A stretch of DNA of 60,817 nucleotides, filler included. It is 8 parts of 8 records of this genome, joined end to end, with 100 filler letters (N's around TTAATTAATTAA, not from the genome) between each part and the next. Parts side by side here need not be neighbours in the genome. Positions count along the whole stretch, not along the records: positions 43,403 to 49,733 come from SRR31147125_22507; 7 more parts are not named here. One strand, written 5' to 3'. Below are positions 1-60,817 of the stretch, in pieces. The translations under genes and the position numbers were made by a program. Below the pieces are notes generated by a model. That model had not been told where the DNA came from, did no database searches, and worked only from the letters and a program-made list of their open reading frames with translations. Each line of letters starts with the position of its first letter. Position 1 is the first letter of the stretch.

Positions 1-1141
1 CTCAATTCAATGTCTTCATTGAACCGGTAAGTCAGCCCCGGACTGACATGCCAGGTCTTCTCGTCCGTTTTCCCGCTGACATCCGCACTGTCATCGCTTT
101 TATTGAAGAAAAAACCAACGGACAGGTAACTGCTTAATTCATAGTTCAATTTTCGAGACAGATAAGTTGTTAAAGATGTTTTTTGAATGGGCCCGTCCTG
201 GCCGGAAACTGTGGACACATCGTGCGCTGCCTTAAGGTTCCACTGGAAATACTGATCATGATAACCGAGAGAAACCTGACCGACCCCTCCCCAGCTGTCA
301 CTCTTTTTACTTGTTGTAACCAACCGCGGAAAAATACCGTCAAACACCAGTTCAGTAACATCATATTCAGACTCGTTGTAGCGAACCCCGCCGGACACAT
401 CCAATGACCACTTCTCTTTCAAATCGGCCTTCAGGCCCAACTGCACCGCGTAGTAATCGACTGTGGAGATTTTGTCGTCCCTTTGGTCGTCGAAATAATC
501 GGAATGGGTGTACTGAAAGACCCCCGGCTCGAAACAGTCGGTGTGTGTGAATGCACAATACTTATCCCGATTCCATGGGATTCAGTGTCGTAGGAATCCG
601 AACTGTCAAAATCCTCCCGACTGTACTGGCAATTGACGGATCCGATGGTGGTTTCATCAAAACGCCAGCTTGCGCCCCCGGTATAATTCTGCCGTTCACG
701 GCGCACCGCGGAAAATACGATTCCGGTCACATCCAGATCTCTGTCCGGCTGGGAATCACGAAGATATAGCGCACTGCCCGAGAGCCCGAAACGTTCCGTA
801 GTCTGATAATCAAGATTCAAGCGATATTGCTGGTCAACCGCATCAAGGTCTGAATAATCCAGGTATCTGTTGATATCGAACCTGGAAAAAATGATGTTTG
901 TCAATCGCTCAGAACGCCAGTCCCAGGAAAGCCCCCCCGATAAAATGGTCTGGAAATCTTCCGCCGGATCTTTGCTTTCCAAAAAGATATTGTCATTGTA
1001 CTTTTCTTGAAGTTCCAGAAAAGGTATCAGGCGATTGGCCCCGGCTTTGACATCGGCAGGAATGAAAACCATCAAGACCAGTCCCATAAAAAACAACCGA
1101 AGGAAATAGGGGCTGTAATTAGGACTTGGGGCACGATTCAT
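1..1141 (-). CDS. Outer-membrane beta-barrel protein of polysaccharide export (EpsX/BBP2-like); 3' end runs off the window; frameshift at the C5 run 521-525
   Basis: Signal peptide followed by 'PFLELQEKYNDNIF' and alternating aromatic beta-strands. Adding one base at 521-525 gives an open frame to position 1 (...FQYTHSDYFDD...WHVSPGLTYRFNEDIEL). Lies directly downstream of the OPX gene. Confidence 0.75.
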
Positions 1142-1166
1142 CCACTGAAAACCAAATTGAAACGTA

Positions 1167-2445
1167 TCAGGGGACAATGACGACATCTCCCCGTTTCAGA
1201 TGAATGTTTTCCTGGAGATTTTTTCCTTTTACGACATGTTTGTAGTTAAAGGGGTAGGTTATCGTGCTGTCCCCCTGCTGACGCATGATCTTGATGCTGC
1301 TCGTTTTGGCATAAGGGTTGAGTCCCCCGGCCATGGCCAGCGCCTGAAGCACGCTGATATTGGAGCTCATGGCATAACGTCCCGGCCTGTTCACCCTTCC
1401 CAGGACGTAGATCATCAGACTGTTCGCCTGTTGAACCTCCAAGTAGAGAACAGGATCCGGAACGTATCGGCTTATTTTTTTCGAGTTCGTTTTTCAGCTC
1501 GGAAACAGTTTTCCCTTCCGCCCTGATCTGGCCGATCAGCGGATAGGAAAAGGTACCGTCAGGAGAGACTATCACCCTGCGGCTCAGGGCTTCATCTTTC
1601 CAGACCGAGATATCGAGGACATCTCCAGATCCGATCACATAGCTCTGGGGAATCGGGGCGGACGGCAATTGCTCATCCTTATTTTCCGCGACCTGAACTT
1701 CGAGAACAGGAGAAGCGACAGCCTGTGCGGCGACGGGGGCAAGGGTATTTTTCTGTGAGACTTTCCGATCCAGGTCGCTTGTCAAACTTTCCAACTGAGC
1801 GTTTTTCTCCAGAACCCGGGTTGAATAATCGATGACTTCATGTTCCAGATTTTTCAAATTCCTTTCCTGCGCTGACAAGACCGCAGCATTCTTGCTTAAT
1901 TCCTCATTCACGCGCTCCAGTTCGGCCTGCTGGGCGAGTATCCGCGTCGATAAATCAATCACCTCTTTTTCCGCCTGCTGACGTCTCAAGCTGAACTGTT
2001 CAAGCTCATCCAGGGTTTTTTCGCGTTCAGCCCTCTTGCCTTCCCAGGCTCTTTTTGCCGCACCCACTTTGGCTCCAAGGCGCGAGGCTTCTGCCTGTTC
2101 CCTGACCGCCGCCTGCCGGACTTTCTCCAGCTGTTCGATTTCCGCATTGAGCTGGCGGCTGTTCCTGCCCCTCTCTTCCAGCTGCCTCTGAGTTTTGCGC
2201 CGGGCTTTTCTTTCAAACTCCAGAGCTTCGATCAGCTTCTCCCGGGAAAGGGATGAATCCCTGAAATCAACGAAATCGCCCTGGGGGTCGTTCCAGAGGC
2301 CCATATTGGCGGCGGAAACGGTTTCCGCCTGAGATTGAATAAAAGAACCGGTGATGAATGCCGCTGAAATCAACATGGTAACAAAAAACTTCATAACGAA
2401 AGCCCTGGCAGATATCTTATTGACGGGTTGTAAATTGGAATTCAT
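1167..2445 (-). CDS. wza: Polysaccharide export protein (short OPX/Wza-like: Poly_export + SLBB) with long N-terminal coiled coil; frameshift at the T7 run 1475-1481
   Basis: 'YVIGSGDVLDISVWKDEALSRRVIVSPDGTFSYPLIGQIRAEGKTVSEL' in ORF 1246-2445 continues in another frame as 'IYVLGRVNRPGRY...LQALAMAGGL...NIHLKRGDVVIVP' (ORF 1167-1442). Confidence 0.85.
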
Positions 2446-4846
2446 GCGGACGTGATCTGTTTAAGGACCCGCTCCGCTTCCTCTCGTCCATCAAAACTTT
2501 TTTCAGCCTGTAGAGATTTTTCAAGATAAATCCTGGCTTGATCCGATTGGCCAAGCCTGTGTAAAGCCATCCCGAGATGGTAATTGATAATAGCGACTTG
2601 CGGGGCTTTCTCCTGGGCTTTTTTCAGCCAGGTCCGAGCCTCTTCAAAATCGCCTTTCCGGTAATGAATCCAGCCCAGAGTGTCGACGACCGACCCTGTA
2701 TGGGGTTTAATTTTAATCGCTTTTTCAGCCCATTCGAGGGCTTCATTGAACCCTTGTTCATCAACAGCCCTCTGGCCGAGGAGAAACGCCAGATCATTGG
2801 CAGCGGACCAGTTGTTCGGATTCTTCTCCAGAGCCTGACGATAGACCCGTATCGCCTCTTCTTGCCGGTTTTCCAGGACATAGATCTGCCCGAGCGTATT
2901 GTAAGCGGAATGGTTGCCGGGGTTATTTCTGATCGCCTCGTTCAGAACAGCAATAACTTTTTCTTTTTTCTCCTGCAGAAGCAGAACCCTGCTGAGATTA
3001 TTCCATGGGACCGGCCACTTTGGCTCCAGATGGAGCGTTTTCCTGAAAGCGGATTCTGCCCCCGGCCAATCTTTTCGGGCCATCAGGACTTCTCCGAGCA
3101 TGTTCTGGATAAAGGGGTTGTCGCTTTTCGCCTTCAGACGGGAACGACAGAACTGTTCAGCCTCTTCCATTTTCCCGGATTTGAGATATTGCCGGATCAG
3201 GGCTCCGGCCAGCAAATTTGATTCAGGAAGTTCCTCGGCCCCCTTTTCCAATTGTTCCAGGGCCTTTTCCGCATGCCCCTGCTTCAGTTCAAGGTCAGAA
3301 AGCTTCAGATACCCCACCGGTGCCTGACGGGTATCTTTCAGCACACCTTTGTAGACTTCTTCAGCACCCTGGTATTCTTTGGAAGCTGCCAGAAGATCAC
3401 CGAGTTCCATCCGCAAAGCCGTATTCTCAGGATCACTCTCAATGAGGTGCTGATAAAATAATTGCGCCTGGCCCAAGTCCCCAGTGGAACCATGGAATCT
3501 GGCCAGAGCCATGTTGAGTTCCATGGATTCGGGATGCTGAAGTAGAGCTTTTTCAAGAACATCCCGGGCCAGGTTGTTTTCCCCGTTCAGGACATGAGCC
3601 TGGGAGAGCCCGATGTGGCCGAGGATCAATTGTGGATTCTCCTGAACAACCGTCCGAAATTCAGGAACAGCATTGACTCCATCCTTGCGCTCGAGCAACA
3701 TGCTTCCTTTCAGAAAATGGGCCTCCACATTAGCCGGACTGTTTTTCAGAACCAGACCGACATGTTCTTCGGCGGAATCAACATCGCCCTTCTGCAGAAA
3801 TATCCGTGCCATGGCATTGCGTGCAAGGACAACCTGAGGATGGTCATCCTTTTCACCCAGATGCAGGCATTCCTGAAGAACGTCCAATGCTTCATCAGGT
3901 TGTTTGGAAACTTTCAGGAGGAAATCGGAAAGCGCGAGGCGAAGTTGGATGTTTTCGGGATTGACGGATATCCCTTTTTTAAGGATGCTCTCGGCTTTAT
4001 CGGCCTGCTTATGCCTGACAAAAAATTCCGCAACACCCACATACCGCTTATCATCCTCCGAATCGGAACTTAAAAACCCGTTGAGAGTGGCCGCCGCTTC
4101 CTCTCTGCGTTCGGCTTCCCAGTACATCCCGGAAAGAAGAAAAATGATTTGGGGATTGTCCCGGTCAATTTTCCAGGCTTCCTCGATTAGCTTGATAGCC
4201 CGTTCCTTGTCATTGCGAGCCCGAGCCCTCTCAGTCAGAGCCAACCGGATGGGCAAAGAATCCGGGTTCGCCGTCAGGCCCTCTTCCAGAACATTTTCCG
4301 CTTTATCCGCATACCCCAGGTTGAGGTAGATGGTTCCAAGAAGCAGAATGACATCCGGGGTGTGAATGCCTTTTTTATACAATGCCTCAAAATGGGGGGC
4401 GGCTTTGTCGAATTCCTTGGTCGCAACCCAGACGGCCCCTTTCAACAGTTGGGCTTCCTGGTTGGCGGGATCTTTTTCCAGAACAAGATCCGCTTTTTCC
4501 ATAGCCTTTTCCGGTACCTTGCTGCCAAGGAAAATTTTCCCCATTTCCACATGCGCCGCCCATTGTTCGGGATCCAACTCAATCGCTTTTTGGAAGTTGC
4601 CGAAAGCAGCTTTCCACTTTTTTCCGCAACAGCGACCTTGCCGAGCATGGTATAGGCGTCGGCAAACTTCAGGTCGATCTGCACGGCGTTCTTGAACTCA
4701 AGACCTGCCTTGGTGTATTCACCCTGTTCAAACAGAACCATCCCCTTGTCGAAGAACTTCATTTTCTTCTCTTCGGGGCCGCTGCAGCCAAGGATCATGG
4801 AAAAGACCAGAAGAAAGCCTATCGGGACAGAAAAGAGCTTGCGCAT
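2442..4846 (-). CDS. TPR-repeat lipoprotein (PrsT-like, EPS/PEP-CTERM associated); frameshift at the T6 run 4618-4623
   Basis: Lipobox 'ILGC' and 'EEKKMKFFDKG...AGLEFKNAVQID' in ORF 4442-4846 join the 711-aa TPR ORF. C-terminus 'DTLGWIHYRKG...INYHLGMAL' is typical of this family. Confidence 0.8.
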
Positions 4847-4880
4847 GTGAGCACCTCTTATTGTTGTGAGTTAAAATGGA

Positions 4881-4925
4881 TAACCCGGACTATTCATGAA
4901 ATCTCATGATGAATAAGCCGGGTTA
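4881..4925. repeat. Intergenic inverted repeat (17-bp arms, 15/17 match), beginning and ending in TA
   Basis: TAACCCGGACTATTCAT (4881-4897) and ATGAATAAGCCGGGTTA (4909-4925). Confidence 0.7.
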
Positions 4926-4985
4926 ACCGGGAGCCTGTTATGTAGGAGAAATTTGTCAGGGGAGTGTTAGATTAGCTTAAGGAGA

Positions 4986-6623
4986 TTATTGGAGAAAAGC
5001 TCGGCCGCCTGTGACCAAGAGCATGGCAAGAACCAGCCATTCCAGGCGCCCGAACTTTCCCCTCATTTCCACAAGCCAGACCTCGACAGCGAAAAAAAGG
5101 GCCACTGTCTGTGCAGCTATGCCAATCATCAGGCCCGAAGAGACAGAGTCGGCTATCGGCATGTTTGGCACCGTCAGGGCGATTAAAAGGATCAGATAAT
5201 CCAGTGGGGTTCCTTTATAACCTTTACGCCGGGTATACCGAATCACCAAAAACATCAGCATGACCAGGACGCCGAAAAGCACCGTCATTACCGACCATGC
5301 AGTCTTCTCAGGTCCGAAAGACTTTTCCATGTCCGTCAGATACAGCAGGAAAGGTACAACCAGGAAAGTACCGAGACGGAGGGCCATTCCCAGCCATTTC
5401 TGAATCAACAAATGTGTCAAAGCCAGCAACGCCGCCAGTCCGAAGCTCAAAAGCCCCAACCATAGCGGGATCTCAACGGGAGCGAAAACAATCAAAACCA
5501 AAATGACTGTTGCACAGATCTGGAGGCCTGGAAAAGAAACACGAATCAACATTTCATGGCTTTTCAACGGCCTGAGAGTACCCATGACCCCTTTTGCCCA
5601 GAAACCTTGCCTGTCCAGACTCCAGTGATATTTTTCCGACAGGTGCAAAGCAGATAAAACAAAAAAGGAAAAGAGCAGGTAGCCCCACAAAAGAAGCCAA
5701 TCCGAAAAAAACCTCAGCAGGAAAGCTGCCACCGTCAGTCCGGTCTGAAGGATATAAATAATCAGGACCGATTCCGAATGCCTAAAACCGATCTTGAGAA
5801 GCTTATGATGAAAGTGGTTCTTGTCAGGAGAAAAAAGGGGCAGCCCGTGGGATTTCCGCTCCAGCATCACCCTCAGGGTATCGAGGATAGGGAAACCGAG
5901 CAGCAGCAGGGCAACCAGCGGGCTGTAAAGCGTCCTCTGGGTCAGGTAAAGGGCCAGAACAACCCCCAGAAAACCCAAAAGCTGGCTGCCGGCATCCCCC
6001 ATGAATACCGTAGCCGGATGGGTGTTGAAACGCAAAAATCCGAAGATAGCGCCGCACATGGCCACGGAAATCAAAGTCAGGCCGATTTTCCCCGCAAAGT
6101 AGGCCAGAAAAGTCAGGCACACGAAACTCAGCAGGGAAATCCCGCCGGCCAGACCATCCAGTCCGTCCGAAAGGTTAATGGCATTGGTCACACCGACGAT
6201 CACAAATATCGTCAGCGGTATCGACAGGACATCCGGAAGAATGAATCCTTCCGGAGCGAGACTACCGAAAGAGTAGATGCGGACATCAGCGAAAACGACA
6301 ACAATGAGAGCGGCAGCCAACTGGACGACTATTTTGCTGCGTGGGTGGAGGTCCCTGAGATCGTCAAAAAAACCGAAGCCGACGATGAGGGCACAGGAGA
6401 CAAAAAGAGGCTGAACCAGAGGTTCATGGGGCGCCCAGAACACCAGGGGAATCAGGGCACCAACCGCCATGGCAAGGCCCCCGGTCCTGGCCATCGGCTG
6501 CGCGTGCACCTTGCGCTCGTTGGGGATATCGACCGCCTGATAATGAAGAGCCAGTTTGCGGAAGATCGGAACCAGCGCCAGAGTCACAAACAGCGAAAGG
6601 AGGAGTGTGCCGAAATACTGCAT
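4986..6623 (-). CDS. wecA: Undecaprenyl-phosphate alpha-GlcNAc-1-phosphate transferase (WecA/TagO/MraY family) with extra C-terminal membrane region
   Basis: Motifs 'DIPNERKVH', 'GGLA', 'GFFDD', 'NAINLSDGLDGLA', 'FMGDAGS', 'DKNHFHH'. ATG at 6623 chosen as start. Confidence 0.85.
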   Translation of the reverse strand: MQYFGTLLLSLFVTLALVPIFRKLALHYQAVDIPNERKVHAQPMARTGGLAMAVGALIPLVFWAPHEPLVQPLFVSCALIVGFGFFDDLRDLHPRSKIVVQLAAALIVVVFADVRIYSFGSLAPEGFILPDVLSIPLTIFVIVGVTNAINLSDGLDGLAGGISLLSFVCLTFLAYFAGKIGLTLISVAMCGAIFGFLRFNTHPATVFMGDAGSQLLGFLGVVLALYLTQRTLYSPLVALLLLGFPILDTLRVMLERKSHGLPLFSPDKNHFHHKLLKIGFRHSESVLIIYILQTGLTVAAFLLRFFSDWLLLWGYLLFSFFVLSALHLSEKYHWSLDRQGFWAKGVMGTLRPLKSHEMLIRVSFPGLQICATVILVLIVFAPVEIPLWLGLLSFGLAALLALTHLLIQKWLGMALRLGTFLVVPFLLYLTDMEKSFGPEKTAWSVMTVLFGVLVMLMFLVIRYTRRKGYKGTPLDYLILLIALTVPNMPIADSVSSGLMIGIAAQTVALFFAVEVWLVEMRGKFGRLEWLVLAMLLVTGGRAFLQ

Positions 6624-6930
6624 TGCTTGGCTAGCCCTCAAAAAAATTGTCTATACAGAAATAACGGCCGGAACTTCGCGATGTAAGGAAATCTGTTTTT
6701 TCAAGTTTTTTAAAAGCAAATATATTACAGCGCAGGAAGAGATCCAGGCCTTCCTGCTGTTGATTAAAATGTAAAAACAACAGTGGTCACCTGCTTACAT
6801 TTGAAAAAACGGAACGGGAGAGAAAATAATTTGAAAACATTAGGGAAAGATTTGAAGCAAGTTTTAATTCCATTGCACCTTTTTGTTTAAAAAGCTTTGA
6901 AGCGTACCCGACACATCCTGAACAAATTTT

Positions 6931-7030
6931 NNNNNNNNNNNNNNNNNNNNNNNNNNNNNNNNNNNNNNNNNNNNTTAATTAATTAANNNNNNNNNNNNNN
7001 NNNNNNNNNNNNNNNNNNNNNNNNNNNNNN
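6931..7030. other. Artificial contig linker (44N-TTAATTAATTAA-44N)
   Basis: Six-frame-stop spacer, identical at seven positions. Confidence 0.98.
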
Positions 7031-7608
7031 CCCTGGCTTTCGAGCCGCTTCACAATCTCCCTGTTCTTTCTTCCCTGAGGCACGTTTTTATCTTCCATCA
7101 CCTCTACTTTGATATCGCTGACCACATTGCTCACCAGCTCATCGACGGTTGAAGGATGATGCTCTTTGACAATTACACTGCTGCTCCGTTCTGATGGGAT
7201 GAAGTTGTCCATGATCTCCGAGAAAGAGGTATCAAGGTAAAAGTTGATGCAGAGCAATCCAATAATATTGCCCTTCTCCCCTTCTATGGCAATAGTGGAT
7301 GATTTCATGGGCGCGCCGTTCTTGTTCACAGTAAAGTACGATTTGTAGGTTTCGGATTTCTGCTCCCGTATCTCCAACATCATCCGTAATGCCAGGTCGG
7401 TGATGGGGGCACCTTCGGATCGCCCGGTGTAGTGCCCGTTAATGATTTTGATAACCGAGTGATCCAGATTCTCCAGACTGTGCAGTACGAACTCGTACCC
7501 CGCGCCAAGATAATCGGCTAAACCGTCCAGCATATCCCGATAGGATGCCAGGATGCGCCTGTCGATATGAGTAAGTTCTGTTACTGCTTCTCTATACTCG
7601 GTATTCAC
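7031..7608 (-). CDS. YheO/DauR-like PAS_6 + HTH_22 transcriptional regulator (3'-truncated)
   Basis: 'DGLADYLGAGYEFVLHSLENLDHSVIKIINGHYTGRSEGAPITDLAL', 'KSSTIAI', 'GLLCINFYLD'; adjacent to RidA. Confidence 0.88.
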
Positions 7609-7612
7609 TTCA

Positions 7613-7996
7613 TTAACCCACTGCTATGGCATCTATTTCAACAAGGGCGTCTTTCGGCAGCCTTGCAACTTCAACAGCAGCTCGGGCCGGAAGTCCTTCG
7701 GTAAAGAAGGAGGCATATATTTCATTCATCAGGGCAAAGGTTCCCATATCTTTCAGGAATACGGTTGCTCGTACTACATTGTTTAAATCCATTCCGGACT
7801 CTTCAAGGATGGCCTTGATATTAAGAATGGACTGCCGGGTCTGAGATTGAATATCTTCTCCGGCAAATTGACCGGTAGCCGGATCTACGGGGAGCTGTCC
7901 CGATACAAATATCATCTTCCCGCCGCTTACCTCCACGGCCTGAGAATAGGGGCCTATAGCGGCCGGTGCTTTCTCTGTACTGATCAGTTTTTTCAT
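7613..7996 (-). CDS. ridA: RidA/YjgF/UK114 reactive imine/enamine deaminase
   Basis: 'APAAIGPYSQAV', 'SGQLPVDP', 'PARAAVEVARLPKDALVEIDAIA'. Confidence 0.95.
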   Translation of the reverse strand: MKKLISTEKAPAAIGPYSQAVEVSGGKMIFVSGQLPVDPATGQFAGEDIQSQTRQSILNIKAILEESGMDLNNVVRATVFLKDMGTFALMNEIYASFFTEGLPARAAVEVARLPKDALVEIDAIAVG

Positions 7997-8025
7997 ATTA
8001 CATACTCTCCTTTGTCTGTTTTATG

Positions 8026-9267
8026 CTATTGCTGCCGGTTGGGTTCACCGGTTTTTTTCATTATGCTGGCAACCGCCTTCTCCAGACGATCCATTGCCTC
8101 TTCAAGAATTCCACGGCTTGTGGCGAAGCAGAGTCGGATGAAACCTTTCGCTCCTGGTCCGAAGAATTTTTCTGTTCCCGGCACCAAAGCCAACTTCTCC
8201 TGCTCCATCACGTAATCGACAAAAGCAGGACTCTCCATACCGGTTCCGGTAATATTGATGAACAGCAAGTAGGTTGCCTCGGGAGTTCTGCAGTTGAGCC
8301 CCGGCATCTTTCGAATGCGCTCCAACGCGTAATCACGATTGGCGGCAAGATGCCCGATAAACGCATCAAGCCAGTAGTTTGCTTCACGCATACAGGCTAT
8401 TCCGGCTACCTGAGAAAGCGACGAGATACCACCGGCAGTGGACATGACATCGGAACATTCCACAACTTTTCCAAATACTTCCTGATCAAAACCATAAATA
8501 CAGCCGATGCGTAATCCGGCTAATCCAAAGCTTTTCGAAAAACCGTAGACCGTCACTACCCTGCCGTTTCTGGCCGGATCGATGGACAGAATGCTAAGAA
8601 ACTGATTATCTGGAAAAACGATATCGGACCAGATTTCGTCGTTCATAATGTAGAGATCATGCTTTTCCGCCAGGTCAAGCAGATGCTGCAGACCTTCTAC
8701 GGTATAGAGCGCTCCCAGGGGGTTGTGCGGATTACAGAGACCGATCATTTTCGTTTTGGGAGTTATATATTCTTCGATATCCGAGACATCGATCCGGTCA
8801 TTTTTCACCTTGGCAGGATAGAGAACCGGTACCGCGCCCGCGGATAGAGCCGACTCCTTGAAGAGATAATCAACGGGATCAAAGATTATCACTTCATCAC
8901 CGGGCTGCAGCAGTGCTTGGGAGATGACATACATGCCCCGCGCGGCACTGTCGATTGGCAGAATCATCTCCTCGTCCAGTATAATACCTTTTCGTTTTTG
9001 AATCCCCTCGGCAATACTTGAAATGAACCCCGGCATGCCTCTCTTGGGCGTATAGGAGAAATAGCCGCTCTCTATATATGCAAGCAGAGCTTCCCGAATC
9101 TCGGGAGCTGACGGGAAATCGGAATCCGCCGCCGTGAGGGGAATCACACCTTCCGGCACCTCTGCCCAACGGTAGTTGAATGCCCGTTCTTTGAGGATGC
9201 TCATGTTCACCTGATTGTCTTTGAACAGGTCCTGTATGTGTATATTTTCCGGTGTGCTGTCTTTCAT
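8026..9267 (-). CDS. PLP-dependent class I/II aminotransferase or C-S lyase (MalY/PatB-like)
   Basis: 'IPLTAADSDF', 'LCNPHNPLG', 'DEIWSD', 'SKSFGLAGLRIG', 'FIRLCFA'. Confidence 0.9.
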   Translation of the reverse strand: MKDSTPENIHIQDLFKDNQVNMSILKERAFNYRWAEVPEGVIPLTAADSDFPSAPEIREALLAYIESGYFSYTPKRGMPGFISSIAEGIQKRKGIILDEEMILPIDSAARGMYVISQALLQPGDEVIIFDPVDYLFKESALSAGAVPVLYPAKVKNDRIDVSDIEEYITPKTKMIGLCNPHNPLGALYTVEGLQHLLDLAEKHDLYIMNDEIWSDIVFPDNQFLSILSIDPARNGRVVTVYGFSKSFGLAGLRIGCIYGFDQEVFGKVVECSDVMSTAGGISSLSQVAGIACMREANYWLDAFIGHLAANRDYALERIRKMPGLNCRTPEATYLLFINITGTGMESPAFVDYVMEQEKLALVPGTEKFFGPGAKGFIRLCFATSRGILEEAMDRLEKAVASIMKKTGEPNRQQ

Positions 9268-10604
9268 ATTTCAGTTCCTTCCAATACCAGCTTGCGCAGT
9301 ACTTCGTAGATTACTTGTCCGCCAAAAAAGAGTGACGGCAGGGAGACTTGTTCGTCGTTTCCATGCACCATGGTAAGCACTCTACTGAAGGGCATATCAT
9401 TGAGCATGGGCGAGTAGCCAAATACATCATGGCCGATAAATCTGCCGTCGGTGTTTCCGAGAGCAATCATTGGCAGAAAAACGGGTTCAGGATCCAGGTT
9501 TTTTGATACCTGTTTAATGGTCCGCGAAAAGGCACTCTCCATGTCGGTCAGGTATCCAGGTGTGTAACCGGTCAGGTTCCATTCCACTTGCTCTGTTTTC
9601 AGCAGTTCTGTAAATAGTTTGCGGCACTCTTCTTGCGTGGTTCCTGGAATGAGCTTGAAATCAACTTTTAATTTCAGACCAGGTTGATGGTCATCGCCGG
9701 GATTTTCCGAGCTTCCGGTATTCACCAGGTTATCGGCATCCGTTAAGCTTTCGGCAATTGCCAAGCCATCGGCATCGATATCGAAAGCACAAATCTGCAT
9801 ATCGTTCTTTATCCCGTACTCCCACATATTGCGCAGTGTCGGGTCAGTGTAGGTTGCATCGGGGATTGTATTCTGGAATTCCTGCATGACTTCAGTCACG
9901 ATTTCGGGAGATTTATAGGAACTCAGGCGATTCAACAGACTGTTTGCTTTTTCCATGAGTTGGCTGGTGCTGAGTTCTGCCTCTCTGTTTATGGTTATTT
10001 CAAGTGTGCATTTCCCTTTTTCACCACAGACGCAGTATCGGTAATCAATACCATTCTGGCTGACAATGAAACCGCCGCCTTCGCTTATAGTCCATGCGTT
10101 TCCAGGAAAGTATTCAGGATATGTTTCAGTCAGATACTGCATACCATAGGCACTGCCGCCCTCTTCATCAGCTGAGGCGATAAATATCACGGTTCTGTCG
10201 AATGATCTATTCTCTTTAACCAATAGAAGCAGGGCTATCAGTTCCATAGCTGTCAGCTGCTTGGTATCTATGGTACCCCGGCCATGCAGGTATCCGTCCA
10301 CGACATCACCACTGAACCCGTCAAAACTCCACTCTTCCTGCTTTACCGGCACAACATCGAGATGGGAAAGCAGTAGTATAGGGTTTTTGTCGGTTTTGCC
10401 TTCCACTACGGCTACTAGATTAGAGCGATTGGGGACTTTTTCTATGATACGGCTTTGGATACCAGCTTCCTGCAGAATGTTTTGCAGGTATTCAGCCGCA
10501 GCCCGTTCATTTCCAGGCGGATTGATCGATTTTACACGAATTAGATCCTGCAGGATGCGGGTAAGCTGCTGTTCTGCTGCGGTATTCCACATCGACATAC
10601 TCAC
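9264..10604 (-). CDS. M20 family metallopeptidase/deacylase (ArgE/DapE/ACY1-like)
   Basis: Intact metal ligands: 'SHLDVVP', 'GRGTIDTK', 'ADEE', 'SEGG', 'HGNDE'. Confidence 0.88.
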   Translation of the reverse strand: MSMSMWNTAAEQQLTRILQDLIRVKSINPPGNERAAAEYLQNILQEAGIQSRIIEKVPNRSNLVAVVEGKTDKNPILLLSHLDVVPVKQEEWSFDGFSGDVVDGYLHGRGTIDTKQLTAMELIALLLLVKENRSFDRTVIFIASADEEGGSAYGMQYLTETYPEYFPGNAWTISEGGGFIVSQNGIDYRYCVCGEKGKCTLEITINREAELSTSQLMEKANSLLNRLSSYKSPEIVTEVMQEFQNTIPDATYTDPTLRNMWEYGIKNDMQICAFDIDADGLAIAESLTDADNLVNTGSSENPGDDHQPGLKLKVDFKLIPGTTQEECRKLFTELLKTEQVEWNLTGYTPGYLTDMESAFSRTIKQVSKNLDPEPVFLPMIALGNTDGRFIGHDVFGYSPMLNDMPFSRVLTMVHGNDEQVSLPSLFFGGQVIYEVLRKLVLEGTEI

Positions 10605-10972
10605 ACCTCTTCCCCGTTGTGATCGGCTACACGATAATAGACCTGTGATTTTTGTTTTATATTTTCCAGTTTTACTATTAAGCCGGTAAGATTACTATTT
10701 TTTGATAGTTGAATCTCGACAACTGCCTCACAATTATTTTTCAACTGTGCCCTGTGTCCGCCTGCTACTCGTACTATTCTACCGGAGTACTCTTTAAGTA
10801 AGGATTGAACAGCTCCGGTTAGATTATGCAGTCGGGTATTGGAACAGTAGTAGGGATTATCGTCTTTATAGCGGGGACAGTGCAGAGAGATAGTGAAGGT
10901 TTCCTGATTAGTGTGTTTTTGTCTGCCATCAGCCCCTGAAAGAAGGCTGTTGTTCTTACTTCCCATCTTCAC
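10601..10972 (-). CDS. Hypothetical protein, first gene of the amino-acid catabolism operon
   Basis: 123-aa ORF whose stop overlaps the start of the M20 gene; no recognisable motif. Confidence 0.5.
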   Translation of the reverse strand: MKMGSKNNSLLSGADGRQKHTNQETFTISLHCPRYKDDNPYYCSNTRLHNLTGAVQSLLKEYSGRIVRVAGGHRAQLKNNCEAVVEIQLSKNSNLTGLIVKLENIKQKSQVYYRVADHNGEEV

Positions 10973-11179
10973 CTGTCCTAAACCGGAAGTTCTGCTTTAT
11001 GCTTATGCTTTGGATACAGCACTCTCTGCAGATTTTTCCATCCTTTTCATCCACCAAAACCTTAATTGGTGACTCCAGAATGATCCTATAGTTATAATTT
11101 TTTTTACTGTATTCTCTTTTGCTTTGCGGGCTATCGCTTCATGATGATGTATACAACAACATGTTCGAATGATTGATTT

Positions 11180-11208
11180 ACTCTAGTCAGAAATAGCGTT
11201 ACTGTCAA
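11180..11208 (-). promoter_or_regulatory. Sigma70-type promoter for the peptidase-aminotransferase-ridA operon
   Basis: Minus strand TTGACA-17 bp-TAGAGT. Confidence 0.55.
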
Positions 11209-11297
11209 TAGAATTACCGCACAAAAGTGGAATATATTTCATTTTTATTTGATTTAGTATACTTTATTTCAGTTTTTTGATTACTGAATAGTAATTT

Positions 11298-11325
11298 TTG
11301 ACATATTTATGTCATTTGAAATAAT
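11298..11325 (+). promoter_or_regulatory. Promoter with palindromic operator for the vapBC remnant
   Basis: TTGACA (11298) ... AATAAT (11320); perfect palindrome TGACATA-tt-TATGTCA at 11299-11314. Confidence 0.6.
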
Positions 11326-11331
11326 AGTTTT

Positions 11332-11646
11332 ATGAGAACAACGATCCGTATTCAAGACAGTATTCTTCAAGCTGCAAAAATCCGGGCTGCTGAATTGAAC
11401 ATAAGCTTAACTGCTCTAATTGAACAGGCGCTGCAGGAAAAACTAAACAAAAAAAGTTGCAGGAGACAGAGTTCCCGATCTTCCCACTGGCATATCTTTT
11501 CACACCTGTGTCTGACAGTAAAACCAATTAGAAATCTGGGCCCTGATACATGGTTGGCAGCCCTTGCCATCTCCACCGGCTGCACCTGGGTTACTTCTGA
11601 TCGGGATTATCCCAGATTCCCGGGATTGCGGTATAAAATTCTGTAG
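11332..11646 (+). pseudogene. vapBC: In-frame fusion of an RHH antitoxin (VapB) N-terminus to a PIN toxin (VapC) C-terminus; internally deleted TA module
   Basis: 'MRTTIRIQDSILQAAKIRAAELNISLTALIEQAL' (RHH antitoxin) followed by 'HWHIF...NLGPDTWLAALAISTGCTWVTSDRDYPRFPGL' (VapC C-terminal half). Confidence 0.75.
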
Positions 11647-11836
11647 ATTGTTCAAAAGTCATACTTTCATTCCGGATACACCATACATTTTGCATCAGAC
11701 CTCATCGGGAAATCTTTAAACATTGATATGCAATTCCTCAAAGCAACACTAAGCAAAGTAATCTCAATGTGTAAATAAATACCTATTCACTAATAAATTA
11801 GATGCTGAGCGATTTACTGCTGCATAAAGATTGTTC

Positions 11837-11899
11837 TTGACGTATCACATAGGGCGAATTAAGATATCATAACATTGACATTCGAATATGGATTGTCAA
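11837..11899 (+). promoter_or_regulatory. Promoter and downstream palindromic operator of the 505-aa membrane protein gene
   Basis: TTGACG-17 bp-TAAGAT (11837-11865); TTGACATTCGA-ata-TGGATTGTCAA (11875-11899, 9/11 arm match); AGGAGG RBS follows. Confidence 0.55.
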
Positions 11900-11913
11900 A
11901 ATAGGAGGCCCCA

Positions 11914-13431
11914 TTGGACTATTCAAGTTTTAATCAGTTGTTTCTGGCATTTATACTGCTGATCCCTATCGTGATCATCGCACGAACGGTTGTTGCAGGC
12001 ACTAAGTACTCACCAATCCTGATAATTGTAGTTTTCGGGCTGCTTATGGGATTCCTTCTGGAAAAGAGCGGCGTGGCAGCTGCCGGACTTCCGGAATTCA
12101 CTATCGTTCAGTTCATGAGCAAGGTTACTGTGGTAGTTCTTATCGTGACATTCTTCGTAGGCGGACAGGAGTTGAACAAGCTTGCTTTCAAGAATCATCT
12201 CGATATTGAGGACCTGGTCATCCCATCGGAAGACGAAGTCATCCTGGGCACAAAACGAACACAACTATTCTTCATCGTTCGCTCCTTTTTCATCCTGATT
12301 GCAGTTCAGGGAGCCTACACCATCATCATGGGAAATGCGGGCAACGGACCGCTTGCAAACGCCTATCCAGTCCTTACCTATCTCGGTTTGATGGGCGCGG
12401 TAATTATCATCGACCCGAAGGCAAAAATATCAAACAAGCCCCTCTATATCGGCAAGGGTTTTATTGAGATGATCGCTATTCTCATCCTGCTGATTCTCTC
12501 TTATTTTGTTTCACAGTGGATTAAAAATCTCATACCGCTGCCGCAGATATTCTTTGCCATGTTGATATCAGCATCTTGCGGTTTCATTTTTGTGAAATGG
12601 AAATTCGGCCCTACGATGCGTTCACTGCTTTTTGCCGGTATTCCGATTGTATTGGCCGCGAATTTTCTGGTTGGCGGATCACGCATACTGCAGGCTTTCC
12701 AGATTGACCAGATGACCAAAGTTATGGGATACGGATTTTTCGGTCAGCTGTTGTGGATGTTTGGCGGTATCTTACTACTTATCTATTTTGGTAAAGCTAA
12801 CAATGTGCGTAACTTGGCTCCCGGTATGGCCGGTTCCCTTTCACATTCAGGTTTAACCGGTGCATGTACCGCCGGCGACCTCGGTCATGAAGCAGCCGCG
12901 CGGGCACCGATCATGATCAATGTACCTTTTTTCGGACACCTGTTTGTATTTACCATACTTGCTTACAGCGCAACACGAGGAAGTCTTGTTGTTCTGCCTG
13001 GAGCGTTGGTGGTTGCAGCTGGAGTTGTAATAACAATCATCTCCCTACGCAAGCTCAGCAAGGCAAATGGTGACGAGTCAAAAGAGGTAACCGGGCTGAT
13101 GCTGTTTAGTTTCGGATGGCAGCTGACGGCTGTGTTCGGCAGTTTCCTCATGCTGCACTTTGCCGGTATCGAGATCTGGAATGCCGCCATGGCAACTTCA
13201 TCCGCAATATCGCACTTCGGACTGTTCGCAGCTGTACAGGGTGATATGTTCGGACATGGAACTGCCAGCCTGATACCGTTTATCTTCGCCATGCCGTTCC
13301 TGGTACACCCACTGGTCTTCGGCATGTTCGGACGCGCCATGAAGAAAGGCGGGGCTATGCCTACAATGCCAGTGATTATATTCACAATTCTCGGTGTTAT
13401 CGGAGTGCTGCTCTCTTTAACTATTTTCTAA
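11914..13431 (+). CDS. Uncharacterised polytopic membrane protein, probable secondary transporter
   Basis: 505 aa with roughly 14 hydrophobic segments, AGGAGG RBS before a TTG start, and two internal repeat pairs. Confidence 0.8.
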   Translation: MDYSSFNQLFLAFILLIPIVIIARTVVAGTKYSPILIIVVFGLLMGFLLEKSGVAAAGLPEFTIVQFMSKVTVVVLIVTFFVGGQELNKLAFKNHLDIEDLVIPSEDEVILGTKRTQLFFIVRSFFILIAVQGAYTIIMGNAGNGPLANAYPVLTYLGLMGAVIIIDPKAKISNKPLYIGKGFIEMIAILILLILSYFVSQWIKNLIPLPQIFFAMLISASCGFIFVKWKFGPTMRSLLFAGIPIVLAANFLVGGSRILQAFQIDQMTKVMGYGFFGQLLWMFGGILLLIYFGKANNVRNLAPGMAGSLSHSGLTGACTAGDLGHEAAARAPIMINVPFFGHLFVFTILAYSATRGSLVVLPGALVVAAGVVITIISLRKLSKANGDESKEVTGLMLFSFGWQLTAVFGSFLMLHFAGIEIWNAAMATSSAISHFGLFAAVQGDMFGHGTASLIPFIFAMPFLVHPLVFGMFGRAMKKGGAMPTMPVIIFTILGVIGVLLSLTIF

Positions 13432-13455
13432 AATTTGGCAATAACCATGTATTAT

Positions 13456-13484
13456 GGCCGGTTCGATACTATGTTGAACCGGCC
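13456..13484. terminator. Hairpin between convergent genes (possible bidirectional terminator)
   Basis: GGCCGGTTC...GAACCGGCC stem. Confidence 0.55.
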
Positions 13485-13493
13485 TTACTATGT

Positions 13494-13826
13494 CTACTTC
13501 GTACTGCCATCCATCCCTAATGCATTCATAAGTTCGGCTTCAGTTACCCCAAGTTCATCAGCAATCGCAGCAAAATCGGGGGGAGCCTGTCCCGGGTCTC
13601 CCATTGCGTCCATCAAAGCTTGCTCAGATATTCCTAACATCTCAGCTGCCGCGACGAAATCAGGCATACCCGGCTGTTCTTTCACCATCCCCCGATTATC
13701 ACCCCGGGGATCATTTCTTCCACCATTAACGTTTGCTGCTCCATTAGCACAACCAGTTAATGCGGTAATAAGCAAAGCCGCCAATATCATTACTATAAAT
13801 TTTTTTCTGCTCAATTGTTTACTCAT
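13494..13826 (-). CDS. Small lipoprotein with Tat-like signal and two 'PDFxAxAxxLGxxExxLMxAxG' repeats
   Basis: 'MSKQLSRKKFI...LTGC'; AGGAG RBS before the ATG at 13826. Confidence 0.7.
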   Translation of the reverse strand: MSKQLSRKKFIVMILAALLITALTGCANGAANVNGGRNDPRGDNRGMVKEQPGMPDFVAAAEMLGISEQALMDAMGDPGQAPPDFAAIADELGVTEAELMNALGMDGSTK

Positions 13827-13927
13827 ACTCAACTCCTGCTAATAAAATTCGTTGCTGCAGATTACTCTTTAAAAGTGATTGCTATGTGATAGAAAAATGA
13901 AATTACTGAAAATATAGCTAAGGCATG

Positions 13928-14104
13928 TTACTCCGCTTTGTTTTCAGTATCAGCTTCATTTTTTAAATCTTTTGCTTCCTTCATACCGATTTCGAACTCT
14001 TTTCGAGCCTTACCAATGCTTTTCGCAAATTTTGGAAGCGCTGAGGCTCCAAACAATAAAATGACTACTCCGCTGACAATGATAATTTCTGGTGTACCTA
14101 TCAT
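13928..14104 (-). CDS. tatA: Twin-arginine translocase TatA/E (58 aa; missing from the ORF track)
   Basis: Manual translation: MIGTPEIIIVSGVVILLFGASALPKFAKSIGKARKEFEIGMKEAKDLKNEADTENKAE. Confidence 0.92.
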   Translation of the reverse strand: MIGTPEIIIVSGVVILLFGASALPKFAKSIGKARKEFEIGMKEAKDLKNEADTENKAE

Positions 14105-14337
14105 GTTCTTACTCCTTTCGTACGTGTTTTCGTATCTTTGATTTGTATCTCTTTGCCTACAGTTTCGACTTCTTTCTCAAAATCGCTGTAGGTCTTTCTC
14201 ACTGCATTTATCTGTCTCATAATCTTTCCATATATGTTTCCGATCTTCCGTACTATCGCCGGCAGATCCTTTGGATTTATGAATACAAGGACCACAATCA
14301 CCAATGTAATTATTTCTGATATGCCAAACCCAAACAT
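14101..14337 (-). CDS. tatB: Twin-arginine translocase TatB-like subunit
   Basis: 'MFGFGISEIITLVIVVLVFINPKDLPAIVRKIG'; lies between tatC and tatA. Confidence 0.85.
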   Translation of the reverse strand: MFGFGISEIITLVIVVLVFINPKDLPAIVRKIGNIYGKIMRQINAVRKTYSDFEKEVETVGKEIQIKDTKTRTKGVRT

Positions 14338-15074
14338 TTACTCTTCTCCAAACTTGAATATTTTCGCTACCAGTATTGTCAGAAAGTACAGTACCGTCAT
14401 TGGCAAAGCCAATCCGATCTGGGTGATAAAGTCCGGTGGGGTTATAAGTGCTGCTATCAGGAAAAAGATGACAATCACATAGCGTCCCGCCTTCAGCAGC
14501 GCTTTCCTTTTCACTACATTCATCATGAGTAGCATCTCAATGACTATGGGAAGCTGGAAGATTACCAGAGCCATCAGCATAAACTGTAAAATATAGAAAA
14601 TATTCCCGCTGAAATTCAGCAGCATACCGGTATTTTCCGGAATGAATCCCTTACTGGTAAGAAAAGCAATCGATACCGGGATGATACTGTAGTAACTGTA
14701 GAAAAAACTGGCCACAATGAAGATAAAGCTGACAATCAGTGTGATCAGGATGACCCTTTTCTCCTTCTTCAGAAGTCCGGGAAAATAAAAGAGAGAATAT
14801 TAACCAGATGCACTGGACTCGAGATAATAAAACCAGCCAGTGCCGATAGCTTTATACGTACAAGAAATCCTTCTATGAATGTATTCACATAGAGAATATC
14901 CTCTCCTTCCGAAGCTAATCCCAGTAATGGTTCAAATAGAAAATCCATGATGTAGTCATAAAGACTCAGCGAAATACCAAATCCGACGACAAGTGCAGCT
15001 ATCGAGATAAATACACATCGCCTGAGTTCGGTTAAGTGTGAAAGTATCGGCATGACTTCATGGTTCTTTTTCAT
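14338..15074 (-). CDS. tatC: Twin-arginine translocase TatC; frameshift at 14779-14781
   Basis: 'HLTELRR' at the N-terminus and 'FQLP', 'AALITPPD' at the C-terminus. Adding one base restores 'FPGLLKKEKRV'. Confidence 0.9.
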
Positions 15075-15081
15075 TATGTCC

Positions 15082-15801
15082 CTACTGTGCCGGCCATGCG
15101 TCAAACAGCTGTTTCTCTAATTTCATCTGACCGTCATCACCTTTATAGATGTTGATCCATGCCTGCCAGTTCTGATAATCCACATCAGGATAATCGAGAC
15201 GGTAATGGCTGCACCGGCTTTCGGTACGCATCAGAGATGCCCGCAGTTTCATTTCAGCATTGATGATCATATTCACCGTCTCATGAGCTAATCTCAGCTC
15301 ATGCAGATTTGCAGCTCTTAGCATCAGGCTGTGGTGGTCTCGAAGCTCTTCAATATAGGCAAGCGCAGCCTGCATAAGATTTTCTTTTTTAATATAGAGA
15401 ATGAAATTCGGAATCATAATACCCTGCAGTGTCTGAGTCACCCATGCCGGACCATATCCTGCATCCCTCTGCAGAGGAGCCAGAATCTCTTCTTTAATGC
15501 TACTGATAGTACTTGTTGATATACTGGGCTGGCTTATTCCCATTGCATATTCAGCCGCGGCTTCAGATACAATAGCACCCTGAACCGCTGATCCGGCAAG
15601 TGAGGAACCAATCTGGGTATAAATACCTCCAGCCATATGGGACCCCAATGCATCACCTGCCGCGTAAAGTCCTGGTACATTTGATTCACCCTTCTCGTTA
15701 ATCGGAACCAATCCTTCAGATTTGTGGATAGACATCCCGGCAGAGGCTCCGCCTGACGCGGCTGAAGACATGCCTGGAGCACCGCCCTCATCGCCACCTG
15801 G
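15082..15801 (-). CDS. C-terminal part of an SdhA/FrdA/AprA-superfamily flavoprotein (5'-truncated)
   Basis: 'SNVPGLYAAGD', 'ASLMRTESRCSHYRLDYP'. Confidence 0.85.
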   Translation of the reverse strand, partial: PGGDEGGAPGMSSAASGGASAGMSIHKSEGLVPINEKGESNVPGLYAAGDALGSHMAGGIYTQIGSSLAGSAVQGAIVSEAAAEYAMGISQPSISTSTISSIKEEILAPLQRDAGYGPAWVTQTLQGIMIPNFILYIKKENLMQAALAYIEELRDHHSLMLRAANLHELRLAHETVNMIINAEMKLRASLMRTESRCSHYRLDYPDVDYQNWQAWINIYKGDDGQMKLEKQLFDAWPAQ

Positions 15802-15802
15802 A

Positions 15803-15902
15803 NNNNNNNNNNNNNNNNNNNNNNNNNNNNNNNNNNNNNNNNNNNNTTAATTAATTAANNNNNNNNNNNNNNNNNNNNNNNNNNNNNNNNNNNNNNNNNN
15901 NN
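15803..15902. other. Artificial contig linker
   Basis: N44-TTAATTAATTAA-N44. Confidence 0.98.
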
Positions 15903-16850
15903 ATTCATGGTATTCCACTGCGGTCGCGATTGGTGGCTTATTTACCTAGATTGAATAAACTTGCCGTAATTTTCAGGCCAATTTCCAATTTTGTAATGAA
16001 TACTTCTTTATTGAAAAGTTCAATTGGTTTCTCTACAAAACGGACTGTTCCAACACTTTCGAAAATTACACTTAACCGCTGGGTTGGACGAGGCGTTCCA
16101 CAACCGGAAGAAGGGACGAAAGGAAAAATATACCTTTTTAACGACGAGTTTACCAATTACAACGAAAGCGACATTGGCATAAAAGCTATTTTATTGTTAA
16201 CTAAACTAGGTTATGAAGTTCGTATTCCTCAAACAAAAGAAAGTGGAAGAACTTTCCTTTCTAAAGGACTGGTAAAAACATCGAAGAAAATTGCAACCGA
16301 GAATGTTAAGCTGCTAAAAGATATAATTTCGGAAGAAACACCGCTTTTAGGTATCGAACCTTCTGCAATTCTTGCCTTCCGCGATGAATACCCTGAACTG
16401 GTTGAAAAAGACCTGCAACCGGCAGCCGAAAAACTTGGCAAAAACGCGCTTCTTTTCGAAGAATTTGTTGCTGCCGAGATTGAAAAAGGCAATATAAAAG
16501 AGGACTATTTCACTACCGAAGAAGAGCATATTTTATTACACGGGCACTGCCAGCAAAAAGCCGTGGCAAGTACCGAACCAACGAAACTTATGTTATCGTT
16601 TCCTAAAAACTATTTTGTTCGCGAAATTCCTTCGGGGTGTTGTGGAATGGCAGGTTCGTTTGGTTACGAAAAAGAACACTACGAACTTTCGATGCAAATT
16701 GGTGAAATGGTACTATTCCCTGCCGTTCGCGAAGCAAAAGACGATTACATCATTTCTGCTCCCGGAACCTCATGTCGCCACCATATTAAAGATGGTACGG
16801 GCAAAATAGCTTTGCATCCGGTTGAGGTGTTGTACGGGGCATTGAGATAA
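15903..16850 (+). CDS. C-terminal CCG region of an FAD-binding/(Fe-S) oxidoreductase (YdiJ/GlcF-like), 5'-truncated
   Basis: 'LLHGHCQQKA', 'SGCCGMAGSFGYEKEHY', 'PGTSCRHHI'; frame is open to the contig edge. Confidence 0.88.
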   Translation: MHGIPLRSRLVAYLPRLNKLAVIFRPISNFVMNTSLLKSSIGFSTKRTVPTLSKITLNRWVGRGVPQPEEGTKGKIYLFNDEFTNYNESDIGIKAILLLTKLGYEVRIPQTKESGRTFLSKGLVKTSKKIATENVKLLKDIISEETPLLGIEPSAILAFRDEYPELVEKDLQPAAEKLGKNALLFEEFVAAEIEKGNIKEDYFTTEEEHILLHGHCQQKAVASTEPTKLMLSFPKNYFVREIPSGCCGMAGSFGYEKEHYELSMQIGEMVLFPAVREAKDDYIISAPGTSCRHHIKDGTGKIALHPVEVLYGALR

Positions 16851-16870
16851 ATAATATTGAAACGAAATAG

Positions 16871-16912
16871 AGAACCGTTCTGTATCAATTATAACTCATA
16901 CAGAACGGATCT
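16871..16912 (+). terminator. Long hairpin after the oxidoreductase gene
   Basis: AGAACCGTTCTGTAT / ATACAGAACGGATCT, 14/15 complementary. Confidence 0.5.
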
Positions 16913-17020
16913 TTGGTTTCAAACGTTCGATGTAAATCCAGATTAATCGCCTTCTCACTTTATTCGCATCAAAATCAAACCAATTTTAATTTTAGCTGTT
17001 AATTCACATAAATTAGAAAA

Positions 17021-17614
17021 ATGAACAATTTCTGGAACGAAAGATATAACACCGAAGAATATGTTTACGGCGAAGCTCCCAACAACTTTGTAAAGCGAAA
17101 ACTGGCAAAACTAAAACCGGGAAAAATTCTGCTTCCGGCAGAAGGAGAAGGGAGAAATGCAGTTTATGCAGCAACTAAAGGCTGGGATGTTGCTGCTTTC
17201 GACCTTAGTTCGGAGGCAAAGAAAAAAGCGGAACTTCTTGCTAAAAAATACAATGTGCAGATAGATTATAAAATCACCGATTTTGCCGGAGCCAATTATC
17301 CTGAAAATTATTTTGACACATTGGTTTTAACCTTTGCTCATGTTCCTTCTGAAATTAGAATTGACGCCCATAAAAAACTTTCATCGTATTTAAAACCAGG
17401 AGGTTTGCTTATACTAGAAGCTTTCTCGAAAAAACAAATAGATAAAAATACCGGTGGACCAAAGAACCTTGATTTACTTTTTTCGGAGAATGAACTAAAA
17501 TCGGATTTTTCCGAATTTTCAGAACTTGAAATTATAGAAACTGATACGCTTTTGGATGAAGGAACATTTCACCAGGGAACAGCATCAATAATCCGGGTAA
17601 CAGGCAAAAAATAA
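17021..17614 (+). CDS. Class I SAM-dependent methyltransferase (TehB-like)
   Basis: 'FWNERY...YVYGEAPN', 'LLPAEGEGRNAVY', 'LKPGGLLILE'. Confidence 0.88.
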   Translation: MNNFWNERYNTEEYVYGEAPNNFVKRKLAKLKPGKILLPAEGEGRNAVYAATKGWDVAAFDLSSEAKKKAELLAKKYNVQIDYKITDFAGANYPENYFDTLVLTFAHVPSEIRIDAHKKLSSYLKPGGLLILEAFSKKQIDKNTGGPKNLDLLFSENELKSDFSEFSELEIIETDTLLDEGTFHQGTASIIRVTGKK

Positions 17615-17710
17615 ACAACAAAAATGGCTTGTCCTTCAAAAAGTTACATTCCTGTGTGCGTACACGATTTTTTTTATTACTTTCATCAACGTAATATTAA
17701 ACTTAACCAA

Positions 17711-19858
17711 TTGAAACCAACTCTAGTTTTACTGTTACTACTTTTTGCATTAAGTAAATTCAGTATAGCACAATCAACTGTACAAGCTGTTAAAATCGAT
17801 TCGCCTCCGGTTATCGACGGAAACGTCAAAGAAAACATATGGCAAAAGGCATATATGGTAAATGAATTCTATCAACGAGAACCGAATGAAGGACAGCCCG
17901 TTAGTGAAAAAACGGAATTTTATACATGTTACGATGCCGACAACATATATTTTGCGGTAAAATGCTGGGCCAACCCCGAAGATATAACAGCAAAAGAATT
18001 GGCACGCGATGTTAGTCTGGGAAATGATGACCGCATTCAAATTATTCTTGACACTTATCAAGATCAACGTAATGCCTACTGGTTTCAGGTTGGTCCGCGC
18101 GGTTCGATTGGAGATGCCATTATTAGCGAAAATGGCGCCTCTTTTAACAAACAATGGGATGGTTTGTGGACCGGAAAAGCAAAAATTACAGATTATGGTT
18201 GGGAAGCCGAACTGGCAATACCCTTTAAAACATTAGGATTCGACAAAGAAAGCAAACAATGGGGAATTAAGTTTATCCGACACATAGTTAATAAACTGGA
18301 GTCGAGCTACTGGCCGGTTGCCAACCTAAACACACATAAATTCCAGGTTTCAGACGCCGGAACTTTAACCGGAATAGAAGACATTACCCAGGGAATTGGG
18401 CTTGACATTTCGCCTTATTTGCTTACCGGATTCGACACAAAAGATGGAGAAGACGCTGATGGGAAACTGACTGGTGGACTCGATCTTTTTTATCAAATTA
18501 CCCCAAGTCTGAAATCGTCGTTAAGTATTAATACCGACTTTGCTGAAACTGAAGTAGATGACCGCCAAATTAACCTTACTCGTTTTAGCTTACATTATCC
18601 CGAAAAACGCGATTTTTTTCTTGATGGTGCCAATTATTTTCAATTTGGAATTGAAGGCGACCAATCAAGTCCGGTTGCAGAAAAGCTAATACCCTTTTTC
18701 TCCCGACGAATGGGCCTCGACGAAAATGGAAATCCCATAAGAATAAATGTTGGTGCTAAACTAACAGGACAGGTTGACGACTGGAACGTTGGAATGATGT
18801 ATATAAACGACGACCGCGATGAAGGTATTAACAATTTCTCGGTAGCGCGGGTTTCCCGAAACCTGGGAAAACAATCGTCGGTAGGAATTATTGGAACCTA
18901 TGGCAATGCATTATTCAATCAGACAAATACCGTTGTGGGAGCCGACGCAAAACTGGCCACATCCACATTTCAAGGCAATAAAAATGTTTCTTTTTTCCTA
19001 TTTGGAATGAAATCGAACACCAAAGACATTGAAGATGACGATGCTGCCTGGGGAGTACAAGCTGTTTATCCCAACGATTTAATAAACGCCAGGCTCGGTT
19101 ATCATCAAATTGGTGAAAATTTTATTGCAGGAATGGGCTTTGTTCCACGCACAAATATTCACGAAACATACGGAGAGTTTTATTTAGGCCCTCGTCCGAA
19201 TAAATGGGGAATAATGCAATTGGAGTTTGGTGGAGTATTCGATCATATTTCAAACATAGAAACAGGAAATTTGGAAACCCGTGAGGTAAAATTACAACCT
19301 CTTGGCATTCGTTTTTTGTCGGGAGAAGAGCTATCATATAGTCTTGTAAATCAACACGAAAGATTAAACGAGACTTTTAACATTTTTGACGATTACATTA
19401 TCCCTGAGGGAAAATATGAATGGTGGTACCACGTAATTTCATTAGAAACAAAAGGAGCCCGAAATATTTGGGGAGAAGCGTCGTATGGATTTGGCGATTT
19501 CTACAATGGTTACAGAAAAGACATTAATTTAGGGCTTAACTGGAAAATTGCTGTTCCGCTATTTGTTGGAGGCACTTTTCTGCAAAGTAAAGTTGAATTA
19601 CCACAGGGCGATTTCACAGCCAACATTTATCAGGCGAATGCAAACATTTTGTTCAGTCCGGATATTACCTTATACAACTACTTTCAATACGATAATGCAA
19701 GCAATACAATTGGCTGGCAATCACGCTTTCAGTGGATTATAAAACCGGGTAACGAAATTATTCTTGCATGGACATCGAACTTTCTGGAATCAGGAGATAA
19801 TTACATAATGGACACAAGTGCCTTACGGTTGAAAATAAAATACAACATTCGTTTTTAA
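17711..19858 (+). CDS. Carbohydrate-binding family 9-like/DUF5916 outer-membrane protein
   Basis: Signal peptide from the TTG at 17711; 'PVIDG', 'INTDFAETEVDDRQINLTRFSLHYPEKRDFFLDG', 'FFSRRMG'; C-terminal F. Confidence 0.8.
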   Translation: MKPTLVLLLLLFALSKFSIAQSTVQAVKIDSPPVIDGNVKENIWQKAYMVNEFYQREPNEGQPVSEKTEFYTCYDADNIYFAVKCWANPEDITAKELARDVSLGNDDRIQIILDTYQDQRNAYWFQVGPRGSIGDAIISENGASFNKQWDGLWTGKAKITDYGWEAELAIPFKTLGFDKESKQWGIKFIRHIVNKLESSYWPVANLNTHKFQVSDAGTLTGIEDITQGIGLDISPYLLTGFDTKDGEDADGKLTGGLDLFYQITPSLKSSLSINTDFAETEVDDRQINLTRFSLHYPEKRDFFLDGANYFQFGIEGDQSSPVAEKLIPFFSRRMGLDENGNPIRINVGAKLTGQVDDWNVGMMYINDDRDEGINNFSVARVSRNLGKQSSVGIIGTYGNALFNQTNTVVGADAKLATSTFQGNKNVSFFLFGMKSNTKDIEDDDAAWGVQAVYPNDLINARLGYHQIGENFIAGMGFVPRTNIHETYGEFYLGPRPNKWGIMQLEFGGVFDHISNIETGNLETREVKLQPLGIRFLSGEELSYSLVNQHERLNETFNIFDDYIIPEGKYEWWYHVISLETKGARNIWGEASYGFGDFYNGYRKDINLGLNWKIAVPLFVGGTFLQSKVELPQGDFTANIYQANANILFSPDITLYNYFQYDNASNTIGWQSRFQWIIKPGNEIILAWTSNFLESGDNYIMDTSALRLKIKYNIRF

Positions 19859-20042
19859 AGCTTTTTTAACACCATATTTAAATAGAAACTGAACTTTTAA
19901 GCTTTTCAAACGTATATCTTTTATAATCAGGAGGATTCATAATTCTATTTCGAATCTATTAAAGCGAATGTTTCTGAGAAACAGAGAGAAAGCTACTAAA
20001 TAGGAAACAATTAGAGATAAACAGTAAAAAAGAGGTTATATT

Positions 20043-20074
20043 TTTGTTTTGTAATCGGTAAATACTTATAATTG
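20043..20074 (+). promoter_or_regulatory. Bacteroidota-type promoter (-33 TTTG / -7 TAnnTTTG-like) upstream of rho
   Basis: TTTG-20 bp-TATAATTG (one mismatch to TAnnTTTG). Confidence 0.4.
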
Positions 20075-20168
20075 CAGTCGATTTCAATGAAATCACTCCC
20101 CTCGTCAATTGTTCCAAAAGAATTTTATCAACAATTATTAAATCGAGTAAAAGTTATAACCATAATAT

Positions 20169-20986
20169 ATGTACGATATTTTAGAATTGAACAAAAAGCT
20201 AGTTCCTGAGCTTAAGGAAATAGCTAAGGAGCTAAAGATCAAACGTGTTGAGTCGTATAAAAAACAAGACTTAATTTATAAGATTTTAGATACTCAGGCT
20301 ATTATAGAAGCAGAAAAGAAGCAACCAAAATCTGCAACGAAAGAAAATAAAGAAGAAAAAGGTGGCATTTTAGGACTTATTAAGAAAGCCCCTGAAGCCC
20401 AACAACCTAAACAGGAAGAGCCCACTAGAAAAGGGAAACGTCCTCGCCAGAGGGTAGAAACCGTAAAACGTGAAAAAGTTGGTTCAGGCCCAAAAAAGAA
20501 AGCACAACAAGCAAAAGAAAACGAACAAAATGTTCAATCACGTCAAGACCAAATAAAAGCAATTATAAAAGGCTTTAACCGGGAAAAATCGCCGGAAGAA
20601 GTAGCTGCTGACACTGCCGCTGCTGCAAAAGAAACGGCAGCCAAAGAGCCTACTCCTGTGAAAAAACAGGAAGCAGCACCACAACCTCAGCAAAAAATAC
20701 AGCCTAAAAAAGAAGAGAAGCCTCAAAAAGAAAAATTTAAAGCAGTACCTGTAAAAGAAGGGGCAAAACCTCAGGCTCCTCAACAAAATCAGCGACAAGA
20801 TAACAGACAAGGCGGCGGTCAACACAGACAACAAAATCAAACTCAGAACAGTGGACGTCAGAAGCCACGCCAGTATGAATTTGAAGGAATTATAACAAAT
20901 ACAGGTGTTTTAGAAATTTTACAAGATGGATACGGATTCTTACGTTCATCCGATTTTAATTACCTGAATTCACCTGATGATATTTA
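20169..20986 (+). CDS. rho: Transcription termination factor Rho with long low-complexity N-terminal insertion (3'-truncated)
   Basis: Rho_N 'MYDILEL...ELKEIAKEL...[10 protein letters not shown]'; RNA-binding domain '[27 protein letters not shown]'. Confidence 0.93.
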
Positions 20987-21086
20987 NNNNNNNNNNNNNN
21001 NNNNNNNNNNNNNNNNNNNNNNNNNNNNNNTTAATTAATTAANNNNNNNNNNNNNNNNNNNNNNNNNNNNNNNNNNNNNNNNNNNN
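20987..21086. other. Artificial contig linker
   Basis: N44-TTAATTAATTAA-N44. Confidence 0.98.
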
Positions 21087-22144
21087 AAAAAGTTGAGCAT
21101 AACAATTAACCATGTAAATGTGTTTATTGTAAAATCTTCACCTAACCACAATATTATAAACGAATCTCCCAGAGAATAAAAGCCTATGGTTACCACACCG
21201 TATAGCCAAAACATTAATAATGAATATATTTGATATGCTTTATATTTATTCTTTTCGTTTTCTACCGTTACAAAGTTGCCTAGAGAACCTAAAATGGAAC
21301 TAATGGTAATACTAAAAACTTTTTTGATGTTTACTATCATCAAATTGTAATTTGTCATAAGTCCAACAGATGTAATATTTACAAAAGAAGATATTATTAT
21401 ATAATCCGTTTGATTGATAACAGCATGAGCAATTCTGTGCAAAAATAAAGCTTTTATTTTCTTAACAATCGTTTTCAAATAGTCTTTATTTAAAGACTCT
21501 ACATTTTTTTCCCGTAAATATGGGTACAATTTGTTCATATACACATTAAGCACTACATTCTTTATCACTTGTGAAAGTGTACTAATTATCAAGTATATAA
21601 GATAATTTTTAAATATTATCAATACTAGAATATTTATAATATTTAAAGCAACACTAAAGATTGTATCAAATTTCGTACCAATATATTGTTTCTGGTAAGC
21701 AATCAAAAGAGATCGCTTGTATGATGAGAAATAGGAAGCAACTGTACTTGTTAAGAATAAAATATAATATATGCTTAACATTTCGATATGACTATCAGTT
21801 TTTACAATTTTATCTAGAAACGGAACAACTAAAAGACCTGCAACTGCTATAATTAATGCGATGTATCGATACATCCTTTTATATAGACGCATTATTGATT
21901 TGATTTTTTCTGTTTCATTATATGCTACAGGATTGTACAATGTAAACGTCATAGCAGAACCGACACCAAGCTCGGCTAGTGACAGTACACCTAATACATT
22001 AGCAAATAATCCACTAACACCTAAATACTCTATACCTAGGTACTTTATAAAAATACTTCTGGATACAAATGAGAATATCAGAATAATAATTTGACCTACA
22101 TATCCATACATCATATTTCTTGTTATGTTTTTTACTCTTGACAA
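21087..22144 (-). CDS. wzx: Polysaccharide flippase (Wzx/MOP family), 3'-truncated
   Basis: 'FVSRSIFIKYLGIEYLGVSGLFANVLGVLSLAELGVGSAMTFTLY', 'NQTDYIIIS'; polytopic. Confidence 0.85.
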
Positions 22145-22162
22145 AGACTTTACCTTTTTTAT

Positions 22163-23374
22163 CTACTCTGATATCTTTACTAATACTTCTTGTATGATTT
22201 CAAGATATTTTGTAGAGTTACTTTCAAATGAATATTTTTCTATTGTTAAATCACTAATTCTTGCTCTAGTTTCATTGGTTACTGAATAGTTTGCAATTTC
22301 TTCTATTCTATCCAAAAACTTTTCTTTTTTATATTCTACTAATCCGTAGTTTATTTCTTCTATAAATGGATTATAAAGCTTTAATGCTTTGGTATATATT
22401 ACTGGCAGCCCCGTTGCAAGGTATTCACCTGTCTTAGCAGTTGGTGCTACATAATTAAAAGTATAGATATCACGTAGGACAAAACCAATATCTGCGGCCA
22501 TTAAGTAATTGGCTACTTCTGTATTAGGAACAGAGGTTATAAGGCAATCCTGCTCATCAATGCCATGACTTTTAATTTTGTCTTTTGCCAAATCTTGCTG
22601 GTACTTATGAACTAAAAGAATTAAAAAGGTGTTGTTCTTTATTTCTTTTACTTTCTTAAATATGCTTAAGTTTGTATCTATATTCTGCCATGGGTACACA
22701 ATGTCGCCGCAGTAGATAAACACTTTTTTATCTTCAATGCATAGCTTTTTACGCATTTTACTTCTTATATTTTCATCAAAATAGAATTTTCCCTTTGAAA
22801 ACGTAGGAATAGCATAGGTTATCTTATTGTTTAAAACAGGATATCTCATCTTAAGCAACGTTACCATACTCTTTGTTCCTGCAATAGTCAAATCTGATAA
22901 TTGAAAAATATCTTTATTTAATTGATATTTTTCCTCAAGCGAACCCAATTGATAGGATGAATCATAAGAAGCAATATATTTATGTTCGGATACTACATCA
23001 CCTTCACATTCATACACCAAGGTAATATGCGGGAATATCTTTTTAATATATTTAAGTGTATTATACTCAACTTTACGTACAATCAATACTATATTTTTAT
23101 AAAACATCTTATTTATTAGTACTTTAATAGATAGCAGGAATATTTCTATAAACCTATAACTAGCATAAAAATTAATCTTGAGATTCCTAATATTATATTT
23201 CTTTTTTAATATTCTATATGTTTTTAAGTTTCTTATGTAGGTATTAATGGGTACATAAGATAATATCTCAATATCGTAACCATTCCTGGCTATTTCTATA
23301 CAATATCCAACATATATATTAAAATGATTTAGTGAAGGTTGGTTAAATAAATAAAATATCTTATTTGTTTTCAA
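22163..23374 (-). CDS. GT4-like glycosyltransferase
   Basis: 'YLMAADIGFVLRD...NYVAPTAKTGEYLATGLPVI'. Confidence 0.8.
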   Translation of the reverse strand: MKTNKIFYLFNQPSLNHFNIYVGYCIEIARNGYDIEILSYVPINTYIRNLKTYRILKKKYNIRNLKINFYASYRFIEIFLLSIKVLINKMFYKNIVLIVRKVEYNTLKYIKKIFPHITLVYECEGDVVSEHKYIASYDSSYQLGSLEEKYQLNKDIFQLSDLTIAGTKSMVTLLKMRYPVLNNKITYAIPTFSKGKFYFDENIRSKMRKKLCIEDKKVFIYCGDIVYPWQNIDTNLSIFKKVKEIKNNTFLILLVHKYQQDLAKDKIKSHGIDEQDCLITSVPNTEVANYLMAADIGFVLRDIYTFNYVAPTAKTGEYLATGLPVIYTKALKLYNPFIEEINYGLVEYKKEKFLDRIEEIANYSVTNETRARISDLTIEKYSFESNSTKYLEIIQEVLVKISE

Positions 23375-23404
23375 TCAGCTAATCCTCGCTATGCAATATA
23401 TTTA

Positions 23405-24691
23405 TTATATATCTTTTCCTTCGTCAGACAATGTTTCATACACTTTTAATAGACAACTATAGTTTTTATCTATATCATATGCTTCTTCTGCTCTTCTTCT
23501 GCCATTTCTTGATAAACTGAGTGCGACATTATCTGATTTAAATATTTCATTAACATAATGTGCCATCATATATGGTGCATCATACTGGTAGATCAACCCG
23601 TCCTTTTGGTGAGTTACCATGCTGGAAACGCCGCCAACTAATGAAGCTACAACTGGTACTCCTAGTGCCATGGCTTCAGCTACTGTATTAGGGGAGTTTT
23701 CCATAGCAGAAGCTGAAATATATACATGACTGTTTAAAAATCTTTTTAACATCTCAGTTTCATTTAAGCGACCAAGAAATGTTACATTATTTTCTAAACC
23801 ATATTTACGAATTAAATTATATATATGCTTTCCATAACTATTTATTTTAATCGTTTCCCAAAAAGTAAGATTAGGTTTATATGTATAAGTACTTACAATA
23901 TATAATTGTGCTTGAGGAAATTTTTGAAGTATTATAGGCAATGCTTCCAATACATAGTGCAGCCCCTTGACAGGAGTGCTATAACTGCTGACAAATATAG
24001 AATGCTTTTCACAGTTATTTAATTCCCACTTTTGCTGATAAAACAATTCTCTAAGTATTAGATTACATTTATAGTACTTTACTAGAGGATTTATAGATTT
24101 AACGCTAGCTAAATCCCAATCTGTCCTGCCTATTATATTTTTTGTTTTTCTTATAGATTCAAGTTCATATTTCCCTGCAAGTTCATATAATCGTTTTCCT
24201 CTTTTTATTCCATTTCTAAAGTACATATCATTAAGGCTAGTGCTCCAAATAACTCTTAAGGGTAATGATGCATAATAATTTTTTGCGATAAAGTGCTTAA
24301 TTCCTTGTATTTCCACTACTGCCTTGTCAAGCAAATTATTTTCTTCACACGCTTTAAGCATGGCTAGCGTTCTGGGAAACTCTGTACCCCAGATATGAAT
24401 ACAATCAAAGCTATCCTCTTTTAATACCTTATTAAAAATGCCTTCATATGCCTTGTCGTAATTACAATCATTTTTTTTGCTGTGCGGTATTTGGAATATA
24501 GTTACACTATCAATTTTTTTAGTCTGCACAGTCTTTATATTACTCTGAGGATATATTACACTTAACTTATGTCCATCTTTAACTAATTTACGTGATAAAA
24601 CATCCAGCCAGCCGCCGCCAACTGTCACTTGTTTTTGCAATGCCTCTGAAATCATAGGCAATTCAATATTACACATCCATAATAAGTTCAT
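23405..24691 (-). CDS. GT4 glycosyltransferase (tandem copy 1)
   Basis: 'IHIWGTE', 'KGLH', 'ENSPNTVAEAMALGVPVV'; a GGAG RBS favours the ATG at 24691. Confidence 0.88.
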   Translation of the reverse strand: MNLLWMCNIELPMISEALQKQVTVGGGWLDVLSRKLVKDGHKLSVIYPQSNIKTVQTKKIDSVTIFQIPHSKKNDCNYDKAYEGIFNKVLKEDSFDCIHIWGTEFPRTLAMLKACEENNLLDKAVVEIQGIKHFIAKNYYASLPLRVIWSTSLNDMYFRNGIKRGKRLYELAGKYELESIRKTKNIIGRTDWDLASVKSINPLVKYYKCNLILRELFYQQKWELNNCEKHSIFVSSYSTPVKGLHYVLEALPIILQKFPQAQLYIVSTYTYKPNLTFWETIKINSYGKHIYNLIRKYGLENNVTFLGRLNETEMLKRFLNSHVYISASAMENSPNTVAEAMALGVPVVASLVGGVSSMVTHQKDGLIYQYDAPYMMAHYVNEIFKSDNVALSLSRNGRRRAEEAYDIDKNYSCLLKVYETLSDEGKDI

Positions 24692-24753
24692 TTTTTTCTC
24701 CATTGCATTTAATATATTACTAAATGAGTCTCTAGAGCTATTTAACTTTGTGT

Positions 24754-24789
24754 ATTATACCACATTTAAAAACTACTGGAAACCTGATC
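24754..24789 (-). promoter_or_regulatory. Extended -10 promoter element, duplicated with the GT gene
   Basis: Minus strand ...AAATGTGGTATAAT; 30/36 identical to 26218-26253. Confidence 0.6.
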
Positions 24790-24873
24790 CCAATATAAGC
24801 TATATTTATTAAGGGAGATTGCACCCAGTTTTTATATCGTTATTGTCACTGTTTTCCATTGCAAATTATATTT

Positions 24874-26154
24874 TTATTTGCTTCCGCCAGATAGCGTTTG
24901 ATATGCATTTAATAAACAACTATAATTTTTATCTATATCATGGGTTTCTTTAGCTCTTTTTCTAGCATTTTTTGATAAGCTGCATGCTAAATCATCCGAC
25001 TTAAATATCTCTTTAACATAGTGTGCCATCATATATGGTGCATCATACTGATAGAGCAAGCCTTCCTTTTTATGAGTCACCATACTGGAAACGCCTCCTA
25101 CTAAAGAAGATACGACTGGTACTCCTAATGCCATTGCTTCAGCTACTGTATTAGGAGAGTTTTCCATAGAAGAAGCGCATACATAAACATGACTATTTAA
25201 AAATCTTTTAAACATCTCAGCCTCTTTTAGATGTCCAAGGAATGTAATATTTTTCTCTAGATTAAGTTTGTTAACTAAATTATATATATGCTTTCCATAG
25301 CCATTAAGTTTAAGCATACCCTTAAAAGAATAATCAGAATTATTTTTATATGCACCCACAACATACAAATGTGTTTGAGGAAATTCTTGTAGTATTGTAG
25401 GCAATGCTTCCAGCACATAGTGCAGACCCTTTAAGGGGGTAGCATAGGTGCTTACAAATATTGAATGCTTTTCACAATTATTTAATTCCCATTTTTGCTG
25501 GTAAAATGACCTTCTGAGTATACGATTGCATTTATAATATTTTACCGAAGGATTTATGGATTTAACGCAGGCTAAGTCCCAATCGGTTCTGCCCATTATA
25601 TTTTTTGTTCTTTTTATTGATTCAAGTTCATATCTTCCAGCAAGCTCGTGCTTGCGTTTTGCTTTCCTTACGCTGTTTTGGAAATATATATCGTGCAGCC
25701 TGTTGCGCAGAATAACTCTCATAGGTAGTGAAGCATAATAATTCTTAGCAATAAAATGCCTGATTCCTTGTATTTCTAATATTGCTTTATCTAATAAACC
25801 AACCTCTTCACAAGCTTTAAGCATGGCTAACGATCTAGGAAACTCACACCCCCATATATGAATGCAGTCAAAATCATTATCTTTTAAGATTTCGCAAAAC
25901 ATACTCTCATATGACTTGTCATAATGCATATTGTTTTTTCTAGTATGAGGAATTTGATATATATATACTTTGCCTACTTTTTTAGTCTGTACACCTTTAA
26001 CATTTTTAACTGGATATATTATATGCAGGTTATGCTCATCTTCTGCAACTTTTCGTGACAAGATATCCATCCAGCCACCACTAAATATTACTTCCTTTTG
26101 AAGTGCCTCTGAAATCATCGGCAATTCAATATTGCACATCCATAATAAATTCAT
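24874..26154 (-). CDS. GT4 glycosyltransferase (tandem copy 2)
   Basis: Collinear paralogue of 23405-24691; GGAG RBS before the ATG at 26154. Confidence 0.88.
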   Translation of the reverse strand: MNLLWMCNIELPMISEALQKEVIFSGGWMDILSRKVAEDEHNLHIIYPVKNVKGVQTKKVGKVYIYQIPHTRKNNMHYDKSYESMFCEILKDNDFDCIHIWGCEFPRSLAMLKACEEVGLLDKAILEIQGIRHFIAKNYYASLPMRVILRNRLHDIYFQNSVRKAKRKHELAGRYELESIKRTKNIMGRTDWDLACVKSINPSVKYYKCNRILRRSFYQQKWELNNCEKHSIFVSTYATPLKGLHYVLEALPTILQEFPQTHLYVVGAYKNNSDYSFKGMLKLNGYGKHIYNLVNKLNLEKNITFLGHLKEAEMFKRFLNSHVYVCASSMENSPNTVAEAMALGVPVVSSLVGGVSSMVTHKKEGLLYQYDAPYMMAHYVKEIFKSDDLACSLSKNARKRAKETHDIDKNYSCLLNAYQTLSGGSK

Positions 26155-26217
26155 TCTTTTCTCCATCACATCTAATATATAATTTAATGCATTTGCAAGA
26201 TTTGTCAATCGCTACAC

Positions 26218-26253
26218 ATTATATCACATTTGAAAACAACTGAAAACCCTATC
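26218..26253 (-). promoter_or_regulatory. Extended -10 promoter element, second copy
   Basis: Minus strand ...AAATGTGATATAAT. Confidence 0.6.
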
Positions 26254-26280
26254 ATTAGCCGTTAAATACATTTGGCTTAA

Positions 26281-27255
26281 TTACAAATTCTCTCTATACC
26301 ACTCAATTGCAGCCTGAATTCCTCTCTCGAAACTCCAACTTGGATCATAACCAATCATCTCTTTTGCTTTGCTTATGGCAGCATTACTATGCTTAATATC
26401 TCCTGCTCTATCATAATCGAAATTCGGCTCTATATCTTTGCCGAGTGAACTGCATAAAGCATTGTAAACATCTATTAAATATTCTCTTCCACCGTAAGCA
26501 ATATTATAGGCTTCGCCTGCTGCTTCATGAGATGCTTTGCATGCTTTTAAATTTGCTTCAATCACGTTTTCAATGTAAGTAAAGTCTCGGCTCTGCTTTC
26601 CATCTCCGTTAATTGTTGGCTGTTCATCGTTAAGCAATTGCTTTAGGAATTTTGGTATTACTGCTGCATATGCTCCGTGAGGATCCTGTCTTCTGCCAAA
26701 AACATTAAAATATCTTAGACCATATGTATCTAGTCCATATAGTTTTGTATACTGCTTCGCGTACTCTTCATCTACCATTTTTGTTAGGGCATAAGGCGAA
26801 AGTATATTTCCTTCTCTTCCCTCTTTTTTGGGGAGATTTGGTTCGTCTCCATAAACAGATGAACTTGATGCATAAACAAATTTCTTAACATTATTCTGTC
26901 TTGCAGCTTCCAGCATATTTAATGTACCTTTGATGTTAATTTCTTCATACAGCAAAGGCATCTTTATACTTCTGGGAACGCTGCCCCAAGCTGCTTGATG
27001 CAGAACATAATCAACACCATCACAAGCTTTCATGCAAGTATCCAAATCCCTTATGTCGCCTTTGATAAATGTATAGTTAGGGTTATCTATAAAAAGATTG
27101 ACATTGGATTGCTTTCCGATTGAAATATCATCTAAACATTTCACTGTATAGCCCATATCCAATAAAGCTTCACAAAGATTTGAGCCAATAAAACCAGCTC
27201 CGCCTGTTACTAAAAATACAGCATCTTTTTCAAATGTTACGTCCTTGTATCCCAC
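26281..27255 (-). CDS. UDP-GlcNAc(A) C4-epimerase (WbpP/TviC-like SDR)
   Basis: 'TGGAGFIGSN', 'HQAAWGSVPRSI', 'YASSSSVYGD', 'YALTK', 'LRYFNVFGRRQDP'. Confidence 0.9.
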   Translation of the reverse strand: MGYKDVTFEKDAVFLVTGGAGFIGSNLCEALLDMGYTVKCLDDISIGKQSNVNLFIDNPNYTFIKGDIRDLDTCMKACDGVDYVLHQAAWGSVPRSIKMPLLYEEINIKGTLNMLEAARQNNVKKFVYASSSSVYGDEPNLPKKEGREGNILSPYALTKMVDEEYAKQYTKLYGLDTYGLRYFNVFGRRQDPHGAYAAVIPKFLKQLLNDEQPTINGDGKQSRDFTYIENVIEANLKACKASHEAAGEAYNIAYGGREYLIDVYNALCSSLGKDIEPNFDYDRAGDIKHSNAAISKAKEMIGYDPSWSFERGIQAAIEWYRENL

Positions 27256-27275
27256 GTATAATTACCATCCTTATC

Positions 27276-28595
27276 TTATAGTCTCCAGTATCTGTATCCT
27301 GCTGTTTCGTATTCTTTTCTAGCGAGTATTCCCTTGATGTCTAAAAGAACCTTGTTAGAGTTTGCAACGTCTTTGAATAATCTATCTATATGGTCTTTTT
27401 GCATATTCAAAAACTCATCATGCCCAACAGCGATTATAACAGCGTCCATTTCTTTAATATCTTTTAAATTATTAAACTCTATATCGTATTCATGCTTAGC
27501 TTCCTCAGCATCTGCTTGAGGATCAGCAATCATTGGTGTTAACCCATATTCTTTTAGCTCATTTACTATATCAATAACTCTTGTGTTTCTGGTATCAGGG
27601 CAGTTTTCCTTAAATGTAAAACCTAATATACCTACCTTTGCTGTTTTAACTGGAACGTCAGCCTTTATGAGCAGCTTTACCAAGTTTTCCACAACATACT
27701 TACCCATGTCATCATTGATTCTTCTGCCTGAAAGAATAATCTGCGAATGGTATCCTAACTGTTCTGCTTTATACGTTAGGTAATATGGGTCTACGCCTAT
27801 ACAATGCCCCCCTACTAGGCCAGGAAAGAAATTCAGGAAATTCCACTTGGTTCCTGCTGCCTTTAGTACAGCCTTTGTATCAATTCCCATCTTGTTAAAT
27901 ATTATGGAAAGCTCGTTCATAAATGCAATATTTATATCGCGCTGTGAGTTTTCAATTACTTTTGCAGCTTCAGCAACTTTAATAGATTCTGCTTTGTGAA
28001 CGCCTGCATCAACAACCATCTCATATACTTTAGCAATAATATCAAGAGATTCATCATCCATGCCTGAAACTACTTTAATAATAGTTTCTAGTCTATGCAC
28101 TTTATCCCCTGGATTAATCCTTTCTGGTGAATAACCTACTTTGAAATCTTTGCCGCACTTTAATCCCGATTCTTTTTCTAAAATTGGAATACATATATCC
28201 TCAGTTACTCCTGGATAAACAGTAGATTCAAATACCACAATTGAACCTTTTGTCAAGTTTCTTCCTACTGTTTTGCTAGCAGATTCCACAGGGCTGAGAT
28301 TGGGTGTGTGATCACCATTAACAGGCGTTGGAACAGCGACAATATGAAATTTTGCATCCTTTAGTTTTGTTTCATCTGCAGTAAATTGTACTGTTGTATT
28401 TTTAATAACATCATCCCCAACCTCTTTTGTTGGGTCTATACCTTTATTATACAAATCTATCTTCTCTGTGCTTATATCAAACCCAATTACTTCTGCCTTT
28501 TTAGCAAAAGCTACTGCAATAGGCATGCCTACATATCCAAGACCTACTAAAGAAATCTTTTCTTCTTTATTTTTGATTTTTTCAAATAAGTTCAT
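27276..28595 (-). CDS. UDP-N-acetylhexosamine dehydrogenase (WbpO/TviB-like)
   Basis: 'GLGYVG', 'ESTVYPG', 'SPERINPGD', 'KVIENSQRDINIA', 'GGHCIGVDPYY'. Confidence 0.92.
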   Translation of the reverse strand: MNLFEKIKNKEEKISLVGLGYVGMPIAVAFAKKAEVIGFDISTEKIDLYNKGIDPTKEVGDDVIKNTTVQFTADETKLKDAKFHIVAVPTPVNGDHTPNLSPVESASKTVGRNLTKGSIVVFESTVYPGVTEDICIPILEKESGLKCGKDFKVGYSPERINPGDKVHRLETIIKVVSGMDDESLDIIAKVYEMVVDAGVHKAESIKVAEAAKVIENSQRDINIAFMNELSIIFNKMGIDTKAVLKAAGTKWNFLNFFPGLVGGHCIGVDPYYLTYKAEQLGYHSQIILSGRRINDDMGKYVVENLVKLLIKADVPVKTAKVGILGFTFKENCPDTRNTRVIDIVNELKEYGLTPMIADPQADAEEAKHEYDIEFNNLKDIKEMDAVIIAVGHDEFLNMQKDHIDRLFKDVANSNKVLLDIKGILARKEYETAGYRYWRL

Positions 28596-28792
28596 TTGCT
28601 TTCCTCTCTTTTTAAGAACTACGTGAAAGTATAGTATTGTATTTGTTTTCTATCTTACAACAATAATTCTTTCCTCAAATATATTATCAAATATTTTACT
28701 ATTTATCAATTCATTTCGTAAACTGCCAAAAGTAATTGCATAAAAAACATGAAAGTGTTTAAGGGGTTGTTGAATAATATTATTTTTCAACA

Positions 28793-28892
28793 NNNNNNNN
28801 NNNNNNNNNNNNNNNNNNNNNNNNNNNNNNNNNNNNTTAATTAATTAANNNNNNNNNNNNNNNNNNNNNNNNNNNNNNNNNNNNNNNNNNNN
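28793..28892. other. Artificial contig linker
   Basis: N44-TTAATTAATTAA-N44. Confidence 0.98.
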
Positions 28893-29608
28893 TTTACTGG
28901 CAAAAGATGAGGTGTAAACGAAACATCAATTTTTTCGCCAGCAGCTTTTGAAACTTCTTGTTCAATTTCTGATGTATGTCTATGTCCTGCAAGACCATAA
29001 GCTTTAAAGTTATCTTGCTGTTCACAATAACTAAAAGGCAAAGCCTCTTTTCTACCAGCACCACTTACGCCTGATTTAGCATCAATAATGATGTTCTTCT
29101 TACTAATCAACTTAGATTCAAGCAATGGATACAATGGAAGAATCGAACATGTTGTGTAGCAACCAGGGTTAGAAACATAACGAGCCTTTTTTATATCATT
29201 TTCATATATTTCGCTTAATCCATAAACAAACTGATCGTTAAGTTCTTTATGATTATGCTTCATATTATACCAGCTTTCGTACACAGATGTGTCGTCGTAT
29301 CTAAAATCACCACTTAGGTCTATTATTTTAATATCATATTTAACAATCTCAGATATTAAATCTGCTGATGCACCATGCGGTAAGCATAAAAAAGCAACAT
29401 CGCTATCTTGGCACATGGTTTTAATATCCAATGCTTCTAATATAAAGTCATTGTTTCCATAATAGTTTTTATATACTTCACTTAGCTTTTTCCCACTATA
29501 TGTTTTTGAATATAAGTGTTTAATAATTACCTTTTCGTGTCCTAAAGCTAATCTTAAAATCTCTTGCCCAGCGTATCCTGTGCAACCAATTATACTAATT
29601 TTTATCAT
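28893..29608 (-). CDS. argC: N-acetyl-gamma-glutamyl-phosphate reductase (3'-truncated)
   Basis: 'GCTGYAG', 'LPHG', 'DLSGDFR', 'NPGCY', 'SGVSGAGR', 'HRH', 'FTPHL'. Confidence 0.95.
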
Positions 29609-29630
29609 TTTCTTAACCATCCAATCTTAG

Positions 29631-29668
29631 TGTTTATAATTATACATGTTAATGCATAAAAATGCAAT
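29631..29668. promoter_or_regulatory. Tandem ARG boxes (ArgR/AhrC operators)
   Basis: Two 18-bp imperfect palindromes, TGTTTATAATTATACATG and AATGCATAAAAATGCAAT, 2 bp apart and directly upstream of argC. Confidence 0.8.
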
Positions 29669-29827
29669 AATTATTTTTCTTTTTAAGAATAAGTATTATG
29701 TTTTTTGCTAAAAACAATATTAGTAAAACTATATTAGCAAATAAAATCACATTGGATATGCATAAAATCCATCAAATCAATATGCTAGTGTTTTTTTATA
29801 TAGAATCATAATTTTTAGGGGAAAATA

Positions 29828-30967
29828 ATGAAAAAAACAATACTAATTATTATCATCTGTTTGCTCTTGGCAGCAAGCTGGGTGCTGCTTTTTGTAGTAG
29901 GAAAAGATTCAAAGACGGTTTCTGTATATGAAACAAAACACATGGATTTGAAAAATTCTATTGAACTTTCGGGCAAAGTTGTATCTCGAAACATATATAC
30001 AATTTCTACAAGCGCAAGCGGACAGGTTATTAATATTAACTGTGCAAATGGAGATATGGTTTCCAAAGACGATACTTTGATTGAACTTGAAAACGATACT
30101 TTAACTTCTGAGCTTAAAAAAGCAAAATTAGAATTTGAAAATTTAGAAAAATCAATTAGGCAAAATGCCTTATTAACAAACTCGTCAAATTCAATGACGC
30201 TTCAGCAGGAAAAAAGCATTGCTCTTGCTCAAACAGCTGGTATTGGTTTTTCTACACTTAATAATTCGTTTGAAAATGATAGCGATATTTTTGCTATACA
30301 AACATCAAATGACTTTATGGATCAAAGCATAAAAAATAATGAAATTGAAATAGCAAAGCTTTCAATAAACGCATTACAAAAAAGTATTGATAGTCTAACA
30401 ATAAAATCCCCAATTGCAGGTAAAATAACATCGCTCAATTGTTCAAATGGTCAATATCTTACAAACTTTTTTCCTGCCATTATAATTGCTGATGTTTCTG
30501 ACTTATATATAGAAGCAATAGCATTCGAAAATGATGCAAATAAACTTGAAGAAAATATTGAAACCATCATCACAACTAGTAAGGGCAACGAAATGAATGG
30601 TCAAATAGAAAAGGTTGGGAGCTTATCTAGCGTTGATTCACAAGACTATCAGACAAATAATGTTGTTGCAAAGATTGATGTTTTACCCCATTATCCTTTA
30701 GAACTGACATTAGGATCGACTGTGGATTTAGATATTATTTTAGACAGCAGACAAAATGTGTTGGCAGTTCCTGTTGACTGTATAATTGATGATTCTTTTG
30801 TTTATATAGTAGAAAGTGGACGTGCAAACAAAAAGAAGATTAAAACTGGATTTACAGATGGATATTATATTGAGGTGATTTCTGGCTTGTCAAAAAACGA
30901 TAACATAATCTTTGACCCTACCAATATAGAGGATAAAGAAAAGGTAAGCATTGATGATAAGAATTAG
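29828..30967 (+). CDS. Efflux membrane-fusion/adaptor protein (MacA/YknX-like)
   Basis: N-terminal TM, lipoyl-like halves ('SGQV...NGDMV', 'IKSPIAGKI'), helical hairpin, 'IEVISGL'. Confidence 0.85.
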   Translation: MKKTILIIIICLLLAASWVLLFVVGKDSKTVSVYETKHMDLKNSIELSGKVVSRNIYTISTSASGQVININCANGDMVSKDDTLIELENDTLTSELKKAKLEFENLEKSIRQNALLTNSSNSMTLQQEKSIALAQTAGIGFSTLNNSFENDSDIFAIQTSNDFMDQSIKNNEIEIAKLSINALQKSIDSLTIKSPIAGKITSLNCSNGQYLTNFFPAIIIADVSDLYIEAIAFENDANKLEENIETIITTSKGNEMNGQIEKVGSLSSVDSQDYQTNNVVAKIDVLPHYPLELTLGSTVDLDIILDSRQNVLAVPVDCIIDDSFVYIVESGRANKKKIKTGFTDGYYIEVISGLSKNDNIIFDPTNIEDKEKVSIDDKN

Positions 30968-31613
30968 ACAATTGGAAAAAGTATATGGAAATAAAAATAA
31001 TTTTTTTCATGCGTTAAAAGGAATTGATTTGGATATAAAAAAAGGCGACTTTGTATCTATTATGGGTTGTTCTGGTAGTGGCAAAACAACTCTTATGAAT
31101 ATTTTAGGGTGTTTGGATAAACCTACAAGCGGAAGTTATTATTTAAATAATCAGCAAGTGAGTAAACTATCAAATGACGCTATGTCAGATATCAGAAACA
31201 AGTACATTGGCTTTGTGTTTCAATCCTTTTATTTACTGCCTAAATTATCGGCATTGCAAAACATTGAGCTACCCATGATTTATAAAGGAATAACCCCAAA
31301 TATTAGAAGGAAAAAAGCACTTAAAATTTTAGATATGGTTGGACTTTTAAATAAGGCTGATAGTGCCCCTAATGAGCTTTCTGGTGGGCAAAGACAACGA
31401 ATAGCAATTGGTAGAGCCCTTTGTAATGACCCAAGTTTGATTTTAGCGGATGAGCCAACAGGTAACCTTGATAGTAAAACTGGTATGGAAATTATGGAGA
31501 TTCTAAGAAAATTAAATGATGATTCTACAACTATAGTGCTTATTACTCACGAAAAAGAGATTGCCAAGTATACGAACAAAACTTTAACGCTAAAAGATGG
31601 AGAGTTTATTTAA
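30951..31613 (+). CDS. ABC ATP-binding protein (MacB/LolD/YknY-like)
   Basis: Walker [28 protein letters not shown]. Confidence 0.93.
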
Positions 31614-32802
31614 AAACAATGAGGATATAATGAATTTTATTGAATATATTAAGATGACTATAAATCAAATTAAAAAGAGTAAAACAAGAGCGCTATTAAC
31701 GATATTGGGTATTACTATTGGCATATCTTCAATGGTTACAGTTATATCTGTTGGTGACGGCGGTGAACAACGAATAAAAAATGAGCTTGAGAAGTTTGGT
31801 ATTAATCGAGGATGGATCATTGCCAATGATGGAATTTATGATTCTATGGAAATCAAAACAGCAGATAAAGAACTTATACTGGAGATGGTTGAAGGTATTG
31901 AGAATATATCTGAATCGAAATATGAGAAAGGATACATTGAATATCAAAGTGAGAAAATATTTTCAGTAATTGTTGGAACTAGCGATAAACAATTTAATAT
32001 AGAAAATGCAACAATGAAACAAGGAAGACCTCTTACTCAAGCTGATATAGATTATTTGAGAAAAGTTATTGTCTTGAGCGAAGAGATGAATAATAATCTT
32101 TTTGGAAACAAGGATAGCTTAGGAGAGAAAGTTGAACTTTTCGGGTCAAAATACACAGTAGTAGGTGTTCGATTAGATGAAAAGAGTATTTACAGTTCGT
32201 TTGTCTCTGACAAGTGCTATATCCCAAAATCCACTCTAAATGCTGCATTGGGTTATGATTCGATAGACGAATTAACATTAACAACAACAAACAGCGATCT
32301 ACTCTCCCCCGTCCTATCAAGCTCTGTTAATTTGCTCAATAAAAAGTATGGTCAAGATAGTTTTAAATATATAAATCTTCAATCGCAGCTAGAAAACGCG
32401 CAAAATATTATGGATATATTTAAAATGGTTATATCTGCAATAGCCGCTATTTCACTCTTAGTTGGTGGTGTTGGAATTATGAATATAATGCTTGTGACAG
32501 TAAAGGAAAGAACTAAGGAAATTGGGATAAGAAAAGCCTTAGGTGCAAAAGAACATCAAATACTAAATCAGTTTCTGTGCGAATCTATAATGTATTCTTT
32601 AATAGGAGCCATTGTTGGAATACTACTTTCAATGCTAAATATCGCTGTAGCACAAGTATTGCTTAGTATTTCCATATCCATATCCATTAAATCAGTCATA
32701 TTTAGTGTTGTTTTTGCAATAACAATAGGGCTTGTTTTTGGAATAATACCGGCTAATAAAGCATCAAAATTAGACCCAGTTGAAGCATTACGTCAGGATT
32801 AA
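31597..32802 (+). CDS. ABC permease (MacB/FtsX/YknZ-like)
   Basis: '[13 protein letters not shown]', '[28 protein letters not shown]', 'LDPVEALR'. Confidence 0.92.
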
Positions 32803-32959
32803 GTGTGTAGTGCTTATTTAACAACAACCTATACAATTTGCGTCTGTTAATTTAATACAATACTTATATTTATATCTTTGTAATTTATTGCGTATTATTA
32901 AAGTATTAATTATGTTATAATTATTTAACTATCTATACTAATAGAAAAGAGAGCATAAT

Positions 32960-33859
32960 ATGAAATACGCAATTGTAGATATTGGATCTAACACAATAAG
33001 AATGGTAATGTATAGAATCCACAACAATAAAATCGAATATCTTTTAAACTCAAAAATTATAGCAAAGCTAGCAAATTATATTGAAAATAAACGCATGAAG
33101 ATTGAAGGCGTTACGGTTTTAATTGATGCGATAAAAAAACATAAAGAACTTGCATCGCATCATAGTTTAGATAATATAAGATTTTTCGCTACTGCCCCAT
33201 TGCGCGTCGAAAATTCAAAAGACGTTTTAGCGGCGGTTTATGAAGCAACTGGAGAAAAAATTGATGTTTTAACTGGGGAGCAGGAGGCTATATGTGGTGT
33301 TAAAGGGATATCCTATAACTTTGATATATCAAATTGCTTATGCTTAGACCTTGGTGGCGGAAGCTTGGAGATTTCTCAAATTGTTAAAGGAGAAATAAAA
33401 AATATAGTAAGTCTGCCTATTGGTAGTGTTGCTATGTCTAAAAAAAATGTTAAAGGAATATTGCCGGACAATGAAGAAGTAAAAACTATACAAAGAGATG
33501 CTTTAGATAAGCTAAGTGAAATAGACTGGCTAAAAAACAATGAATTTGATATTGCTTATCTTGTTGGAGGAAGTGCAAGAAGCATGATGAAAATGCATAA
33601 AGTGTATGAAGATTCTAAACAAGACATGCACGGTTACAGATTATTTACAAGCGACATATCTAGCGTTTACAATCATATTATAGAATCAGATATTGACGGT
33701 ATTAAACAAATAGATCAACATTGTGCAGGAAGATTGTTCACTTTTATTCCTGGTTTAATCATTATAAAAACTGCATTATCTTATGCAAATGTGCCTCTTG
33801 CCAGGTTATCTCTTTATGGTGTAAGAGAGGGATATCTATTGAATTATGTAATTAATTAA
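32960..33859 (+). CDS. ppx: Exopolyphosphatase, Ppx/GppA family
   Basis: 'VDIGSNTIR', 'DLGGGSLE', 'GVREG'. Confidence 0.88.
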   Translation: MKYAIVDIGSNTIRMVMYRIHNNKIEYLLNSKIIAKLANYIENKRMKIEGVTVLIDAIKKHKELASHHSLDNIRFFATAPLRVENSKDVLAAVYEATGEKIDVLTGEQEAICGVKGISYNFDISNCLCLDLGGGSLEISQIVKGEIKNIVSLPIGSVAMSKKNVKGILPDNEEVKTIQRDALDKLSEIDWLKNNEFDIAYLVGGSARSMMKMHKVYEDSKQDMHGYRLFTSDISSVYNHIIESDIDGIKQIDQHCAGRLFTFIPGLIIIKTALSYANVPLARLSLYGVREGYLLNYVIN

Positions 33860-33868
33860 AATTGTGAG

Positions 33869-36036
33869 GTGTGTAATGGGAAAAAAGTTCCAAATTATTA
33901 TATTAATCGTGAGTTGAGTTGGTTAGATTTTAACTATAGAGTTTTAGAAGAAGCTGTGAAGGAAAGCAACCCTCCCCTAGAAAGATTGAAATTTCTTTCA
34001 ATATATTCATCAAACATTGATGAATTTTTTATGGTAAGAGTTGGTTCGCTTCTTGACCAATCAATATCTGATCATGATTTTGTAGATTCTATATCTGGCA
34101 TGAATTGCAAACAACAATTGGAAAAAATTTATGAAAAGACTAAAAGTATTGATAAATATCTTATTAATGAAGCTCCAAAGCTTTTAGACGTTCTTTCGGA
34201 AAACAATATAATATACATTAAACCAAGTGATATAAAAAACAAACATGAATTCGAAGTGTATTTTGAGCGGTCGCTGATGCCTATGCTTACAATTATGGTT
34301 TTAGATGGTAAACATCCGTTTCCTTATATATCTAATAAATCTGTGTTTGTTGGTGTAAAGCTTGAAACAAAAAACGAAAAAGAGAAATACGGTGTTGTTT
34401 TATTCCCAAAGATTGCTGATATGGTTTTGTTTCAAACAAGAAAAGAAGGCAAAATAGAATATATGCTGTTTGAGGAGATTGTTGAGTTTTATATAGAAAA
34501 GCTGTTTGCAAACTATGATATTGTACAAAAAGGTATTTTTAAAGTTATTAGAAACGCAGACTTGATTTTAGACGATGATTTAGTGAGTGATTCTGATGAC
34601 TATAAACAAGCTATGACAGAGATTTTGAAACGCAGAAAGATGTTGACGCCTGTTAGACTTCAAACAAATTTGAAGAAAAAAATGATTTAGTAGAGACAAT
34701 AGCTGCAAATTTTCAGCTTAAAAAAGAACAAGTATTTTATGGTTACCCATATCTTCATTCTGGCCTTGCGTGGGATTTTGTTGCTAAAGCTTCTAATTTA
34801 GGTTTTAATAACTTAATGTATAAACCAACAAAAAGGGTTTATGTTGGTGGGTTAGAAAAAGGCACTTCTATAATAGAAAAAGTAATGCAAAAAGACTATC
34901 TTATGATTCATCCTTTTGAAAGGTTTGAAACAATAATCAGCCTTTTGCGCGAGGCATCAAAAGACCCAAATGTTTTGTCTATAAAACAAACACTTTACAG
35001 AGTAGGAAATGATTCTGCTATAGTTAGGGCTTTAGTTGAAGCGGCCGAAAATGGAAAAGATGTTACTGTTTTGGTGGAACTGAAAGCAAGGTTTGACGAG
35101 CAGAACAACCTAAACTATGCAAGTAAGCTAGAAGAAGCAGGCTGTAGAGTTATCTACGGAAAAGATAATCTAAAGGTTCATGCAAAAAGCATACTTATAA
35201 CAAAAAAAGATAAAAGAAACGTAAGCTATATCTGCCATTTAGGCACAGGAAACTATAACGAAAACACAGCAAAGCTGTACACGGATATTGGATTTTTAAC
35301 CTCTGATAAAGAGATCGGTTTGGACCTTGTAGGTGTTTTCAATGTCCTGCAGGGTGGCCAACATGAAGAATATTCTAAATTGGCTGTGTCTCCTGAAGGG
35401 ATTAGAAACAAAATATACGATTTGATTGATAAAGAGATTTTTAATGCAAAACATGGTCTTAAAGCTCATATTATATTTAAATTCAACTCATTAGCTGACA
35501 AGGGTATGGTCGAAAAGTTGGTTCAAGCCTCGCAGGCTGGCGTAAAAATTCAATTAATTGTAAGAGGAATATGTTGTCTTAAAGCCGGTGTTGTTGGGTA
35601 TTCTGAAAACATTGAAATAGTCAGTATTGTTGGTAAATATTTAGAACACTCAAGGATTTTTTGGTTTTATAACGGAGGACAGGATAAAGTATATATTTCT
35701 TCTGCTGATTTGATGTCAAGAAACTTAAATAGAAGGGTTGAAGTTTCTTGCCCTATTGAAGAACCTGCCTTAAAGGAAAGATTGTATGATAGTCTGCAGA
35801 TTATGCTTAGAGACTATGGTCATGGAAGACGTATGATTAAAAACGGTACATATGTACCTGTTGAAAAAGTTGAAAAGGGTGTTAAAGACAGTCAGATGGT
35901 TTTGTATGGTAAAGCCGTGAAGATTTCTAAACAAAACATTGATGCCCCTGATAATAAAGGGATCTTTTATAAACTTAAAAAATCAATTGCAGATTCTTTA
36001 AGGTCAGCAGCTTCAAATATTGATCCTAAATATTAA
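33869..36036 (+). CDS. ppk1: Polyphosphate kinase 1; split by an indel at the A7 run 34676-34682 (a second indel at 33881-33886 is probable, with true start ATG 33876)
   Basis: 'NRELSWLDFNYRVL', 'DEFFMVRV', 'IKQTLYR', 'ELKARFDE', 'KVHAK', 'LEHSR'; the frame between the two ORFs is open after the A run. Confidence 0.92.
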
Positions 36037-36393
36037 GGTTTGTTAATAAAGCATATGATTAATTGCATAAAGCATTGTAGTTAAGTATAATTATTATGGG
36101 TTTATGAGATTATTTATATGCTTTTTTTACGGTTTATATAGTACGCTTGTAATAATAATACTGTAATATTCTTGTAAATAATATCTAATGAAAATCCAAT
36201 AGTGCCAAATAACCTGAATATTAAAAAAGATTTTTGATTAAACAATTCATTATAATTTTAAAAAGGAGGAATTGTAGAACAGGCAAAGAAATCAATGCAC
36301 TTAATTATTTAGAGATGATACCGAAAATATATTTTTGGACTGAGTTATATCGTGGCAGCTTTTGGATAAAATATGTAAAGGGGAAATTTAAAA

Positions 36394-37626
36394 ATGATAA
36401 AGAAAGTAACATTAGTGCTTATGATGTTTTTAACATTATTTTTCACTGGATGTAATAATTCTAGCTCAAGTGAGAAAATGGATTATTGGGAAGTGCAAAG
36501 AAAAGGAGCTAATGGCAATGGCGGTGAAGAAAGATTAGAAAATTACAGCAATCCCGAAGAGTGGTTTAAGGCTGCGTCTGAGTGTGATTTTGATTATATC
36601 CGCTTAAATATTGTCAGCTGGCAAGGAGAAGGAAGAGACTTTTTGCTGGGTGATGCAGATAATTATAAAGGTATTGTAGAAAAAGATGCAGAAAAGCTGA
36701 TTGAAAGATTGGATATTGCATATAAATATGATCAAAAAATAGTATTGATGGTCATGAGTTTACCAGGACTTAGATACATACAAGATAACGATTATGAGTT
36801 TGACTATAAATTGTGGGAAGAGAGAAAGTATCAAAAGCAAGCATTTGACTATTGGAAATCAATAGCTGAAATAGTAAAAGATCACCCTGCAATTGTGGGT
36901 TATAATATAGTAAACGAACCTTGTCCAGAACGCAAAGATCAGTTTTACAGTGATAATGTTGCTGAAAGAGAAGAGGACTATTTAAAATGGACGGAAAAAA
37001 ATAAACTATCAGATATTAATCATTTTTATAGTAAAATGGTTAAGACAATACGTAAAGTAGATAAAGAAACACCGATTATTTTGGATTGTTCTTTTGATGC
37101 ATCCCCTGTGGGATTCAAGTATTTAGAGCCAGTTGATGATGAAAACGTTATATATTCTTTTCATTTTTATGATCCGTGGCAGTATACTAGTTTGGATATC
37201 GAAGATACGTATGTCTATCCAGATCAAATGCCAGATTCTATATTGGAAGATTGCGGCACAGAAGCATGGAGTATCGACGATTTAAGGGAGTATATAAAAC
37301 CTGTAAAAGATTGGGCTGAAAAAAATAATATTCCTGCTTCAAGAATTATGGCTGAAGAATTTGGTATTTATAGGGTAAAAGAAGGCGCACAAATGTATTT
37401 TAAAGATTTGATTACAATCTTTAACCAAGAAGGATGGCACTGGTCGTTTTGGGAATTTCGTAGTTGTGGTTGGGGTGGATATGATTATGAGCTAGGTACC
37501 AAGCCACAGAGTGAAGAATTTTGGCTTAAACGTGACGAAGGCATTGCGCATGAAGATTTAGTTGAGCGTAGTAACAATGATCTTTGGAATGTGTTTTTGA
37601 GTGAATTTCAGTCTAATGCTGAATAA
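36394..37626 (+). CDS. Glycoside hydrolase family 5 lipoprotein
   Basis: Lipobox 'FTGC'; 'IVNEP' acid/base, 'SFHFY', 'AEEFG' nucleophile, 'WSFW'. Confidence 0.85.
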   Translation: MIKKVTLVLMMFLTLFFTGCNNSSSSEKMDYWEVQRKGANGNGGEERLENYSNPEEWFKAASECDFDYIRLNIVSWQGEGRDFLLGDADNYKGIVEKDAEKLIERLDIAYKYDQKIVLMVMSLPGLRYIQDNDYEFDYKLWEERKYQKQAFDYWKSIAEIVKDHPAIVGYNIVNEPCPERKDQFYSDNVAEREEDYLKWTEKNKLSDINHFYSKMVKTIRKVDKETPIILDCSFDASPVGFKYLEPVDDENVIYSFHFYDPWQYTSLDIEDTYVYPDQMPDSILEDCGTEAWSIDDLREYIKPVKDWAEKNNIPASRIMAEEFGIYRVKEGAQMYFKDLITIFNQEGWHWSFWEFRSCGWGGYDYELGTKPQSEEFWLKRDEGIAHEDLVERSNNDLWNVFLSEFQSNAE

Positions 37627-37717
37627 GTATTGCATAACTAATAAAGTATGCACAAAATGAAGCATACGATTAAAAATATAATGTATAAAAAATTTGGAGG
37701 AAATTGATATGAAAAAA

Positions 37718-37817
37718 NNNNNNNNNNNNNNNNNNNNNNNNNNNNNNNNNNNNNNNNNNNNTTAATTAATTAANNNNNNNNNNNNNNNNNNNNNNNNNNN
37801 NNNNNNNNNNNNNNNNN
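37718..37817. other. Artificial contig linker
   Basis: N44-TTAATTAATTAA-N44. Confidence 0.98.
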
Positions 37818-37833
37818 CTTGAATTTTAGCCAT
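37818..37833 (-). CDS. rplI: First codons of a probable 50S ribosomal protein L9 (truncated)
   Basis: AAGGAG RBS then MAKIQ, as I recall for fusobacterial L9; follows a YybS-like gene; only 5 codons visible. Confidence 0.5.
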
Positions 37834-37893
37834 ATCTATCTTCTCCTTTCAGCATTCAAATTTAGTTTTGAATTGTTATCCTAGTTTTTATTA

Positions 37894-38715
37894 TTAATTT
37901 CTTTTTGGTTTTTCCAAACTTAATCTTAAATCAAAGCTTCTTAAAGCTCCTATAACAAATGTTCCTATTGGAAAAATATTTGTAAATACTATTACTATAA
38001 ATGTTGATACAACACCATATTTTATTTTTCTTTTTAGGTAATAAAAAGCCACTTTTACACCATAAACTATATAAATTAGTCTTAATGAACTACTTAAATT
38101 AGTTAAATAGTTATTTTCTATTCTAAATATATCTGTCAGAATAACTGTTACAATATACAGTATTAGGTATATATATGACATCTTCCATTTTATCATGTTT
38201 TTTCTATCTACAGCAATGTAAGCCATTACTGTTGTAGTAAATGAATATGAAAATAACATGTAAAACATATGTTTTATAAAAGCTTTATTGTATAGTACTA
38301 ACTCTTGCTCAGATATGTTTAGGTTATCTCTATAGAATATATTTATTAAGTCAAAGTACTCTTTAAAGAGTTCAATATTCTGGGTATAAATGAATGCAAC
38401 GAATAGCGTTGTCAATACGCTTGTTATTATCATTTTGTCAAATGTTCCTATTAATTCATACTTATTAAATATAAAATAAATTAGCTCTATTATACCATAA
38501 ATCCCCATGAATATCATCAATAAAATTTTGTCCTCACCTACAAAGGATGAGTTAAAAATTAAAATAGAATAAACTGCTATATGGAAAAAAATAGCTCCTT
38601 TTCTATCTAAGTTTTGGCTCGTTTTAATCATATGGTATGGAAATATAAAAGCTCCCAACACAAACAGTGTACCTGTATAGAAAAAAACTACCGCCAATAA
38701 TATACTTATAATCAT
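37894..38715 (-). CDS. Membrane protein, YybS/DUF2232-like
   Basis: Polytopic 273-aa ORF immediately upstream of putative rplI. Confidence 0.6.
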   Translation of the reverse strand: MIISILLAVVFFYTGTLFVLGAFIFPYHMIKTSQNLDRKGAIFFHIAVYSILIFNSSFVGEDKILLMIFMGIYGIIELIYFIFNKYELIGTFDKMIITSVLTTLFVAFIYTQNIELFKEYFDLINIFYRDNLNISEQELVLYNKAFIKHMFYMLFSYSFTTTVMAYIAVDRKNMIKWKMSYIYLILYIVTVILTDIFRIENNYLTNLSSSLRLIYIVYGVKVAFYYLKRKIKYGVVSTFIVIVFTNIFPIGTFVIGALRSFDLRLSLEKPKRN

Positions 38716-38759
38716 TTATTTCCCACTTTCTAATCACTTCTCTAATTATCTTATATTTA

Positions 38760-39845
38760 TTACTCTTTATCAAACTTCAAAATTGATTTATAAACTTGAT
38801 TTATTCCCTTGTATATTGAAACGATTACTCCATATTCCTCTTCTGTTCCTAACTTTCCACCTTCTGCAATTCCTACAGAAACTGCATCAATTCTTCTAAG
38901 AAGAGCTGGTGCTATCTCAAAGCATGATGAACTACTATATGTAGAGATATTTAAAAATTCACTTACTTCTAAAAAAATTTCCTCTAATCTACTTTTTTCA
39001 ACTTTAAATTCATCAACTATTTTTAATACTTCCTCTATCTCAACTTTTACTCCCTCTTTTTCAGCTGTTTTTTTAGCAATCTTTTCGATTTTCTCAGATA
39101 GAGATTCTATTTTTTCTATATCAAAACCTCTAATATCTAGTGAAATAGAAGATTTTTCTGGTATCATCTCAAAAGGAGATTCCGAATGGATAGACGATAT
39201 GTTTACCACAGTATTATCTTTACTTAATAGTTCTTTTATTTGACATATAGTCCCCGAAGTAGCAAACACTGGGTTTCCACCACCAATGTCTTTCCAGGCA
39301 TGTCCTCCATCACCAGTAAAATTAATTATATATCTGATAAGATTTACAGTTTTTCTATTAATCTCTCCAAGTCCCAATCCTTCTAAATTAATCAGACCTG
39401 AAGGTTTTACAGCTATTCTATCGAAAAATTCAGTCAAACCTTTGTTTCCTTTTTTAGATCCCGTCGTAGCAACGAAGTATATGTTTTTCTCTAAATAGTG
39501 TTCCTTTAGAAGTTCAGCTAAAAAAGCAAGTGAGTACAATGCTATCCCCGCTTCACCTACTCCCTCTCCAACCATACTTTTAAAAGTTAGCGATATATCT
39601 TTACATACTTTTTCACTATCAAGATTAGCACATATTACTATTGATTTGTTTACTCCAGGTTTTTCCAGTTTTGCAACCATGTTACCTGAGCAATCTATAT
39701 ATGCGTCTTTGAAACCAATGTCGAAAAATAATTTTTGCATATACCTTGCTTTTAGAAGTTCTGAATTGTCTTTTCCCGAAAGCTTAATTAATTCAATTAT
39801 ATGACTTAGAATTTCTTCTTCTTTTTTATCAGTTATCTTATTCAT
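38760..39845 (-). CDS. M20 peptidase-fold protein lacking metal ligands (probable pseudo-enzyme)
   Basis: Dimerisation domain 'FTGDGGHAW...NPV' present, but HxD reads 'ANLDS', EE reads 'GSKK', and the terminal His is absent. Confidence 0.7.
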   Translation of the reverse strand: MNKITDKKEEEILSHIIELIKLSGKDNSELLKARYMQKLFFDIGFKDAYIDCSGNMVAKLEKPGVNKSIVICANLDSEKVCKDISLTFKSMVGEGVGEAGIALYSLAFLAELLKEHYLEKNIYFVATTGSKKGNKGLTEFFDRIAVKPSGLINLEGLGLGEINRKTVNLIRYIINFTGDGGHAWKDIGGGNPVFATSGTICQIKELLSKDNTVVNISSIHSESPFEMIPEKSSISLDIRGFDIEKIESLSEKIEKIAKKTAEKEGVKVEIEEVLKIVDEFKVEKSRLEEIFLEVSEFLNISTYSSSSCFEIAPALLRRIDAVSVGIAEGGKLGTEEEYGVIVSIYKGINQVYKSILKFDKE

Positions 39846-41434
39846 TAATTTTGCTCCTTTTGATGAATAGTTACTGCTTCCTCTTTCCTTTTATTCTCAT
39901 GTACTGACACTATATTTCTACCTCTACTCTTAGATGTATAAAGAGCTTTATCAACATTATCAACAAATTGTTCAGCTGTTAACAATTCTGATTTATTCGA
40001 TTCACCTACACCAAAACTAGCAGTTATTTTTAATTTTTTACTTTTGTAGGAGATGACATGTTCCTCTATCATTGAGCGAAGTCTCTCTGCAAGTGCTACA
40101 GCATCTATAACACTAGTGTCAGGTAATAATATAGCAAACTCTTCACCACCATATCTAGCTACAATATCATCTTTTCTTACTCCAGATTTTAGTATTTTTG
40201 AGATATCTCTAAGAACTCTATCACCTGTTGTATGGCCATAGCTATCATTAAACTTTTTAAAGTAATCTATATCAAGTAAAATAATAGAGGTGTTAAGGTG
40301 TTTTAACATCTCGGCTTTTAGTTTTCTCTTGAAATACATGTGATTATAAACCTGGGTAAGACCATCTGTTATTGCAGAGGCATACAACCTTGCATTATTC
40401 ATTGCAGTTGTTATTTGAATCTTGAGAGTATTATAGAACTCTGTTTGTATATTTTTATTAGTATGAATTACTGCAGCCCCAACAAGTGAGTTTTGAGAAA
40501 CAAAGGGCAACAGATAGGTATTTTCATTAAAACTTATCTCTTCAGAAAAATGTTCGCTTATGAAATCATTCCTCGAGTCAGAAAAATTCTGAATATTTGA
40601 TGTTGAAAGTAATCTAAATTTATTAATTTCATTCATCTTTATTTCAATTTTAGTATTTGCAAACTCATAACCAGTACTTGAATATATTTTAAGACTATTA
40701 CTATCCTCTATGTAGTTAAATATCATAAATTTATCTACATTAAATATTTCAAAGAATATCTCTGCAGTATATCTCAACAGCTCATTTATCTCAAGCGTTG
40801 TATTTAATAGACTGGAACCGTAATTCAATACTTGCAGATTAAAAATCGTTTCATTTAACTCTTTATTTTTCTTTGCTATTAAATTATGAGATATTGCATT
40901 TTCCAAAATTATCCTAATTTGACCAGATATAGTTTCTATAAATTCATCATCTACATCACTATATTGTCCCAAAGCTTTTTCACCAATGAAAATAACAAAA
41001 AAATCAAGTTCTTGCTCTGCTGAAATATCAAAAGCAATACAATAACCATCAGAAAAATTTTCTAACAAATCAGAAAAATAACCTCTTTGTTTGAGCTCTT
41101 TTAAAGGCATCACCTTTTTTTCCATTATGAAATCAAACTCTTTGGCCATTTTTTCTATTGAAATATTTCCAATTGATATATTACAATTTTTATTTGTAAT
41201 TAATTTAGAATTATTTGTACCTACTTCCAAGGAAAAAGCTTTTTGAACAAGATTAACTTCGAAAAACATATCACTAATTATATATCTTAAGCTTTGAATA
41301 TCTCTTTCCATTGCTATTGTTGAAGTTATCTGATTAAGTGCCATAATTTTGAAACTTCGTTCGGCATATTTATCTTTTAATAACTGATATTCATTTTTTA
41401 TTTTATCTATCTCTACTTCTTTATTATCTTGCAT
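39845..41434 (-). CDS. Diguanylate cyclase with tandem GAF-like domains
   Basis: 'AITDGLT', 'LDIDYFKKFNDSYGH', I-site 'RKDD' + 'GGEEF', 'ALYTSKSRGRN'. Confidence 0.9.
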   Translation of the reverse strand: MQDNKEVEIDKIKNEYQLLKDKYAERSFKIMALNQITSTIAMERDIQSLRYIISDMFFEVNLVQKAFSLEVGTNNSKLITNKNCNISIGNISIEKMAKEFDFIMEKKVMPLKELKQRGYFSDLLENFSDGYCIAFDISAEQELDFFVIFIGEKALGQYSDVDDEFIETISGQIRIILENAISHNLIAKKNKELNETIFNLQVLNYGSSLLNTTLEINELLRYTAEIFFEIFNVDKFMIFNYIEDSNSLKIYSSTGYEFANTKIEIKMNEINKFRLLSTSNIQNFSDSRNDFISEHFSEEISFNENTYLLPFVSQNSLVGAAVIHTNKNIQTEFYNTLKIQITTAMNNARLYASAITDGLTQVYNHMYFKRKLKAEMLKHLNTSIILLDIDYFKKFNDSYGHTTGDRVLRDISKILKSGVRKDDIVARYGGEEFAILLPDTSVIDAVALAERLRSMIEEHVISYKSKKLKITASFGVGESNKSELLTAEQFVDNVDKALYTSKSRGRNIVSVHENKRKEEAVTIHQKEQN

Positions 41435-41462
41435 CTGAAACCCATCCCTTGCAACATATTTT

Positions 41463-43127
41463 TTATATTATGTTTAGGTATTTTTCTGCTATAGATTTCT
41501 CTTCACCATCTAATTTATCTAATAATAAGTCAGTATAAAAGTTCTTTGCTGTATCTCTAGCTGTTTTAGAAAGCCTTTCATCAAGGTTATTACAATAATT
41601 AAGAATAGTATCTAATAGTTTATAAACTTTTAAATCAGCCGCTAATATTAACAGCATTTTTCTAAGCATCCACCATTCATTCTCATTCTTAAGAACTTTT
41701 TCTATTATTTCGGCGATATCCTTATTTGGATATTTTTCTAAATGAATTACACTTTTTGCCCTAACTTCTCTTTTTACATTTTCATCTAATATTAACGCTT
41801 TTAAACAATCATAAGAAACGTCGATTCTTTTCAAGCTTTTTACTGCCACTTCTAAAAGTTCAGGTGAATCTCTTCTTTCATTTAAGACCTCTTCAATTAT
41901 AGAAGAAACCTTCTCATTATCAAAATTAACTAATATTTTTAGAGTATCCAGTTTAATATCTTTTACAAATTTAGCTTCTTCTAAAATTTCATCTAAGATT
42001 TCTTCATAACCAAGCTTAGCAAGTGCCTCCACAGTAACTTTTTTCAGTTCTGATTTTGCACTAGTTAGGAATTTTTTCAGTTCCTCTTTTGTATCATCAT
42101 CACCAATATTTCCAAGCTCTGTTATTATTGTTCGAAGAACTCTTTCGTCTTCCTCCATGCTTATTAAAGCAGTTAACTCTTTTAGATAGCTCTCTCCTTC
42201 TGATTTAGCTAAAATTATCACTGCAAACTTCTTTATCAGCCACCACTCATCTGGAATAAAGGCCATCATTTTTACTTTTTCCATTACTTCTTCATCTTTA
42301 GTTAGATTATATAGAGCTCCAAGTGCTTTTGCTCTGATATCTCTATCATCACTGTCAAGTAATTCAAGTAAAAATTGCTTTTTTGACTCTCCTTGTAGCT
42401 CCTCTAAACTTTCTATTAAGAATAGTTTCATCTCTTTAGTATCTATTTTACTATAAAGCTTCTCAATGATACCTTTGAAATTTGTAATATGTAAATCACA
42501 GATACTAGAGATAATAACTCTTATAATCTTATTATCATCTACTTCATCAATCAACTTATTTAACACAATTTCTGCTTTTTCTTCAGGAATTAATCCCAAG
42601 ATGTTTAGAAGCTCATCTTCGTGCATATTATTAATATAATTATGAAATAGTGTTGAGTCTTTAAGGTATGCTTTAATTATATTTTTTATTACTTTGTTTT
42701 TATCATTATAATACCTTATCATAAGCTTTACTGCTTCTTCAGTATGAATCACATTCAACATATCTATTATATCTCTTTTTAAATCAATATTTTCACTTGT
42801 CAAGAAATCCTTAAATTCGCTGATATACTCAATCGCATTAAGTTTTTTAACCGATGAAACTACTAACTCAAGTACATCATCATCATCAATTTGTTTAAAT
42901 GGTACTAGTGCCTCTAAAAAGTCTTTGTCCCCAATTTCAGCAAGTGCTAAAATACTTTTTCCTCTAATTGCTCTACTAGCTTCATTATTCACAGCAAATT
43001 TCGTAAGTGCATTTTTAGCTTTTAAACTCTTCAATTTCCCTAGTTCATTAATAGCTTGTACTTTTTCCTCTTCACTAATTGTCTGTCCCAACTTTTCAAT
43101 ATAAAGATACTCAAGATATGTACTCAA
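41463..43127 (-). CDS. HEAT/PBS-lyase repeat protein
   Basis: Repeated 'IRxxA/SxxALxxIG' helices and two 'EWW' repeats; AGGAG RBS favours the TTG at 43127. Confidence 0.8.
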   Translation of the reverse strand: MSTYLEYLYIEKLGQTISEEEKVQAINELGKLKSLKAKNALTKFAVNNEASRAIRGKSILALAEIGDKDFLEALVPFKQIDDDDVLELVVSSVKKLNAIEYISEFKDFLTSENIDLKRDIIDMLNVIHTEEAVKLMIRYYNDKNKVIKNIIKAYLKDSTLFHNYINNMHEDELLNILGLIPEEKAEIVLNKLIDEVDDNKIIRVIISSICDLHITNFKGIIEKLYSKIDTKEMKLFLIESLEELQGESKKQFLLELLDSDDRDIRAKALGALYNLTKDEEVMEKVKMMAFIPDEWWLIKKFAVIILAKSEGESYLKELTALISMEEDERVLRTIITELGNIGDDDTKEELKKFLTSAKSELKKVTVEALAKLGYEEILDEILEEAKFVKDIKLDTLKILVNFDNEKVSSIIEEVLNERRDSPELLEVAVKSLKRIDVSYDCLKALILDENVKREVRAKSVIHLEKYPNKDIAEIIEKVLKNENEWWMLRKMLLILAADLKVYKLLDTILNYCNNLDERLSKTARDTAKNFYTDLLLDKLDGEEKSIAEKYLNII

Positions 43128-43140
43128 ATGACTCACTCCT

Positions 43141-43302
43141 TTAAATAATTTCTCCGTCAAAAAAATTGATAACCTTATCTACAAAATCATCACTTTGCCC
43201 ATCTTTTTCTTCAACTTTTTTTCCAGAGTTGATAATATATTTTATTTTTATGTTAAGTTTTGTTTTTTCTCTTAAAATCTCCTCTATCACTCCACCATAG
43301 TT
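43141..43302 (-). CDS. dnaX: C-terminus of probable DNA polymerase III gamma/tau (5'-truncated; not in the ORF track)
   Basis: Manual translation ends ...DDFVDKVINFFDGEII*, resembling DnaX C-termini. Confidence 0.55.
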   Translation of the reverse strand, partial: NYGGVIEEILREKTKLNIKIKYIINSGKKVEEKDGQSDDFVDKVINFFDGEII

Positions 43303-43402
43303 NNNNNNNNNNNNNNNNNNNNNNNNNNNNNNNNNNNNNNNNNNNNTTAATTAATTAANNNNNNNNNNNNNNNNNNNNNNNNNNNNNNNNNNNNNNNNNN
43401 NN
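43303..43402. other. Artificial contig linker
   Basis: N44-TTAATTAATTAA-N44. Confidence 0.98.
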
Positions 43403-44632
43403 TTCCTCAAACGCCCCACCCTTTTTCCTGAAAAGCTTTACGTTGCCATCAATTGTAGCTGTATCAACGGCACGAAGAGTTTCAAAGCTCGGCTTTACAT
43501 CGCATTTGCAATCTGCTTTAACCGTATTAAATTTCCATTCGCTTTTACTATCTCCTGCAACCGCCACCGTATCGGCAGGTGTGGGCTGAATAGGATTCTT
43601 GTCTTGAATAGCGGCAACTGAATTAAAGAAGTTACCCATCGGGTTTTCTGTAATAGAGAAATGGAAAGCTGTTACGACTTCGTTTCTTTGTCTTTTGTCG
43701 CCTACGATTTTTTCCCAGATTTTGAGTCCGTAGTTAGTGATTTGTCTCGCACCTTCGGCCTCTTGTACTGCCGGTACATCCGTTGCGTATGCAGGATACT
43801 CATCATTGGCTTTTTCGAGAGACACCTTCAAAACATTGTTTCTAACAGTTCCATCAGGAGCGATGTAGGTGGAACCGGTTTCCTCGTAATAATCTTCTTC
43901 TGCAAAAACGAGGAAGAAGTTATCCGGCTGTACCGGTTTCTTATTGATGTCTTTAAGTCCGTTTTCCGTCAAGCCGGTAATCACTATAAGATAGGTATGA
44001 CCAGGCTCGAAATCGGCTGGAATTGTTCCGCCGAGAGTTTTTCTTACAGTAAGAAAGTACGGATGAGCGTCTGCTCCGGCGTAGTTGAAAGACATTACAT
44101 ATTCGCTTGAAGTTATAACTTCAGGATTATCCTTGTCTGTCACATCAAAAAAGAAGAAGTTCGCTTTGTCTTCGTTTGCAGCACTGTCGTCATACTGCAC
44201 GAGGCTTTCCATATCAATCTTTTGCGAGAACGGAATGTTCACGATAAATCCCGGAACAAAGCCGCTTAGCAAATTCATGCCTGAAACCAGATATTTGGTT
44301 AGGGCGGAATCTTCCACTGCCGGATAACCGAGGTCTTTTCGTATTGCCAAAGCCTTGCCTTCAGTTATCGGAAGATTCATTCCTGTAGGTCTTTCAGATG
44401 CTTTTTCCACTCCGGGAATACTCAGATAATCATACTGCTGGCCCGGATTAAGCAGGTTTGTCGGTAGCGGCATCACACCCCAATCAGGGTTGACTATCGC
44501 AATCGGTTCGGTTTCGTAACCGACATTTGACGGATCATCCTGACCTACATCGGGACAACCGGAAATAAGAGCAGCAAGCGATAAAATCGCCAAAAAGCTC
44601 ATTGAAAGACGAACAAAACGTGGAAAAATCAT
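43403..44632 (-). CDS. Large lipoprotein with Ig-like N-terminal region resembling VolA/Pla-1 lipase N-termini (3'-truncated)
   Basis: Lipobox 'ISGC'; 'PLPTNLL...MNLP...MNLLSGF...IPFSQKIDMESL', 'FEPGHTYLIVIT...LKD'. Confidence 0.55.
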
Positions 44633-44818
44633 GATTCCTCCCTTTTTTTCAAGAATCCACTATATAATTTTACTAAAAACCTTACTGATTTGGATTATTC
44701 AGCAATCATTGCCGCATATTCTACTCCAGCGTAATTGGATTATCAACATTTTCACCATTTAAAACCGATAAGACTTGCATAACCATAAGTCTATGATATC
44801 CTTGCGTCTTATTTTTTG

Positions 44819-45261
44819 ATGATGTTTGATGATGGAAAAAGTGTATTGAAAATTAGCGTTAGACCGATCGACAAAGAACCTTGGCAAAAAACAGCCGCCC
44901 TGATAATATTGATAATGCTTTCAAGCATTTTCTCGGCTTATTTCATGGGAAGTAGCTACTGGGGATTATTCGCTCTTGCGGTTCTCGTAATCGCCACCAA
45001 AAACTACTTCATCAGGATCGAATTCGAGCTTTTGGACGATAAAATCATCATCGACCGTGGACTACTCAAAAAAGAGCGAAAATGGAGCGAGTTTTATCGG
45101 GTTGTCAGCGATAAACAGGGAGTATTTTTATCCTGTTTTAAAAAGCATCGAAACTTGACGCCTTTCGAGGCGAATATATACTTTGCTACGAGAAAAAATC
45201 GGAGGTTGCCGAGTTTGCCAGAGCGAGGATCGAACAAAGAGAAACCAAAGTCAATCCGTGA
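44819..45261 (+). CDS. Operon gene A: 2-TM protein with soluble beta-rich C-terminal domain; indel at the A run 45140-45144
   Basis: Correcting one base gives '...GVFLSCFKKASKLDAFRGEYILCYEKKSEVAEFARARIEQRETKVNP*' (TGA 45259-45261). The ORF track's 260-aa protein is a chimera of A and B. Confidence 0.6.
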
Positions 45262-45598
45262 ATGGTTGACTTTCGCTTTCAAAGTTCCGGAAAAAGGTGA
45301 ATTATCCGAGGAAGATATAGCACTTTTGGATAAAATGGCTGATTTTCTTGAGAAAAAGTCATTGATGGAAGCGGCGATTCTTGGTATGGAAACCATACGA
45401 CCACTTAATTTTGTCGGAGCGCAAGCCTTGGCTTTCTTGCGACCATTCGTGCATATGGTATATAAGAAAAAAGAGGAATATGACAAATTTACCGAGTTGC
45501 TTGAAAACAGGCATACTCTGGGACAATTTGTAGAAATCCTTGAAGCTAGAATAGCTCGTTTGTCCGATAATGAAAAGGAAGAGGATAAAAGTGTATAA
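45215..45598 (+). CDS. Operon gene B: small helical hypothetical protein
   Basis: GGAGG RBS then TTG at 45215; 'LLDKMA...AAILGMETIRPLNFVGAQALAFLRPFV...LLENR'. Confidence 0.65.
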   Translation: MPERGSNKEKPKSIREWLTFAFKVPEKGELSEEDIALLDKMADFLEKKSLMEAAILGMETIRPLNFVGAQALAFLRPFVHMVYKKKEEYDKFTELLENRHTLGQFVEILEARIARLSDNEKEEDKSV

Positions 45599-47126
45599 GC
45601 GACTGATTTTATTGATTGTTTCTATTGTTTTCATGTTTTCTGCTACTGCTTCGGCACAGTTGCCGAAAGTGGTTGATTTTACAGGAGACGATGTCAAAAA
45701 CGATGCCGGACAAAGTGTCGTTCTGACCTGGCCGAAACAGAATGGAGAAAACCCGAACTGGCGATATATTATCGAGGCTTCGGCAAATTCCGATGGCCCC
45801 TGGACTCGTGTTGCCCGCTTCGGTTCGATGTTGCAGTGGAAAGAAGATTATCCGGAGATTTTCGGTCATCCAGATGAAAATGATCTGCAAAAGACTCATG
45901 CTCTGAAAGTTAGCCTAGCTCCTCCATCATCAGAAATGATAGGGGAACTAAAGAGCAAAGCTGAAGCTTCTTTATTGGCAGCTAAGGAAAAAATTTCAAA
46001 TATTGAAGAAAAAATCAGTAAAGTCAAAGCTGAATTCGCATCGTACTCCAGACAAAGAGAGCAATTGCAGGAAAGATTATCCAAAGCTCCAAAAGGTGAT
46101 GATGATGTTTCACGAGACAAACGCGTTTCAATTGCTGCAACACTTGAGGATTTAAAAAGGGAAAACAGACATCTCGATCGCCTTTACGATCAGAAATCTT
46201 CGGTATCTAAAAAAATCCAGCAATACACAACATGGTCACCACCTGTTACAACCACGCTAAAGCCTGGAAATCAGTACTATTTCCGCATTTCAGCAGAACA
46301 ATCGGGTGAGGTTGGCCCTATTGCTACAACAACAGCAACACCCTGGGGTAACTGGATAAACACCAATCGTTTGCATAATCTTCTGATTGCTCTTTTGCTT
46401 GCTTCGCTGATTATCATTTATACATTGAAAGCTCGCAAAAATCCGGAAAACATTTTTGTTCGTCGTATTGCAGGTCTTGAAGCCGTCGATGATGCCATCG
46501 GACGCGCAACCGAGATGGGAAAGCCGATTTTCTTTGTTCATGGTCTTGCAAATCTGGCCTCGATTTCAACAGTGGCTGCAATTAACATTCTAGGTAAAAT
46601 CGCCGAAAAAGTCGCGGAATACGGAACGGAATTCAAGGTCACTAACCGTGACCCGGTTGTTTTGGCTGTCAGTCAGGAAACTGTAAAAGAAGCGTATCTT
46701 AGAACCGGAAGACCGGATCTATATAATGAAGACCACGTATTTTACGTCAGTCAGGATCAGTTCTCCTATGCAACCGGTGTTGAAGGAATGTTTTTGCGTG
46801 AGCAACCGGCATCCTGCTTCTACTTCGGATACTACTACGCCGAGGCGTTGCTACTTACAGAAACCGGATCTCATATCGGAGCGATTCAGATTGCAGGAAC
46901 AGACAGCTACACACAGCTACCGTTTTTCATCACAACTTGCGATTACACTTTGATGGGTGAAGAGCTTTACGCAGCGAGTGCATATATGTCACGTGAACCT
47001 AAACTTCTGGCAAGTCTTAAAGCACAGGATATTACAAAAGGTATTCTGCTAATATTCGCTTTGCTCGGAGTTGTGCTTTCTACAAGCGGAATCATGTGGC
47101 TGGTTAACTGGACGGAATCATTCTGA
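45591..47126 (+). CDS. Operon gene C: signal peptide, FN3-like extracellular region with coiled-coil insert, TM, DUF6754-like domain, TM
   Basis: 'VRRIAGLEAVDDAIGRATEMGKP', 'QLPFFITTCDYTLMGEELYAASAY', 'SLKAQD'. The DUF6754 label is from memory. GTG start after GAGGA (alternative ATG 45570). Confidence 0.75.
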   Translation: MYKRLILLIVSIVFMFSATASAQLPKVVDFTGDDVKNDAGQSVVLTWPKQNGENPNWRYIIEASANSDGPWTRVARFGSMLQWKEDYPEIFGHPDENDLQKTHALKVSLAPPSSEMIGELKSKAEASLLAAKEKISNIEEKISKVKAEFASYSRQREQLQERLSKAPKGDDDVSRDKRVSIAATLEDLKRENRHLDRLYDQKSSVSKKIQQYTTWSPPVTTTLKPGNQYYFRISAEQSGEVGPIATTTATPWGNWINTNRLHNLLIALLLASLIIIYTLKARKNPENIFVRRIAGLEAVDDAIGRATEMGKPIFFVHGLANLASISTVAAINILGKIAEKVAEYGTEFKVTNRDPVVLAVSQETVKEAYLRTGRPDLYNEDHVFYVSQDQFSYATGVEGMFLREQPASCFYFGYYYAEALLLTETGSHIGAIQIAGTDSYTQLPFFITTCDYTLMGEELYAASAYMSREPKLLASLKAQDITKGILLIFALLGVVLSTSGIMWLVNWTESF

Positions 47127-47187
47127 TTTTTACACAGATTAAGAAATTAAAACATACAGGATTTGAGTTAGTAACGAGGTTTTTTGG

Positions 47188-47838
47188 ATGATATTTTTAA
47201 AGAGACAGCTACCTTTAATAATTGCATTTATCTTTGGTATTCTTGGCATTGTCATCGGATATGTGCCTCACCAGAGCTTTGAAGATCTTTATACCGAGCT
47301 TGTCAACTGGGATAGATTGCTTGCAGCTTTTGCTCTTTTACTCGGTATGTATTCGCTGCTTAGAATGCACTGGAAACGCATCGAGAGAAGACAGGAAGGC
47401 TTTGGCTTTTCCATCATTTTGTGGTTCGGCTTTCTGCTTACTTTCGGAGTCGGAATCTACAACGAAGGTGACTGGATGTTCGCCAACAGAACAAGCCACG
47501 GAATGACAAGCTGGATATACGATTATGTTTTCAAACCGGCTGGCGCGACAATGTTTTCCGTTCTTGCCTTTTTTATCGCATCTGCCGCCTACAGAACATT
47601 CCGTGCCAGAACCGTTTCGGCGGGATTGCTTCTTTGTGCTGCTCTGGTCGTCATGATCGGTCAGGTTCCAATTGGAGATTTGATTTCACACAGAATTCCG
47701 GAACTTTCGATCTGGTTGATGGAAATACCTAACGCAGCCGTAAAACGCGGTATCTTCCTTGGTGTCGCTTTGGGTGTTGTCGCTACCTCGCTTCGTATCA
47801 TCTTCGGTGTCGAACGAGCATACCTGGGAGGTGAATAA
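47188..47838 (+). CDS. Operon gene D: membrane protein with about 6 TMs, unknown function
   Basis: 'ATMFSVLAFFIASAAYRTFRAR', 'PNAAVKRGIFLGVALG...LRIIFGVER'. Confidence 0.8.
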   Translation: MIFLKRQLPLIIAFIFGILGIVIGYVPHQSFEDLYTELVNWDRLLAAFALLLGMYSLLRMHWKRIERRQEGFGFSIILWFGFLLTFGVGIYNEGDWMFANRTSHGMTSWIYDYVFKPAGATMFSVLAFFIASAAYRTFRARTVSAGLLLCAALVVMIGQVPIGDLISHRIPELSIWLMEIPNAAVKRGIFLGVALGVVATSLRIIFGVERAYLGGE

Positions 47839-48680
47839 TGAAGCGTGAAACATTACAAAAACTACTTGATCTTGACCGCAGATGGATCTTTTTGTTCGTG
47901 CTTATTGCTGCAATCGTAGCAAGACTTGCAGAGTTCAATTTGCCAAGCATTCCCAAAAAGCGAGTCACGGAAATGTATAACGAAGTGGAAAAGCTTGCCA
48001 AAGAAGACAAGATTCTGCTTATTTCGATGGATTACGATCCATCCGGAAAACCTGAGCTTGAGCCTATGTCAAGAGCAGTTTTAAGACATGCTTTCATGCG
48101 CGATATAAAAGTCGTCGGCATGACTCATAACCCTCACGGACAAAACCTTGCACAGTCCGTCATGGAACAGACAGCCGCAGAATACGGCAAGGAATACGGT
48201 AAAGATTACGTATACTTAGGCTACAAAACAGGCTTCGCAACCCTCATCATTAATATGGGACAGGACTTTTACGGAGCTTTTCCCTTCGACTTCAAGGGAG
48301 TAGACACAAAATCATATCAAGTCACCGCAGGCATAAACTCACTTGCCGATTTCGGTTACGTCGTCTCGATTGCATCAAACGCCGCATGGGAAATGTGGAT
48401 GATTTTCGGACGTGAAAAATATCGCTTTACTCTTGGAACGGGCACAACAGGAGTTATCGCTCCCGATGTTTTCCCGTTTTTACAAACAGGTCAGATTACT
48501 GGACTTTTAGGAGGCTTGGCCGGTGCCGCCGAATATGAAACTCTGATAAACAAACCGGATCGAGCTGAAATAGGAATGAGACCGCAATCCGCTGTCCATA
48601 TGCTTTTGGTTCTGCTTGTTATTTTTGGTAATGTCATTTTCTACTGGGAGCGCAGGCTTGCCAGAAAGCGCAGAGCATAA
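47838..48680 (+). CDS. Operon gene E: alpha/beta domain anchored by N- and C-terminal TMs
   Basis: 'LISMDYDP...ELEPM', 'YGKDYVYLGY', 'GLLGGLAGAAEYE'; TAATG overlap with gene D. Confidence 0.8.
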   Translation: MKRETLQKLLDLDRRWIFLFVLIAAIVARLAEFNLPSIPKKRVTEMYNEVEKLAKEDKILLISMDYDPSGKPELEPMSRAVLRHAFMRDIKVVGMTHNPHGQNLAQSVMEQTAAEYGKEYGKDYVYLGYKTGFATLIINMGQDFYGAFPFDFKGVDTKSYQVTAGINSLADFGYVVSIASNAAWEMWMIFGREKYRFTLGTGTTGVIAPDVFPFLQTGQITGLLGGLAGAAEYETLINKPDRAEIGMRPQSAVHMLLVLLVIFGNVIFYWERRLARKRRA

Positions 48681-48690
48681 GGAGGTCATG

Positions 48691-49583
48691 ATGGATAAAG
48701 AACAACTAAGAGATAGAATCCTCTTTATTATTCTGGCAGCAGTTATCGTTGTCTCGAATATTTACCTGTTCGCAAGTGGACAGCTCCCTGGGACTGGACC
48801 GGCATAGGGATTATGATTGCAGCGACAATCACCATTTCGATGTACAGCTTTTTGTATAAAGACAACGTTCTTTTCAAAATAGTCGAACATCTTTATATCG
48901 GTGTTGCAGCAGGTTACGTTACTGCCATTTACTGGTTCAACATCTTCTGGCCAGAGCTTGTAAAGCCTCTCGCCGTTCCCGATCCGGGCGAAGAAAGAAA
49001 CTGGCTCAGACTCATTCCAATGCTGCTTGGTGTCGCTCTTTTGATGCGCCTAAGTAATCGTTTTGGCTGGGTTTCTCGTGTTCCGTTTGCCTTTATCATG
49101 GGATTTTTCTCAGGTATCGCTATTCCGAACTACATCCAGACTTTCATGATCGAGCAGCTTCATTATACGGTTCAACCGCTGTTTACATCCGCCGACAGTA
49201 CTCATTTGATACTCGAAGCTCTCTTTTTGGTTACCGTGCTAATATATCTGGTTCTCGATTGGCTATGGCTATCCGTGCTAAATAAACCATGGGTAAATAT
49301 TTTGTGTATGATTCCGGCTCTGGTCTTTTTGGCTATCGGAATCTTTGCACCGATTCCGGGCATCAGTCAGATTGTTGTACTTTTGGGTACGCTAAGTGTC
49401 CTGATTTACTTCTTTTTCTCGGTCGAGCAAAAAGGAGCAGTGGCAACAGCAAGCAAGCTTGGTATCTACTTCCTGATGGTCAGCTTCGGAGCTTCATTCG
49501 GTTATACGATTATGGCCAGAATGTCGCTTTTGGTTGGTCGGTTGGAATTCCTGCTTCGCGACTGGCTTGGCATCAGCCTGTAA
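48691..49583 (+). CDS. Operon gene F: polytopic membrane protein; indel at 48786-48788
   Basis: AAGGAGGT RBS and MDKEQLRDR... start. Adding one C gives '...QLPWDWTGIGIMIAATITISMYSFLYKDN', in frame with ORF 48813-49583. Confidence 0.75.
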
Positions 49584-49600
49584 AATTGAATATTTAGAGC

Positions 49601-49733
49601 ATGTATTACAACACCACACTTGCCATTCTATGCGGGGGAAAAGCCAAAAGAATGAATGGTGTGGAAAAAGGACTGATTGAGATCGACGGGCAAACGATAA
49701 TCGAAAAACAGATAAAAACTCTTTCTCCTTTTT
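49601..49733 (+). CDS. mobA: Molybdenum cofactor guanylyltransferase MobA-like NTP transferase (3'-truncated)
   Basis: 'AILCGGKAKRMNGVEKGLIEIDGQTIIE'. Confidence 0.75.
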
Positions 49734-49833
49734 NNNNNNNNNNNNNNNNNNNNNNNNNNNNNNNNNNNNNNNNNNNNTTAATTAATTAANNNNNNNNNNN
49801 NNNNNNNNNNNNNNNNNNNNNNNNNNNNNNNNN
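49734..49833. other. Artificial contig linker
   Basis: N44-TTAATTAATTAA-N44. Confidence 0.98.
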
Positions 49834-50232
49834 TATTCTACAGGATCAAAATGTACTTGGTCTGTGATGCTGTGGCCAGTTAAACTCTACGCCACCAGAA
49901 ACCCATGGTCCTGCAAGACCAACCAACGCTGGTTTTATAACTTGATTCTTATAGAAAAAGTTATAATCGTTTATTTTGTCATACCCATAATGAATTCTAC
50001 CACCAAGTTCTGGCAACATCATTAAATATATATAGTCGTTTTCCATAACAACTGCGTTATATTCAACATCTTCTTTTTTATCATATACTTTTTCTATAAA
50101 AGGATATGGGTAAACACTTCCTTTACTTGCCTGATAAACCCTTTTTTCTAAAAACATTGGATTCTTATCTGCTTTTCCAATCTTATATGTTGGAATTATT
50201 ATCTTTTGTTTGTAAATTTTAACTTTTTCCAT
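49834..50232 (-). CDS. DUF5107/YphG-like protein, N-terminus (truncated; the stop at 49846 is caused by an extra base)
   Basis: 'PMFLEKRVYQ..KGSVYPYP', 'LPELGGRI', 'IKPALVGLAGPWVSGGVEFNWPQHHRPSTF'; GGAGG RBS before the ATG at 50232. Confidence 0.85.
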
Positions 50233-50352
50233 AACATCCTCCTTATTGCATTTCAATAAATTAATGATATAATAATTTAAAGTATTACAAAATAGATACA
50301 AGTACAAAATGATGGATTTTTATCCTATAATTCACGAATAGATGGTGAAATA

Positions 50353-51174
50353 GTGAAAAAAGATGGATTTTCAAACGAACGGCTTTTTATAATTCCCGAG
50401 GAAAAATCAAATTCTAATCATGATACTCATGTAACGGATATCGGTTATTTCCCAAATGCAAAATTCCATTATCGCAAAAGAGCAAATGGCAGTGATGAAC
50501 ATATTTTGATACTTTGTATTGCGGGAAGAGGGTTTGTAAACGACTTAACTATTCATAGTGAAACATTGGTCGTTATCCCAAAAGGATGTCCTCATAAATA
50601 CGGTTCAAGTGATAATTCCCCTTGGGATATATACTGGGTTCATTTTAATACAAAAGAAATCTTTCCTTTTGATAAAATAACGAAAATCGATTTAACAAAA
50701 TCTCAAACAAAAATGTATCTTGATATATTTTGTAATATGATTGGATTTTTAGTTGAGGAAATCAGCTTCGAAGCTTTACATTTTAATTCAACAGCACTTA
50801 ACTATATGATATCTTTGATTATTCATCAAAACAAACATATATCAAAACTACCCATTATTATCAAACAAACAAAAGCTTATATTTTAGAACATTTAGATGA
50901 CCCAATTTCCATTCAAAAACTTATTGATATATTCGGCTATTCAAAAAGTCACCTTAATTACATATATAAAAAAACATATGATACACCACCTATTGCTTAT
51001 TTGACTAATATCAAACTTGAAATAGCTGCAAACTATCTACTTATCACCACCATGAGCATAAAACAGATTGCATTTTCGCTTGGCTATTCTGATCCATATT
51101 ATTTTTCTAGATTATTCAAACAAAAATATTTAGTCTCACCAAAACTTTACCGTCAACAAAACAAAACTTATTAG
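50353..51174 (+). CDS. AraC-family regulator (cupin + HTH)
   Basis: 'TDIGYFPNAKFHYRKR', 'PHKYG...PWDIYWVHF', 'IAFSLGYSDPYYFSRLFK'. Confidence 0.92.
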   Translation: MKKDGFSNERLFIIPEEKSNSNHDTHVTDIGYFPNAKFHYRKRANGSDEHILILCIAGRGFVNDLTIHSETLVVIPKGCPHKYGSSDNSPWDIYWVHFNTKEIFPFDKITKIDLTKSQTKMYLDIFCNMIGFLVEEISFEALHFNSTALNYMISLIIHQNKHISKLPIIIKQTKAYILEHLDDPISIQKLIDIFGYSKSHLNYIYKKTYDTPPIAYLTNIKLEIAANYLLITTMSIKQIAFSLGYSDPYYFSRLFKQKYLVSPKLYRQQNKTY

Positions 51175-53009
51175 TTTACAATTGATATTATTTTATCGGC
51201 TAAAATTATACGCTGATTCAATAGCAAACCAGAGTACACATTATTAATATTATCTATGATATACTCTGCAGAAGTGCATTCTTGTTTTATAATGCAATTA
51301 ACTTCTCCAAGTTCAAGCAATTTTTCAGCTTCTGACATTCCCCTATTTATAACAATTTTTATATCCTCGCCTGGTTTCATATTGTTTTGTTTTATAACAT
51401 CAATTGCTCCCAAAGCCATCTCTTGATTATGCACATATAAAAGGTTCACATTCGAATTATTTTCCAGTATCTGTTTCATCGCATTTGCACCAAACTCATA
51501 AGTGCAATCCCCATATACACTTTCCACAACTTCAATCCTTAAGTAACCATTAATAACATTACCAAACCCATTCTCTCTAGTGAATGTAGAAAAAGCATTG
51601 TCTCTACCTTTAATCTCAGCAATAAATATATCATTTTTATTTGAGTAAACATGATCAACTATCCATTCTGCAGCAAGCTTACCCTCATCATATCCATCTG
51701 CTCCTATGTATGTTAATGAAATCTGCTCAGAATAAGATAGCGGTTCATCCAACAACACCACTCTAACTCCATTGAGCCTCGCTTTTTTAATCAGTTCATC
51801 ATTTTGCACACTATCATAAGGGGTTAAAAAAATCAAATCTGCATTATCTTCAATGAGTTTATCAACTGCCTCGTGCTGCGCTTTCACTATTTCTTCTTTA
51901 TTATTAGTCAACATATAAGAATAAAAGTCTATTTTTTCCATTTTAAAATAACGATTGAACATATCATTTATTGTATTATAATATTCACTATTAACACCAT
52001 TTCCTACATATCCAACAATAGTCCCTTTAGTAATTTCTTTTTTTTGTTCTGACATTAGTTCAGAATTTTTAAAATACCAGCGCATATTATCTTTAGTTAA
52101 AGCCATTGTATTCAAAATATTTTTTTTAACTACAGTTTCTTTATTATCTGCCAAATCTTTAATCATAGGCATGATTTGCGACCCATTATAGTTGTATGTA
52201 TATATGCAGTTAACCTTTTGAAGCTGCTCAATTCCTCGCTTAGTTGAAAAATCCTCGTTACTGAAGCTGGAAAAATAAATGTCATTATAAGTTACTCTTT
52301 GAGCTACCTCTTGTGCTTTTGAAGCAATATCAATATCATGTGCAAAAACAGCTCTAATATCATCATGATTCTTATAAAGGCTCTCTAACTTTGCGTCAAG
52401 TTCACTGCTATTACTAGTTATAAAAAAAGAGATTAGTTGAATATTATCATGTCCGCTTAAAAAATCAGAAAACCCTTTGCTTCGTTCTTGCGTAACTTTC
52501 ATGTTGATTTCATCCTTAATTTCAACAATAGTGCATGATTCACCATCTAAGGTTTCAACAATATTCATTCCTACATTATATCCTAATTCATAGTTATCTA
52601 TACCTAAATACAAATCATAATCATATCCCGATATATATTTATCCAATATTATGATTGGAATATCACCATAATATGATGCTATTTCATTTCTAATAACAAG
52701 CTCGTCATCTGCACAAATCAGCATCACATCCACACCCATAGCTTGGAGTTTTTTAAGATCTTTCAACTGTGAATATATACTTCCTGAAGCATTAGTAGTT
52801 ACAATATTTACTTTGCTATCTTTTTCAGCATTTTTCATAATTGCATTATAAATTGACGTTTGTTTTATTTCAGATAGATTAGAGAAAGAAATCCCAACCA
52901 GATATTCTACTCCTTCCTCTTCAGTACCAATAATATCTAAAATAAGACATAAAGTAATAGAGATAATGACAAATATTATTATTGACAGCATTATAATAAT
53001 TTGCTTCAT
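51171..53009 (-). CDS. Membrane-anchored protein with two tandem sugar-binding (PBP type 1) domains
   Basis: N-terminal TM; two repeats with 'YLGIDNYELG...ERSKGF' and 'YIGADGYDEG...TRENGF...HNQEMALGA'. Confidence 0.8.
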   Translation of the reverse strand: MKQIIIMLSIIIFVIISITLCLILDIIGTEEEGVEYLVGISFSNLSEIKQTSIYNAIMKNAEKDSKVNIVTTNASGSIYSQLKDLKKLQAMGVDVMLICADDELVIRNEIASYYGDIPIIILDKYISGYDYDLYLGIDNYELGYNVGMNIVETLDGESCTIVEIKDEINMKVTQERSKGFSDFLSGHDNIQLISFFITSNSSELDAKLESLYKNHDDIRAVFAHDIDIASKAQEVAQRVTYNDIYFSSFSNEDFSTKRGIEQLQKVNCIYTYNYNGSQIMPMIKDLADNKETVVKKNILNTMALTKDNMRWYFKNSELMSEQKKEITKGTIVGYVGNGVNSEYYNTINDMFNRYFKMEKIDFYSYMLTNNKEEIVKAQHEAVDKLIEDNADLIFLTPYDSVQNDELIKKARLNGVRVVLLDEPLSYSEQISLTYIGADGYDEGKLAAEWIVDHVYSNKNDIFIAEIKGRDNAFSTFTRENGFGNVINGYLRIEVVESVYGDCTYEFGANAMKQILENNSNVNLLYVHNQEMALGAIDVIKQNNMKPGEDIKIVINRGMSEAEKLLELGEVNCIIKQECTSAEYIIDNINNVYSGLLLNQRIILADKIISIVN

Positions 53010-54217
53010 TCTTTTCCCTCTCTATCAATTTGATTCTTATATTCTAAAGGTGTCAAGTTTACTACCGATTTAAATACACGACAAAAATAATGCTGAGTTT
53101 TGTATCCAACCTTTTCTGCAACTTCATAAATTTTGGAGTTTGGACACTTTAAATATTCCTTTGATTTTTTTATTCTAACCTCAGTTAAATATTCATTAAA
53201 ACTTAAACCAATCTCTTTTTTAAATAATCTCGACATATGCGATTCACTTACAAATAGCTTTGCAGCAGCTCCCGAAAGTGTCATATCAGAATCAGCATAA
53301 TTTACATCAACATATGACTTTGCCATCGTCATTGATGGGGAAAGTGTCATCTCACTTTCACATAATGACAACAACTCTAAATACTTTTTTCTAAAATTCA
53401 AAATATCAATAATTATTAAACTTGAACTTATACAAATATAGCCACAATGATTTTCAATAGCTTCTGTAATTTGCACTACCTGTTCATCCAAATCAACATT
53501 TTTCTTATTTTCAAAAAAAGCCAAGCATACATCTTCTTCACTTTCTACAATTATTGCATCACTGCCAAACATTTTAAAAACATATTTTTCACAAATTTCA
53601 GCAAAATCCGAAGTAAGGCTACCGTTAGATTTTTCTTTACTTTTCAAAATATTCATTTTGCAAAACATAGCCAAACAGTATTCTTTACCCTCATCAACTT
53701 TAATCACCTTAACTTTTTGTTTGAATAAGTTTTTATCTACACCTGATTTTGCCCAAGATAATATTATATTTTGCTTCAACTTATAACTGTTGTTTTCAAT
53801 AAATTCCTCAGCCCAATTAGAATAATTTTCTGTTGTACGCTGTTTAAGCTGTTCATCAATTGCATTTTGAACCGTCTCTCTAAGTTTACGTTTATCAACA
53901 GGTTTCAAAAAATAGCTAAATACACCATACTCGATTGCTTTTTGTGCATATTCAAATTCGTCAAAACCAGAAACAATAATGATCTTACAACTCGGCAGTA
54001 AATTTCTCATTTCTTTTGCCACTTCAAGCCCATTCATAAGTGGCATATACATATCTAAAAGCATGATATCAGGCTTTGTCTCCTTCGCTGCTTTCAAAGC
54101 TTCTTGACCATTTGATGCTTCAGCAACAACTTCGATGCCCATTTCATCCCATGGTAACGATTTTCTAAGCCCTTGACGTATTCGCATTTCATCATCAACT
54201 ATTACAAGCTTTAACAT
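53006..54217 (-). CDS. YesN-like response regulator (REC + AraC HTH)
   Basis: 'IVDDE', 'LDMYMP', 'KP', 'IYEVAEKVGY...YFCRVFK'. Confidence 0.92.
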   Translation of the reverse strand: MLKLVIVDDEMRIRQGLRKSLPWDEMGIEVVAEASNGQEALKAAKETKPDIMLLDMYMPLMNGLEVAKEMRNLLPSCKIIIVSGFDEFEYAQKAIEYGVFSYFLKPVDKRKLRETVQNAIDEQLKQRTTENYSNWAEEFIENNSYKLKQNIILSWAKSGVDKNLFKQKVKVIKVDEGKEYCLAMFCKMNILKSKEKSNGSLTSDFAEICEKYVFKMFGSDAIIVESEEDVCLAFFENKKNVDLDEQVVQITEAIENHCGYICISSSLIIIDILNFRKKYLELLSLCESEMTLSPSMTMAKSYVDVNYADSDMTLSGAAAKLFVSESHMSRLFKKEIGLSFNEYLTEVRIKKSKEYLKCPNSKIYEVAEKVGYKTQHYFCRVFKSVVNLTPLEYKNQIDREGKE

Positions 54218-54236
54218 GATTTTGTTCCTCTCTTAA

Positions 54237-56017
54237 CTATTTGTACACAATTGGGTGTGTGATTGTGACTTTTGTTCCAACATCCAATTCACTCTCAACC
54301 TGCAAACCGTATTCATCTCCAAAGCTAAGCTTTATCCGTTCGTTTACATTATATATTCCAACCCCAAACTTATCTCTATTTTCGGTTTCTCCACTTAGTA
54401 ATTTTTCATTAATCATTTTGGTTTTTTCTCGACTTATTCCAACTCCATTATCACTGATTATGAAAACCACCTTGCTATCCTTCTCTTCTACTTTGACACG
54501 AATATATCCTTTTTTCAGCTTAGGTCTAATACCATGATATATGCTGTTTTCAATGATTGGTTGAAGAATTAATTTTATCACCATATAACTGGAAAAATCA
54601 CCATTACACTCTACAAAAAAATCGAACTCCTCGACATATCTCACCTTTTGAATATCCATATAGCTTTTAACTTGTTCCAGTTCATCATAAAGCGATATTA
54701 ACTCTTTCCCATTATTTAGACTTCGCCTAAAAAAGTAGTTAATGCCAGCACTAGATCAGATATTTCTTCGGCATCATATTCTTGTGCCATCCAATTTATT
54801 GTATCTAAGGTATTGTACAAGAAGTGGGGTTTAATTTGCATTTGAAATGTTTTAAGTTCACTTTTTCTTAATGTCTTTTGATCTGTTTCAACTTGTTTCA
54901 CCAACGCTTCTATCGAACACAGCATTTGGTTAAAGCTCTGACCTAATTCGGAAATTTCATCACTATATTTAGGAACAAAACGAACCTCAAGATTTCCATT
55001 CTCAGCATCATGCATCTTCGATTTCAGATCACTAATCCGCTTTTTAAAATTGTTTGTCGTTATATAGGCAAAAAAAGAAGCAATCAACATCATCAATACT
55101 GCAAACGATATTGACATTATCATCAGCTTTATTATTGCATTTTGACTATCTTCAAGAGAGAATACAGATACCACATAGCTATCAATATAACTTGCATAAA
55201 TATAATTAATCTGATAATCAACTCCGTTTATTTTTCTTGTTTCGCGACCGTTTTCACCTTTCATCAATCCAGTATCAACTCGATATACAATATTATTTAC
55301 AGGTGCATATATAACCTCTTCGTTCTTGTTAACAATATAAAAAAAACTATCCTCACCTATTCCAGCATTTTCGTATATATCCTGAATTTTACTCAGCTTA
55401 ACATCTATTAGAATGGCTCCCCTAACATCATTTGTTAAATTATCAACTAAAGCTTTTGAACATAAAACAACCGCCTCTGATGAATAATAGTCGTAAATGC
55501 TTCTTATATTTCTTCCAACTGAGTTTGAATCTATATATATCTTATTTCTGTTACTTGTAGAATTGATATACCATTGATCATTCGTAACATTTCTATTACC
55601 CATGCCTATCATATCATTGCTTATAATATCACCTTTATAGTTTATAACCGCTACACCTATAACATCTTTATTAACAGCTTTTAAATCAAACAATTCTTTT
55701 TTAATATCCTCTTCCACTTTAGCTTGATTTTCATTATATAAAATAGAATTATTTAAAAAAATATTAACACTTTCGTTTTTATTCAAGCTATCAATCATCA
55801 TCTCTAATGATTCAAAATAGCCTTCCGTACTATTTTTCAGTTGTCTGTTGTTCTGCACAGCTTGGTCATTAATACTATTCATCATACTGTGTCCATATAA
55901 AATAACATATGGTACTGTCAAGAATATAACAACTACAAAAACTATTACTATAACAAATAGTAATAGTTTTAATCCGACACTCTGTGCCCCATAGTAATAT
56001 TTTAAGCTTTCAAACAT
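54237..56017 (-). CDS. YesM/LytS-like sensor histidine kinase (dCache-HAMP-His_kinase-HATPase); indel at the A6 run 54729-54734
   Basis: 'QIKPHFLYNTL'; one added base restores 'FFRRSLNNGKELISLYDELEQVKSYMDIQ', joining to 'LQPIIENSIYHG...DNGVG'. Confidence 0.9.
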
Positions 56018-56055
56018 CGATTTACCTATATCCCTACAGCATCTCTGCCCATCAA

Positions 56056-56943
56056 TTATATTCTTGCATAATAGTCAGCTTTACCCAATGTTTCTGTAGT
56101 AACCTGATATAGTTTACCACCCATAAATGTTCCATCGTTATTAGTAAATGTTTTTTGATCATCTGCACCGATTCCAGCAGTTGTAACATACAGTTGTTTC
56201 ATATTCACACCACCAAAAGCAACACTTGAAACCTGATTTGCATCAATATGTATTTCATCAATCAATACTCCATTACAGTCTACGTTAACAACTTTACAAC
56301 CGCCCCAGTACGCAATCCATAAATCACCACAACTGTCAACAGTCATACCATCAGGTGCACCTTGGTTTTCATCACCTTTAATGATAAGTTTTGGATTAGA
56401 TATCATTGCAGTATCCACATTATAATCATATCTTTTTATTTCTGAAGTTTTACTATCAATATGATAAAAATAACTTTTGCATGGAGAAAAACCCATACCA
56501 TTAGATATTCCTAGTCCCGTCAATACAACTTTTGGACTTTTCCCTTTTTCAAACAAAAACAATTTACCGTCACTTTTAGTAGATTTCATCGTGCCAGCAA
56601 AAATCCTACCTATAGGATCAACAATTACATCATTGTAGCGTTCATCATCATCTAACTGTACATTATAAATTAGATCTTCAAATAATACCGAACCGTCTTT
56701 ACTAAAAATTATTCTCTTCACACCTTCTTTAACAAACGCAAGCAAATCATAATTTTCATCAAATGCAATCCCACCTATATTGCTGTCTGTTTTCCAAACA
56801 CAAACCACCTTATTCGAGGCTTCATTTCGTTTATATATCGTATTTTTTAATATATCCAACCAGTATATCGATTCATCTCTGCTGTTCCAAACTGGTCCTT
56901 CGCCCAAAAGGCACAACGGCCCGATAATTTCTTTGATTCTCAT
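56056..56943 (-). CDS. SMP-30/gluconolactonase family sugar lactonase
   Basis: 'LGEGPVW', 'RYND', 'SNG', 'PDGMTVD', 'SSVAFGG'. Confidence 0.92.
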   Translation of the reverse strand: MRIKEIIGPLCLLGEGPVWNSRDESIYWLDILKNTIYKRNEASNKVVCVWKTDSNIGGIAFDENYDLLAFVKEGVKRIIFSKDGSVLFEDLIYNVQLDDDERYNDVIVDPIGRIFAGTMKSTKSDGKLFLFEKGKSPKVVLTGLGISNGMGFSPCKSYFYHIDSKTSEIKRYDYNVDTAMISNPKLIIKGDENQGAPDGMTVDSCGDLWIAYWGGCKVVNVDCNGVLIDEIHIDANQVSSVAFGGVNMKQLYVTTAGIGADDQKTFTNNDGTFMGGKLYQVTTETLGKADYYARI

Positions 56944-57164
56944 ATATACTCCTCGACCAATCCATGTAGTCGCACCTATTTAATTTAAGCAAAATACTGA
57001 ATTAAAGTATAATACTTACCACATTGCCTGTCAACGTAATAACAACCTTTATCAACACATGATTTTTCTTAATAATTTTCATTTATTACTGTTTTAATAA
57101 TAAACAATAAGAAGACATATCCCATGATATGCCTCCTTACTCTATTAAATTACCGACAAGAATA

Positions 57165-58220
57165 CTATTTTAGATATTCTTGCATTAATTCTTTATAATT
57201 ATCTTTTGTTACCATAACAGCGTCAACAGCATATTCGATAGGAATCTCTGTACCATCAATAATATTATTCATCAATGATGCAGCTGATGTGCTTCCAACA
57301 TCATATGCTGAGAAGTATGCAGCAGCTTTGAAAGCTGAGTATTCTTTTTCAAATTCACCAGGTCCTAAGTATCCTCCAAGACCAACAGCACAAGATTCTT
57401 TATCTAATCCTGCTTGCTCAAGTGCACGAACCGCACCAACAACACCATCATCACTTACACCAAGAACCATCCATTTTTTGATTTGTGGATTTCCTGTTAT
57501 AATTGTACTTGCTGCGTTATATCCAGTTTCTGTATCTGTTAAATGGTCGCCTTTGAAAATTCTTTCTTCAGGGAAATTAGGCATCATTTCTTTAATAACT
57601 TCTAACTCACCTTCTGTTCTTGGAACACAACTAGAAACAGTTTCAGCTGTCAAAACCAAAACACCAACTTCTGGATCATCTATAAGGTTATTATCTTGCA
57701 TATATTCATACATCCATACACCACAAGCAGTACCAATTTTATAAGCACTAATACCAACCCATGGAGCAAGTTTCTCACCTTGTTCATCTTGAAGTGCATC
57801 ATCACAAGCAATTACAGGAATTCCAGCTTCATTTAATTTATCAACTGCAACTTGGCTAAGTTGTTGATCAGGGATACATGTTAAAACGCCGTCTACGCCT
57901 TGAACGATAACATTATCAAGTGCTTGAAGGAATAAATCTGGGTCTGTTTGAACATCAATATAGTTGAAGTCTTTTGCACCCATCTCTTTTACTGTTTGTT
58001 CAGCAGCTGCTCCCTCTTCGATAAACCATGTTGCATCACCCATTTTGTAGATACCTGCAATAATAATTTCGTCGTCTTCTGCTTTTGCAGGTTCTTCCGC
58101 TTTTACTTCTTCTGCTTTTTCAGCAGGTGTCTCAGCAGCTTCCTCTGCTGGTGCTGCACATGATGTAAACATTGCAACAGTAAGCATTAAAACCAACACT
58201 AGTACTAATAATTTTTTCAT
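57165..58220 (-). CDS. araF: Arabinose-type ABC substrate-binding lipoprotein
   Basis: Lipobox 'FTSC'; 'YKMGDATWF', 'TCIPDQ', 'ACDD', 'VGISAYKIG', 'PRTEG' parallel AraF motifs. Confidence 0.75.
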   Translation of the reverse strand: MKKLLVLVLVLMLTVAMFTSCAAPAEEAAETPAEKAEEVKAEEPAKAEDDEIIIAGIYKMGDATWFIEEGAAAEQTVKEMGAKDFNYIDVQTDPDLFLQALDNVIVQGVDGVLTCIPDQQLSQVAVDKLNEAGIPVIACDDALQDEQGEKLAPWVGISAYKIGTACGVWMYEYMQDNNLIDDPEVGVLVLTAETVSSCVPRTEGELEVIKEMMPNFPEERIFKGDHLTDTETGYNAASTIITGNPQIKKWMVLGVSDDGVVGAVRALEQAGLDKESCAVGLGGYLGPGEFEKEYSAFKAAAYFSAYDVGSTSAASLMNNIIDGTEIPIEYAVDAVMVTKDNYKELMQEYLK

Positions 58221-58272
58221 TTTTTTCTCCTTTATTTTATTAGAATATTATTTTAACAAATATTCAAATTCT

Positions 58273-59271
58273 CTATTTCGCTAAATCTTCCATGCTTTTT
58301 TCTAGTTGTTTTTTCTCTCTTCTAACTTTTCTGTAATAGTCAAACGCAAGCGCCACCAACAGTAGCAATCCTTTTGCAACTTTTTGCCAAAATGTTGGAA
58401 CATTAACCATAATCAATCCAGTATTAAATCCCTGTAGGATAAACACTCCAAGCACAGTCCCTAACATTGTTCCAACTCCACCTGAAAAGGCTGTACCGCC
58501 CAAAACAGCAGCTGTTACAGCATCAAACTCAAGACCTTCTGACGCAGATGGGTTACCAGAATTCATTCTAGCTGCCAACAATATTCCACCCAAAGATGCC
58601 ATAACTGATGTCAATATAAACAATTTGTTAGTGATTTTTTCAGGATTCAAGCCTGCTAGTCTCGCAGCATATTTATTTCCACCAAGAACATATATACTTC
58701 TACCAAATTTCGTTCTATTAAGTATAATTCCAAAGACTATAAAACAAACAATCAATACAATAACTGGAGTTGTGAACACATTCCAAATCCTATAAGTTCC
58801 AATGCTAATAAAGGATTTGTTAGTGATAAATATCGGTCTACCAGCACATATTATATAAGCTGCGCCTCTTACAATCGACATTGTAGCCAATGTTGCAATA
58901 AAAGGCTCAAGCTTTAATTTCATTACAGCAAGTGCGTTGCCATACCCCATTAGTGCACCAGCTATCAAAACAATACAAATTACAAGAGGAGTATTGATAC
59001 CTTTATCCAGTAAAAAAGCACTAAATACGCAAGCAAAAGCTGCGACAGATCCTGCTGACAAGTCAACTGAACCTGAAATTATCAAATATGTCTCACCAAT
59101 AGCAACAAGCCCTATCAAAGATGCCGCCACACAGATGTTTACCATGTTTTGCATACTAAAATAGTTTTTATTCATCAGTGAAAATACAAATACAATAGCC
59201 GCTAAAGCAACCATCAATCCTACTCTGTCCATTACCTGGCTTGCACCACCAGTTCTTCTTTTCTTCAACAT
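58273..59271 (-). CDS. araH: Monosaccharide ABC permease (AraH/RbsC-like)
   Basis: 'DLSAGS', 'FIATLAT', 'T.FGRSIY..GGN..AARLAG', 'AAVLGGT'. Confidence 0.8.
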   Translation of the reverse strand: MLKKRRTGGASQVMDRVGLMVALAAIVFVFSLMNKNYFSMQNMVNICVAASLIGLVAIGETYLIISGSVDLSAGSVAAFACVFSAFLLDKGINTPLVICIVLIAGALMGYGNALAVMKLKLEPFIATLATMSIVRGAAYIICAGRPIFITNKSFISIGTYRIWNVFTTPVIVLIVCFIVFGIILNRTKFGRSIYVLGGNKYAARLAGLNPEKITNKLFILTSVMASLGGILLAARMNSGNPSASEGLEFDAVTAAVLGGTAFSGGVGTMLGTVLGVFILQGFNTGLIMVNVPTFWQKVAKGLLLLVALAFDYYRKVRREKKQLEKSMEDLAK

Positions 59272-59281
59272 TTCCTTCTCC

Positions 59282-60787
59282 TTAATTATCTAACATTGCT
59301 AGTGCAAGTATGCTTTCTTCTGCTGCCTCTTCACGCATAACCTCACCTGTAATTGTCCTATCCTTCATTACTATAATTCTATCTGACAAGCCAATAATTT
59401 CTGGCATCTCGGATGAAATAACGATCACTCCAATGCCAGATTTTGCACATTCGCAAATTAATTTATAAAATTCTGATTTTGCTCCAACATCAATACCTTT
59501 TGTTGGTTCATCCAAGATAATTACCTCAGGATCAGTTCCTAACCATCTTGCAATAATTGTTTTTTGCTGATTGCCTCCACTAAGTTCTGCAATCTTCTTT
59601 TCAATGTCAGGAGTTTTGATATTAAACTTCTTAACATTTTCCTCAGCAATATCAATTTCACTTTCTCTATCGATAAAGTTTAATTTGTTTATTAACCTAT
59701 CCAAAATCGATATTGAAATATTTTCTCTTACTGACAGGTTCGTAATAATCCCTTGCTCTTTTCTATCTTCTGGGCAAAGAGCAATCCTGTATTTCATTGC
59801 CTCTTCAGGAGATTTAGGATGCACTTTCTTTCCGTGAATAAATAATTCACCTTTAGTTATTGGATCAACGCCAAATATTGCTCGCATTGTTTCTGTTCTT
59901 CCTGAACCAACCAATCCAGAAAAGCCCAATATTTCGCCTTTTCTAAGTTGAAAGTTTATATCATGAACATGCTTTGTCGATAAATTTTTCGCCTCTAAGA
60001 TTACTTCTCCAATTTCCTTTTCTCTATCAAGTTCCTTGAAAATGTCACCTAAATCACGACCAACCATCAATTTAATCAATAACTCTGGTGTAGATTCTTC
60101 TATTCTCAAGCATTTAACCAATTGACCATCTTTAAAAACAACAATTGAATCTGCAATCTCTTCAAGTTCCTTCATTCTATGAGATACATACATGACAATT
60201 TTGCCTTCTTCTTTAAGCTTGGCAATACAATCAAATAAAATTTTAATCTCCGAAGTCGTTAAACTAGCAGTAGGTTCATCGAATGCAATAATCATCGAAT
60301 CTCTTTTATATGCCTTTAATATCTCTATCATCTGTTGATGAGCGATACTTATGTCTTTAACCTTATCTCTTGCATCAACTGGCAAATCAAACTGATCAAT
60401 CAATTCCTGAGTCTCGCTAAACAACAAATCATAATCTATTAAGCCATTTTTTTGGGCTGGTAGCTCTCCAACATATATGTTTTCAGCTACTGAAACTTCA
60501 GGTATCAATTGTCGCTCTTGATAGATAATACTTATTCCCGCTTCTATTGCCTCTTTCGGTGTGTCAAAATGCACTGGTTTATCATTAATCAAATACTCAC
60601 CACTTGTTGCTTGATAGTCACCATTTAATATTTTCAACAGTGTTGATTTCCCCGCACCATTTTCACCAACAAATGCAACAGCTTCACCGCCATAAGCAAC
60701 AAAACTTACGTCATCCAAAGCACGAACACCAGGAAAAACCTTTGTGATATTCTTAAATTCAACTTTATTTCTCATTATTTTCTCCAT
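59282..60787 (-). CDS. araG: Monosaccharide ABC ATP-binding protein (AraG/RbsA-like, two NBDs)
   Basis: 'FPGVRALDDV', 'GENGAGKSTL', 'LSGGNQQK', 'DEPTKGIDVGAK'. Confidence 0.85.
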   Translation of the reverse strand: MEKIMRNKVEFKNITKVFPGVRALDDVSFVAYGGEAVAFVGENGAGKSTLLKILNGDYQATSGEYLINDKPVHFDTPKEAIEAGISIIYQERQLIPEVSVAENIYVGELPAQKNGLIDYDLLFSETQELIDQFDLPVDARDKVKDISIAHQQMIEILKAYKRDSMIIAFDEPTASLTTSEIKILFDCIAKLKEEGKIVMYVSHRMKELEEIADSIVVFKDGQLVKCLRIEESTPELLIKLMVGRDLGDIFKELDREKEIGEVILEAKNLSTKHVHDINFQLRKGEILGFSGLVGSGRTETMRAIFGVDPITKGELFIHGKKVHPKSPEEAMKYRIALCPEDRKEQGIITNLSVRENISISILDRLINKLNFIDRESEIDIAEENVKKFNIKTPDIEKKIAELSGGNQQKTIIARWLGTDPEVIILDEPTKGIDVGAKSEFYKLICECAKSGIGVIVISSEMPEIIGLSDRIIVMKDRTITGEVMREEAAEESILALAMLDN

Positions 60788-60817
60788 ACAGTAAAACTAT
60801 ATTTACTATCCCTTTAC

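Follow-up and report, generated by a model that had tools for sequence, protein, structure and literature searches.

The window analysed here is a stretch of 60,817 nucleotides in which eight contigs are joined by N spacers. The operon lies on one of these, a contig of 6.3 kb (43403-49733) with a GC content of about 0.42 compared with about 0.30 in the neighbouring contigs of the window. Physical linkage to the operon is limited to this contig, the rest of the window being separate contigs. Table 1 lists its features. Six co-oriented genes, A to F, were confirmed as real, and they are packed as tightly as had been predicted: A overlaps B by 47 nt, B overlaps C by 29 nt and D overlaps E by 1 nt, while the gap of 10 nt between E and F contains the sequence AAGGAGG.

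Table 1. Features of the operon contig (positions counted from the first letter of the window).
Feature	Position	Strand	Basis or remark
Divergent lipoprotein gene	43403..44632	-	ORF, truncated at contig end
Divergent intergenic region	44633..44815	.	183 nt
Gene A	44816 (ATG 44819) to TGA 45259-45261	+	hydropathy, A profile
Gene B	TTG 45215 to 45598	+	start behind GGAGG at 45201 (SD)
Gene C	45570-47126	+	PF20539 match
Gene D	47188-47838	+	ORF and relatives
Gene E	47838-48680	+	ORF and AlphaFold2 model
Gene F	48691-49583	+	ORF pieces and intact L001 orthologue
Start of MobA-like nucleotidyltransferase gene	49601..49733	+	PF12804, E=1e-8; truncated at contig end

The intergenic region is, to judge by its position, likely to be the promoter region of the operon. 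The product of the lipoprotein gene on its other side has a signal peptide in which a lipobox-like SGC occurs, and matches no Pfam or NCBIfam family. The sole homologue found, at 44% identity, is L001:7282-8949, in the Myxococcota locus that is also the closest relative found of the operon; it carries a Big_5 Ig-like domain and adjoins a gene for a FadL/TodX-type outer-membrane protein. Such lipoprotein and outer-membrane neighbours are peculiar to the window and L001; none was found beside 20 other Myxococcota loci and 80 metagenome loci. The MobA-like gene neighbours the operon downstream, and a gene of the same family stands beside the FadL-like gene in L001.

As the original prediction had stated, the open reading frames called on the window hide the layout by fusing A with B and splitting F; the cause, however, is a pair of frameshifts. 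In A, a deletion of 1 nt falls in the T4A5 run at 45136-45144 and the frame changes there: the A profile matches in two frames, at 44828-45208 and 45142-45246, and the conserved C-terminus of A (KLDAFRGEY...) sits in another frame. In F, a deletion of 1 nt falls in the G-run at 48790-48792; the intact orthologue, L001:12992-13882, is a single frame of 296 residues. The two deletions thus account for the fused A+B reading frame of 260 residues and for the split F. Each is a sequencing error in a homopolymer or else a genuine lesion, rather than solely an artefact of ORF calling, and both are most simply explained as homopolymer read errors.

The largest of the six products, C, comprises a signal peptide, an exported Fn3-like domain, a transmembrane (TM) helix, a cytoplasmic DUF6754 domain and a C-terminal TM helix. 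The match to DUF6754 (PF20539, E=5.3e-113) covers residues 260-513 (46344-47123) and is flanked by the TM segments. The Fn3-like head holds a coiled-coil insert of about 100 residues, the fn3 and coiled-coil matches both being weak, and identity to L001 is 86% in the DUF6754 part against 28% in the ectodomain. The exported heads are mostly small and weakly Fn3-like (nine of 62 match fn3 at E<=1e-3), and no ligand-binding family was found in them. The coiled coil in C matches the periplasmic adaptor family TIGR00998 at 17.1 bits compared with a cut-off of 390.8; a HlyD/EmrA-type tripartite efflux adaptor was rejected for C, since only this stretch matches and does so far below the cut-off. An alignment of 22 DUF6754 sequences, 41-86% identical to the first (L001), has 43 invariant columns, which include R, E, C-D-Y-T and G-E-E. 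It has no invariant His; no cofactor motif was recognised in the domain and no enzyme family or solved structure was matched by its sequence.

D, of 216 residues, is polytopic with some six TM helices as judged by eye, and carries the motif FFIASAAYRxFRAR. It is the most conserved subunit (86% identical to L001), none of its 2263 relatives is functionally named and its alignment contains no invariant Cys. F is also polytopic, with the motifs SFLYKDN and YFFFSVE.KG, and is 76% identical to L001; it has 1562 relatives. Neither D nor F matches Pfam or the PDB. E has a Rossmann-like alpha/beta domain between two TM helices and was modelled with AlphaFold2 at a pLDDT of 97.5. A fold search with this model gave generic Rossmann-like matches only (best Z 10.0). 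Both ends of E are positively charged, so that the domain probably faces the periplasm. Relatives of E form 3183 clusters at 50% identity, and E itself is 75% identical to L001.

The product of gene A is small; hydropathy places two TM helices in it, and its tail is short and soluble. It may resemble bacterial PH-domain membrane proteins, in which a bPH domain follows a TM hairpin; one of eight A sequences matches bPH_6, at an E-value (0.028) below the cut-off in significance. B is a soluble, helical protein of 127 residues with no TM segment and the motif RPLNFxGxQ...P; it has no match in the PDB nor, scanned within the fused A+B reading frame, in Pfam. The hydropathy of A, B, C and E agrees with the topologies first proposed for them, and the four motifs originally quoted from C, D, E and F are all present. 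Equally, the fused A+B frame, C, D, E and the pieces of F match no ATPase, kinase or permease family, as had been claimed of the encoded proteins; in Pfam and NCBIfam searches of the same set, neither ABC nucleotide-binding nor ABC membrane-domain families were found at E<=0.1. Among 50 relatives of D and 49 of F, ABC families are likewise absent save for five weak TMD0_ABC matches, the best with E 0.065.

When compared with other genomes and metagenomes, C-D-E-F is one copy of a widespread, uncharacterised four-gene cassette built on DUF6754. D, E and F follow C in 47 of 49 metagenome cassettes, and the order C-D-E-F is kept in 17 of 21 Myxococcota loci, the other four having a DUF6754 gene without D-E-F. 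The conserved gene neighbourhood bears out the proposal of a single multi-subunit membrane system, and sequence and fold searches brought up no characterised transporter or enzyme complex: no part of the system matched a characterised family by either means. The cassette is spread over several bacterial phyla, as source names and Atlas rows indicate; the source names of D and F relatives include anammox Planctomycetota, Latescibacterota, Oligoflexia and Myxococcota. Literature searches found no paper on the cassette proteins, and no solved structure was matched. The genes flanking 18 of the 21 Myxococcota loci have no common theme.

The commonest order in genomes is (A)-B-ATPase-partner-C-D-E-F, an ATPase gene and a partner gene sitting between B and C in most loci. 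The layout of the window, A-B-C-D-E-F, is the rarer one, and in its closest relatives too A-B precede C-D-E-F. A lies upstream of B in nine Myxococcota and four metagenome loci. The ATPase is directly downstream of B in 22 of 23 loci, and in the remaining one (L081) B overlaps it by 83 nt, whereas B stands directly upstream of C only in loci of the window type (L001, L038, L039, L041, L044, L061 and L064).

The ATPase is a long GlmL/MutL-type protein of the actin fold (a PF13941 member, with E-values of about 1e-105 to 1e-122 at the loci of relatives), some 600-640 residues in length, and its ASKHA phosphate and adenosine motifs, DCGSTTTK, DIGGATTD and GSGGVLSHAP, are invariant in all 12 sequences aligned. 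Among 301 Myxococcota genomes, 33 contain DUF6754, 34 contain PF13941 above the cut-off and 32 contain both (Fisher p about 1e-39, a value inflated by kinship among the genomes). The two genomes with PF13941 alone carry only short forms of 446-480 residues; the one with DUF6754 alone, G055, keeps C-D-E-F with an ATPase remnant and no B. B is found, as a single match each, in 32 of the 301 genomes, and this set is identical to that with both DUF6754 and the ATPase. B is thus a third fixed, single-copy partner of the cassette and the ATPase, recognised here for the first time, and in other genomes it is the fixed first gene of the ATPase module.

The partner gene follows the ATPase in 29 of 29 loci. 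Its product of 375 residues, modelled with a pLDDT of 85.5, has an N-terminal barrel-sandwich domain, a central swivelling domain of beta/beta/alpha type and a KOW-like barrel. The swivelling domain resembles PTS enzyme I (2wqd_A, Z 9.3, rmsd 2.7 over 107 aligned residues) and the KOW-like barrel gives a Z of 8.5; a Foldseek match to the glycerol dehydratase reactivase 1nbw_A is weak (E=0.014). In relatives with the window layout a single PF13941 gene lies on another contig in five cases out of five; in the four of these that were retrieved it is again followed by the partner gene, with no A, B or C-F within about 7 kb. It would appear from these relatives that the organism of the window also has the ATPase, and that in its lineage the ATPase and partner moved elsewhere, leaving A-B at the head of the cassette. 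That B remains beside the membrane genes even where the ATPase is encoded elsewhere makes it a candidate adaptor.

From the observed gene content, order and co-occurrence, and from the modelled folds of E and the partner, we infer a working mechanism. C, D, E and F would form an inner-membrane unit in which C contributes an exported Fn3-like head and, on the cytoplasmic side, the highly conserved DUF6754 domain, D and F make up the polytopic membrane core, and E adds a Rossmann-like domain set on the outer face. This unit would be paired with a single-copy cytoplasmic module made up of B, the long actin-fold ATPase and its partner. The ATPase module would dock on the DUF6754 domain, B serving as its fixed accessory or adaptor, and the turnover of ATP might then drive a conformational cycle in D and F. 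A substrate that E and the head of C handle on the outside would be moved by this cycle. The result would be an ATP-driven transport machine, probably for uptake. That the operon encodes the membrane-bound half of an envelope machine driven by ATP, with a separately encoded ATPase and probably for transport, is the reading that we favour, at a little under an even chance. More tentatively, and as a possibility rather than a probability, the system may be a primary-active envelope machine of a new class, in which a shared set of B, actin-fold ATPase and swivelling partner powers transport through the inner membrane by interchangeable four-protein units; no transporter class is known to be driven by an actin-fold ATPase.

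The same proteins could instead serve to remodel or anchor the envelope. A chaperone-like ATPase, akin to the reactivases of B12 enzymes, would pull on DUF6754 and so move or assemble something on the outside, for example a polymer, a surface protein or a link across the envelope, and in the lineage of the window C would extend its coiled-coil arm to partners in the outer membrane. The ATPase belongs to the accessory-protein family PF13941 (GlmL and MutL), and its partner combines a swivelling domain with the weak reactivase match. The coiled-coil insert of C weakly matches both periplasmic adaptors and SMC coiled coils, and a lipoprotein gene adjoins the operon whose L001 counterpart comes with the FadL-type gene. 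However, the outer-membrane neighbours are confined to the window and L001, the fold matches are to single, common domains (Z 8-9) and those of the coiled coil lie far below family cut-offs, so that we regard this reading as unlikely. Quite unlikely, in our view, is a decaying pseudo-operon, with real frameshifts in A and F and a block that is non-functional in its organism. There are indeed two 1-nt deletions within 4.8 kb, each breaking one gene, but both fall in homopolymer runs, the usual site of read errors, while B, C, D and E are free of in-frame stops and other lesions, the identity of the core to L001 is still 75-86% and the family-invariant motifs are retained.

A membrane-bound enzyme complex might also be envisaged, in which DUF6754 is catalytic and the ATPase pair acts as an activating or repairing chaperone, in the manner of the reactivases of B12 enzymes. 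The invariant columns of DUF6754 are reminiscent of an active site and the ATPase comes from a family of accessory proteins, but the domain offers neither an enzyme match, a cofactor motif nor an invariant His, and an enzyme alone would hardly explain the exported domain or the other three membrane subunits; we consider it distinctly improbable. Finally, a self-contained, ATP-independent complex of the six proteins, acting as a secondary transporter or sensor as originally predicted, would suit the lack of any ATPase, kinase or nucleotide-binding family in the fused A+B frame, C, D, E and the F pieces, the cassettes that have no ATPase beside them (such as L034, L035 and 16 of the 37 metagenome loci in which the upstream sequence spans 4.5 kb or more) and the state of G055, but it is very improbable given an ATPase with its nucleotide-binding motifs kept in 32 of 33 DUF6754 genomes, the position of B, which otherwise immediately precedes the ATPase in 22 of 23 loci, and the ATPase found elsewhere in the genome in five of five relatives of the same layout, which makes 'ATP-independent' probably wrong.

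Relatives of C-D-E-F number in the thousands across several bacterial phyla, yet no name, solved structure or paper was found for them. Should an actin-fold ATPase indeed power the membrane unit, this would be a new mode of coupling ATP to the envelope. The window adds the third fixed component, B, and provides a naturally split layout in which B stays with the membrane unit and the ATPase is relocated, which makes B a candidate adaptor that could also serve as a handle for pull-downs.

Among known systems, the Rnf and Nqr complexes have subunits of roughly similar size, and the N-terminal barrel-sandwich domain of the partner gives weak, sub-threshold matches to RnfC_N and NqrA_N (E 4.6e-4 to 5.8e-3) and a Z of 7.4 to NqrA (4u9o_A) over 64 residues only. 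E, however, is Rossmann-like, unlike NqrC and RnfG with their FMN-binding fold. The polytopic subunits of Rnf and Nqr need conserved Cys for a membrane iron centre; that identity was rejected for D and F, which match no Rnf-Nqr family, D also having no invariant Cys. Similarity to Rnf and Nqr does not extend beyond a single small domain of a common kind. The central domain of the partner is similar to PEP-utilising enzymes: besides enzyme I, it aligns with rifampin phosphotransferase (5hv1_A) at a Z of 8.8 and with the extra domain of pyruvate kinase (2e28_A) at a Z of 8.3; no His is invariant or nearly so among 15 partner sequences, and a phospho-histidine relay is therefore not supported.

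The GlmL family is known for the reactivation of B12 enzymes (glutamate mutase). With GlmL/MutL and the DdrA/GdrA reactivases the system shares an ATPase of PF13941 with intact actin-fold motifs and a partner whose swivelling fold is listed for 1nbw_A as well. A GlmL/ASKHA-type ATPase is thus present in relatives' loci, its gene being absent from the window. The ATPase differs in its length, compared with the short forms, and in co-occurring with a membrane cassette. No B12 mutase or dehydratase was found among 93 flanking ORFs at 18 of the 21 loci; one flank, that of L034, includes an unrelated B12-binding radical SAM gene. ECF-type ABC importers are similar in layout only: a single ATPase, partner and B per genome accompany one or two cassettes, much as several substrate-capture units in the membrane draw on one common energising module in ECF importers. 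The DUF6754 system has no ABC ATPase, EcfT or S-component, its energiser being of the actin fold, and an ABC transporter was rejected, no ABC nucleotide-binding or membrane domain being present in the ORFs scanned. When set beside other DUF6754 cassettes, the window has a C that matches the family and D, E and F in their usual order; it differs in being headed by A-B with the ATPase pair absent from the locus, and in the coiled-coil insert carried by the exported head of C.

The operon, six co-oriented genes A to F, lies on a 6.3-kb contig of GC ~0.42 (43403-49733). Neighbouring contigs in the window are joined by spacers in which 12 bases sit between two runs of 44 N. GC across the eight contigs ranges from ~0.28 to 0.51, and more than one source organism is possibly represented. 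Since the contigs are separate, statements about neighbours are confined to 43403-49733; a 565-aa repeat-rich ORF, HEAT/armadillo-like by eye, adjoining on a low-GC contig (41463-43160, minus strand), is unrelated to the operon. The six-gene layout of the original prediction, along with the motifs it quoted, is confirmed by the ORF list, the gene junctions and a motif check.

Intact or fused reading frames of the operon, and contig joints in the window
Feature	Position	Strand	Source or nature
Fused A+B ORF, 260 aa	44816-45598	+	ORF list
C	45570-47126	+	ORF list
D	47188-47838	+	ORF list
E	47838-48680	+	ORF list
Seven spacers	6931-7030, 15803-15902, 20987-21086, 28793-28892, 37718-37817, 43303-43402, 49734-49833		joints of eight contigs

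It had also been proposed that the ORF track fuses A with B and splits F. The pattern itself is present, with a 63-aa ORF downstream of E and then a 256-aa ORF in a different frame, but it is not purely an effect of the ORF track: homopolymer frameshifts underlie both cases. In the closest relative found, a locus from a Myxococcota MAG (L001), A and B are separate, overlapping genes and F is a single gene of 296 aa. In the window copy of A, the N-terminal part and the conserved C-terminus (KLDAFRGEY...) are in different frames; the A profile matches two frames (44828-45208 and 45142-45246), and the change occurs within a T4A5 run (45136-45144), where one additional base is required to restore the frame. 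Gene F starts at 48691, 10 nt from the end of E and with AAGGAGG 5' of it, and needs one additional base in the G-run 48790-48792 to run into the 256-aa ORF. B starts at a TTG (45215), nine bases 3' of GGAGG; its overlap with A is 47 nt and that with C 29 nt. Genes B to E are intact, and core identity to L001 is 75-86%. Decay of this copy would be one account of the frameshifts in A and F; read errors are the simpler reading.

Relatives of D number 2263 and those of F 1562; for E there are 3183 clusters at 50% identity. The D and F relatives, from sources that include Kuenenia, Jettenia, Brocadiales, Latescibacteria, Oligoflexia and Myxococcota, are called 'hypothetical' or 'putative membrane protein' wherever the source gives a name. 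The DUF6754 domain carried by C (PF20539) is found in 33 of 301 sampled Myxococcota genomes. Gene maps of the related loci, made by tblastn and profile maps, supply the profile and gene-neighbourhood check that had been suggested: C is followed by D, E and F in 17 of the 21 fetched Myxococcota loci and, within a metagenome sample comprising the best 80 of at least 588 loci, in 47 of the 49 cassettes with 3 kb downstream. DUF6754 genes lacking detectable D, E and F downstream were seen in L036 (8657-9448), L037 (8788-9579), L044 (5741-6520) and L046 (8466-9257). Those in L036 and L037 are second copies, the same genomes holding a full operon with A-B directly before C-D-E-F, and in L044 a 755-aa PEGA-domain protein takes the place of D-E-F.

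C comprises, in order, a signal peptide, an exported region with a weak fn3 match and a coiled-coil stretch of ~100 aa, a TM helix, the DUF6754 domain (E=5.3e-113) and a final TM helix. The first TM helix is followed by a stretch rich in Lys and Arg, which suggests that the DUF6754 domain is cytoplasmic. Among 62 exported heads of C scanned, nine gave a weak fn3 match, one DUF5057 and the rest nothing, and no substrate clue emerged from them. E, the sole part of the membrane unit modelled (pLDDT 97.5, from 109 sequences), consists of a Rossmann-like alpha/beta domain preceded by one TM helix and followed by another, long one; fold searches with it gave generic Rossmann-like matches alone (Foldseek E-values of at least 3e-3; best match 1kjn_B, Z 10.0, rmsd 3.9, 140 residues). 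Since Arg and Lys are abundant at both ends of E, its domain probably faces outward. D and F are polytopic, and alignments show charged residues to be invariant in the pair. In L040, L042 and L043, D reaches ~500 aa because an outward loop holds an extra ~280 aa that match nothing in Pfam; D, like C, can thus carry variable exported parts. Neither D-F paralogy (hhalign probability 0.3) nor a duplication relating DUF6754 to E (5.7, confined to the TM helix) was detectable.

Pfam and NCBIfam gave no match at E<=0.001 in the fused A+B ORF, D, E or either piece of F, the sole weak family match outside C being that of the short N-terminal F fragment to DUF5345 (E=0.0097). Pfam matches in 50 D relatives (DUF373 in 12, Acyl_transf_3 in eight) and 49 F relatives (DUF3704 in 23) were discarded as noise, the best E-values being at least 0.001. 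The PDB, searched by sequence with the ATPase and partner described below and with D, F, DUF6754 and B profiles, yielded nothing under E=0.01, and the ESM Atlas, searched with D and F, returned unnamed clusters only. Sequence searches matched no component of the membrane unit to a characterised family or solved structure. No paper was found on DUF6754, PF20539 or PF13941; nothing was found linking GlmL with ASKHA, and the broader GlmL results are unrelated as far as their listing shows. We rate the system as probably outside known kinds.

In most loci a ~610-aa PF13941 protein (E ~1e-105 to 1e-122) lies between B and C. This ATPase belongs to a named, barely studied accessory family (GlmL/MutL), and its ASKHA motifs are invariant (n=12 sequences). 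PF13941 is above the cut-off in 34 of the 301 Myxococcota genomes, 32 of which also have DUF6754 (Fisher p ~1e-39, the true weight being lower because the genomes are kin); the two ATPase-only genomes contain short forms alone, of 446-480 aa. The one DUF6754 genome with neither a full ATPase nor B (G055) retains an ATPase remnant of ~54 aa (L042, 9704-9865) shortly before C-D-E-F, which is otherwise complete; this is possibly a case of engine loss. The original prediction, in which the six genes form an ATP-independent uptake or sensing system, is a rival against which this co-occurrence counts; the lack of any ATPase family among the operon's scanned ORFs and the G055 cassette speak for it.

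After the ATPase comes a soluble partner of ~375 aa with weak RnfC_N/NqrA_N matches, an order seen in all 29 relevant metagenome loci (among the best 80 of at least 588). In the genome G245 (L050) the two genes are ~9 kb apart, with an H+-pyrophosphatase gene within the intervening DNA, so the module can come apart in different ways. The partner model (pLDDT 85.5, from 15 sequences) shows a barrel-sandwich hybrid, a swivelling beta/beta/alpha domain and a KOW-like barrel, in that order. Fold matches are restricted to single domains: the swivelling domain resembles PTS enzyme I (2wqd_A, Z 9.3), rifampin phosphotransferase (8.8) and RraA (8.7), and the KOW-like barrel reaches Z 8.5. A phospho-histidine relay is unsupported because no His is invariant in the 15 partner sequences.

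B is a real family of 176 clusters, typically ~95 aa, with a conserved core RPLNFxGSQ...P...LLE.R and neither a Pfam domain nor a name. Searched against the 301 Myxococcota genomes, its profile matched 32, once each; these are precisely the ones with both DUF6754 and the ATPase, and they include genomes with two DUF6754 genes. B lies directly 5' of the ATPase in 22 of 23 metagenome loci (gaps of -16 to +158 nt; best 80 of at least 588), and in the 23rd overlaps it by 83 nt. One B per genome, together with this position, indicates that B is part of a single-copy module, B-ATPase-partner. L080, with two B genes on one contig (3805-4179 and 5917-6282), is unique among the best 80 of at least 588 metagenome loci.

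The layout in the window is a minority one: A comes before B, B abuts C, and no ATPase pair stands in the locus. It is shared by L001, L039 and L041, by L061 and L064, and also by L038 and L044, in which the A side is truncated or was not detected. In five of five genomes with this layout, one PF13941 gene is present on a separate contig, and the partner follows it in all four off-locus ATPase loci fetched, with no A, B or C-F nearby. A, with two TM helices and a short tail, precedes B in nine Myxococcota loci and in four of 25 B-holding metagenome loci (26 B matches; best 80 of at least 588); this limited set points to a lineage-limited accessory. One of eight A sequences gave a weak match to a bacterial PH domain. 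The position of B in the module and the split layout are what the window adds.

Tabulating neighbouring genes, proposed as a route to the substrate, gave no such clue: 93 flanking ORFs from 18 of 21 Myxococcota loci, obtained with a crude GC3 filter on 251 ORFs of at least 110 aa, are mostly housekeeping genes and share no theme. A lipoprotein gene and a MobA-like nucleotidyltransferase gene are common to the window (43403-44632, 49601-49733) and L001 (5249-8949) in different arrangements, and in L001 a FadL/TodX-type outer-membrane gene adjoins the lipoprotein gene. An outer-membrane link was rejected, these lipoprotein and FadL-type neighbours being limited to the window and L001 among the loci examined. 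MacB/FtsX-type permease genes lie just 3' of F in two Myxococcota loci (L048, 12575-15439; L050, 4185-5585).

The membrane quartet and the cytoplasmic trio are thus both fixed and tightly coupled genomically; the ATP-binding motifs of the ATPase are intact, E bears a conserved alpha/beta domain that probably faces outward, and the exported heads of C vary. In the mechanism we propose, the trio would dock on the cytoplasmic DUF6754 domain and ATP turnover would be passed via C into D and F, whose action would move something across or at the inner membrane. The same parts could instead form a chaperone-like machine for remodelling or anchoring, or a membrane enzyme whose activity a reactivase-like ATPase maintains. 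We put a transport machine at a little under an even chance, and favour it because D and F are polytopic with invariant charged residues and because one module appears to serve several cassettes, a logic in which the DUF6754 system recalls the ECF importers.

Follow-up and report, generated by a model that had tools for sequence, protein, structure and literature searches.

A four-protein membrane module, C-D-E-F, with two subunits predicted to hold alpha/beta domains on opposite faces of the membrane

Results and discussion

Organization of the locus

The window, that is the whole stretch of 60,817 nucleotides analysed (filler included), carries the genes B, C, D, E and F on one strand (Table 1). 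According to hydropathy, the N-terminal part of B forms a TM hairpin (residues 28-66), and a helical tail in the cytoplasm follows. The D protein has two short basic loops, HWKRIERRQ and YRTFRAR, and its stop codon overlaps the start codon of E. The F gene is split over two frames because one cytosine is missing from a run of cytosines near position 48785; the extra base behind 48785 is seen in an independent contig from run X1. No Pfam family was found for D or F. Weak matches of the D family to DUF373 (10/33 members, best E 0.072) and of the F family to DUF3704 (11/33, best E 0.012) were dismissed as noise. Scans found 18 sites resembling sigma-70 promoters, where shuffles gave 10.7 +/- 3.4, and 10 resembling terminators, where shuffles gave 5.8 +/- 2.5; none of them was outstanding.

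Table 1. Features of the B-C-D-E-F locus, in positions of the window
Feature	Position	Strand	Basis or remark
B, small protein	44816..45598	+	ORF, hydropathy; 3' end overlaps the start of C
C	45570-47126	+	ORF, 518 aa
C putative signal peptide, residues 1-30, 'ASA/Q'	45570..45659	+	Basic N-terminus and hydrophobic core
C exported part: Fn3-like domain and ~110-aa lineage-specific coiled-coil insert	45660..46370	+	
C TM helix, residues 268-286, predicted out to in	46371..46427	+	Hydropathy 2.24
C alpha/beta domain (DUF6754 core), predicted cytoplasmic	46428..47039	+	PF20539, model, charge
C motif TLMGEELYAASAY, residues 460-472	46947..46985	+	18 residues ahead of TM 491-509
C last TM helix, residues 491-509, predicted in to out	47040..47096	+	Hydropathy, charge
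D, protein with six TMs, both termini predicted inside	47188..47838	+	Hydropathy
E	47838-48680	+	ORF, 280 aa
E basic N-terminus 'MKR...DRR', residues 1-16, predicted cytoplasmic	47838..47885	+	
E TM helix 1, residues 17-35, predicted in to out	47886..47942	+	Hydropathy, model
E Rossmann-like alpha/beta domain (no family), predicted periplasmic	47943..48587	+	
E motif GLLGGLAGAAEYE, residues 222-234	48501..48539	+	16 residues ahead of TM 251-269
E TM helix 2 (251-269) and basic tail ERRLARKRRA	48588..48677	+	Hydropathy, alignment
F, polytopic, ~8-9 TM	48688..49583	+	Two reading frames in the window

The DUF6754 subunit C

The C protein is composed, in order, of a signal peptide, an exported Fn3-like domain, a TM helix, an alpha/beta domain of about 204 aa and a second TM helix. 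A GTG is present at 45591, where the range given in the first-pass annotation begins, behind the Shine-Dalgarno-like 'aggaagagga', and offers an alternative to the beginning of the ORF at 45570. A hydrophobic, signal-like N-terminus is found in 155 of 180 family members. The exported part was assigned from a weak fn3 match, matches of coiled-coil type, the family consensus and a close relative, P0124. Residues 260-513 correspond to positions 3-255 of the 257 of PF20539 (376.8 bits, E 5.3e-113; gathering score 27 bits), a family with at least 7983 relatives. TM 268-286 is followed by KARKNPENIFVRR, with 5 K/R within the next 15 residues, while the 9-aa tail past TM 491-509 has no basic residues. 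Residues 320-338 are also hydrophobic and can be read as an additional TM, as flagged in 6 of 30 relatives. In the motif TLMGEELYAASAY, 10 of 13 columns are invariant in the C family (30-sequence alignment A2).

The AlphaFold2 model of the C domain alternates strands and helices, beginning with H43-57, E61-64, H73-92, E96-100 and H103-119, but it is poor (pLDDT 65, pTM 0.54), and the fold class is therefore uncertain. Its top structural neighbours are USP and DegV folds, and this weak model resembles the universal stress protein (USP) domains. A Foldseek search of the PDB with the model gave nothing at E <= 0.001, and the C profile against PDB sequences only chance-level rows (best E 0.17).

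The E subunit

The E protein has the simpler order TM, alpha/beta domain of about 215 aa, TM. D13, R14 and R15 are invariant across the family, as are H254 and N265 within TM helix 2, and the invariant positions of GLLGGLAGAAEYE among 36 sequences are G222, G226, L227, G229, A230, A231, E232 and E234. All features that the first-pass annotation had named in the TM - alpha/beta domain - TM layout of C and E are present. A Pfam scan with a cut-off of E 1 returned no family for the E protein, PF20539 included. The E profile gathers 4687 clusters (50% identity) at E <= 0.001. Among 150 representatives, 31 have at least 330 aa, and all of these are E proteins with insertions; fusions to parts of C, D or F were found in 0/31, and 19 of the 22 scanned with Pfam had no family.

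The AlphaFold2 model of E (pLDDT 87.7) also alternates strands and helices, beginning with H41-56, E60-65, H68-87, E92-96 and H99-115. Its best neighbours are KTN/RCK and SDR folds, and it resembles the Rossmann domains of both types. KTN/RCK dinucleotide-binding domains have a glycine-rich loop after strand 1; E is similar in fold, but this loop is absent ('ISMDYDPSGKPE'). Foldseek against the PDB gave nothing at E <= 0.001 for this model either. The E profile against PDB sequences produced chance-level rows only, the best being neurexin (E 0.0012), and in the ESM Atlas the clusters reached by the E homologue P0042 all belonged to its own family and had no names, and none with a usable name was returned.

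Membrane orientation of C and E

Orientations were predicted by the positive-inside rule. Of 180 C family members, 179 have more K and R in the flanks on the domain side than in the outer ones (mean difference 3.96). In the E family it is the termini that are rich in K and R: 166 of 182 members have more there than in the flanks on the domain side, 14 have equal numbers and 2 have fewer (mean difference 2.76); the counts in both families are not independent, since the sequences counted are related. The C domain would thus lie in the cytoplasm, as suggested by the charge bias and by the signal peptide and Fn3-like domain ahead of the TM. For E, the charge bias and a CARDB domain, which is typical of extracellular proteins, inserted within the domain of the long homologue P0306 (E 1.1e-6) point to the periplasm. 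The two domains are therefore likely to occupy opposite faces of the membrane, as the first-pass annotation had proposed; the support for this orientation is purely computational.

It is also conceivable, but improbable, that both domains are cytoplasmic, with the first hydrophobic segment of E not spanning the membrane or with E inserted N-out. The nearest folds of the E domain are indeed those of cytoplasmic regulators and enzymes, with about 10 KTN/RCK entries among the top 50, and some lineages show just a modest charge bias in E, a small one in the anammox homologues. HEAT repeats in the domain of one E homologue could be read the same way, although this insert, the other identifiable one, is uninformative on side. 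However, just two family members show a reversed bias, D-R-R is invariant immediately ahead of TM1, the dinucleotide loop of KTN/RCK domains is missing, and the CARDB insert argues for an external domain. In addition, TM2 of P0318 is followed by a short loop with basic residues and then by another hydrophobic helix, which matches the expectation for an E C-terminus inside. Placement of the two domains on the same side was not predicted.

Relationship between C and E

The first-pass annotation had suggested that C and E carry related domains and form an antiparallel pseudo-symmetric pair; in this reading they would be ancient paralogues of inverted topology, with equivalent domains capping both faces of the membrane. 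Several features favour this view. Both proteins share a plan of a TM, a beta/alpha domain of about 200 aa and a conserved helix of small and acidic residues that precedes the last TM by 16-18 residues, their predicted orientations are opposite, and the first helices and strands of the two models are nearly equal in length and spacing. With loose settings, the best hhalign path between C and E is colinear over 227 columns (12% identity, P 0.14) and aligns the two motifs as the first-pass annotation had paired them. Moreover, four templates (5kgl_A, 3nvl_A, 3t4e_A and 7bdv_A) are fitted by both models over the same regions.

The sequences, however, give no significant signal. BLASTP of C against E found no significant match (best E 0.75), hhalign of the profiles gave a probability of 0.57%, and larger and deeper profiles (180-294 sequences, Neff up to 4.5) gave 0.2-0.6%; for E against C the value stayed at 0.4-0.6% when the E profile was deepened. 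The motifs TLMGEELYAASAY and GLLGGLAGAAEYE are each present and near-invariant within their own families, but their mutual likeness is at chance: they are identical at 4/13 positions and score 5 in BLOSUM62, each of 2000 shuffles of E (2000/2000) held a 13-mer scoring at least as well against the C motif, and the best match of the C motif in E lies at residue 138, away from the E motif. This likeness consequently carries no weight. The four templates are the ones occurring in both top-50 lists, whereas the best neighbours differ, being KTN/RCK and SDR for E and USP and DegV for C, whose model has a pLDDT of 65. As modelled, both domains appear to be generic Rossmann-like sandwiches, the class of C being uncertain, and the folds were thus not shown to differ; this sandwich is, however, the commonest alpha/beta arrangement. 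Finally, D and F, which might have been copied in the same duplication, show no relation (profile probability 0.1%). Common descent as an inverted pair is accordingly unlikely. C and E follow the same construction, but paralogy between them is not demonstrable, and their common plan is either convergent or too old for detection.

Conservation and gene neighbourhood

C, D, E and F are encoded on one strand in a constant order. Among 80 loci, D and E were found in 80 each and C and F in 79 each, in genomes labelled Latescibacterota, Planctomycetota/Brocadiales, Gemmatimonadota and Myxococcales. Relatives of B occur in 46/80 loci, mostly just upstream of a gene for a GlmL-like actin-fold ATPase (PF13941). 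This ATPase gene lies just upstream of C in 48/80 loci, and the gene for a barrel-sandwich protein of about 375 aa in 55/80. In 151 genomes of one phylum, DUF6754 and PF13941 were both present in 18, each alone in 1, and neither in 131; in 11 of the 18 genomes with both, they are on one contig at most about 12 kb apart. Opp-type ABC ATPase genes are found in 27/80 loci. In Latescibacterota and Gemmatimonadota, SBP_bac_5 and permease genes flank C-D-E-F. In the Brocadia and Kuenenia loci the module stands alone. The contig that carries these genes in the window lacks an ATPase gene and stops 150 bases past F, so the ATPase and Opp links are drawn from other genomes.

Of the 26 barrel-sandwich family members scanned, 22 matched RnfC_N weakly (best E 1.3e-6) and 8 matched NQRA_N, and every match of the first member is below the curated cut-offs. 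Biotin_lipoyl was matched equally well (22/26, best E 5.6e-7), so these matches probably indicate a common small domain rather than the family. The profile of this neighbour against PDB sequences had a best E of 0.028.

Proposed mechanism

We propose, with a probability of roughly 55%, that C and E are distinct subunits of a conserved four-protein inner-membrane module, C-D-E-F. Both would be helical hairpin anchors in which a Rossmann-like domain of some 200 aa is set between two TM helices; that of C would lie in the cytoplasm, with the Fn3-like domain exposed outside, and that of E in the periplasm. The membrane core would consist of the polytopic D and F. The cytoplasmic domain of C may be the docking site for the GlmL-like actin-fold ATPase and the barrel-sandwich protein that accompanies it, and the motion could pass via the TM helices to the periplasmic domain of E and the Fn3 domain of C. 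C-D-E-F would then be an ATP-coupled transmembrane relay, most likely for the uptake of peptides or similar substrates. An ATPase-coupled relay serving uptake is our best guess, a mechanism drawn from gene context only. A complex prediction with the C domain, D, F and partner E (0.49, against 0.38 in the control with F replaced) gave no verdict and is counted neither for nor against binding.

Alternatively, C-D-E-F might be driven by redox reactions or by ions, as a complex of the Rnf/Nqr type in which the barrel-sandwich neighbour takes the role of NqrA/RnfC, as its RnfC_N and NQRA_N matches and the homologous inverted-topology subunit pair of Rnf and Nqr would suggest. This reading is very unlikely. 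With matches accepted up to E 1, none of the 33 D and 33 F family members scanned hit a membrane family of Rnf/Nqr, flavin or iron-sulfur families were not found in any locus protein, and the same neighbour matches Biotin_lipoyl just as well. A bolder possibility, which we consider unlikely, is that C and E are paralogues of great age and mirror-image topology, making a heterodimeric 'dual-topology' pair; a complete Rossmann-like domain (about 200 aa) would have been transferred across the membrane. With D and F they would make up the membrane core of a new class of envelope machine whose motor is an actin-fold (GlmL-like) ATPase and not an ABC, AAA+ or P-type enzyme.

The C-D-E-F module is widespread, occurring in several phyla including the anammox bacteria, and of the four proteins only C belongs to a family. 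If the domains do lie on opposite faces and an actin-fold ATPase drives the module, it would be a membrane machine of a kind so far undescribed. If C and E were also diverged duplicates, they would be the first inverted-topology pair bearing large soluble domains.

Comparison with known systems

DUF6754 (PF20539) is catalogued in Pfam as an uncharacterised family, and the entry covers C only. No paper on DUF6754/PF20539 or on the C-D-E-F module was found in literature searches, and none of the four proteins is known to have a solved relative. Homologous subunit pairs of inverted topology are known in NqrD/NqrE, RnfA/RnfE and paired SMR proteins such as EbrAB. Like C and E, as predicted here, these are neighbouring small membrane subunits in opposite orientations; however, they are plainly homologous and purely membrane-embedded, while C and E have no detectable homology and carry a soluble domain of about 200 aa each. 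In the MacB/FtsX-type systems (type VII ABC), a periplasmic alpha/beta domain between two TM helices is driven by a cytoplasmic ATPase, and this mechanotransmission serves as a working analogy for E, whose domain also lies between two TM helices. No FtsX or MacB_PCD Pfam matches were found in C, D, E or F. Furthermore, MacB/FtsX uses an ABC ATPase, whereas the candidate motor of C-D-E-F is an actin-fold GlmL-like protein and the E domain is Rossmann-like.

Gene layout and the reading frame of F

The window comprises eight contigs joined through seven N spacers, each made of a pair of 44-N runs. Over its whole length (1-60817) it resembles an assembly that is mixed or loosely binned, with a GC content ranging from 0.29 to 0.51, so neighbours across spacers are uninformative about each other. 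The DUF6754 module, composed of genes C, D, E and F, sits on the contig at 43403-49733, with a GC content of about 0.42. The divergent lipoprotein gene on this contig matched no Pfam or NCBIfam family and has no conserved adjacency to the module in other loci.

Features of the contig that carries the module
Feature	Coordinates	Strand	Remarks
Lipoprotein gene	43403-44632	minus	divergent; lipobox 'LISGC'; cut by contig end
B	44816-45598	plus	ORF
C	45570-47126	plus	ORF
D	47188-47838	plus	ORF
E	47838-48680	plus	ORF
F	48813-49583	plus	listed ORF, shorter than the true F

The first 41 or so residues of F lie in another frame (48688-48830), beginning at ATG 48688, which directly follows the stop codon of E and has 'ggagg' upstream; the two frames join at a C-run near 48785. 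Since the orthologue in another module locus, L001, is uninterrupted (L001:3303-4196), and an independent contig of depth 4.9 from run X1, which may stem from the same sample, shows an extra C behind 48785, the frame break is, judging from these sequences, most likely an assembly error.

Architecture and membrane orientation of C and E

All sequence features on which the first-pass annotation had based a common layout of C and E, a domain between two TM helices with a small-residue/Glu motif before the last one, were located. C starts like a signal peptide (basic, then hydrophobic, then 'ASA/Q') and has an exported part of 237 aa, a TM helix (268-286) with KARKNPENIFVRR directly after it, a domain of 204 aa, the motif TLMGEELYAASAY (residues 460-472) and a last TM helix (491-509) followed by a 9-aa tail with zero basic residues. 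The C start assumed earlier, GTG 45591, has an SD-like 'aggaagagga' upstream, overlaps the end of B by 8 nt and is as plausible as ATG 45570, the signal peptide being retained either way. E is composed of 'MKR...DRR', a TM helix (17-35), a domain of 215 aa, the motif GLLGGLAGAAEYE (residues 222-234), a second TM helix (251-269) and, as its tail, 'ERRLARKRRA'. Within its exported Fn3-like domain, C has an inserted coiled coil about 110 aa long (45900-46260, residues about 112-230), shared with its closest relatives (e.g. P0124, 506 aa) and absent in most family members (median 412 aa).

Pfam DUF6754 covers residues 260-513 of C (E 5.3e-113), and relatives of the C domain number at least 7983. 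D, E and F matched no Pfam or NCBIfam family, nor did any of 33 D and 33 F relatives scanned singly. An indexed search with E returned 402 relatives at E <= 0.001, each unnamed or 'hypothetical', and an exhaustive search with its profile gave 4687 clusters at 50% identity. Among the best 150 representatives, 31 have at least 330 aa; all are E with insertions, and no fusion to C, D or F occurs among them. The inserts (representatives P0244-P0388) span 40 to 550 aa and fall in two hot spots, one following residue 114 or so and the other residue 237 or so. In a Pfam scan of 22 of these long homologues, 19 had no family. P0306 has within its E domain a CARDB domain (E 1.1e-6), typical of extracellular proteins; the HEAT repeats inserted in P0333 are uninformative on membrane side, and P0309 has a second E domain in tandem, with a sub-threshold match to DUF2249 only.

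Orientation was assessed by counting K+R in the 15 residues on each side of the TM helices, set from family alignments; these counts cover related sequences and are thus not independent. On the domain side the C family averages 4.33 K+R behind the first TM and 2.39 ahead of the last; the outer flanks average 2.44 and 0.33. The domain side is richer in 179 of 180 members, and 155 of the 180 have a hydrophobic signal-like start. In the E family the termini average 3.57 and 3.25 and the domain-side flanks 1.76 and 2.30; the termini are richer in 166 of 182 members, level with the domain side in 14 and poorer in 2, with a small margin in anammox homologues. By hydropathy D reads as six TM helices with both ends inside and two short basic loops, and P0318 has a short basic loop and a further hydrophobic helix beyond TM2 of E. 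Taken together, these observations point to a C domain inside, a well supported prediction, and an E domain that is likely outside. The opposite placement proposed in the first-pass annotation stands as a prediction, to which we give a probability of about 0.75.

Relationship between C and E

The homology between C and E that had been judged by eye found no backing. BLASTP gave nothing beyond a 17-residue TM match (E 0.75), and profile-profile comparison a probability of 0.57%. Values stayed at 0.0-0.6% when about 180 aligned sequences represented each family, entire or trimmed to the soluble parts and in local or global mode, and at 0.3-0.4% after adding 112 representatives (50% identity; Neff of the E profile 4.5). 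Loosening the settings gave a best path that runs colinearly through 227 columns and sets motif against motif as in the first reading; at 12% identity and P 0.14, it is no evidence of homology. The motif pairing has 4/13 identities and a BLOSUM62 score of 5, a 13-mer scoring as well occurs in 2000 of 2000 shuffled E sequences, and the top match of the C motif in E is at residue 138, not at the E motif. D and F are likewise unrelated to each other by profile (probability 0.1%).

AlphaFold2 models from family alignments alternate strands and helices for both the C domain (mean pLDDT 65.1, pTM 0.54) and E (87.7 and 0.80), and between the two models the three leading helices and strands are of near-equal length. 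Four entries (5kgl_A, 3nvl_A, 3t4e_A, 7bdv_A) are common to the top-50 lists of VIA-align against 48,161 chains, with the same regions covered by both models. Foldseek matched neither model to a PDB entry at E <= 0.001, and profile searches of PDB sequences found no solved structure related to C or E. True paralogy of the two proteins is, on this evidence, unlikely. The best explanation is that C and E are subunits of one module, differently derived or undetectably diverged, with the same plan and opposite insertion.

The module in other genomes

Eighty loci were fetched with the E profile and searched by tblastn with the proteins of the window. D and E are present in all 80, C and F in 79 each, and wherever found C-D-E-F lie on a single strand in the same order; B occurs in 46. 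Clustering of all ORFs revealed two more partners immediately upstream of C. One, present in 48 loci, is about 600 aa long and belongs to PF13941 ('MutL', the family of GlmL-like actin-fold ATPases; E 1e-124); the other, present in 55, is a cytoplasmic protein of some 375 aa that has a barrel-sandwich domain at its N-terminus. Brocadia and Kuenenia loci have C-D-E-F alone, without further partners. L001 is the closest locus, with an E that is 61% identical; in its genome a separate short contig carries the ATPase and the partner protein. Among 151 genomes sampled from the phylum of that genome, 18 have both DUF6754 and PF13941 (over cut-off), 131 neither, one DUF6754 only (G055) and one PF13941 only (G069); these genomes are kin, so the counts show linkage, not independent events. 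In 11 of these 18 genomes the DUF6754 and PF13941 matches sit on one contig, no more than about 12 kb apart.

Large outer-membrane proteins are often found downstream of the module. Opp-type ABC ATPase genes occur in 27 of the 80 loci, and in Latescibacterota and Gemmatimonadota the module is flanked by genes for a family-5 binding protein and two permeases. In several loci of these phyla (L006, L028, L022, L058 and others), the module, B, the GlmL-like ATPase and the barrel-sandwich protein lie within an Opp/Dpp-type ABC importer operon, and the next protein downstream is often TonB-receptor-like or a 1190-aa PD40/Omp85-like one.

A library search by the names DUF6754, PF20539 and PF13941 found no literature. 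In a tentative mechanism, which we consider possible and rather doubtful, D and F would form a membrane core, the actin-fold ATPase pair would be seated on the cytoplasmic domain of C, and the periplasmic domain of E with the Fn3-like domain of C would make up the outer working end. The whole unit might in that case transmit ATP-driven movement through the membrane, probably serving the uptake of peptides or similar substrates.
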